Source of the DNA: an uncultured virus (IMG/VR IMGVR_UViG_3300028805_000004) | Lineage: Duplodnaviria; Heunggongvirae; Uroviricota; Caudoviricetes | IMG/VR virus record: IMGVR_UViG_3300028805_000004 | Reading direction: 5' to 3' (one strand) | Length of the DNA: 20,000 nucleotides | Part shown: positions 1-20,000 of the stretch, in pieces | Layout of the letters: each line of letters starts with the position of its first letter | Position numbering within the stretch: the first letter of the stretch is position 1 | The notes under the pieces: generated by a model | The model's database searches: none | The model's input: the letters and a program-made list of their open reading frames with translations, nothing else | Told to the model about the DNA's origin: nothing | Made by a program: the position numbers and the translations under genes

Positions 1-2918
1 ATGCCGTCAACCATGGCAGAGACACGACTTAGAATGTTGGCCTGGAAGAACTCCTTAACGACCCCAAGCAACCTGGAAAGGTCTCCTCTAAGGTCACTAA
101 ATATCTTAAGCTGAGACAGACTGTCAAACACACCGTCAAGATGCATCAACTCAAGTAGAGACCGACCGAGTTTCTTGAAAGCATTAGACACACCAGCGAT
201 TAGTTTGTCGTATTCGATCCAGTTTTTGATGCCATATGTGAACGGAATTAACAAACGCTGGAAAGCCTCTTTCAAAACTCTAAGTTTTTCAGACATGGCT
301 CCAACACTGGCGTCACCGAAAAACACATACTGAACTGCTTCGCCAAACTCTAAAAAAGAATATCGGACACGGTCAATAAAATCTGTGATTGAAGTGGAGA
401 ACTTAAATGCATTCGCAAGGCTCTCTCCAAGATTCTTAAATTGCGTTCCCAATCCTTTTAAGAATAGAGGCATTCCTTCAGGTCCAAATATCCACTTTAA
501 GTCATCCCATACTACGTGACACCAAGCGCTTACTGTATCAAACCAGTCGATAATCCAGCTATCTTCAAGTGCCTTGTAAATATCCTGTCCAAACGTAGCA
601 AAAGCCTGCCTGTAGCCTCTTGTAGCCTGCTCTATACTTGAGCCAATGACACTGAAGAAGTGACCAATATCCTGACCTACAGCTTTGAAGTTGATACCCG
701 TGAGCCTGTAAAGGTCGGCATTTAAAATGTTTAAAGCCCCTTTGACGCCCTTAACAATTTTAGGAACGTCCACCTGGAAATAGGAGAACATCTCTTTGAG
801 ATCTTTGATGCTTCCACCAGGGATCAAATGACCAAATATTGATGAAATTGCACCAAAGAAGCCGTCTTCCCACATAAAGACCTCGTCCAGCTTGGCTTTG
901 AGATCCTCAAAAGGTTTCTTAAGATTTTTAACGAATTCTCCTATGCTGCTCGAGCCTCTAAAAGCTTCGATGGCAGCCTTACCAAAGTCTGCAAGTGCAC
1001 TGGCAGTTCCGCTAATTGTATCCGGAATAACACTTGTGAAGAACGATCCGACCATCTGACCGGTGATGTTGTTCCACTTAACGATCCAGTCGATGAAGTC
1101 ACCAAGACCAGAATCTTTAATAACGTTCTGGATGCTTCTCTTGAACTTGTCAAATATCACAGATAACTTCACGAAGAAGGGGATAACCGTGTTCTTGGCC
1201 TTCTCGAACGTGCCGACTATGAACCTCTCGGCAGTAGCACCAAGGTTTACAAGAGTTTGGGCCAAGGCGTTTGGAAAAGTGACAATATCTTTCTCAAAGA
1301 ACTTGACAAACTGCTTTGACGCCTTTCCAAAAGTTTTGGTAAATTTTTCCACCGGGGAAAATAAGGACTGAAAAGTTCTCGCCATGTTCCCGGTGATCAA
1401 AAATATTGCTCGGACGATGGAACCGACCAACTTCAACGCTGTAGGTAACACAGCCCCAAAGACACTCCCAATAAGCTTTCCAATAGTGACAATCGGGAAT
1501 ATAAGCATCTTAAAGGTGTCGCGAATGTCCGTTGCGAACTCGTCAGAGATTCTGATGCTGCCAGCGGCCATCATAAAGCTATGCGACAGAGTAGCAAGCC
1601 TGATGCCAAGAACCTTAACAGATGGCAAGAAGTAATCAAGAGCTTCGCCAATTGGCTTCATAAGGCCCGTGAAAGCACGCCATAACGCTGTAATACCAGC
1701 AAGCATGTCGTCACGGCCACCACGAGCCTTCCAGACCTTAAGGATGCCGTTTCGAACTTCACCGATAGCTCCGATTGTTCCAGAGAGAACGTTGTTGAGT
1801 CCTGTCCAAAGCTTTTTCGCCTCATCAAGGTTACCAAATATAAGTTCGAAGGTCGTTGCCCAACCAGAACCAATGGCTTCCTGAAGAGAATCCATCATCA
1901 TGGAATACGACTTAACATCCTGAGCTGCATCGAAAGATGCTTTGCCGAGTTCTTCGATTTTATCGATCTGTTCGTCGGTGTAGTGAAGACCGACCATCTT
2001 TTCGCGCCAGAGTTTATACTCGTCGTCAGTCATCTCCCTAACATCAGTAGAGTAGTTTGACAGGGTCTGGGTAAGAACATCAGAAGTCATCCACAAAGAT
2101 GAAAGTGAATCGTTGAACATGGACGTCGCAGTGAATGCCTCAGACACATGTCCGTTGGCGTCCGTAGTCGTCGAAATATACTTGTCGCCTTCTTTTCGAA
2201 CAGTACCCATTGCTACGGCTGTATCAAGCAGTGACTGTTTGAATTCGACAGTTGCCATATTGGCGTTTTCGATCGATTTCCAGTCAATAAGCTTGACTGC
2301 ACCAGATGATAACGCCTGGGAGAAGTTATACATCGCAGCAGAAGCCTGTTGAGCGTTAGCACCAGATCGAGCAGCTTCATTCGAAATACCCTGGATAGCC
2401 TTAACAGCATCGTCCAGCTTGACACCGGCGTTGGTGAACTTACCAATCGAGGATGTCATGTCTGAAAAGCTGTAGATAGTCTTATCGGAGTAAGTGTTCA
2501 GTTCCTCGAGGTACTTATTGACCTCTTCCATCGAAGCTCCAGAACCTGCCATAATGGTTTGGACAGACCCCATTTTGAGCTCGTACTCTTTAAAACCACC
2601 AGTGATCTGGTCAATAGAGAGGGACTTAGCCATACTGGTTGCCCAGTTAGCTGCCTTGGACTTGATGTTGTCGAAGACGTGCCCAACAAAGGACTCCATG
2701 AACTGGAATCGGTTGTTGATCTCTTCAACGCTCTTGGCAATTGCCGAGAAGTCAACGTTATTTGCCGCTTTCTGGAGACCGCTAAGGGCCTGACCTGCAT
2801 CTTGGAGTTTCAAACCCTCATCAAGTTTCTTGAGGTCCTGGAGTGTAGCCTCAACACCTCTCGAGAAGTCATCATGGTTGAATTTCATCTCAACTATTCT
2901 GTTCTCGATTTCGCTCAT
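1..2918 (-). CDS. Tail tape measure protein, N-terminal ~972 aa (runs off the left edge; absent from the supplied ORF track)
   Basis: Translated by hand from ATG 2916-2918 (ATGA overlap with the upstream stop; RBS GGAGGAGGTG about 2927-2936): MSEIENRIVEMKFNHDDFSRGVEATLQDLKKL...GGFKEYELKMGSVQTIMAG...LEELNTYSDKTIYSFSDMTSSIGKFTNAGVKLDDAVKAIQGISNEAARSGANAQQASAAMYNFSQALSSGAVKLIDWKSIENANM. This is a tape-measure domain followed by long amphipathic helical sequence with periodic F/W. No stop was seen down to position 3. It lies downstream of the tail genes. Confidence 0.93.
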   Translation of the reverse strand, partial: MSEIENRIVEMKFNHDDFSRGVEATLQDLKKLDEGLKLQDAGQALSGLQKAANNVDFSAIAKSVEEINNRFQFMESFVGHVFDNIKSKAANWATSMAKSLSIDQITGGFKEYELKMGSVQTIMAGSGASMEEVNKYLEELNTYSDKTIYSFSDMTSSIGKFTNAGVKLDDAVKAIQGISNEAARSGANAQQASAAMYNFSQALSSGAVKLIDWKSIENANMATVEFKQSLLDTAVAMGTVRKEGDKYISTTTDANGHVSEAFTATSMFNDSLSSLWMTSDVLTQTLSNYSTDVREMTDDEYKLWREKMVGLHYTDEQIDKIEELGKASFDAAQDVKSYSMMMDSLQEAIGSGWATTFELIFGNLDEAKKLWTGLNNVLSGTIGAIGEVRNGILKVWKARGGRDDMLAGITALWRAFTGLMKPIGEALDYFLPSVKVLGIRLATLSHSFMMAAGSIRISDEFATDIRDTFKMLIFPIVTIGKLIGSVFGAVLPTALKLVGSIVRAIFLITGNMARTFQSLFSPVEKFTKTFGKASKQFVKFFEKDIVTFPNALAQTLVNLGATAERFIVGTFEKAKNTVIPFFVKLSVIFDKFKRSIQNVIKDSGLGDFIDWIVKWNNITGQMVGSFFTSVIPDTISGTASALADFGKAAIEAFRGSSSIGEFVKNLKKPFEDLKAKLDEVFMWEDGFFGAISSIFGHLIPGGSIKDLKEMFSYFQVDVPKIVKGVKGALNILNADLYRLTGINFKAVGQDIGHFFSVIGSSIEQATRGYRQAFATFGQDIYKALEDSWIIDWFDTVSAWCHVVWDDLKWIFGPEGMPLFLKGLGTQFKNLGESLANAFKFSTSITDFIDRVRYSFLEFGEAVQYVFFGDASVGAMSEKLRVLKEAFQRLLIPFTYGIKNWIEYDKLIAGVSNAFKKLGRSLLELMHLDGVFDSLSQLKIFSDLRGDLSRLLGVVKEFFQANILSRVSAMVDG

Positions 2919-3310
2919 GAGCGTTTCACCTCCTCCCATGCAGACTTAGCTATCTTGTCAAAGATCGGTTTAAGAGCAGGGTTAATGAAATCTATGCCCT
3001 GTACATAACCGCCTGTACCTGTCATATGCCCATACTGGAGTAATAGAACTATTGGTATGGACTTATTGTTTGAAGAATTGACCCATCTAAGGGTCACAGA
3101 ATCAGTAGTCCTCTCAATCTCGTAAGACCAGGAATCTGCTGTTTCACCGGTTCGGACCGGGGTAGCTGCACGTAAGGCCTCTACCCCTTCCTGACCGTAC
3201 TTGTCCAGCGAAGAAAGGAACGAAAGACGCTGGGCAGTTTTTAGGAAGTTTCTGGTTTTCTTCCAGTCTCCCTTGTATGAAAAAGTGATAGACGGCATGG
3301 ATCTAGCCAC
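2915..3310 (-). CDS. HK97 gp10-like tail completion/neck protein
   Basis: 131 aa with the motif 'LRAATPVRTGETADSW' (the PVxTG..xxSW pattern of the gp10 family), 'LLQYGH.TGTG' and 'FINPAL'. AAGGAGGT lies 7 nt before the GTG at 3310. Confidence 0.75.
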   Translation of the reverse strand: MARSMPSITFSYKGDWKKTRNFLKTAQRLSFLSSLDKYGQEGVEALRAATPVRTGETADSWSYEIERTTDSVTLRWVNSSNNKSIPIVLLLQYGHMTGTGGYVQGIDFINPALKPIFDKIAKSAWEEVKRS

Positions 3311-3315
3311 AGCGT

Positions 3316-3858
3316 TTACCTCCTTTTTCCTCGTCGTCTTTGTTTCAGAGCTCTCATACGTGCGATGTTTTCGTCTTTTGACAGTTTCTTCTTAGGAGCG
3401 CTTTCTCGGTTACAATACTCGACAAGGGCTCTAAGACTGTTAAAGTTCCACTTTTCGCACTCGAGTGGTATGTTGTTCTGAAACATCTGAAAATATATGG
3501 TTTCCGCACTAACAAATTTACCAGTACCGTGACGTTGTCCAGGAAGCTCTTTGAAGGTTGCTGCCGTAGCAGGATCATTTATGTACTCTTCAATTTGTTT
3601 CAAATTGTCGTTGGTAAGGGCAAAATACACTAGCGGATTTACATTCTTGGTTAAAGTCATGAAACGTACGTAATCTCGCATCTGTTCTTTGGTTTTCTCA
3701 TTAACCTCATCGAGAAATGGTACCTTCCATTTTGATTCCCACAACCGAATTCCATACAGCGAGTGCTCAAGCCTGAGCGTTGTCTCAGGGACATTGATGA
3801 ATGAGCCTGTTCGCTGGTCGTAGAACTCCCGTCCGGGCACAGTGATTGTGAGAGGCAT
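3316..3858 (-). CDS. Tail assembly chaperone-like protein (second of pair)
   Basis: 180 aa with its own RBS (AAGGAG about 3865-3870). It lies between the major tail protein and the tape measure and has a basic C-terminus. Function is assigned from position only. Confidence 0.6.
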   Translation of the reverse strand: MPLTITVPGREFYDQRTGSFINVPETTLRLEHSLYGIRLWESKWKVPFLDEVNEKTKEQMRDYVRFMTLTKNVNPLVYFALTNDNLKQIEEYINDPATAATFKELPGQRHGTGKFVSAETIYFQMFQNNIPLECEKWNFNSLRALVEYCNRESAPKKKLSKDENIARMRALKQRRRGKRR

Positions 3859-3868
3859 GACTTACTCC

Positions 3869-4306
3869 TTAATTAACCGGCTTGATGTCAGCAGACACCT
3901 TTGCAATAGCTGCATTAAACTCAGCATCATCGATATCGACAGCATCCTCGACGACACCTCTGATGAAATCTGCTGCCAGCTTAGCATCGGTAGCCAGATC
4001 CATGTAGATCATGGAGAAGGCCGGTGTGGAAACGAACTGCTCCACGTATTCCGGAAGCTTCGAGAAGCGGGTACCGAACTTGGGATCGAATACCTTCTGG
4101 CCGTAAGAAGCCAACAGAATCTTCTTGAAGAATCCGATGATCTCACCGCCATCGTTGGTCTTCTGAATACTCTCGATGTATCGGACAAGTCCGCCCGGAG
4201 AAGTGAAGTTCAGCTCGACGATCTCCTGCTTGGAAAGGCTGAAATAGAAGTCATTCGTCATTTCATTGCCGTCGTAGTCTTTGTAAGTCTTGGTAATCTT
4301 AAACAT
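3869..4306 (-). CDS. Tail assembly chaperone (145 aa; start moved from the ORF-track 4435 to ATG 4306)
   Basis: AAAGGAGAG lies just upstream of ATG 4304-4306 (MFKITKTYKDYDGNEMTNDFYFSLSK). The longer ORF-track extension merely reads through an AT-rich palindromic spacer. It is the gene directly after the major tail protein. Confidence 0.7.
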   Translation of the reverse strand: MFKITKTYKDYDGNEMTNDFYFSLSKQEIVELNFTSPGGLVRYIESIQKTNDGGEIIGFFKKILLASYGQKVFDPKFGTRFSKLPEYVEQFVSTPAFSMIYMDLATDAKLAADFIRGVVEDAVDIDDAEFNAAIAKVSADIKPVN

Positions 4307-4331
4307 TGTGGTCTCTCCTTTTAATTTTGTG

Positions 4332-4456
4332 AAAAAATGCCAAAAATACCAAAAAACCACTCGTTTTCTACTTTCTCCCTGAAAAAACATATACTTTTTC
4401 AGAAACTTTATGAAAAGTAAGTGGTTTTTTGGCATTTTTTAGGTATTATTGGTATT
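4332..4456. repeat. AT-rich nested inverted-repeat element in the major tail-chaperone spacer
   Basis: There is a perfect 13-bp inverted repeat CCAAAAAACCACT (4349-4361) / AGTGGTTTTTTGG (4420-4432), extended outward by tandem ~9-nt AAAAAT(G/A)CC units. An inner hairpin CTGAAAAA (4379-4386) / TTTTTCAG (4395-4402) sits between the arms. Confidence 0.85.
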
Positions 4457-4458
4457 AA

Positions 4459-5124
4459 TTACTTCGCAGCCTTGACAGCAGCGAGAAGAACTTCCGGTGC
4501 CGGAAGGGTCGGTTCAGCCTGCTCTGTACCGTAAAGCAGATCCTCAACGGCCTTCATAGCAGCCTCAGTGAGCTTCGTGGAATCGAACTCAAGAGTTGCG
4601 ACCTTATAGGTCTTATTGTCGTACACGAAGGTGACCTTCTCGGTATCGAACTCATAGCTGAGCGTCTGAGCTTCCGGAGACTCGTTGGTAGTCTCATCGG
4701 TCTGATCGGACGGAGCCGCCGTAGCATTGTACACAACCTTGATCTTGTAGCCGTAGTCCAGGCCCTTGACATCGTTGCCGACTTTCGATCTGTATGCGAA
4801 GCCGAATTTACGTCTGATCTGCTGCCCAAGGCTTACGCCCTCGAGAGCCAGAATGCCATCACAAATATCAAACTCATCCGGAGTGTTGAAGCACTCGATC
4901 GTGCCGGAACATTCCTCCTCGGAACGAATATCAGCATAAACGCCGTTGTCAGCATACTGCTTATTGGCCTCAGCACCAGACGGGGAAATGGCAACCGAGA
5001 TGAGACCATTCCATGCAACTCCATTTGCGTACACACCGGTGTCGTCCATGACGTAAAGTGCGCCCCAGTCACAACCTGTGAAGAAGCGCTTTACACCGGT
5101 TTCACCCCATTTCATCTTAGCCAT
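4459..5124 (-). CDS. Major tail (tube) protein
   Basis: 221 aa with 'GVAWNGLISVAISPSGAEANKQYADNG', 'ETTNESPEAQTLSYEF' and a C-terminal 'LYG...PTLPAP', typical of siphovirus tail tube proteins. RBS AGGAGG at 5132-5137. Confidence 0.9.
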   Translation of the reverse strand: MAKMKWGETGVKRFFTGCDWGALYVMDDTGVYANGVAWNGLISVAISPSGAEANKQYADNGVYADIRSEEECSGTIECFNTPDEFDICDGILALEGVSLGQQIRRKFGFAYRSKVGNDVKGLDYGYKIKVVYNATAAPSDQTDETTNESPEAQTLSYEFDTEKVTFVYDNKTYKVATLEFDSTKLTEAAMKAVEDLLYGTEQAEPTLPAPEVLLAAVKAAK

Positions 5125-5135
5125 AGTTGAACCTC

Positions 5136-5444
5136 CTAATAATAGAGAATATAAACATCGTAGTTGTAGCCCTTAGATTCATAGTGCCGGTCGTGCCGAC
5201 AGAACCTAAAGTGCTTGCAGAATTCCTCAACAAGAGGAAGGTCGGGGTCCTTTGTGATGATAGACACGGAGTATTTGGTGTCTCCTGTGTAAATATCATC
5301 ATCTGCCCTTTTGTATTCAATCCCAGTTCTCGAGTATACGATTGCTGGGAACTTCATCTTTAACGACTCTGGCGGCTGAAAATACACGTTACTACTACCA
5401 AGGAGGGCTTCGAGCTTGGCGTGTAGTTCTAAGCGCTTACTCAT
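5136..5444 (-). CDS. Tail terminator / tail completion protein
   Basis: 102 aa containing 'NVYFQPPESLKMKFPAIVY' (the VY....P.YPxIVY pattern of tail terminators). It lies directly upstream of the major tail gene. Confidence 0.75.
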   Translation of the reverse strand: MSKRLELHAKLEALLGSSNVYFQPPESLKMKFPAIVYSRTGIEYKRADDDIYTGDTKYSVSIITKDPDLPLVEEFCKHFRFCRHDRHYESKGYNYDVYILYY

Positions 5445-5769
5445 AAAGCCCTCCTATCTGAAGCGTAATTCTCGGCCAACCAGTAGGATCCGCTGTAGAG
5501 ATTTTCCACTTGGCTCCACGGTACGTAATATAACGCATGTGAGCGAAGTTGGCTCTAGCAAACGGATCACTAATGATTGACAAAGACATGTTCAGGGAAA
5601 TATCATCATTGACCTTGGATACCTGCTGAAAGCTGCTTCCAAGCCTGGTCATTTCTCCGTAGTAGTGATGTTCTTCAATAAACTCAGAATCGTCATCTGA
5701 GCCATTATAGACGCCAGGAGCCGTTTCCTTGGTAACAAGGAAGCCGATGTTTCCTGACCACTTGCTCAT
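5437..5769 (-). CDS. Head closure (stopper) protein
   Basis: 110 aa, beta-rich, with 'MRYITYRGAKWKIS..D' resembling SPP1 gp16-like stoppers. It lies between the capsid and terminator genes. Confidence 0.7.
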   Translation of the reverse strand: MSKWSGNIGFLVTKETAPGVYNGSDDDSEFIEEHHYYGEMTRLGSSFQQVSKVNDDISLNMSLSIISDPFARANFAHMRYITYRGAKWKISTADPTGWPRITLQIGGLYE

Positions 5770-5777
5770 AGATCACC

Positions 5778-6017
5778 TCAGCTGTTAACGGCAACTGCAC
5801 CGGTGGCCACTGTATAGGTGTAGGTGCTGCCGTTACCCGCAGTGAGCGTGTAGGTAGCTGCACCGTTGGCACCTGCAACATTGGTAATGACCGTATGGAC
5901 GTTGCCGACGATCATGATCTGGCCGACCAGCTGCTCCGGGAAAAGCTTCGGCTGAATTGTACCGGCACCATCATTGATGATAAAATCGAAATCACCATTC
6001 TCTCTTCTGAGTCTCAT
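5778..6017 (-). CDS. Small Thr/Gly/Ala-rich beta protein, possible capsid decoration protein (79 aa)
   Basis: GAAGGAGGG (6025-6033) precedes ATG 6015-6017 (MRLRRENGDFD...ATYTLTAGNGSTYTYTVATG). It directly follows the capsid gene. Function is inferred from position and composition. Confidence 0.5.
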   Translation of the reverse strand: MRLRRENGDFDFIINDGAGTIQPKLFPEQLVGQIMIVGNVHTVITNVAGANGAATYTLTAGNGSTYTYTVATGAVAVNS

Positions 6018-6036
6018 AATATAACCCTCCTTCTGC

Positions 6037-7962
6037 TTACTGCTTGGTAACATAGATCGCACTGTACGGCTTGGTCAGCATGCCAGAGCACCGGCCCTCA
6101 AGCAGGTAGGAATACTGGTTGTAGTCCATATCGAACTTGTCGAAGCTGGTGATCTCGCCGCCGGCATTGGTGCCCACAGTGTAGTCCTTGAGGTTCAGGA
6201 TCAGGAGACCGAAATTCGCCGGAACGACTTCCTTCGGAATACGGACGATGCGGGTAACACCGAACGCATCTGCGATCTCGCTCTGATTCTTATACAGACG
6301 ATAACCCTGGCCGTCCTTCATGAGTCTGTAGTCAGCCAGCTGACCTTCGGTCATGAAGCACACCGTGGAACCGGAGCCCTTGTAGTCTTCGAATGCGCGG
6401 ACAGCAGTCTCAAGCATCTCATCAGCAACCTCGTACCGGGTCTTATTGCCGACAGTAACAGACTTCTTGATGGTCCAGAAGTTATCGTCGGAAATGATCG
6501 GATGGATAGAGCCCTCGTCGATCTTGTCCGGGGAAGTAGCGTCACGGCCGTCACCGAAGACGATTGCACGTGCCAGCTCTTCATTCAGCATCTTTCTCAT
6601 CTCTTTCCAGAGCCATGCGATGATGTTGAAGTTCTTGATCCGGATGATGGTCTCACGATCAAGCTTCTGGCGCTTGTAGAACATGCAGGCATCCGTGGAT
6701 CTCCGCATGAGCTTGAAGACTTCTTCCTTCTTCAGGTTGCCCTTAATATAACCACGGGCACGGGCCTCATCTTCGGTAATATCAGCCCACATGGATCTGA
6801 ACTTCTCGAACGGGACATGAGAAACACCGCCGAGAACAACCGAAACCCACTCATCATCACGAGCGATAAGCATCGGCTCCTGATTGAGGTTGTGATCCTC
6901 CGGGAACAGGTAGTCGATGTTCTCGACACCGTAGGAGTCATGCTGAAGAGCTCTGCCATTGCGGCCATCCGGGAAGAATACGGTAAGATCATTCTGTTCT
7001 CTGAACTCATCGCCATAGTCGCCATGAGCCAGGGCCATGGAAACGGCCTTCTTGAACGTGCCGGCAGCCCTCAGGTTGGTGTCATCGAAAATATCATGCT
7101 CAAGAGACTGTCTCGTCTCGATGAAAGCATCAAGGGAAAGAACGCCCTGACCACCGGCGCCCTGCTCAAACGGATTGTACTGCATGTACTCATCACCTCC
7201 AAAATCGTCATGTTCGGCTTCATCGCCGTCGTCTTCATCTTCGTCATCATCGTCAACCTGCTTCTTGATCTCGGAAGCATGGTCAACAGCATACTCAAGA
7301 GCCTGATAGAAGGCCGCCTGCTGCTCCTCATTCATGGTTGCGATAATGTCGTCGAGGGACTTTTTACCCTCAGTCTGTTTTTCAGCCACTGGCTTTTCCT
7401 CCTTTGGCTCGTCGGCATGCTCAATGACAGGCTCGACGGTGGGCTCGAGAGTGTCTTTGGCGAAGACCGAATGCTCGAGCGCGTTGTTATAGAAATAAAA
7501 ATCCCCAGACTCATCATCCGGGGTATAAGATCCATCAGCATGCTGGATTGACGGATACTCGATATAAGCGCCCTCGTTTGCGCCGGCAAGAACAAGGCTT
7601 ACCTCTCGGATGTTACCGTGGTAAACGTTTCCACCGGATTCACGGAGCTGGTTGGCATAGATAGAAAGTGCTGTAACAACACCTTCTTCGATAAGCCCTT
7701 TGGCTTTCTGTCCATCAGCGCTGTGACTCAGAAGGCCATACATGTACATACCTTCCGGCCGACTTTCAAGAAGACCCTTGCCGACTACAGCGTCGAGGTC
7801 TTTGTGGTTATGCTGATAGACGATCGGGACGATCTTGCCGTTGCAGTCGTCAAATGCGCTCTGCTTAATGGTTCGACCATCCGCACACTTAATGTTGAAA
7901 CGTGTTGCCCACCCAGCGAAATCATAGTTTGTCGCTGAGGGGTTCTTATACACATCCCCCAT
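6037..7962 (-). CDS. Prohead protease - scaffold - major capsid protein fusion (641 aa)
   Basis: GAGGAGG (7971-7977) precedes ATG 7960-7962. The N-terminus is an HK97-type prohead protease (FAGWATRFN...IVYQHNH...ALSI...IREVSLVLAGANEGA, with candidate catalytic His/Ser/Glu). It is followed by an acidic linker (DDDDEDEDDGDE) and a ~300-aa HK97-fold capsid region (EELARAIVFGDG; KDYTVGT; FDMDYNQYSYLLEGR). Confidence 0.92.
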   Translation of the reverse strand: MGDVYKNPSATNYDFAGWATRFNIKCADGRTIKQSAFDDCNGKIVPIVYQHNHKDLDAVVGKGLLESRPEGMYMYGLLSHSADGQKAKGLIEEGVVTALSIYANQLRESGGNVYHGNIREVSLVLAGANEGAYIEYPSIQHADGSYTPDDESGDFYFYNNALEHSVFAKDTLEPTVEPVIEHADEPKEEKPVAEKQTEGKKSLDDIIATMNEEQQAAFYQALEYAVDHASEIKKQVDDDDEDEDDGDEAEHDDFGGDEYMQYNPFEQGAGGQGVLSLDAFIETRQSLEHDIFDDTNLRAAGTFKKAVSMALAHGDYGDEFREQNDLTVFFPDGRNGRALQHDSYGVENIDYLFPEDHNLNQEPMLIARDDEWVSVVLGGVSHVPFEKFRSMWADITEDEARARGYIKGNLKKEEVFKLMRRSTDACMFYKRQKLDRETIIRIKNFNIIAWLWKEMRKMLNEELARAIVFGDGRDATSPDKIDEGSIHPIISDDNFWTIKKSVTVGNKTRYEVADEMLETAVRAFEDYKGSGSTVCFMTEGQLADYRLMKDGQGYRLYKNQSEIADAFGVTRIVRIPKEVVPANFGLLILNLKDYTVGTNAGGEITSFDKFDMDYNQYSYLLEGRCSGMLTKPYSAIYVTKQ

Positions 7963-7978
7963 TTTGAATTCCTCCTCT

Positions 7979-9214
7979 CTACTGTTTTTCAACAGGTTCT
8001 TCCTCCTGGGCTGGAGGTTGTTTCTGAGCTTCAGCTTCTGCCGACTGGTTGATGTTCTTGTTTCTCAGTTCATCAGCACCAGGATCCTTAGAAGGAACAA
8101 GACCAAGAATCTGCCTGAACTCGTTAGAAGACATAATCTCATTACGAGTAAGCTTATCCGCAAGGTCTGCAAGCTGAGTTGTCGGAACGAGCTTGAACGG
8201 TTCCCTAAAGAAAAGAATAGACTGCCTCTGAGTACGAGCGGTCTTACTAAGGAACTTCCATCTCATACTATCACAGATAGCTGAAACGAAAGGTTCAAGT
8301 ATTCGGTTCTGGTATTCGAGTTTCTGGTCGTCAGTGGCAGTACCATCAAGGATAGCCTGAGAAAAGCCAATCTGACTGAATACCTGGTTTGTGAAGTACT
8401 CAACCTGTGAAAGCATCTTGTTTTCAATGGCTCGGTTGAGCTGGATGACATGCTCAGTTCCGTCGATGTATGCTACACCGTATTCGGAATCGGCAAGCTG
8501 CGATTTGAGGTCGTCTCTACGCTGCTTTGCCCTTGCCTGCTGAAGCTCTGTGCGTGCACTATAGGGTACCTGGATGATAAGATCAAGCTTATTGGATGCC
8601 GATTGTTCGTCAATCGTATCAAGCAAGTCGAGTTTCCTAATTAGACGCTGCAATGTGGAATTGTACTCATTCATCACAGAATATAACGGATTCTCAACGA
8701 TTGCCGTGATGGATTTGGGAACAACAATCTCCTCAAACTCACACTTATCTTCGTTGTACACACGCACTCTTATGTGTTCTGGAAACCATTCCAGAATCTT
8801 GCCAACCTTCAAGGCCTGAATATCAAAGGATGTCGTCTCTGGATTGAAGTCTGCCCTTGTGATAACAATAGCAACTACTCCTTCATCCATCATAGACATG
8901 ACAACATCCTTGATGAACGCTCTACCTGTCTGATCCCGGTTGGCATTTAAAGTCAGACAGTTGTTAAGACCAGAGTTGATCGGTTCCAGGAATCTATTGT
9001 TTTCGTCCAAACGGACGTGTTTTATAGAAATCTGAGACACGTCAACCGCGATTCTGGTCATAAACGATGCAAGAATAGAGCGCTGGTTCTCTCTTTTCAG
9101 GCGAATTCGATCCGGTCGAGAACCACCTCCGTATCCGCCACGTGAAATATAAGGCGTCGGGTCGCGGCCCAAGAAAGCATTCCACGCATGTTGTAGTCTT
9201 TCACCAAAACCCAT
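7979..9214 (-). CDS. Portal protein (411 aa; start moved from the ORF-track 9448 to ATG 9214)
   Basis: AGGAGGT (9223-9229) precedes ATG 9212-9214 (MGFGERLQHAWNAF). It has HK97-family portal features (RIAVDVSQI, L...ANRDQTG..F, IMSSNEFRQILGLVP) and lies directly upstream of the protease gene. Confidence 0.9.
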   Translation of the reverse strand: MGFGERLQHAWNAFLGRDPTPYISRGGYGGGSRPDRIRLKRENQRSILASFMTRIAVDVSQISIKHVRLDENNRFLEPINSGLNNCLTLNANRDQTGRAFIKDVVMSMMDEGVVAIVITRADFNPETTSFDIQALKVGKILEWFPEHIRVRVYNEDKCEFEEIVVPKSITAIVENPLYSVMNEYNSTLQRLIRKLDLLDTIDEQSASNKLDLIIQVPYSARTELQQARAKQRRDDLKSQLADSEYGVAYIDGTEHVIQLNRAIENKMLSQVEYFTNQVFSQIGFSQAILDGTATDDQKLEYQNRILEPFVSAICDSMRWKFLSKTARTQRQSILFFREPFKLVPTTQLADLADKLTRNEIMSSNEFRQILGLVPSKDPGADELRNKNINQSAEAEAQKQPPAQEEEPVEKQ

Positions 9215-9227
9215 TGTGGGGTACCTC

Positions 9228-9938
9228 CTAGTTATACCTAGAAGTAGACGTACGTCTGTTCCTGCGCCTACTACCGTCACCGTCTTCATAACTTGTGCTG
9301 TACTGTTTTCGGATAGTACCACCATTTCCGTAGTTGGTGACATTATTATTAACAGTATGTTCTGCTTCTTTATACTGAGCTTTATACTTTGTACCCTGGA
9401 TCTCAGATGTACTGATACGGTACACGCCAGCGGCTGCGGCAAGAACATTTATGGCAAAGTTGGCAATCTTTTCGCCCCTTGTTCGAGTGCTTCTGTACGT
9501 GTCTTTTGCAGTTACGTCGATCTTTAGCTTTTTACAAGCATCAGCAATTTCAGCCTGTCTTCCATAAGTTTTAAGGGTCTTCTCGTCCCACATTTCTTGG
9601 ACGTCCTTTAACTTGGCGCGTCTTTTCTGCTGCTTAGCAAGAACTTTTTCAGCTTTTTCGTGTTTTCCGGCCTTGCGCAATCTGTCAACACGAGCGTCAA
9701 GATTAGATAACTCGTTACGAGCCATGATTCCGTGAGCTCTGGAAACAGCCAACGCTTTATCGTTTTTGTTCAACTCACGAGTAAAACGTCTGGCCTGTCG
9801 TTTCAAGCCAGCGGTCGTGAGTGTTCCGTCCTCGTTCTGATATCTTCTTACGCCCCACTTCTGACCCTTTACTCCATGGTGGGCAAGGTATACATCATAT
9901 GCGAAAATATCAGAGGACAGTAATACTGATGTACTCAT
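9228..9938 (-). CDS. HHGxKGxKWG-motif protein (236 aa), basic, putative virion cargo
   Basis: It starts at ATG 9936-9938 (ATGA overlap with the upstream stop, preceded by GGGAGGAG). It has an N-terminal YLAHHGVKGQKWGVRRYQNEDGTLT, a Lys/Arg-rich helical body and one hydrophobic stretch (IANFAINVLAAAAGVY). I recall this motif family as DUF7211 but could not verify it. Confidence 0.8.
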   Translation of the reverse strand: MSTSVLLSSDIFAYDVYLAHHGVKGQKWGVRRYQNEDGTLTTAGLKRQARRFTRELNKNDKALAVSRAHGIMARNELSNLDARVDRLRKAGKHEKAEKVLAKQQKRRAKLKDVQEMWDEKTLKTYGRQAEIADACKKLKIDVTAKDTYRSTRTRGEKIANFAINVLAAAAGVYRISTSEIQGTKYKAQYKEAEHTVNNNVTNYGNGGTIRKQYSTSYEDGDGSRRRNRRTSTSRYN

Positions 9939-10165
9939 TGCTCCTCCCATTTCTTGATCGTTCGATTTCTGACAGCGTCACTATACTTTTTAAGGTCAGA
10001 CATCGGTGAGAAATATCCAACAGTGCCAGTTCTTTTGTCAACACCGTACATGCCCATATGAGTGGTAACAACAAAGTGCGAATTATTGTAGTCTATAAGA
10101 CTGATCGGGTTTAGTTTCGGATAGACAGCTTTAAATCGCTGTATGGCTTTTTCTGATGTAAGCAT
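9935..10165 (-). CDS. Putative immunity protein (Imm35/YrhB-like, 76 aa)
   Basis: It is translationally coupled (TAATG overlap at 10163-10167) to the toxin-tipped polyprotein. The pattern MLTxExA...(beta strands)...YGVDKRTGTV resembles Imm35/PepSY-like proteins. Confidence 0.55.
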   Translation of the reverse strand: MLTSEKAIQRFKAVYPKLNPISLIDYNNSHFVVTTHMGMYGVDKRTGTVGYFSPMSDLKKYSDAVRNRTIKKWEEQ

Positions 10166-13100
10166 TAGTGCACCACCTCTTTAATTTTCTCAGGATCAAA
10201 GTCGACATTGTCCAATCGGGCATACTGAATATTGTTAGCAACAGCCACAACGTTCATTGTATCCATTTTCATGTTGGCTTGTCCGTCATAAACATAGGCT
10301 ACACCATCGACGACTTCATAAGCCATGCTATGTCCGCCACCGCCATCCCAGGTAACCATCAGATTTCCTCGAGCACCGTCTCCTTGAGCTACGAGTTCTT
10401 TCTGGAGCTGCTCATTTACCTCTTGCTTGTACTGCTTTTGTGAGTCTTCAGAATATTTATGAACATACTTACGCTCAAGTTTTTCTGTATCAAGATGTTT
10501 TACCTTGGCGTCAGGATACCATCTTGTAACATCGCCATAATCATAACCAAACTGAACTTCGTTAGCCGTTACATCATAACCACGACGTCTCATGTCATAT
10601 GTGGCCGTACAGCACATGCAGTTATGCTTAGTATTTGTAGCAAGGTTCTTCCAACCTGGATTTACATCTTTAAGATCTTCTTCTCGCGAAGCATTAGTAT
10701 TCTGTTTAAGATGCAGTCCAGTTTCTTCGTCTACTGGTTCACCCTGTTTTCTCTTTTCAGCTTTCGATTTTGCCATTTCTGCAGATATAACGTCCTTGAC
10801 AAAGATTACAGGATCAGCAACCGCTGAAAGGTTAGAGGAGAAAAGCGCATTGACAACTGCTGATACACCATTGGCTATTCCCTCACTGTAGCTAACCTTC
10901 TTTCTTTGAGTTTGCTGGAAATTGAACATTGCCGTCTTAAGATCTGATCCGCTTGTTTTTTCTACGGTTTCTGTCAGCCTTCTCAGATGCACATCCATTG
11001 GTAAACTATCGTCAAATTCGTAACCAAAAGCATCAGCAAGCTCTTTTACTTCCTCTTCAGACATCATTCCACGATTAAGAAATAGTACTAATGAGGCTTT
11101 CTGGTCATTCAAGGTTACTTCATCTTCTTTACTAACATCTTCCCAGCCATCAATAGATCCGCCTCCTCCACCTCCTTGGACTTCAAACTCCATAGATTTG
11201 GCGTTTATCTTAAGCTTGGAAGTTACCTTATCGCGAAGCTCTGCTGCATGCTTTTTGCCAGCAGAAGTCAATCGACCGGCTTCGTCCTGAAACCTTCTTA
11301 TGCCCCACTTCTGACCTTTGATGCCGTGGTGTTCGAGAGCATTATCATCGGCAAATATAACAGCATGAGCAATCTGTTCCAGCCGATACTTGTCACGTGT
11401 GCCTGCTGACGCAGCCTTACCCATTGCTACGCCCATTGGTATGGAGGCAATGTTAGGAAGACCAGCAACTGACGAAGCAAGCGTTGTAGCTACACCAGCT
11501 AATACCGCTTTGCCAATAGCTTTGGTTCGTACAGCTCTGTGTTCATTGTAAATATCATCAACAGTCATCTTTACAAGATGGTCTGCTAACTTTTCGTACA
11601 TTTGCTTCGTGTTCGTTTGCCCACGTGCTATAGCCCTATCGATGTTTTTATCGTAACGCTTCAGCTCCTTCTCTCGAAATTTTTCAGCCTTTTCGTTACG
11701 CCGCAATCCAGCTTTTGTAAGTGTTCCATCTTCATTCTGAAACCGTCTAATACCCCACTTCTGACCTTTTATACCGTGGTGGGCTAGGTAGTTGTTATAA
11801 ACAGAGAGGTCTGAATGATTAATATAATACTCCTCAGCCCGTCTGAAAAAGTCTTCAGCCTGACGTTTTTGCCACAATGCTTTTTGTTCTTCTTGTTCGT
11901 ATCTATTATCAAGAGCTTTTAGTTTCTTGGCTTTATCGGAATCAGAAGGCAGTTTTCGAAGCGCTTTTGCTACTTTTACTCGAAGCGGTGATACTCGAGA
12001 CAAAATCTCGTCAGCTTCAGAAACATTTTTTTGCGCTTTACGAACACCCCTCTCCATTTCTGCTGCATCTAATCTTGCCTTACGTTTTGTAGTTTTAGCA
12101 GCTTTTTTAGCAGCACGAGTTTGCTTTAAAGTATCAAGGTCAAAATCCTGTGGAGTGCCTTTGTAGTCTTTCATGAATTGCCTCATGGATCTGAGACTTT
12201 TTATCATAGAGTCTACATCAGCATCTGTTCTTGCCGCTTTTCCAAGATCTTTTTTCATCTCTTCATAGCGTTTCTCCATATGGGCTTCGAGTTCTGCTCG
12301 TTTCGTATCTGCTTTTGCTTTTTTCTCGACGGGTTGTTCAGAAACTTTTGATTCTGCGTTCTCCTGACCCTTGGACTTATCTGACTTTTTAGTTCGCTCT
12401 TCTAAGTAGTCAAGTCTTGCATTACGAGCGTCATCTTTCTGCTTTTTCATAGCATACTCGTAAGCTTCAGGATTCGTCTGCTTCACAAAGTCGGAGTCGT
12501 ACTTTTTCCCATTAAGCTCTATGGTGTTACCACCACCATTGTTGGGCCCATCCGGATCATTTGGCTTAGTAGATGCTGAAGGCTTGTCAGGATCACCCTT
12601 TTGGTTCTTTGCATCAACTGTGTATTTGCTAATGCGCTCACGAGATTCACGATCAAGTTGATCTTTCTCGCGCTTGTAGTCGATGTCACGCTCAGCAGAA
12701 AGTTTATCTTTCTCAAGAGCTCTCTGATGATCACGCTCTTCTTTCTCGAGCTGACGCTGATACTTGAGTTCGTCGGCAGCTTTCTGCTTACGTTCTTTCT
12801 CGCCAGAAATATCCTCAATGTAATCCTTGGTGTCCTTGATAGCACCAGTTACATCACGGATAGCCTGGAAATATCCAACACCTCGCTTAACCTGCTCAGC
12901 AAAGCCTTTGGCGGCTCTATCGCGTTCGTCGAGTCGATTGTTGGCCTCTCTAAGCTCTTCGACAGTGAACTTGTCAGCATTCATGGTCAGGCCGAGACGA
13001 GTTTTAGCCCAAACCTTCTTCTGGCGCTCAAGCTTCTCGGCAGCTTTACGAGCTTTTACCTCTTTAGCCTTCTGGATTCCGCCACGCGCAGCCTTCACAA

Positions 13101-14169
13101 GACCCACACCGACCTTACGTCCGGCGGACATGGCGCTTTTAATACCATAGCGCTTGGCTCCAGCAGCAGTCAGACTTCCGTCAGCTTTCTGGAACCGTCT
13201 CACACCCCACTTCTGACCCTTGATTCCATGATGAGCCAGATAGGATCTGTAAGAATAAATATCATCATTTACAATCACTGAATGACTAACCTCCTCGCCT
13301 TGCAGCATACTTCGAGCTTCTTTACTGTATTTGTCGAGATCCGACTTCATTCTTTTAAGTTCATTGTCGGTGTACAAGTGTACTGAAGATGTATAGTCAA
13401 TTGCGTTAGTGGTTTTACCAACACTCCGCAAAGCGGATTCTGTTACATATTCCTCTAAGATAGCGCCAGCATACCCGCCGTCTCTTGATGTCGATATGTA
13501 TTTCTCAGCCTGATTACCCAAAGCCTCATCAGAGATTTTCCTAGAAAAATCTTGCAATGTAGACAGCGCTTTATCATAGTCAGACCTAACACGGTTTGGA
13601 TTTTTACCATTAGCAACAAGGCAATAATCGTATGAATTGTATGAACCATCATCCGCAAGGTTTTTAGGTCCCTGCCTATATGCTTCGACAATTCGTTCTT
13701 TAGTCCAACCTTTTATAGTCCGACGATCGGCTTCTGCAAGGCCTGCCACTGTACGATAAAAATCAACATTTTTTTCATAGTCTTCAGCACAAACGCTGCC
13801 AGCTTTTTTAACGCTCATGGCGAGAGATTCGATTTTATCGGCAGTAGCTGTATCTCTTGTGATGACATTGTCTACTAAATTGTCAATTTTATTTTTAACC
13901 CTGTCAAAGTCATTAGCCCGACGATTATTAGCATCTACTTGCCTAGCTTTTGCGGGATTCAGAAATCGTTCTTTAAAAGAGAGTTGCTGGTATTCAGGCC
14001 GATCGCCAAACCTATCAGATGCCTTGAATATCTTCTTTACTATCTTGTAGTTCTTTTTGGTGTTACTTAAAGGATCTTTAATTCTTGTCCCATCGTAATT
14101 CTGGAACCTTCTTACACCCCACTTCTGACCTTTGATGCCGTGGTGGGCTAAATATGTTGTGTAGCTCAT
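10165..14169 (-). CDS. Modular polyprotein (1334 aa) with four HHGIKGQKWG repeats and a C-terminal papain-fold toxin-like (Tox-PL/glutamine deamidase) domain
   Basis: AGGAGG (14176-14181) lies 6 nt before ATG 14167-14169. Repeats start at about aa 6, 310, 794 and 944. The C-terminal domain reads VNP...NCMCC...RRRGYDVTA...GDGARGNLMVTW..GGHS......G.AYVYDGQ, with Cys at 10618-10620, His at 10330-10332 and Asp at 10285-10287. Confidence 0.8.
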   Translation of the reverse strand: MSYTTYLAHHGIKGQKWGVRRFQNYDGTRIKDPLSNTKKNYKIVKKIFKASDRFGDRPEYQQLSFKERFLNPAKARQVDANNRRANDFDRVKNKIDNLVDNVITRDTATADKIESLAMSVKKAGSVCAEDYEKNVDFYRTVAGLAEADRRTIKGWTKERIVEAYRQGPKNLADDGSYNSYDYCLVANGKNPNRVRSDYDKALSTLQDFSRKISDEALGNQAEKYISTSRDGGYAGAILEEYVTESALRSVGKTTNAIDYTSSVHLYTDNELKRMKSDLDKYSKEARSMLQGEEVSHSVIVNDDIYSYRSYLAHHGIKGQKWGVRRFQKADGSLTAAGAKRYGIKSAMSAGRKVGVGLVKAARGGIQKAKEVKARKAAEKLERQKKVWAKTRLGLTMNADKFTVEELREANNRLDERDRAAKGFAEQVKRGVGYFQAIRDVTGAIKDTKDYIEDISGEKERKQKAADELKYQRQLEKEERDHQRALEKDKLSAERDIDYKREKDQLDRESRERISKYTVDAKNQKGDPDKPSASTKPNDPDGPNNGGGNTIELNGKKYDSDFVKQTNPEAYEYAMKKQKDDARNARLDYLEERTKKSDKSKGQENAESKVSEQPVEKKAKADTKRAELEAHMEKRYEEMKKDLGKAARTDADVDSMIKSLRSMRQFMKDYKGTPQDFDLDTLKQTRAAKKAAKTTKRKARLDAAEMERGVRKAQKNVSEADEILSRVSPLRVKVAKALRKLPSDSDKAKKLKALDNRYEQEEQKALWQKRQAEDFFRRAEEYYINHSDLSVYNNYLAHHGIKGQKWGIRRFQNEDGTLTKAGLRRNEKAEKFREKELKRYDKNIDRAIARGQTNTKQMYEKLADHLVKMTVDDIYNEHRAVRTKAIGKAVLAGVATTLASSVAGLPNIASIPMGVAMGKAASAGTRDKYRLEQIAHAVIFADDNALEHHGIKGQKWGIRRFQDEAGRLTSAGKKHAAELRDKVTSKLKINAKSMEFEVQGGGGGGSIDGWEDVSKEDEVTLNDQKASLVLFLNRGMMSEEEVKELADAFGYEFDDSLPMDVHLRRLTETVEKTSGSDLKTAMFNFQQTQRKKVSYSEGIANGVSAVVNALFSSNLSAVADPVIFVKDVISAEMAKSKAEKRKQGEPVDEETGLHLKQNTNASREEDLKDVNPGWKNLATNTKHNCMCCTATYDMRRRGYDVTANEVQFGYDYGDVTRWYPDAKVKHLDTEKLERKYVHKYSEDSQKQYKQEVNEQLQKELVAQGDGARGNLMVTWDGGGGHSMAYEVVDGVAYVYDGQANMKMDTMNVVAVANNIQYARLDNVDFDPEKIKEVVH

Positions 14170-14192
14170 ACAAGCCCTCCTGCTTTTGGTGC

Positions 14193-14741
14193 TCACATGC
14201 TCAAGCCATGATTGCTCAGATAGTTCTGGTATGCAGAAATATCAGAATGCTTTACATCCTTACCTGCATGGCCATCATTGGTAATCTTTGCATCCTGGAA
14301 ACTGACTGTAACGTGTTTCCTAAAGTATTCTTCCTGTTTCTTTTTCTTTTTCTTGTATCTTTCTAACGACTTGGCAGCCTTCTTTGTGGCTTTCTGTAAA
14401 CGTTTGTGATTTTTGTCTATTTCGCGCTGCTTCTTTTGCAGCTTCATCAAGGATCCAACGCCTTTAAGCACTTCTTTAGAGGAATTGGCAACGTTTTCCC
14501 AATTTACTTTTTCTCCTCTTTTCAACGGGAAGTAAATTTCATCAGCAATACCTTCTCGCCAGCCTTCATCTATATCGGCCTTTAAATCTTCTATTGTTTC
14601 ACCATCTTCATTAGTCAAAGGTTTACCACCTCCGCCGCCTTGTCCTTCAAATTTGACAGACTTGGCATCGCTGGCATCTTTATGATGTCCCCACTTCATG
14701 CCTTTTACGCCATGGTGGGCAAGATAAGCTCCGTAACCCAT
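14193..14741 (-). CDS. HHGxKGxKWG-motif protein (182 aa; start moved to ATG 14741)
   Basis: GAGGTG overlaps the terL stop and precedes ATG 14739-14741. The sequence is MGYGAYLAHHGVKGMKWGHHK, then a poly-Gly linker, a Lys-rich helix, and a degenerate copy of the junction motif at the C-terminus. Confidence 0.8.
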   Translation of the reverse strand: MGYGAYLAHHGVKGMKWGHHKDASDAKSVKFEGQGGGGGKPLTNEDGETIEDLKADIDEGWREGIADEIYFPLKRGEKVNWENVANSSKEVLKGVGSLMKLQKKQREIDKNHKRLQKATKKAAKSLERYKKKKKKQEEYFRKHVTVSFQDAKITNDGHAGKDVKHSDISAYQNYLSNHGLSM

Positions 14742-14748
14742 AAGCACC

Positions 14749-16497
14749 TCACTCAAACATGTCAATGTTCTGTCTATAGGCAACCCATGCATCCATCAAG
14801 GCCGATACATTATCGATCTTGTCAGCATAACGCTTCTTCCAAAGCTTACGGTTGCCATTGGTATCTTCAAGAACCATGGCATTGCCCATAGTCATACTCA
14901 TTAGTTCCTCATCAAAGAGCAGCATGCGCTCACTGGCAAGTTTCTTCAACTCACCGAGCGGAACTGACTCTGTCTTTACTCCCTGGATTACCTTAACAAC
15001 TCCAAACTCGCCTCGATCTTGAATATAACGAGCAACAAACTCCTTAGCATTATACGGGTCGTAGCCCATGCAGAGAACGTCGTACTGTTGGTCTTCCATA
15101 AACTGGTCGAGGTCGTCGTAAACGTCCATCATGTTGAGGACTGTTCCTTCAAATACGACGAGACTGCCTTCATCCATGAACTGACGATACTTGTCCCTTG
15201 CTGCCGGCTGTAGCCTTTCATAAGTTAACGAAGAAATATAACTTCGAACCTTGATTCCGAACTTCCCGTTCTTCAACGGGAACAAGAAGGTGGCTGCACA
15301 GAAGTCGTCACCTTGAGATAAGTCCAAACCAAGAGCACACGGCATCTTCCAATAGCTCCGTTTCCGATGTGGCTGTATCTCAGCATACGTGAAGTAGTAG
15401 GTGAGCCCCTCCATCGGTATCCCGAAACGCTTGGCAAGAATATCGTTGCGAGCAGACGGAACGTTTTCAGCTCTTTCGACGTCGAGCTGGTAGGTTTCCC
15501 AGGAAACTGTCTTTCCGAGATTCGGATTAGCTTTGAGCCACATGTCAGGATCGTTGACTTCCGAAACATCGTCAAGACGGTAATACCAAATGGACACATG
15601 CGGTGCATAATAGTCACCTCGAAGGATGTCCATTAACTCCATTTTGATTGAGTCTCCAGCTCCGTTACGAACACAACCCTCAGAGCTAGAAGCGATGATG
15701 ATGTAGTCGTCCAATCCACCCTTTCGAGCACCCTGTTCAAGAGCACCGACCGGATCTTCTCGCAGAACACCAGAGAGCCACTCGTCTACTGTGGAATACT
15801 TCACTCGTAATCCCTGAAGCTTGTCAATGACCATCGGTCTGATCTCAAGAAGGGAGTTTGTGAGAAGATTCTCGATACCCTTTTTGGTACTGGCAAGCTT
15901 TGGACGGTTCATCTTGGAACCAGTGGTGTTCTGCATCGAGCCATTGGTCAGAAATCTGAAGAATGGTCCTCGTGACTTGGTGATGGAGGTCTTGAATGGA
16001 GACAAAACCTCCTCGGACTGTTTCATCGTTGGTGCAGTTGTGACCTGATGAGTTGTCGACGGGTCTACTGTCAAGCCGAATGCCTGAATGCAGAAGTCGT
16101 ACATACTCTTAGCCGCTCCTCGAGCAACAATCAGATACTGCTTTGTTGTCAGACGCTTCTTGACTGTCCGAACAACGTAACGAACTCCGTGTCCGTTAGG
16201 GTCTGGCTCCGGTACCGGCTGTCTTACAAAGTAATACCAACCATAGAGCTGTTCGGCCCAAAGCTTAAAGCTGTCCAACAAGAAGAGAGGCTGACCGTCG
16301 GTTAAGGTAAGTTCGTTTTCACAGAACTCAACCCAGCCGTCGATAGCCTCATCATCGTAAAAGTATTTTGGATTGGCTATGAGAGCGTCAATCCTATTCA
16401 TCTCCATAGAGATTTCTTCATTGACCGGTATCTCCCCCCGAAGAACCTGATCACGAAACTCTTTGTAGTATTTCGGGGTAGCTCGATTTGAAAGCAT
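14749..16497 (-). CDS. terL: Terminase large subunit
   Basis: 582 aa with Walker A 'LIVARGAAKS', Walker B 'YSTVDE', coupling motif 'IASSSEG', and RNase H-fold nuclease motifs 'LGLDLSQGDD', 'YDPYNA' and 'KIDNVSALMDA'. Confidence 0.95.
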   Translation of the reverse strand: MLSNRATPKYYKEFRDQVLRGEIPVNEEISMEMNRIDALIANPKYFYDDEAIDGWVEFCENELTLTDGQPLFLLDSFKLWAEQLYGWYYFVRQPVPEPDPNGHGVRYVVRTVKKRLTTKQYLIVARGAAKSMYDFCIQAFGLTVDPSTTHQVTTAPTMKQSEEVLSPFKTSITKSRGPFFRFLTNGSMQNTTGSKMNRPKLASTKKGIENLLTNSLLEIRPMVIDKLQGLRVKYSTVDEWLSGVLREDPVGALEQGARKGGLDDYIIIASSSEGCVRNGAGDSIKMELMDILRGDYYAPHVSIWYYRLDDVSEVNDPDMWLKANPNLGKTVSWETYQLDVERAENVPSARNDILAKRFGIPMEGLTYYFTYAEIQPHRKRSYWKMPCALGLDLSQGDDFCAATFLFPLKNGKFGIKVRSYISSLTYERLQPAARDKYRQFMDEGSLVVFEGTVLNMMDVYDDLDQFMEDQQYDVLCMGYDPYNAKEFVARYIQDRGEFGVVKVIQGVKTESVPLGELKKLASERMLLFDEELMSMTMGNAMVLEDTNGNRKLWKKRYADKIDNVSALMDAWVAYRQNIDMFE

Positions 16498-16503
16498 GAA
16501 ATA

Positions 16504-16863
16504 TCACCCCATCAAACCCTGTTCTACCTCAAGAGCCAGCTTGATTCGGAACTCATCCTCGGCAATGGTGTCCTTGAGAGCCTGCATAGTGCTCCCACCT
16601 GCCGGAGGATCGAAAGACAATCGAACCAGATCGCCGACAAAGGACGGTACATCCGCGAGAAGGAAAGTCTGGGTAGCCGGGATCAGGTCTGACCATTCAG
16701 ACGTCTCATCAAATATAACAAACCCCCGCTTGGGTCCGACGCCGAGCTGTCTGCATTTGACAAGAGCTCGATTGATGTGCTCAACGATCTGATTGTCATA
16801 GCTTTCATCCTGGGCATCAATGCCAAGATGTTCTTTAACACTTGTTAAAATACTTGTGGTCAT
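16504..16863 (-). CDS. Head-tail adaptor/connector-like protein (119 aa)
   Basis: GGAGGAGG precedes ATG 16861-16863 (TAATG overlap with the HNH stop). The N-terminus 'ILTSVKEHLGIDAQDESYDNQIVEHINRA' matches the LxxVKxxLxI..D..D..I...I..A pattern of HK97 gp6/SPP1 gp15 adaptors. Confidence 0.65.
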   Translation of the reverse strand: MTTSILTSVKEHLGIDAQDESYDNQIVEHINRALVKCRQLGVGPKRGFVIFDETSEWSDLIPATQTFLLADVPSFVGDLVRLSFDPPAGGSTMQALKDTIAEDEFRIKLALEVEQGLMG

Positions 16864-17309
16864 TATGCCCTCCTCCACGGACACTGGTCATATGGTTGCC
16901 GTTCAATAATAGGTTGTGGCAGCAGAGACCTGTCACCATAGTGTATTGCCTGGTGTGTTAGAAAGCGTACACATACAACGTTCTCAGGATCAAAGACACA
17001 GTCTCGCATGTACAGGACATCGTCCTTAGACAAGGGGTTGATGTGATGCAAAACTATTCGGTCCTGCTGTCGCTTTCCAATAATCGGAAAATCCTCATGA
17101 GCCATGTCGCACACAAAGTCTCCATTGAGACTATCACGAAGAATCATGTCTCGCTTGAAAGACTTCCATTTTGAATTTTTCTGGTAAAGTTGCTGGTTGA
17201 CCCATCGGTCGTAGCCGAAGGTTTCCTCTCCAACCTTGCCGTGAAGCTTAAGATAGTCAAACCGGTCGTAATAGTCTGGGATTCGAATGAGTTCACTGTA
17301 GGTTCTCAT
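16863..17309 (-). CDS. HNH endonuclease (packaging-associated, HK97 gp74-like position)
   Basis: 148 aa with 'W...KRDMILRD....C', 'IVLHHINP' and 'PENVVCV..THQAIH' (H-N-H arrangement). It lies next to the terminase genes. Confidence 0.85.
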   Translation of the reverse strand: MRTYSELIRIPDYYDRFDYLKLHGKVGEETFGYDRWVNQQLYQKNSKWKSFKRDMILRDSLNGDFVCDMAHEDFPIIGKRQQDRIVLHHINPLSKDDVLYMRDCVFDPENVVCVRFLTHQAIHYGDRSLLPQPIIERQPYDQCPWRRA

Positions 17310-17644
17310 TCTTTCCCCTCCGAAGGAGCGAACATTCGACCGTATGTTGTGAATGCTCTCATAGCTTCCTTCATGTCGATCTCGTTCTGCTTCATACGTT
17401 CGTACATTTCGACCTTAGCCGCTGCCTCTTCGGTCTTCTGACGCATGTGCTCACGCTCTATCTGTTCCCTGGTTGACCCCATCCTTAAAAAGTGGACGGT
17501 TTCTTGAGAGGTGGCAGTTCCATCTTCAAGTCGCTGCTCAACTAAAGCATAGGCCTTGGCAATACAACGACTTTCGACAGCTTCTCGAGAACTACCACCC
17601 GTCCTCACTTTCTTTTGAAGTGGTTTAGGTTCTCGTTTTGGCAT
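17306..17644 (-). CDS. Putative terminase small subunit (112 aa; start moved to ATG 17644)
   Basis: AAAGGAGA (17652-17659) precedes ATG 17642-17644. It has a basic N-terminus and a helical body (RLEDGTATSQETVHFLRMGS, then coiled coil) and is the first gene of the packaging cluster. Function is assigned from position. Confidence 0.5.
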   Translation of the reverse strand: MPKREPKPLQKKVRTGGSSREAVESRCIAKAYALVEQRLEDGTATSQETVHFLRMGSTREQIEREHMRQKTEEAAAKVEMYERMKQNEIDMKEAMRAFTTYGRMFAPSEGKE

Positions 17645-17660
17645 TGTTTCATCTCCTTTT

Positions 17661-17786
17661 AGACCCCTTTGCAGTAGACACAAACAGCATTGCACCCTTC
17701 ATGGAGGACAGACGAAAGGAGACACGAGGAACGTCTAAAACAGACTGCTTGTGCCCACTGCAAAGGAGTCCAAGTTGGACCCCTCT
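17661..17786 (-). ncRNA. Candidate structured RNA / cis-regulatory leader with anti-Shine-Dalgarno segments
   Basis: A 26-bp stem pairs 17662-17687 with 17745-17770. Its four non-Watson-Crick positions are all G-U wobbles on the minus strand. An inner hairpin AGACG/CGUCU displays the loop UUCCUCGUGUCUCCUUU. Confidence 0.65.
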
Positions 17787-17790
17787 AATG

Positions 17791-19932
17791 TTACTTAAGA
17801 AGCTTAAATATCTCGATGTCTGACAGCCAGGCATCACCGAGTGCGTTCTTGAGACCGTCGCCAAAGTGACCAGGATACTCAACGCCCTTTGGATCAAGCC
17901 CCTTGCAGTAAGCAATGATCTGAACAGCTGTGACGACATACTGTGTTTCACCCTTACGAATGTAATGGCCTTCAAAAGCCTTACGTGTAAGCGGACCAAG
18001 ATCTCCGTCTTCCTTAAGACCAGAACCCCAGTCAAGGTTTGCAGCATGCTGAAGACATCTCACCATCTGGCGGTTGGTATTACTCCCTCGAATGCCATCA
18101 AGCTCGATCTTGAAACCTGTGAACTTGACGGATTCGGTCTGTCCCTTGAACACCAACTCCTGAATGGGTGTGAGCTTCTTGGCCGGCTTGACGTAATGGA
18201 AACGAACTCCGTAACCGAACTTCCGCCCATAGTCTCTCCAAGCCGGTTCAATGAACTCTGATCTGTAGGGCTGCTCTCTCTGGATCTTGGAATCCATTCC
18301 GAAATCCCATTTTGAAATTACCGGAGCGTAATCGGACGCCATAACAAACGTATGGAACGTCGGATCACCAGGAGCTGCAATGATGACGATGTCACCAGCC
18401 TGAAGATCTTCCTTGCGATCAATCTTGTCAGCTACACCGAGATTGACAAGCTTGATGAAGTCCTTGGTAAGGTCTCCATGACTTCCACCGAGGTCAGCTC
18501 GCTGCCTGGTCCATCCGAGATTATACATTGCAGCTGAGGCAAGTCTGTCACAAGACCACTCGGAAGTTCTGCCAATCGGGAAACACTTGTTGTCACCGTA
18601 CAGGTTGATTCCTTTGGACCCATGCGGATCGAGACTGAAGGCATAGTCCGCTACAGCGTCGAGCTCCTTAAGCCACTGCTCCTTGGTGAACGGGATTGCA
18701 GTAAGCCGCTGACCCTTCATGTGGAACACGTAGTCCTCGATAAGCTTAAGGCTGGTCTTCGGTCCGAACTCACCGTCAACTTCAAGCTTCCCTCGCCAAC
18801 CCTTCTGGTACTCACGGACAGCAAGCATCGAGAGTCCGCCGTAGTCACCATCAAGGTTTCCGGTGTACCAGCCAAGGACACGCAAGCACTGCTGCATCTC
18901 TCTGACTGTGAGCTGATACCGGCTGCCGGAAACAAGAACGATGACAGTATGACCCTTGGTCTTGGTTACGAGAATATCACCTCGAGCCAGCTCTTCCTGG
19001 GACTTCACGTAAACCTGGTCGAAGTAGCCACTGTTGGAAAGGGCAGACGGTTCGTCACCAGTGTAGAAGTCTTTGATGTCGATGCCAGAATATTTGATGC
19101 AGCATCTGACAAGACGAGCGCAGTCGGTCTCACAGGGCGTCGTGACCTTAGAGAGATCGAAGTCTACTTTCTTGGCTACGGAATATAAGCTCTGGTTGTT
19201 GGACTGGTCGTAACCAATGTTGTCGTTGGCACAAGCAGCCTCCATGGCTTCAGCAATGAGCTCTCGTACGAAGACAGACTTGGCTCTGAATATGAACCAG
19301 CCCTTGGGATGATCGTAGTAGGGCTGGGTTGAAACCTCGCGACCATTGTTGTCTCCGGCCTGTCCGCCAGAAATGTTGCCGTTCTCGTCAATGCGAGCTG
19401 ATCCGATCGTAACCATTGTATGTACTCCTATGTCATACTGTGTGAGATTAAACTCGTTGATGATCCTCATTACTGAAGAAACATAGGTTGGGCCGGTAGC
19501 ATAGCCACGCTGGCTAACCTGAGTGATTAAAGCTCGAGGATCTGTAATCTTCAGCACATCACGATACTTGTAATGCCCTCCAGTCTTAGCATCTCGCATG
19601 AACTGAAGATAGTCATAAAAGCAATCATCCAGAGTTCTATACTTGCGGAAAGAATCCCAAATGGTTGTTGGCACTCCGTTGTAAACCTCAGGGGTGTATT
19701 TCTCAACTGTATCACCATGCCAGAACTCTGACTTCCAGGTTGAATTGAGAAGCTCTGTCTTCATTCCAAGGCAGTTGTTAGCCTGGGAATATAGTTCACT
19801 GCCTGAACCAGTACCGAAACCAGGTTCTAGACAGGCCTGGGCAATGAGAACCGACGGCAAATAACCGCTAAATCGTAGACAAGCAGCAACAGCTAAAGGT
19901 GCTACAAGCTGCACGTATCCATCTCGTGTCAT
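17791..19932 (-). CDS. Multi-domain endolysin (GH73 glucosaminidase + two NlpC/P60/CHAP-like peptidase domains + peptidoglycan-binding domains)
   Basis: 713 aa, RBS AAGGAG at 19939-19944. GH73 motifs: PSVLIAQACLE.GFG, ANNCLGMK, FRKY, GYAT. Peptidase 1: IGYDQ, TDC, GDILV, GHT. PG_binding_1: MQQCL..LGW..G.LDGDYG...AVREYQ....LEVDGEFGPKT. Peptidase 2: YGD, SCD, LQAGDIV, HTF. The C-terminus has DG..G..T repeats. Confidence 0.88.
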   Translation of the reverse strand: MTRDGYVQLVAPLAVAACLRFSGYLPSVLIAQACLEPGFGTGSGSELYSQANNCLGMKTELLNSTWKSEFWHGDTVEKYTPEVYNGVPTTIWDSFRKYRTLDDCFYDYLQFMRDAKTGGHYKYRDVLKITDPRALITQVSQRGYATGPTYVSSVMRIINEFNLTQYDIGVHTMVTIGSARIDENGNISGGQAGDNNGREVSTQPYYDHPKGWFIFRAKSVFVRELIAEAMEAACANDNIGYDQSNNQSLYSVAKKVDFDLSKVTTPCETDCARLVRCCIKYSGIDIKDFYTGDEPSALSNSGYFDQVYVKSQEELARGDILVTKTKGHTVIVLVSGSRYQLTVREMQQCLRVLGWYTGNLDGDYGGLSMLAVREYQKGWRGKLEVDGEFGPKTSLKLIEDYVFHMKGQRLTAIPFTKEQWLKELDAVADYAFSLDPHGSKGINLYGDNKCFPIGRTSEWSCDRLASAAMYNLGWTRQRADLGGSHGDLTKDFIKLVNLGVADKIDRKEDLQAGDIVIIAAPGDPTFHTFVMASDYAPVISKWDFGMDSKIQREQPYRSEFIEPAWRDYGRKFGYGVRFHYVKPAKKLTPIQELVFKGQTESVKFTGFKIELDGIRGSNTNRQMVRCLQHAANLDWGSGLKEDGDLGPLTRKAFEGHYIRKGETQYVVTAVQIIAYCKGLDPKGVEYPGHFGDGLKNALGDAWLSDIEIFKLLK

Positions 19933-19968
19933 TGTTAACTCCTTGTAGAGGAAAAACCCGGGTTCAAA

Positions 19969-19977
19969 AATATAACA
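19969..19977 (-). promoter_or_regulatory. Possible extended -10 promoter element upstream of the lysin
   Basis: The minus strand reads TG-T-TATATT about 36 nt before the lysin ATG. There is no convincing -35 element. Confidence 0.25.
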
Positions 19978-20000
19978 AAAAAGTTCCCCCGGAGAAATAT

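Follow-up and report, generated by a model that had tools for sequence, protein, structure and literature searches.

The cleavage sites of the T4 and SPN3US head proteases are of one type, hydrophobic or small-x-P1 with a small residue next. The T4 internal proteins IPI-III and Alt carry a capsid-targeting sequence and are processed by the prohead protease gp21 (PMC9958956, PMC7411985), head proteins of the giant phage SPN3US are cut by gp245 after A-x-E (PMC7411985), MuF polymorphic toxins include MuF-Tox-PL1 fusions (PMC3482391, PMC12226406), and phage polyvalent proteins are held to be processed chiefly by zincin metallopeptidases that form part of them (Iyer et al. 2017, PMC5512222, whose main text does not contain the words Rhodococcus or Lactococcus). 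T4 and SPN3US both cut after Glu, and our literature search found no prohead protease described as having His at P1. Here we analyse a window of 20,000 nucleotides from an uncultured phage in which one hydrophobic-x-His signal marks both the scaffold spacer of the capsid precursor and the joints of a polyprotein (Table 1), so that, judging from these sequence signals, proteins taken up into the phage head are probably trimmed there by the head protease.

The phage is a member of the Lactococcus 1706 / cluster AM-AU-BI-CC-DJ lineage, which comprises about 240 records, mostly from cultured phages, plus many gut-type metagenome relatives. Ca. Heliusvirales was weighed as the lineage and set aside; passages of PMC11283538 give other marker genes for it. 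Our literature search located no virion proteomics or cleavage mapping for the 1706-type lineage, no publication on a His-motif link between scaffold and tagged polyprotein, and no mention of 'DUF7211', with the tag strings turning up only in unrelated papers; passages of PMC5513430, PMC7302621, PMC5883640, PMC13432834, 10.1101/842583 and 10.1101/2022.11.23.517428 go no further than the gene fusion or the RNA polymerase.

Table 1. Features of the head module in the window; ↓ marks the bond after the His of a site.
Feature	Position	Strand	Evidence or remark
Major capsid protein of the HK97 fold; mature form predicted to have 300 aa and to start DSYG	6037..6939	(-)	Pfam PF05065 above cut-off
Scaffold region, eight hydrophobic-x-His sites	6940..7548	(-)	His codons begin 7542, 7473, 7419, 7281, 7212, 7098, 7026, 6942
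Prohead protease domain of protease-scaffold-capsid fusion (ORF 6037-7992)	7552..7929	(-)	TIGR01543 E 1.7e-6, below cut-off
Portal protein	7979..9214	(-)	PF04860; start ATG 9214 (from ribosome-binding site)
Stand-alone DUF7211-tagged cargo protein	9228..9950	(-)	PF23847; tag His at 9881
Untagged 76-aa PepSY-like protein	9935..10165	(-)	Candidate inhibitor (immunity) of the papain-like module
1334-aa polyprotein, four DUF7211 tags	10165..14169	(-)	Tag His at 14145, 13233, 11781, 11331
Papain-fold domain at the C-terminus of module 4 (Tox-PL1 / Gln_amidase family)	10168..10779	(-)	PF15644 E 2.1e-7
Junction 3: IAH↓A, spacer, LEH↓H	11329..11373	(-)	Sequence
Junction 2: INH↓S, spacer, LAH↓H	11779..11823	(-)	Sequence
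Junction 1: VSH↓S, spacer, LAH↓H	13231..13290	(-)	Sequence
Stand-alone DUF7211-tagged protein	14193..14738	(-)	PF23847; tag His at 14717
Terminase large subunit	14749..16497	(-)	Context: in relatives, tagged genes cluster on either side of the terminase

The protease domain of the capsid precursor models as the herpes/T4-gp21 (assemblin beta-barrel) fold. Its predicted structure (pLDDT 88) aligns with VZV protease (Z 10.5, rmsd 3.1, 118 aligned residues) and T4 gp21 (Z 10.2, rmsd 2.5, 114 aligned), the next unrelated row having a Z of 4.5, and its top Foldseek matches are all herpes proteases. Against the TIGR01543 HK97 prohead protease equivalog, the window protein scores 28.3 bits and the best of 20 fusions 53.2, both under the curated cut-off of 59. 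His61, Ser110, Glu130 and Ser132, whose predicted roles are assigned by profile position, are invariant in 150/150 aligned rows, as is His151, which closes the domain; the Ser of ALSI is invariant in this comparison. The fusion matched no solved structure at the sequence level, and single-sequence locus searches with it and with the RNA polymerase returned nothing, whereas alignment and protein searches did give matches. The Foldseek matches of the capsid domain are HK97-type capsids, often around 280-315 residues long, with E 1e-13 for those of GTA, Muddy and HK97, and a cut after the last scaffold site, LQH, would leave exactly 300 aa beginning DSYGVEN, a count that bears out the first-pass annotation and lies within the range of about 280-320 residues taken for this fold.

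The scaffold between these domains (residues 148-354, 207 aa) contains exactly eight His. All eight lie in the one [LIVA]-x-H context that had been proposed for them (IQH↓A, LEH↓S, IEH↓A, VDH↓A, AEH↓D, LEH↓D, LAH↓G and LQH↓D), and none of 200,000 shuffles of the stretch reaches 8/8. The structure model of the region has pLDDT mostly under 50, except for one helical hairpin at 213-248.

The proposed enrichment also holds in relatives: in 148 diverged proteins, each from a distinct 50%-identity cluster, 779/872 scaffold His are in the form [LIVAM]-x-H, compared with 147/495 His of the capsid domain. Across 136 loci, hydrophobic-x-H-[SA]-[DE] is seen 293 times where 6.4 are expected, and the same pattern with Q, N, E, K or R replacing H is at or below expectation; Gln was rejected as an alternative P1 in scaffolds, with 5 seen and 5.2 expected. 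At the final scaffold His, position -2 is L, I, M, V, F or A in 145/148 proteins, and this His lies 10-63 residues from a conserved capsid Pro, such that length variation falls after it. Because of the scaffold enrichment, the site at the scaffold end and the protease fold, it is likely that the prohead protease cleaves its precursor after hydrophobic-x-His; the side of the His that would be cut is taken by analogy from T4, SPN3US and herpes sites. By eye, one outgroup protease-capsid fusion, that of Gordonia phage Schiebs, has no comparable run of sites. Only 4/136 head modules are without a canonical tag, three of these carry variant tags, and the motif is kept in their scaffolds (23/25 His); no tag-free lineage member was found among the 136 to serve as a with/without-cargo control.

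The cargo motif corresponds to Pfam DUF7211 (PF23847; 34.4, 91.4 over four stretches, and 34.9 bits against a gathering threshold of 27), with the consensus hydrophobic-x-H-[H/Y]-G-[I/V]-K-G-[M/Q]-K-W-G. All six copies in the genome start LAH-H or LEH-H, and NALEH occurs in both proteins, at MCP residue 174 and at polyprotein residue 956 (in a 1343-aa reading), just as first described. Conservation of the tag His is partly built in, since the tag profile was seeded with this His fixed. The leaders before it are acidic and freely variable in length, and the part after it is conserved and basic. Among 50,697 phage records, 230 have the tag and 244 the capsid fusion, with near-identical organism tallies; at least one tag is present in 132/136 complete head modules, and 376/411 tags lie between the adaptor and portal genes. 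Among cultured relatives, orf7 of Lactococcus phage 1706 has two tags scored by the profile plus a third, variant one, and gp7 of Arthrobacter phage Mudcat has two. RNA polymerase carries a variant tag behind a variable-length leader in 61/67 non-redundant homologues. The body of the stand-alone protein next to the portal gene recurs inside polyproteins of relatives, as module 5 in P0164, module 2 in P0242 and module 3 in P0166 and P0189. The other stand-alone protein ends in VKH↓S, a spacer resembling junction 2 and a P0153 junction, and LSNH-G before the stop, which looks like a decayed junction. A co-fold of the capsid precursor (residues 18-651) and a tag peptide of 39 residues scored 0.00 and is uninformative either way. 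Cargo bodies show no clear depletion of hydrophobic-x-H sites (21 seen, 28.9 expected, p 0.07) and the terminase does (17 compared to 38), so depletion is uninformative; the 249 tagged proteins have no concentration of sites near their ends that would signal C-terminal trimming. The VVH-stop of the polyprotein, offered earlier as a further site, is in the sequence but varies among homologous modules (VVH, VVH, AVH, VVR, AVR, AVR, AVE).

The polyprotein, whose start at ATG 14169 is placed from the ribosome-binding site and gives the length of database record P0151, has modules of 287, 472, 138 and 387 aa, separated by acidic spacers of 17, 12 and 12 aa. Relatives commonly encode polyproteins in which 2-7 tagged modules are shuffled; there, modules are found both alone and fused, and GNAT and papain domains share one chain in P0152, P0155 and P0156, but most module bodies have no family match. 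The second sites that the first-pass annotation saw at the internal junctions do exist, as VSH↓S, INH↓S and IAH↓A, but they lie 17, 12 and 12 residues before the tag His, measured His to His, and not 10-16. In relatives, a second, scaffold-type site is found at 82/147 junctions compared with 29/1,344 control windows and is the majority state in 22/37 spacer families. Predicted dicing of the polyprotein into modules is thus supported by this enrichment and by the occurrence of modules both alone and fused.

H, Y, F or W comes next after the His at 537/559 tag sites and at 20/953 scaffold sites, so the real cut may fall at the upstream site and not at LAH↓HG, and the proposed release of modules starting HG(I/V)KG becomes doubtful. 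One could go further and suppose that the scaffold is cut after His while the tag His is a docking or packaging element, uncut or cut slowly, with only the upstream sites splitting polyproteins; modules would then start at the spacer (SVIVN, SDLSV, AVIFA), and junctions lacking an upstream site would stay fused. The opposite residue preferences in tags and scaffolds are in keeping with this, as are the upstream junction His, mostly followed by S, T or D as in scaffold sites, and the redundancy of a second site were the tag cut well. Yet a variable acidic leader before a conserved basic part is what a removed propeptide would look like, and a strict second site is absent at 65/147 junctions. 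We regard this reading as unlikely; it overlaps with the processing scheme that we favour and differs from it only in the cargo cut position.

Conserved single columns of the hydrophobic-x-H-small type are not confined to head proteins. As the first-pass annotation conceded for tail proteins, the motif is found in tail-region proteins, with 116 sites in 118 homologues of ORF 3316-3858, 74 in 134 tail terminators and 36 in 125 major tail proteins. The portal N-terminus does contain the LQH↓A reported for it, inside a conserved R-L-x-H-A-W-N-A-F stretch, but of 134 portal N-termini examined (14 left unscored) the His is kept in only 75 of the 120 scored, which makes it a doubtful cut site. The columns in tail-related proteins would suit sites that are repeated for binding (through metal bridges or contacts along the capsid lining, for example) and attach scaffold and cargo to the shell while processing takes place elsewhere, and so would the 35/148 proteins in which the last site continues directly into the capsid arm, reading H↓(G/S/N)-(I/V) as a tag does at its start. 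Against binding stand the placement of sites exactly at both domain borders, a hydrophobic -2 and small +1 pattern that fits the site type of T4 and SPN3US (A-x-E), and the lack of enrichment of any other repeated motif of the same shape, and we consider it improbable. Even less probable is that the tagged proteins stay unpackaged and act in the infected cell (in DNA binding, as assembly factors or in anti-defence), with polyproteins arising as neutral fusions through conserved tag DNA: some spacers do resemble translated ribosome-binding sites and starts (GGNM), as expected for once separate genes, but the second-site enrichment at junctions implies that being separated by the head protease is selected for, tagged genes lie within the packaging module, and the depositors of phage 1706 labelled the multi-tag orf7 'structural protein' (orf15-16, at tail-chaperone positions, are 'unknown').

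The papain-like module scores 32.5 bits against a cut-off of 24.1 for PF15644. Its NC and H motifs are intact, with N53, C54, C57 and H150 invariant in 22/22 rows and Q167 present in at least 90% of the 22. A PepSY-like family lies directly downstream of 23/32 papain ORFs, both profiles having been built from these same loci. Of 19 scanned sequences, two match the PepSY profile (E 0.0008 and 0.003, below cut-off); the 76-aa protein of the window matches neither this profile nor Imm35, and PepSY-domain clusters are in rows 4-6 of its Atlas structure matches, under the bar for naming a family.

Taken together, we find it reasonably probable that a His-specific head protease processes both the precursor and the tagged cargo. 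The capsid would be made as a protease-scaffold-capsid fusion and, after prohead assembly, a Ser-His protease of the herpes/T4-gp21 type would cut behind the His of hydrophobic-x-His sites where the next residue is small (S, A, G, D, N), freeing itself at His151, chopping the scaffold and leaving the 300-aa capsid protein. DUF7211-tagged proteins and the variant-tagged RNA polymerase would enter the prohead as internal proteins and meet the same protease there. Where tagged genes fused, junctions would have kept or gained a second, scaffold-type site, and the polyprotein would be cut into modules inside the head, possibly with release of the short acidic spacer. The modules (here a papain-like peptidase; GNATs and others in relatives) would probably be ejected into the next host, and the untagged PepSY-like inhibitor would restrain the peptidase in the producing cell. 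The cleavage code proposed at the outset thus stands in part: comparison of relatives argues strongly for the precursor cut and also favours polyprotein dicing, and modules starting HG(I/V)KG, the portal site and VVH-stop are doubtful as parts of it. More tentatively, and with the balance slightly against it, the whole lineage may use a portable head-loading system, in which the tag loads effectors and RNA polymerase, a two-site His code dices up to seven modules, and untagged inhibitors are left in the producing cell. If true, DUF7211, which has no function assigned in Pfam, would gain one, the lineage would gain exact cut sites, and in-head dicing together with a packaged RNA polymerase would explain how infection starts and how effector sets are renewed.

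Several features recall described systems. As in polyvalent proteins, large proteins with several disparate domains per polypeptide (2-7 modules here), including GNAT and other enzyme domains, lie near virion genes and are predicted to be packaged, processed and injected, but the modules here are tagged individually and come with predicted sites for the head protease; zincin MPTase, ArdC-N and LPD domains, which are common but not obligatory in such proteins, had no Pfam match in the window protein or 22 relatives. Like MuF toxins, the locus has variable effector domains that are encoded among the head genes, are predicted to be packaged and are followed by a candidate immunity gene, with papain-like Tox-PL1 among the cargoes, but a peptide of about 20 residues replaces the MuF domain (none in window ORFs by Pfam and PHROGs, or in the 22 relatives by Pfam) and the partner is PepSY-like. 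SPN3US similarly has one short motif of the hydrophobic/small-x-P1 pattern on capsid, portal and ejection proteins, and differs in its long propeptides, Glu at P1 and separate protease gene, with no repeated portable tag described in the available part of its source. T4 offers a further parallel. In both, non-essential proteins that are internal in T4 and predicted to be so here have a short N-terminal signal, and a protease of the same fold breaks down the scaffold and processes cargo at a short motif in T4 and would do so here. In contrast to T4, the predicted P1 is His in place of Glu, protease, scaffold and capsid form one fusion, the cargo is polymorphic and often a polyprotein, and most of the conserved tag is on the far side of the predicted cut, so that the cargo would retain it; in T4 the targeting sequence is cleaved off. 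By this analogy, the overall scheme would work like T4 capsid targeting plus processing, and a short tag of this kind would be of practical use for bringing selected proteins into siphophage heads, much as the T4 capsid-targeting sequence is.

The window carries the head and tail module of a siphophage whose contig is 63.9 kb long. Every gene lies on the minus strand, in the order lysin, HNH, adaptor, terminase, portal, protease–scaffold–capsid fusion (651 aa) and tail genes. Fusions of this type are, per se, already in print (PMC5513430, PMC7302621), and 244 phage records match this one, mostly Arthrobacter, Gordonia and Streptomyces phages, together with Rhodococcus ReqiPoco6 and Pepy6 and Lactococcus 1706. 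Its protease domain fell under the TIGR01543 cut-off in a profile search, but its structural model (pLDDT 88) scores Z 10.5 against VZV protease and Z 10.2 against T4 gp21, far over unrelated rows, and Foldseek retrieves herpes proteases. With His61, Ser110 (ALSI), Glu130 and Ser132 unchanged in all 150 aligned representatives, it is apparently an intact assemblin-type serine protease. Some relatives' fusions extend C-terminally past the HK97 fold (L001:6971-9031, L002:11992-14130 and others); the window protein does not. An endolysin gene (17791-19932, minus strand; 713 aa), whose product combines glucosaminidase, ELLD and peptidoglycan-binding domains, is placed upstream of the terminase gene, an arrangement shared with clusters AM and AU.

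The spacer between the protease and capsid domains is variable and mostly disordered; a histidine motif marks its borders with the two domains and recurs along its length. The first-pass annotation had noted that all eight His of this stretch read [LIVA]-x-H, which holds and is matched by none of 200,000 shuffles; its remaining sequence items, apart from those revised below, were found as described. The bias recurs in relatives: across 148 proteins (the query and 147 of 150 representatives at <50% identity, leaving out one near-identical and two misaligned rows), [LIVAM]-x-H accounts for 779 of 872 scaffold His besides His151, compared to a background of 147 of 495 in the capsid domain. In the same set, His makes up 3.2% of scaffolds (4–14 per protein) and 1.1% of capsids. 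His151, immediately after the protease domain, is invariant in the 150 aligned representatives. In 145 of 148 proteins, the final His preceding the capsid arm has one of L, I, M, V, F or A two residues ahead of it; as this His lies 10–63 residues ahead of a conserved capsid Pro, insertions after it are tolerated. Without de-duplication, the 136 loci covering a complete head module contain 293 instances of hydrophobic-x-H-[SA]-[DE] where 6.4 would be expected, and there is no enrichment when Q, N, E, K or R replaces H. A comparable series is absent from one outgroup protease–capsid fusion (Gordonia phage Schiebs, read by eye). Repeated at the borders and through the spacer, the motif looks like the cleavage sites of such proteases: the SPN3US head protease cleaves after A-x-E (PMC7411985), and T4 gp21 breaks down the phage core and trims internal proteins (PMC9958956). 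By this analogy we place the cut after His, and consider such scaffold cleavage highly probable.

A lone conserved hydrophobic-x-H-small column is weak evidence for cleavage, because such columns recur in homologues of ORF 3316-3858 (116 sites in 118), tail terminators (74 in 134) and major tail proteins (36 in 125). The LEH-S of ORF 3316-3858 (minus strand; His at 3765), which encodes a tail-region protein, was previously dismissed as chance but is one of these conserved columns. The portal LQH-A is present but of the same kind: among 120 scored N-termini, 45 have N, R, K, S or Q instead of the His. The VVH-stop ending the polyprotein is also present, but in close homologues VVR, AVR or AVE stands in its place. 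Cargo bodies showed no significant depletion of sites.

The cargo motif corresponds to Pfam DUF7211, and all six copies in the genome fall within the window.

Distribution of DUF7211 tags in the window
Feature	Coordinates	Strand	DUF7211 copies
Tagged ORF	14193-14738	-	1
Polyprotein	10165-14169	-	4
Tagged ORF	9228-9950	-	1

Tags occur in 133 of 166 loci of a first set and in 132 of 136 complete head modules of a larger one. In the larger set, 214 tags are located between terminase and portal and 162 between adaptor and terminase; a further 30 precede the adaptor, and 5 are elsewhere. Of 50,697 phage records, 230 match the tag, with organism tallies near those of the fusion, a comparison made on tallies and not record by record. 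In phage 1706, orf7 has a third, variant tag besides two scored ones; its depositors annotate orf7 as 'structural protein' and orf15 and orf16, at tail-chaperone positions, as 'unknown'. A search of the main text of openly accessible papers turned up none that deals with the tag or its cleavage. That tagged proteins are packaged in the head appears likely. Two relatives' proteins (L002:1951-3567, L005:3522-5234) carry the tag mid-protein, in Hydrus after a region annotated 'RNA ligase', and hydrophobic-x-His sites stud their N-terminal part. The gene that separates portal from capsid fusion in some loci (L003:7391-8002, L002:11181-11831, L005:11336-11944) opens with a third version of the motif, in which hydrophobic-x-His has YDP.KA.EYY no more than a few residues downstream.

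Among the matches listed, all 120 polyprotein homologues (49 after de-duplication; 733–2335 aa) carry 2–7 tags, and their modules vary in order and number; the papain module is found both within polyproteins and as a single tagged gene, and so is the ORF 9228-9950 body. The window polyprotein has short, acidic spacers, and of its four modules three are basic. The second sites reported 10–16 aa before its tags exist, but at 17, 12 and 12 residues from the tag His. A strict second site lies 5–33 residues upstream at 82 of 147 distinct internal junctions versus 29 of 1,344 control windows from module bodies, and a relaxed pattern at 107 of 150 versus 48 of 1,367. With kinship handled by grouping the 150 junctions into 37 spacer families, a majority of members have the site in 22. 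At the sequence level, this enrichment speaks for selection that keeps the modules separable by the head protease, and we favour, with moderate confidence, a polyprotein diced in the head. The papain-fold Tox-PL1 domain ending module 4, whose catalytic motifs are intact, could itself help to process the polyprotein, as Zhang et al. describe some Tox-PL1 domains as releasing peptidases (PMC3482391); yet PF15644 is absent from at least 38 of the 49 non-redundant polyproteins among the matches listed, and the junction sites are the same.

For cleavage by the head protease, the two site types differ. H, Y, F or W follows the His in 537 of 559 distinct tags but in only 20 of 953 scaffold sites, 858 of which have S, A, G, D, N or T there; upstream junction sites are of scaffold type. 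The tag His may therefore be a docking or slow site; contrary to the earlier inference, released modules need not begin HG(I/V)KG, and a cut exactly at the tag His is slightly less likely than not. Upstream of the polyprotein, the end of the tagged ORF resembles a decayed junction (14193-14255, minus strand: VKH/S, the slash marking the predicted cut, a spacer, LSNH-G and stop), which would fit the loss or splitting-off of a module that once followed it. Several spacers (homologues P0154, P0156 and P0161; L007:5110) hold GGNM or GGTM and then a leader with which stand-alone genes begin elsewhere, which looks like read-through of a ribosome-binding site and its start codon; these internal starts may still be in use. 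Some polyproteins (P0205, P0251) include sigma-70 region 4/HTH modules.

Relatives' modules additionally include GNAT domains. The untagged 76-aa ORF 9935-10165 belongs to a small family, a member of which comes immediately after 23 of 32 papain ORFs; of the family's 27 profile matches, 23 are so placed and the other four are in papain-ORF-containing loci, counts that include some near-duplicates and use profiles built from these same loci. PepSY matched weakly in 2 of 19 family sequences scanned, and Atlas structural neighbours include PepSY-domain clusters, with no family named. By analogy with MuF toxin–immunity modules (PMC3482391, PMC12226406), we infer a putative peptidase–inhibitor pair.

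Outside the window, the genome's putative RNA polymerase (G000:C1:472-3258, minus strand; locus L246) starts MSELFH/YG. Of the 67 homologues left after removing redundancy, 61 have this variant tag behind a leader of varying length, and most of the other six show a near variant. The variant tag also starts head-module genes in L028 and L161. The protein is phrog_4291, and DxDGD is present in 67 of 67. Judged from sequence, the tag suggests a virion-packaged RNA polymerase in an ordinary-size siphophage.

As predicted, the system would work in the manner of T4 capsid targeting, prohead-protease trimming included. The His site, retained tag and two-site junctions set it apart from T4. MuF toxins and polyvalent proteins (PMC5512222) follow a similar cargo logic, although this system is not MuF.

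Follow-up and report, generated by a model that had tools for sequence, protein, structure and literature searches.

A conserved N-terminal peptide (DUF7211) and hydrophobic-x-His sites as a putative head-loading and processing system in phages of the 1706/Pepy6/Oengus lineage

Introduction

Between the terminase and portal genes of an uncultured tailed phage (IMG/VR IMGVR_UViG_3300028805_000004) three genes encode proteins sharing one short peptide, which raises the question what this peptide does and what kinds of protein are built behind it. The window, that is the whole stretch of 20,000 nucleotides analysed here, comes from a 64-kb genome of the 1706/Pepy6/Oengus lineage. The original prediction saw in the peptide (the tag) a targeting and/or processing signal that loads variable effectors into the capsid. 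Pfam assigns no function to the corresponding family, PF23847 (DUF7211), and no publication was found under DUF7211, PF23847 or the motif strings in the literature searched.

Members of the lineage have in common an HNH gene, the connector, TerL, the portal, a protease-capsid fusion and a DxDGD RNA polymerase, and the TerL of the window is 68-71% identical to those of Gordonia DJ, Rhodococcus Pepy6/Poco6 and Streptomyces BI phages and of gut contigs. Relatives occur inside bacterial contigs and also exist as lytic isolates (PMC4110766). The supercluster uniting actinophage AM/AU/AW/BI/CC/DJ/EL, Lactococcus 1706 and FP_oengus has been described (10.1101/842583); the accessible portion of that source covers the lineage and its polymerase and holds nothing on the tag, cut sites or cargo genes. 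Among the papers listed for the lineage, for virion proteomes and for the polymerase there was likewise nothing on the tag, PMC4110766 and the available part of PMC4155818 included.

Results

The entire block lies on the minus strand, with terL (14749..16497; TerL of 582 aa, Pfam PF20441/PF03354) and the portal gene (7979..9214; 411 aa, PF04860, N-terminal L-Q-H-A-W) on either side. Between them stand a tagged gene of 182 aa (14193..14741), a polyprotein gene of 1334 aa with four modules of 304, 484, 150 and 388 aa (10165..14169), an untagged gene of 76 aa (9935..10165) and a tagged gene of 236 aa (9228..9938), each tagged gene having an RBS-like start. The three tagged genes had been described correctly, while the fourth, untagged one had escaped notice. 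The tag, H-H-G-[IV]-K-G-[QM]-K-W-G, has six starts in the window (14717, 14145, 13233, 11781, 11331 and 9881): copy 1 (14688..14717) belongs to the 182-aa gene, copy 2 (14116..14145) opens module 1, copies 3 to 5 are found at the internal junctions of the polyprotein, and copy 6 (9852..9881) is in the 236-aa gene. Five of them continue as [VI]RR[FY]Q, the exception being the copy of the 182-aa gene, which continues as HHK. All three proteins exceed the DUF7211 cut-off of 27 bits (34.4, 91.4 in four stretches, and 34.9 bits), and both the count of six copies in three proteins and the identity given to the motif were thereby borne out. These are the only copies in the 63.9-kb genome, and a chance origin was ruled out by the absence of matches in 40 codon shuffles of it. 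That the polyprotein is an assembly artefact was also ruled out: an independent assembly, from what is probably the source sample, covers positions 9849-16500 with zero differences, and a contig from another study (run X7) spans the block with identical gene order.

The window also encodes, on the same strand, a 641-aa protease-linker-capsid precursor. The model of its prohead protease domain (7552..7962; AlphaFold pLDDT 95) found its best folds in VZV assemblin (Z 10.2, rmsd 2.8, 110 aligned) and T4 gp21 (Z 10.1, rmsd 3.0, 117 aligned), the next unrelated match having Z 4.4, and its His, Ser and Glu columns are invariant. The acidic linker or scaffold (6940..7551), modelled mostly with low confidence, contains seven hydrophobic-x-His sites (His141, 164, 182, 228, 289, 313 and 341) and one A-E-H (His251); the HK97-fold capsid domain (6037..6939) follows, with a predicted mature start at Asp342. 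No solved structure was matched by the sequence of the precursor, thus the mature N-terminus could not be read off from one. In the structural alignment HK97 residue 104 corresponds to model residue 343, i.e. precursor residue 344 (Z 17.4, rmsd 4.3, 263 aligned), which places the last linker site within about two residues before the HK97 mature capsid start; the first site stands directly after the protease domain. In 50 parsed of 53 non-redundant precursors from relatives, L, I, V, M or F stands two residues before His in 286/317 cases in the linker, compared with 49/209 in the capsid domain and 37/150 in TerL, and the residue after the linker His is A, S, G, N or D in 285/317. High rates of the pattern were likewise counted in the protease domain (169/297), the portal (102/201), the connector (49/101) and the putative small terminase (36/67), where a few conserved columns can produce them with no need of cutting.

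The same pattern begins every tag: the hydrophobic residue two before His, which the search pattern did not require, was present in 115/115 tag contexts. The median distance of the first tag from a Met is 10 residues (at most 45 in 209/211 ORFs), the leader before it being only loosely acidic. In the polyprotein of the window there are seven hydrophobic-x-His sites among 24 His, and all seven are at module borders. Paired sites enclose a short, variable spacer at the polyprotein junctions: V-S-H (His296), 16 residues and L-A-H (His313) precede tag copy 3 at junction 1/2 (13204..13284), I-N-H (His785), 11 residues and L-A-H (His797) precede copy 4 at junction 2/3 (11752..11817), and I-A-H (His935), 11 residues and L-E-H (His947) precede copy 5 at junction 3/4 (11302..11367). 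Among the polyproteins an upstream His site was found at 32/41 distinct internal junctions versus 170/5000 control windows. The relatives, here and in the counts above, are not independent samples, redundancy having been removed only at the level of 80% identity, and the 41 junctions include several close kin. Where the upstream His is missing, Gln is present in 6/9 junctions (593/5000 control windows), and it is only suggestive that Gln may sometimes replace His at the cut site. A hydrophobic-x-His near the N-terminus was rejected as a cargo marker on its own, as it occurs within the first 40 residues of 41/121 untagged genes inside the head region and of 147/597 outside.

In our judgement cleavage at hydrophobic-x-His is highly probable. 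Conservation of the tag nevertheless extends about 12 positions beyond the His, with invariant columns at and after it, which exceeds the needs of a protease site; a His is also kept at the place of the L-Q-H-A-W of the window portal in the portal N-termini of 77/112 relatives, and we know of no His-specific protease of the gp21/assemblin fold. These points would suit an uncut motif which binds coat, scaffold, portal or metal, the polyprotein being packaged whole through several anchors. Such a reading appears improbable to us, because release of the capsid domain requires cleavage of the precursor and no other recurring linker sites were noticed, the last linker site coincides with the expected mature start, and paired sites around short variable spacers, together with the small next residue, suit a protease. 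Modelling a 38-residue tag peptide in complex with the protease domain (score 0.02, mark 0.32) gave no evidence either way.

The module of the 236-aa gene recurs as the third module of a related polyprotein, P0015 (202/217 residues identical), which fuses modules 1 and 2 of the window with this stand-alone module; the other relatives of the 1334-aa polyprotein are P0005-P0009. Judged from these sequences the polyprotein of the window does consist of stand-alone gene types joined end to end, as had been proposed. Among the joints listed for four runs, none fuses module 2 to the 236-aa module. In the contigs of runs X3 and X7 tags and flanks are kept and cargo is exchanged, and in run X3 the 236-aa gene has retained its tag with a different cargo behind it. 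At its end, ahead of the stop codon, the 182-aa gene has a V-K-H-S site followed by a spacer-like stretch and the remnant of a broken tag. It was shown by such comparisons, at the level of sequence, that the tag-coding DNA marks the joints where modules fuse, split and get replaced.

All motif-selected viral loci with fetched flanks (69/69) carry this TerL, which supports a linkage of the motif to the head genes of this one lineage. The placement between terL and portal, which holds in the window, is not general: 94/212 tag copies are there and 117 are upstream of terL. Against a role in the head speaks that 7/604 genes outside the head region are tagged and that 22/79 genome loci lack TerL within 8 kb. 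The lineage RNA polymerase begins with a tag variant, [LI]-x-H-x-G, in 43/44 distinct N-termini. In phage 1706 (GenBank EU081845.1) the label 'structural protein' is attached both to orf7, which has two tags, and to orf75, an RNA polymerase homologue encoded a long way from the structural genes. The label is also given to orf62 and orf71, which have no tag. The 'structural' labels of phage 1706 reportedly stem from virion mass spectrometry. Furthermore, three related loci without DUF7211 share slots, leader and site with the tagged genes and have a different peptide behind the site.

These observations bear on the suggestion that the tagged genes are late accessory genes acting in the infected cell, unpackaged, with the repeat kept solely as a DNA recombination joint. 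The tag-coding copies are mutually 65-78% identical and mark the swap points, and some tagged genes are distant from the head genes, in replication or lysis regions, as this suggestion would have it. We regard it as very improbable, given that most differences between the copies are synonymous and the protein motif hardly varies even though GC content differs widely among the hosts, that unrelated peptides fill the same slot behind the same site, and that proteins of phage 1706 bear structural labels. A location of the tagged proteins in the virion is, on the contrary, highly probable in our judgement.

The cargo is diverse, as was predicted: 232 modules fell into 107 BLAST families, 89 of them singletons. 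It was also said to be mostly basic, and in the window five modules are so (+9 to +31), whereas module 4 is acidic (-11). A named domain was found in one of the four polyprotein modules, with no MPTase/ArdC/MuF-type anchor in Pfam and with modules 1-3 left unassigned. Among 149 scanned tagged proteins a known enzyme domain is present in 17 (papain-fold toxin, GNAT, 2H phosphoesterase and ADP-ribosyltransferase are the types) and in 126 the tag is the only Pfam family. A profile search with module 1 returned eight proteins (one of them itself, six tagged and phage-type, the weakest, P0010, untagged) and no function, and its ESM Atlas matches, some ADP-ribosyltransferase-like, were below threshold (0.80-0.83) and were not accepted as an assignment.

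One family of 66 modules recurs throughout the lineage, mostly from the gene immediately upstream of terL. Window module 2 resembles it by eye, but gave no match to the family profile and is not claimed as a member; the first module of phage 1706 orf7 does match. This recurrence, the net basic charge of 94% of the 232 modules, the strongly hydrophobic 19-residue stretch in 32 of them and the many proteins with no Pfam family besides the tag would be expected if the proteins were loaded and cut as proposed but served mainly as a DNA-condensing core, pilot or ejection conduit, the enzymes being passengers and 'effector system' an overstatement. To us such a mainly structural role seems unlikely: most families are singletons, a locus has anything from 0 to 8 tag copies, strains swap cargo, the enzymes are of types typical for conflict systems, and a partner gene is dedicated to the toxin.

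The predicted toxin is a papain-fold Tox-PL1/Gln_amidase domain at the end of module 4 (10276..10623; PF15644, E 2e-7). Alignment with eight relatives demonstrated Asn1183-Cys1184, His1280 and Asp1295, the Asn-Cys, His and Asp being catalytic residues of Tox-PL1 according to the accessible part of PMC3482391. Among the relatives of the module are head genes that in other phages are MuF-type or 'VIP2-like toxin' genes. The 76-aa gene that follows was matched (E 1.4e-5) by a profile of eight genes following other Tox-PL1 modules, and in its family 20/24 members are directly behind a Tox-PL1 gene and 0/24 are tagged. Three of nine genes downstream of Tox-PL1, the window gene not among them, have weak matches to PepSY (E 0.02-0.2), and none of the nine matched Imm35, the immunity family that goes with Tox-PL1. 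The 76-aa gene is a candidate for an inhibitor or immunity-like partner of the Tox-PL1 domain.

Discussion

We consider it likely that the block represents a His-specific head-loading and processing system resembling that of the T4 internal proteins. The block would encode proteins of the head interior in a siphovirus that makes its capsid from a protease-linker-capsid precursor, and the fused protease of gp21/assemblin fold would cut after hydrophobic-x-His, preferably before a small residue, dismantling the linker and releasing the capsid protein. Acidic leader, L-x-H and conserved basic peptide together would draw the tagged proteins into the prohead, where they would be trimmed at the same L-x-H site; in the polyprotein the paired sites would excise the spacers and free each module with the conserved peptide as its new N-terminus. 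These steps are strongly suggested by the data. The freed, mostly basic proteins may accompany the DNA, and at least some of them, like the RNA polymerase starting with the tag variant, may leave with it at infection; ejection with the DNA is somewhat favoured by us. A minority of modules are enzymes, of which the Tox-PL1 domain might be restrained in the producer cell by its untagged neighbour. That the majority of modules act on the host we would put short of an even chance.

Of the original prediction the targeting and/or processing tag gained ground, since the tag carries the same site as the protease-capsid linker and one of the phage 1706 proteins labelled structural has two tags, as far as sequence and annotation can indicate. 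The term 'effector system' fits only in part, in view of the small share of enzyme-bearing proteins, the conserved 66-module family and the modules at large, most of which are basic and featureless. What had been overlooked are the hydrophobic-x-His code, the spacers between paired sites, the tag variant of the RNA polymerase and the toxin with its candidate partner.

A wider and more tentative proposal, which we think rather doubtful in its full extent, is a lineage-wide, reprogrammable delivery code of phages of Gram-positive hosts, in which a His-specific protease unmasks an N-terminal peptide serving as ejection signal, the code also loading a single-chain virion RNA polymerase of about 100 kDa and effector cassettes that recombine through tag DNA, and unrelated peptides being able to fill the slot.

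If the preferred explanation, the T4-like loading and processing system, is true, DUF7211 and one to eight orphan genes per genome would receive a function in a lineage of widespread gut, soil and dairy phages, capsid proteases would gain a new specificity, for His, and the unstudied RNA polymerase of the lineage would be suggested to be virion-borne. A packaging tag comparable to the T4 CTS would also become available for phages of Gram-positive hosts. To our knowledge neither a His-specific capsid protease is known nor has a packaging tag been established for such phages. Many members of the lineage are in culture, and the cut sites are predicted exactly.

The closest known system is that of T4, with its internal proteins IPI-III and Alt, capsid-targeting sequence and gp21 processing, as described in the accessible parts of PMC9958956 and PMC5694885. 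To the extent of these parts, common features are a short N-terminal leader ending in a predicted prohead protease site, unrelated and non-essential-looking cargo, a gp21-fold protease encoded with the head genes, and the same site dotting scaffold and capsid propeptide. The phages described here differ in having His instead of Glu ahead of the predicted cut, a siphovirus head of HK97 fold whose precursor joins protease, linker and capsid in one chain, linked and recombining modules with predicted excisable spacers, and an RNA polymerase with a tag variant. In T4 the conserved targeting part is removed, whereas here the best-conserved peptide follows the presumed cut and remains on the cargo, therefore the analogy leaves this peptide unexplained.

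In the giant phages SPN3US and phiKZ ejection proteins have propeptides cut at A-x-E-type sites (PMC5694885, in the portion available), and there, too, the capsid, the portal and the proteins of the inner head share a single protease motif, a propeptide contains several sites and an RNA polymerase is in the head, which for our lineage is a prediction. Unlike them, the present phages are 55-78-kb siphoviruses with a single-chain RNA polymerase, one short conserved tag instead of long propeptides, and a probable specificity for His.

The comparison with MuF polymorphic toxins made in the original prediction did not hold at the level of domains, as no MuF-family Pfam domain was detected in the window proteins or in 149 tagged relatives. 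By the accessible parts of PMC5576092 and PMC3482391, Tox-PL1 is a known cargo of MuF toxins, which share with the block the position beside portal and terminase, the C-terminal toxin and the small gene downstream; here the carrier is a peptide of about 25 residues, and there are many tagged genes per genome. Polyvalent proteins (PMC5512222, as far as available) are likewise multi-module, encoded beside virion genes and predicted to be packaged and injected, with GNAT and ADP-ribosyltransferase domains in their repertoire. They differ from the tagged proteins, whose modules each carry a tag and border sites of their own and whose processing is attributed to the head protease and not to an internal metallopeptidase.

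Results

The DUF7211 tag was found in six copies of H-H-G-[IV]-K-G-[QM]-K-W-G, all on the minus strand, at window positions 14717, 14145, 13233, 11781, 11331 and 9881; these account for every occurrence in the 63.9-kb genome, and 40 codon shuffles of this genome yielded zero copies. They belong to three minus-strand genes of 182, 1334 and 236 aa, the longest of which splits into four modules (304, 484, 150 and 388 aa). The six copies and the division of the long ORF, as described in the original prediction, are real and correctly placed, and the family named there agrees with the Pfam match. The prediction that the cargo is mostly unrelated and basic stood in its larger part, since the six window modules without their tags have no mutual BLAST similarity at E 0.01 and five of them are basic, but module 4 is acidic. 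An untagged 76-aa gene (10165-9935, minus strand) and a papain-fold Tox-PL1 domain at the end of module 4 had been absent from that account. Over 9849-16500 the sequence is identical to a contig from the probable source sample, and one contig from another study covers the block with unchanged gene order. The best-matching runs for window 9000-15000 are labelled sheep gut (X1 and X2, which may be the source) and goat gut metagenomes. A short motif rich in Glu/Gln-Gly lies close behind the tag in both the 182-aa protein and module 4 (14621-14647 and 11158-11183, minus strand) and likewise occurs in the last modules of the related polyproteins P0005, P0007 and P0008.

The TerL is 68-71% identical to those of the Gordonia DJ, Rhodococcus Pepy6/Poco6 and Streptomyces BI phages. 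Because of its gene order and DFDGD RNA polymerase, the phage is placed by sequence in the actinophage-1706-Oengus supercluster, as the accessible text of 10.1101/842583 describes it. Among the matches listed, the tag was present in 75 of 80 TerL-selected loci, where loci of one contig overlap, and this TerL in all 69 tag-chosen viral loci fetched with flanks, also with overlaps; the tag is close to universal in the supercluster. It occurs in cultured phages too: the stretch of Pepy6 contains 8 tagged genes, Mossy has 6, Sporto 5, and Scap1, Oengus and 1706 one each. The position between terL and portal, given in the original prediction, is not general: placement is looser, and of the copies in 83 distinct loci 117 are upstream of terL, a further 94 in the terL-portal interval and 1 past portal. 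In the bacterial genome collection TerL lay at most 8 kb away in 57 of 79 flanked loci and some lineage marker was found in 66, while the twelve other bacterial loci listed come mainly from the replication, lysis or tail-end parts of apparently related prophages. Tagged genes in replication, lysis and tail-end regions were seen at L240/L241, L245, L246, L257, L260, L262, L264, L265, L269, L299 and L304; their neighbours, where listed, appear to belong to this same lineage, and at several such loci the full tag lies within an ORF of ~300 aa, the N-terminus of which is a different conserved protein.

The polyprotein of the window reveals junctions, which are beyond the reach of single-tag genes. 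The site, hydrophobic-x-His, occurs at 7 of its 24 His residues, all 7 at module borders: four open tags and three stand 11-16 residues before a tag. In 41 distinct internal junctions, several of them close kin, for which 18 fetched multi-tag ORFs were the source together with related polyproteins and genome loci, the upstream site has His in 32 cases, Gln in 6 and neither in 3 (His control, 170 of 5000 windows). Based on these counts each joint can be described as cargo end, site, short neutral-to-acidic spacer, site and tag, where the spacer resembles the leader of a stand-alone gene. Cutting at the paired sites would release separate proteins, each with the conserved peptide at its start. 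At its end the 182-aa gene has a site followed by spacer and broken tag (14193-14249, minus strand), resembling a leftover joint. The C-termini of P0005 and P0007 also consist of site, spacer and broken tag, like a junction remaining after a split.

The L-x-H that opens the tag recurs in the capsid precursor, a 641-aa protease-linker-capsid fusion, for which the model gives a protease with good confidence (residues ~11-137), a linker mainly of low confidence and a capsid domain of HK97 fold. The protease domain modelled alone, with very high confidence (pLDDT 95), matches VZV assemblin (Z 10.2) and T4 gp21 (Z 10.1). Of 53 non-redundant precursors 50 were parsable, and in these 286 of the 317 linker His residues have L, I, V, M or F at -2, relatives not being independent samples, while 285 are followed by A, S, G, N or D. 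The first linker site, His141, is directly behind the protease, and the last, His341, would place the capsid start at residue 342; the first residue of mature HK97, 104, aligns to residue 344. At the tag opening the residue is hydrophobic in 115 of 115 contexts collected with a pattern blind to this position (Leu in 106). The capsid domain shows the same -2 pattern at 49 of its 209 His, TerL at 37 of 150 and the tail tube protein at 24 of 149; however, the pattern is also frequent in the protease domain (169/297), portal (102/201), connector (49/101) and putative small terminase (36/67). The protease would probably have a new specificity, for His.

A similar start was recognized outside the block. 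The single-chain RNA polymerase-like protein of 928 aa with the DFDGD motif (G000:C1:472-3258 of the genome contig, minus strand, in L001), encoded just upstream of the window genes if the contig is circular, begins with the tag variant L-F-H-Y-G, then S-G-R-Y-P-W-G. Among distinct RNA polymerase N-termini 43 of 44 have an acidic leader and [LI]-x-H-x-G, and some go on with Y-G-V-K like the tag. Homologues occur in 250 phage records, where most bear a helix-turn-helix annotation; in 1706 and Poco6 they are called 'structural protein'. In GenBank EU081845.1 both the 1706 orf7, which has two tags, and the polymerase homologue orf75 at the far genome end are labelled 'structural protein'. Two other 'structural' proteins of 1706 are without the tag. 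The 1706 labels reportedly stem from mass spectrometry of purified phage. A ~120-bp repeat is present throughout the genome in five copies, 95-100% identical (window 4321-4457; G000:C1 ~5473, 11478, 21153, 39665), and could serve the phage's own RNA polymerase as a promoter or leader. A 713-aa endolysin (17791-19932, minus strand), encoded upstream of the packaging genes, combines domains of the glucosaminidase, ELLD and peptidoglycan-binding types.

Of the five TerL loci that lack DUF7211, three hold cargo genes in the usual slots, where the leader and site are kept and an unrelated peptide follows. The site is therefore the constant element, and the peptide behind it comes from a few families. 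This peptide may serve in prohead docking, DNA binding or ejection. Loci with other peptides in cargo slots are L025:1760-5159, L027:9002-15750 and L028:1307-7513, and other peptides also lie between portal and capsid gene in L016, L021, L022, L071, L081, L148 and L149; the alternatives are Y-N-H-N-H-D-x-L-G-R-F (10 N-termini), Y-A-S-P-Y-Y-D-P (6) and W-K-Y-[IV]-K-K (3).

The enzyme scan covered 149 of 208 non-window ORFs, leaving out the 58 shortest and one near-duplicate. A known enzyme was detected in 17: Tox-PL1 in 7, GNAT in 6, 2H phosphoesterase in 4 and ADP-ribosyltransferase in 1, one protein having two; the rest showed CW_7 or DUF6582 (2), the tag alone (126) or no match (4). At five actinophage-type loci a 2H phosphoesterase lies N-terminal to an internal tag (L003:10347-11975, L005:5916-7640, L125:8551-10275, L131:3918-5147, L090:11842-12753), four recognized by Pfam match and L005 by its GenBank label 'RNA ligase'. 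2H phosphoesterases could degrade cyclic-nucleotide defence signals. Among the six window modules, Tox-PL1 in module 4 is the single functional assignment. The Tox-PL1 domain of the window retains the Asn-Cys, His and Asp listed as catalytic in the accessible text of PMC3482391, where Tox-PL1 fused to MuF in head operons is also described. The 76-aa gene is a member of a small family: it matches, at E 1.4e-5, a profile constructed from 8 of the Tox-PL1 pairs with this gene not included. Directly behind a Tox-PL1 gene stand 20 of the 24 members, and 20 of 33 Tox-PL1 ORFs have such a partner; none of the 24 has a tag, and weak PepSY similarity was seen in 3 of 9 family genes. This weak similarity fits a putative peptidase inhibitor that remains in the producing cell.

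Modules are exchanged between fused and stand-alone forms. P0015, a related polyprotein of 774 aa, consists of homologues of modules 1 and 2 and a third module with 202 of 217 residues identical to the 236-aa protein of the window; in P0006 a more distant form (33%) occupies this position. The DNA of the tag copies at 11781 and 9881 is 78% identical over 87 nt, and a crossover between them would give a P0015-like arrangement, dropping modules 3-4 and the 76-aa gene, or act in the reverse direction. In a contig of run X7 the flanks are kept and ~765 unlike bases replace the cargo of module 1 (13293-14043); one of run X3 retains the portal as well as the tag belonging to the 236-aa gene, with ~700 unlike bases in between. 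Across the lineage, 211 non-redundant tagged ORFs comprise 193 single, 15 double and 3 quadruple forms, and 232 modules, 94% net basic, fall into 107 BLAST families, 89 of them singletons and one with 66 members.

Discussion

The motif, its lineage linkage, the site statistics, the junction anatomy and the module exchange are established by sequence. They are best read as a system that would load proteins into the head and process them there, much as T4 does for its internal proteins by means of a capsid-targeting leader and gp21. The steps we infer are cutting, packaging, ejection and effector action. The window adds a four-module chain with paired sites, the interchange of fused and stand-alone modules, strain-level cargo swaps, alternative peptides and a toxin-partner pair. 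The processing claim is directly testable in cultured phages of the lineage. Our search of open-access main texts found no literature on DUF7211, the motif strings or the tag.

The suggested analogy to a T4-like capsid-targeting and processing tag can be kept for the way of working, not for family membership. The likeness to the T4 internal proteins, as presented in the accessible text of PMC9958956 and PMC5694885, consists of a capsid-targeting leader and gp21-type processing. In contrast to that family, the site here ends in His and the conserved part would remain attached to its cargo, the head is built from an HK97-type fusion, and the modules are chained and shuffled. MuF toxins, as far as PMC5576092 describes them in its accessible text, have the location and one toxin in common with this system, but it has no MuF domain, and with the polyvalent proteins of PMC5512222, likewise from the accessible text, it has the general logic in common.

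Follow-up and report, generated by a model that had tools for sequence, protein, structure and literature searches.

The internal proteins and Alt of phage T4 carry a capsid-targeting sequence, and we know of no inhibitor partner for this T4 cargo. PepSY domains, which also bear on the locus described here, are parts of the propeptides of M4/M36 peptidases, and the known partners of PepSY proteins are secreted metallopeptidases or wall hydrolases. T4 head cargo with a capsid-targeting sequence is also described in PMC5512222. The papain-fold domain Tox-PL1 was predicted in 2012 (Zhang et al., PMC3482391), in a paper that reads a C-terminal position of the domain as the mark of a toxin and not of a processing enzyme, and its presence on MuF carriers in phage heads is already published. 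In the survey of Jamet et al. 2017 (PMC5576092), 89.4% of 191 genes for MuF toxins have a small ORF behind them. The toxins Cpe1 and StbD cut GyrB and ParE (PMC12136450; 10.64898/2026.05.07.723447). The literature that we searched on Tox-PL1 holds computational descriptions only, in which inhibition by Imm35 is a prediction. Our literature searches found neither a DUF7211 carrier nor a PepSY-type inhibitor of Tox-PL1, nor any account of the two genes as a pair, and the supplements of Zhang 2012, Iyer 2017 and Jamet 2017 may list such loci; they also found no paper naming DUF7211 and, among the matches listed, none with both Imm35 and PepSY.

Here we describe a gut phage in which a gene for a papain-type enzyme and a small partner gene are situated among DNA-packaging genes. 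The window, that is, the whole stretch of DNA analysed, comprises 20,000 nucleotides of an uncultured virus (IMG/VR IMGVR_UViG_3300028805_000004). Four genes lie between terminase and portal, all on the minus strand (Table 1). Three of them carry an HHG tag, and the gene for a 76-aa protein is the sole one without it, as the original prediction had stated for this block. Scans for promoters and terminators were at chance level (11 vs 12.2 and 9 vs 7.1, respectively), and RNA from two runs of one sample gave short contigs only, none spanning the papain domain or the small gene.

A papain-fold domain at the end of a head-operon protein

The enzyme forms the C-terminus of a 1334-aa protein that is read as a single uninterrupted ORF from its ATG (MSYTTY). 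The original prediction placed Tox-PL-type motifs and an intact catalytic triad in its last ~175 aa, and we located all of them in the expected order: VNP at 1169, NCMCC at 1183, RRRG at 1194, GARG at 1265, GH at 1279 and DGQ at 1295, with the triad residues being Cys, His and Asp. The NC-H-DxQ signature of Gln_amidase/Tox-PL1 (PF15644) is thereby complete (N1183-C1184, H1280, D1295-x-Q1297). When these 175 aa were shuffled 20,000 times, 19 of the shuffled sequences showed NC...GH...DxQ at comparable distances. Pfam assigned aa ~1160-1334 to PF15644 above the curated cut-off (34 bits, E 7e-8; cut-off 24.1). Among relatives, the domain ends at most 15 aa from the C-terminus in 107/152 ORFs, a set that is not dereplicated.

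The predicted fold is papain-like. The best VIA row is SpvD (Z 11.5, rmsd 2.5, 137 aligned), and papain-like enzymes fill almost all of the leading rows, including YopQ (10.1), C39 peptidases (9.4-9.6), staphopain (9.3), OspI (9.2), AvrPphB (8.8) and the antibacterial CDI toxin 8ssm (8.6). Foldseek against the PDB returned nothing at E <= 0.001, with 9l5u at E 0.09, and in a search of PDB sequences the papain profile found only OspI, at E 0.03. We also considered membership in the C39 peptidase family; the protein has no Pfam match to it at E <= 0.1, and the relation is one of fold likeness only. Because of this mix of fold neighbours, we lean modestly towards a protease over a deamidase as the probable activity.

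Table 1. Positions of the head-block genes and of the features of the enzyme and its carrier within the window.
Feature	Position	Strand	Basis or remark
Terminase large subunit	14749..16497	-	Upstream border of block
Upstream tagged gene (DUF7211)	14193..14792	-	Between terminase and gene of 1334-aa protein
1334-aa multi-module cargo protein	10165..14169	-	Carries four DUF7211 tags and four modules unrelated to each other; Tox-PL1 at C-terminus
DUF7211 tag 1 (LAHHGIKGQKWGVRRFQ)	14098..14151	-	Sequence and Pfam
DUF7211 tag 2	13186..13239	-	Sequence and Pfam
DUF7211 tag 3	11734..11787	-	Sequence and Pfam
DUF7211 tag 4	11284..11337	-	Heads module bearing papain domain
Moderately hydrophobic stretch, aa ~1106-1124	10798..10854	-	Mean hydropathy 1.34; between tag 4 and papain domain
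Papain-fold Tox-PL1 (PF15644) domain, aa ~1160-1334	10168..10692	-	Pfam over cut-off; model pLDDT 95.8
Catalytic Cys1184 codon	10618..10620	-	C in 100/100 aligned domains
Catalytic His1280 codon	10330..10332	-	H in 100/100 aligned domains
Catalytic Asp1295 codon (DxQ)	10285..10287	-	D in 98/100 aligned domains
Gln1297 codon of DxQ	10279-10281	-	Q in 100/100 aligned domains
Small 76-aa protein without tag, PepSY-like; translationally coupled; cognate inhibitor by prediction	9935..10165	-	Family HMM, fold, coupling, complex
Downstream tagged gene (DUF7211)	9228..9935	-	ATG overlaps stop of 76-aa gene
Portal protein	7979..9214	-	Downstream border of block
Head protease-capsid fusion	6037..7962	-	Hydrophobic-x-His at 10/15 His, like site opening tag

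The small protein belongs to a probable PepSY-like family

The start codon of the 76-aa ORF overlaps the stop of the large gene as CAC-TAA-TG, behind a ribosome site GAGGTGG, and its own stop overlaps the ATG of the next gene; both this TAATG overlap and a VDKRTG motif had been noted from the sequence and are present. Although the protein itself has no Pfam hit, a family HMM built without it still finds it (E 2e-15), and that family comprises 1821 clusters at 50% identity with E <= 0.001, 401 of them at 1e-10. The ORF is a genuine gene, and its family has no name. Other searches added little: a word-based search retrieved 2 near-identical proteins only, NCBIfam held no family common to more than one member, a PDB sequence search with the family gave chance-like hits only, the Atlas feature hits of the 76-aa protein were all under 0.9, and Foldseek against viral models returned one hit at E <= 0.001.

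By fold, PepSY-type structures rank top. The best VIA row is 4exr (Z 6.6, rmsd 1.9, 53 aligned), which we take to be a PepSY-type structure, followed by YpmB (6.3) and YpeB (5.1), all under the level of 8 that is called clear; 3nqz and 4k90 are also among the rows. Pfam PepSY (PF03413) matches 18/100 family members at E <= 0.1 (best 1.5e-7), and Atlas TM values to PepSY clusters are 0.60-0.72, under the Atlas bar.

The original prediction called the small gene Imm35-like; membership in Imm35 itself was rejected, by Pfam and by the conserved Trp. None of 100 family members, the 76-aa protein included, matches Imm35 (PF15567) at E <= 0.1. The conserved residues of Imm35 are tabulated as W, [ST] (Zhang et al., PMC3482391), and Trp is invariant in 10 Imm35 members, yet the aligned column of the small family holds Y in 59, F in 29 and W in 6 of 100, with Phe in the 76-aa protein. 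A comparison of profiles gave a remote likeness between the two (HH probability 52%, E 1.4e-4 over 53 columns, from only 10 Imm35 sequences); its score was 25.0, and none of 30 column shuffles exceeded 10.6. From these comparisons the small family appears to be PepSY-like and a remote sister of Imm35. Among its 150 best representatives, three match the tag pattern. Only one has a signal-like start, so the family would act in the cytoplasm.

The partner follows the enzyme across phages

The claim that the enzyme has a dedicated small partner was borne out well beyond this genome. The small family lies directly after 69/77 distinct tagged papain genes and after 1/224 tagged genes without papain, and in this single exception the small-family hit is a fusion with a papain domain. 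The 69/77 count is partly circular, as 97 genes lying downstream of papain served as the seed of the family HMM; moreover, related phages are not independent. We also scanned in reverse, from the small gene alone, and found papain directly upstream at 29/32 loci and at 14/17 of those new to the analysis; of the remaining three, two start at a contig edge and one is an orphan. This reverse scan was based on one subfamily (A4), different from that of the 76-aa protein. Taken together, these genomic counts indicate that the small protein is specific to the papain enzyme. Cultured carriers include the Arthrobacter phages Lewando (gp10/11) and Sporto (gp8/9) and the Gordonia phages Secretariat (gp15/16) and Mossy (gp17/18). 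No Imm35 match was obtained in five actinobacterial genomes that hold distant relatives of papain, and four Nocardia loci had no small partner gene.

The arrangement is not rigid: the small gene can be downstream, upstream or fused to the next cargo, the small domain is fused N-terminally to the enzyme in 5 distinct loci, and tandem and orphan copies occur (L045, L060, L168 and L245), with L245 holding an orphan inhibitor gene without an enzyme. We considered a correlation of enzyme and partner identities (rho 0.39, permuted maximum 0.10) as a sign of co-evolution and set it aside, as it is expected from linkage alone.

A complex of the papain domain with the small protein was predicted with a score of 0.60, against 0.00 for the best of 3 controls; at least 96% of contacts are common to the runs, and the partner pLDDT is at least 86. 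In calibration, the mark was reached by 116/157 solved and 2/215 mismatched pairs. The range at 0.60 or under holds only 18 of these solved pairs, plus both mismatches, so support at this score is weak. The small protein is weakly predicted to bind the papain domain, as the original prediction implied.

The enzyme is an accessory domain on a tagged carrier

No MuF domain matched the 1334-aa protein, in line with the earlier view that the carrier is not MuF, and its modules 1-4 gave no credible Pfam match; among longer relatives, DUF7211 occurs in 65/99 and PF04233 in 1/99. A single protein can hold a chain of as many as 7 tagged modules, and the cargo is exchangeable on a conserved carrier (77 tagged ORFs have papain and 224 lack it). 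One relative (P0004) has a papain domain 94% identical to that of the 1334-aa protein (P0003) and a GNAT module where the latter has module 1. DUF7211 matches occur in 55 Gordonia and 46 Streptomyces phage records and papain matches in 4 and 0, respectively, which makes the enzyme accessory. The tag region matches PHROG 35934 'virion structural protein' (E 6e-5).

Might the papain domain instead cut its own polyprotein, or other head cargo, at assembly or ejection, with the small protein timing its activity? Processing has been proposed for MuF-fused Tox-PL1 in phage heads (Zhang et al., PMC3482391), the related-fold toxin StbD auto-processes (10.64898/2026.05.07.723447), and the 1334-aa protein has four modules to separate. 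However, 78/84 tagged papain proteins bear just one tag and contain no other part that could be set free, and most tag-bearing records of cultured phages show no papain match. The module borders share a hydrophobic-x-His site with the capsid precursor, which has its own protease; this site is a weak signal, as a tape measure fragment fits at 6/9 His too. The orphan inhibitor gene at L245 also better fits protection from a foreign enzyme. We regard a processing role as unlikely.

Proposed function

We favour, at somewhat better than an even chance, an accessory protease or deamidase that is delivered by the virion and held off by its cognate inhibitor in the producing cell. Both genes sit in the head operon and are translationally coupled, and the triad is intact and conserved. 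The small protein, specific to the enzyme by genomics, is weakly predicted to bind it. The tag would load the cargo into the prohead, where the capsid-fused protease may cut at hydrophobic-x-His sites and free the four modules. The untagged inhibitor would stay behind or, where it is fused, be cleaved away, and the enzyme would therefore become active only after ejection. Its target in the next cell may be a cytoplasmic or membrane-associated host protein. Since no integrase was found (no Pfam match to PF00589 or PF07508 in the complete phage genome), the benefit would be early takeover or counter-defence and not killing by a lysogen; competitor killing had been among the uses first suggested, and its lysogen-based form, as proposed for MuF toxins, fits poorly.

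The same gene layout would suit a late toxin-antitoxin module working within the infected cell, in host shut-off or exclusion of other phages, and not carried in the virion. The tandem and orphan copies agree with such a module, and the role of the tag as a packaging signal is itself our inference. Yet the tag is on the enzyme and mostly not on the inhibitor, a terminase or portal gene is present in the fetched locus for 69/87 tagged papain genes, and a protein of Lactococcus phage 1706 with two degenerate tags is annotated as 'structural protein' in its record. An intracellular module seems distinctly unlikely.

The stretch between tag 4 and the papain domain is more hydrophobic in many relatives. 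A helix of hydropathy at least 1.6 precedes the enzyme in 35/84 tagged papain proteins, compared with 33/224 for other cargo, and one of at least 1.2 in 62/84; it could point to a membrane or envelope role. A helix-anchored enzyme could cut cell-wall or membrane-protein peptides for DNA entry, with the small protein protecting the producer or chaperoning folding. The pseudomurein endoisopeptidase PeiR is among the VIA rows of the domain (Z 9.2), and the PepSY protein YpeB keeps a cortex-lytic enzyme inactive (10.64898/2026.06.01.729290). Against this, secreted effectors and C39 peptidases score at least as high as PeiR, rows of the amidase effector and endolysin type (4bi3, 3vpi, 8tw1) reach only Z 5.6-5.8, and the 1334-aa protein has no Pfam match to CHAP or NlpC/P60. 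The helix of the 1334-aa protein has a hydropathy of only 1.34, and the small family mostly lacks a signal-like start, which argues for cytoplasmic action. We rate an envelope-acting enzyme no higher than the intracellular module. That the small protein is a mere folding or packaging chaperone, a split-off propeptide of an enzyme harmless to the host, is highly improbable: PepSY-containing peptidase propeptides, the 3nqz and 4k90 rows and the N-terminal fusions would agree with it, but an orphan copy exists without the enzyme, gene order varies, and bacterial Tox-PL1 loci show the same layout with Imm35.

Returning to the virion-delivered enzyme, a more detailed scheme can be put forward tentatively. 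Phages of the 1706/Oengus-like clade may chain DUF7211-tagged cargo, load it into the head and inject the papain enzyme, with the PepSY-fold inhibitor serving as a detachable propeptide and orphan inhibitors shielding the host from the enzyme of rival phages. Sorting would separate the two proteins, the inhibitor being left behind for want of a tag, or cut at hydrophobic-x-His when fused in front, and the enzyme would be live solely in the newly infected cell. Fused inhibitor-enzyme forms would travel together into heads unless cut.

If true, this scheme would give lytic phages a way of delivering toxins that does not depend on MuF. It would also mean that a PepSY-fold protein inhibits a cysteine enzyme, and Imm35 would then fall within the PepSY fold. 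Confirmation of the tag would offer a means of loading proteins into the heads of phages of Gram-positive bacteria. As the pair is present in cultured phages with laboratory hosts, the action of Tox-PL1, its inhibition by the partner and head loading by DUF7211 become directly testable.

Comparison with known systems

With MuF toxins the locus shares a toxin-type domain at the C-terminus of a protein from the head-packaging module, followed by a small ORF. The same papain domain also occurs in phage records annotated as MuF-like, for example Colucci gp5, where the next gene is small and contains VDKGTG. Here, however, the carrier is a ~25-aa DUF7211 tag, and tagged modules can be chained; MuF toxins are described from temperate phages (in PMC3482391 and PMC5576092), whereas this complete genome has no integrase match. 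The bacterial Tox-PL1/Imm35 pairs (PF15644/PF15567) have the same enzyme family, the same NC-H-DxQ signature and a small partner directly downstream. The core of the small partner aligns with Imm35, yet its family falls outside PF15567, and delivery in those systems is by T7SS, T6SS or Rhs, in contrast to the predicted virion route.

Cpe1/Cpi1 (PMC12136450) and StbD/StbI (10.64898/2026.05.07.723447) likewise combine a papain-fold antibacterial-type enzyme with a small cognate immunity protein, as predicted here, and their fold likeness to our domain is seen in the 8ssm and 9l5u matches. These sources describe StbD as a C39-family peptidase and Cpe1 as resembling C39 peptidases, whereas our domain lacks a C39 Pfam match; they give delivery by Gram-negative secretion systems, and PMC12136450 reports no structural homologue for Cpi1, while the partner here appears PepSY-like.

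The likeness to T4 internal proteins and Alt is by scheme, without sequence comparison: a short tag on unrelated cargo, head loading, trimming by a head protease and injection, with the function of the tag predicted here. With PepSY, YpeB and YpmB (PF03413), finally, the small protein shares the VDxxTG motif and, by prediction, a fold of one helix and four strands. It differs in that it would be a lone domain in the cytoplasm whose partner is a cysteine enzyme.

A papain-fold enzyme at the end of a modular tagged protein

The window comes from a virus record of 64,025 nt, rated complete and carrying direct terminal repeats, in which it occupies bases 44026-64025. Its head and tail genes are all encoded on the minus strand. 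Its gene order (endolysin, HNH, connector, terminase, four-gene block, portal, protease-capsid fusion, tail genes, tape measure) resembles that of Lactococcus phage 1706 and of the Arthrobacter and Gordonia phages that we fetched. Sequencing runs containing the window's DNA, possibly including its source, are from sheep gut, and those containing relatives are from goat gut.

Starting at the ATG at 14169, the large ORF encodes a 1334-aa protein, and its long reading frame is backed by assembly, since one contig (depth 44, from the run that is possibly the source) covers 9849-14800. The protein carries four DUF7211 domains (hereafter tags; tag His at 9, 313, 797 and 947), and its papain motifs and Cys-His-Asp triad (residues 1184, 1280 and 1295) lie where the original prediction placed them, in a pattern that arose by chance in 19 of 20,000 shuffles. 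Most tagged papain proteins (78/84) have a single tag; a few close relatives chain 4 to 7. Relative P0004 has a papain domain 94% identical to the window's but a GNAT module instead of module 1, and modules are therefore exchanged. GNAT acetyltransferase modules share tagged proteins with the papain domain in P0004, P0008 and loci L003 and L004. A short post-tag stretch (AKS..FE.QGGGGG) recurs in module 4 and in the upstream tagged gene, which suggests that they share an origin.

The proposed papain-fold Tox-PL domain is borne out by Pfam (PF15644, Tox-PL1; 34 bits, cut-off 24.1). A structure model built from 100 relatives (pLDDT 95.8) aligned in VIA with SpvD (Z 11.5) and OspI (9.2), and further with YopQ, C39 peptidases, staphopain, PeiR, AvrPphB and the CDI peptidase toxin 8ssm; Foldseek with this model returned nothing at E <= 0.001. 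All 100 aligned domains keep C, H and Q, and 98 keep D. DUF7211 is found in 65 of the 99 longer relatives, MuF in one. The 87 distinct tagged papain genes in the fetched loci lie between terminase and portal (34), upstream of both (11), with one of the two or in another order (24), or with neither in view (18). Judged by tblastn, the enzyme is accessory: tag matches turned up in 55 Gordonia and 46 Streptomyces phage records but papain matches in 4 and 0, counts that include duplicates and may overlook distant copies.

Loci L045, L060, L080, L084, L116 and L168 each hold two divergent papain genes in a head operon, mostly with a small gene apiece. The papain domain is also recognised in several phage genes annotated as MuF-like or as 'capsid maturation protease'. 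Mycobacteriophage Fameo gp3 is annotated 'VIP2-like toxin', a label that looks wrong since PF15644 (E 4e-13) is its sole Pfam match; the following gene, gp4, has weak likeness to the small family described below (HH E 6e-4).

Coordinates of the features discussed
Feature	Location	Description
Small domain-tag-papain fusion	L047:6238-7693	PepSY-like domain first; hydrophobic-x-His sites between
Small domain-tag-papain fusion	L078:670-2635	As L047
Small domain-tag-papain fusion	L084:1841-3182	As L047
Small domain-tag-papain fusion	L129:236-1661	As L047
Small domain-tag-papain fusion	L134:5328-6678	As L047
Orphan small gene	L245:2983-3234	No papain match in locus; immediately upstream of tagged gene and terminase
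Fameo gp3/gp4	L006:1545-2674	
Arthrobacter phage Colucci gp5/gp6	L007:1795-4092	gp5 matches papain domain; followed by gp6, small gene with VDKGTG
Upstream tagged gene	window 14193-14792	
Module 4 stretch	window 11241-11100	
V-V-H	window 10168-10176	Hydrophobic-x-His site ending large protein, exactly at small-gene junction
Endolysin	window 17791-19932	Glucosaminidase, ELLD and peptidoglycan-binding domains
928-aa ORF	G000:C1:613-3399 (complete parent genome, outside window)	N-terminal tag variant LFHYGMPRRSGRYPWG

A small gene coupled to the enzyme

As first described, a 76-aa ORF overlaps the large ORF's stop codon (TAATG); it is untagged, carries a ribosome site and is itself coupled to the tagged gene that follows. 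Searches found neither close database relatives nor a Pfam match for its product, which is matched (E 2e-15) by an HMM whose 97 training sequences are small genes lying after papain relatives, window copy excluded. Across 39,329 ORFs of the fetched loci the HMM has 161 matches: 140 immediately follow a papain gene, a further 10, near contig ends, are assigned to this class by position, 7 (5 distinct) are fused ahead of a papain domain and 4 lie directly upstream of one. The family follows 69/77 distinct tagged papain genes versus 1/224 tagged genes without papain (the lone match being a fused form), and 141/218 of all papain ORFs with enough downstream sequence (including MuF-type and distant bacterial ORFs), forward counts that are partly circular and phylogenetically dependent. 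Cleaner is the reverse test, in which one small-gene subfamily by itself led to 32 loci: papain lies directly upstream in 29, two loci start at a contig edge and one is an orphan; 14 of the 17 loci outside the forward set have papain. The family spans 1821 clusters at E <= 0.001, with a signal-like start in 1 of its best 150 members. In L009, L010, P0106, P0158, P0173 and P0176, the small domain instead forms the N-terminal part of the following tagged cargo protein.

The original prediction took the 76-aa protein to be Imm35-like (PF15567), but it is not a member: at E <= 0.1, Pfam matched Imm35 in 0/100 family members and PepSY (PF03413) in 18/100, and the Trp invariant in ten true Imm35 domains is mostly Tyr or Phe here. 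Those ten domains, which adjoin weak papain matches in 5 of the 201 genomes searched, nonetheless align with the family (HH probability 52%, E 1.4e-4, exceeding 30/30 column shuffles), and the small protein is probably a distant relative. In the view of Zhang et al., Imm35 may be a Tox-PL1-specific protease inhibitor, and fusions between the two occur (PMC3482391); the predicted function of the small protein is the same. Its model (pLDDT 79.5) places four strands between two helices, with modest best VIA scores (4exr, Z 6.6; YpmB, 6.3; YpeB C-terminal domain, 5.1); peptidase propeptides rank lower.

The predicted complex of enzyme and small protein reached a score of 0.60, whereas the best of three controls stayed at 0.00, and its runs share at least 96% of contacts (partner pLDDT at least 86). 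Among benchmark pairs, 116/157 solved and 2/215 mismatched ones reached the mark, but with a score no higher than 0.60 only 18 solved pairs and both mismatches did so; the prediction tool graded the result as weak support and returned no interface. With genomic coupling as prior, direct binding is very likely and inhibition of the enzyme likely.

A virion-delivered enzyme as the favoured mechanism

We favour, with slightly more belief than doubt, a virion-delivered enzyme with a cognate inhibitor. Late in infection both coupled genes would be made together and the inhibitor would bind the enzyme; the cargo, loaded by means of its tag, would enter the prohead and be cut into modules there, and the untagged inhibitor would stay outside. 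On a new infection the enzyme would enter the cell and cleave or deamidate a host protein. Two degenerate tags are present in orf7 of phage 1706, which carries a structural annotation, reportedly on the basis of virion mass spectrometry.

Hydrophobic-x-His sites account for 10/15 His in the protease-capsid fusion, 9/24 in the cargo protein, 0/4 in terminase and 0/2 in the small protein, a weak test because the tape measure fragment fits too (6/9). In fused forms such sites and a tag intervene between inhibitor and enzyme, so the head protease could separate the two, and by analogy these proteins look like zymogens. That the enzyme itself serves in processing is unlikely. A hydrophobic helix (hydropathy >= 1.6) lies ahead of the enzyme in 35/84 proteins versus 33/224 tagged proteins without papain (the window's own reaches 1.34) and may place the enzyme at the membrane; an envelope enzyme is a slightly poorer prospect than a processing one, on a par with a toxin-antitoxin pair acting outside the virion. 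That the small protein is only a chaperone is very unlikely.

Phages of an Oengus-like gut clade that extends as far as 1706 are reported to be mostly virulent, with integrase in 3/38 near-complete genomes (PMC9723715). A domain search of the complete 64,025-nt genome gave no match to tyrosine integrase or serine recombinase domains. Because no integrase was found, host takeover or counter-defence, both proposed originally, fits better than competitor killing for a lysogen, which loses ground.

Comparison with known systems

Cpe1 and StbD are reported to cut GyrB and ParE (PMC12136450; 10.64898/2026.05.07.723447), so by analogy papain-fold relatives can be antibacterial, with small immunity proteins. 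Our literature search, conducted outside subscription journals and supplements, found no publications on DUF7211 or on this pair of enzyme and small protein. Already published are polyvalent virion proteins (PMC5512222, whose main text lacks the word 'papain'), MuF-fused Tox-PL1 in phage head modules (PMC3482391) and MuF toxins followed by small ORFs (PMC5576092), and PF15644 has been classed as a releasing peptidase or poison (PMC10318531); the enzyme and small-gene pair described here is real, well coupled and directly testable in cultured phages.
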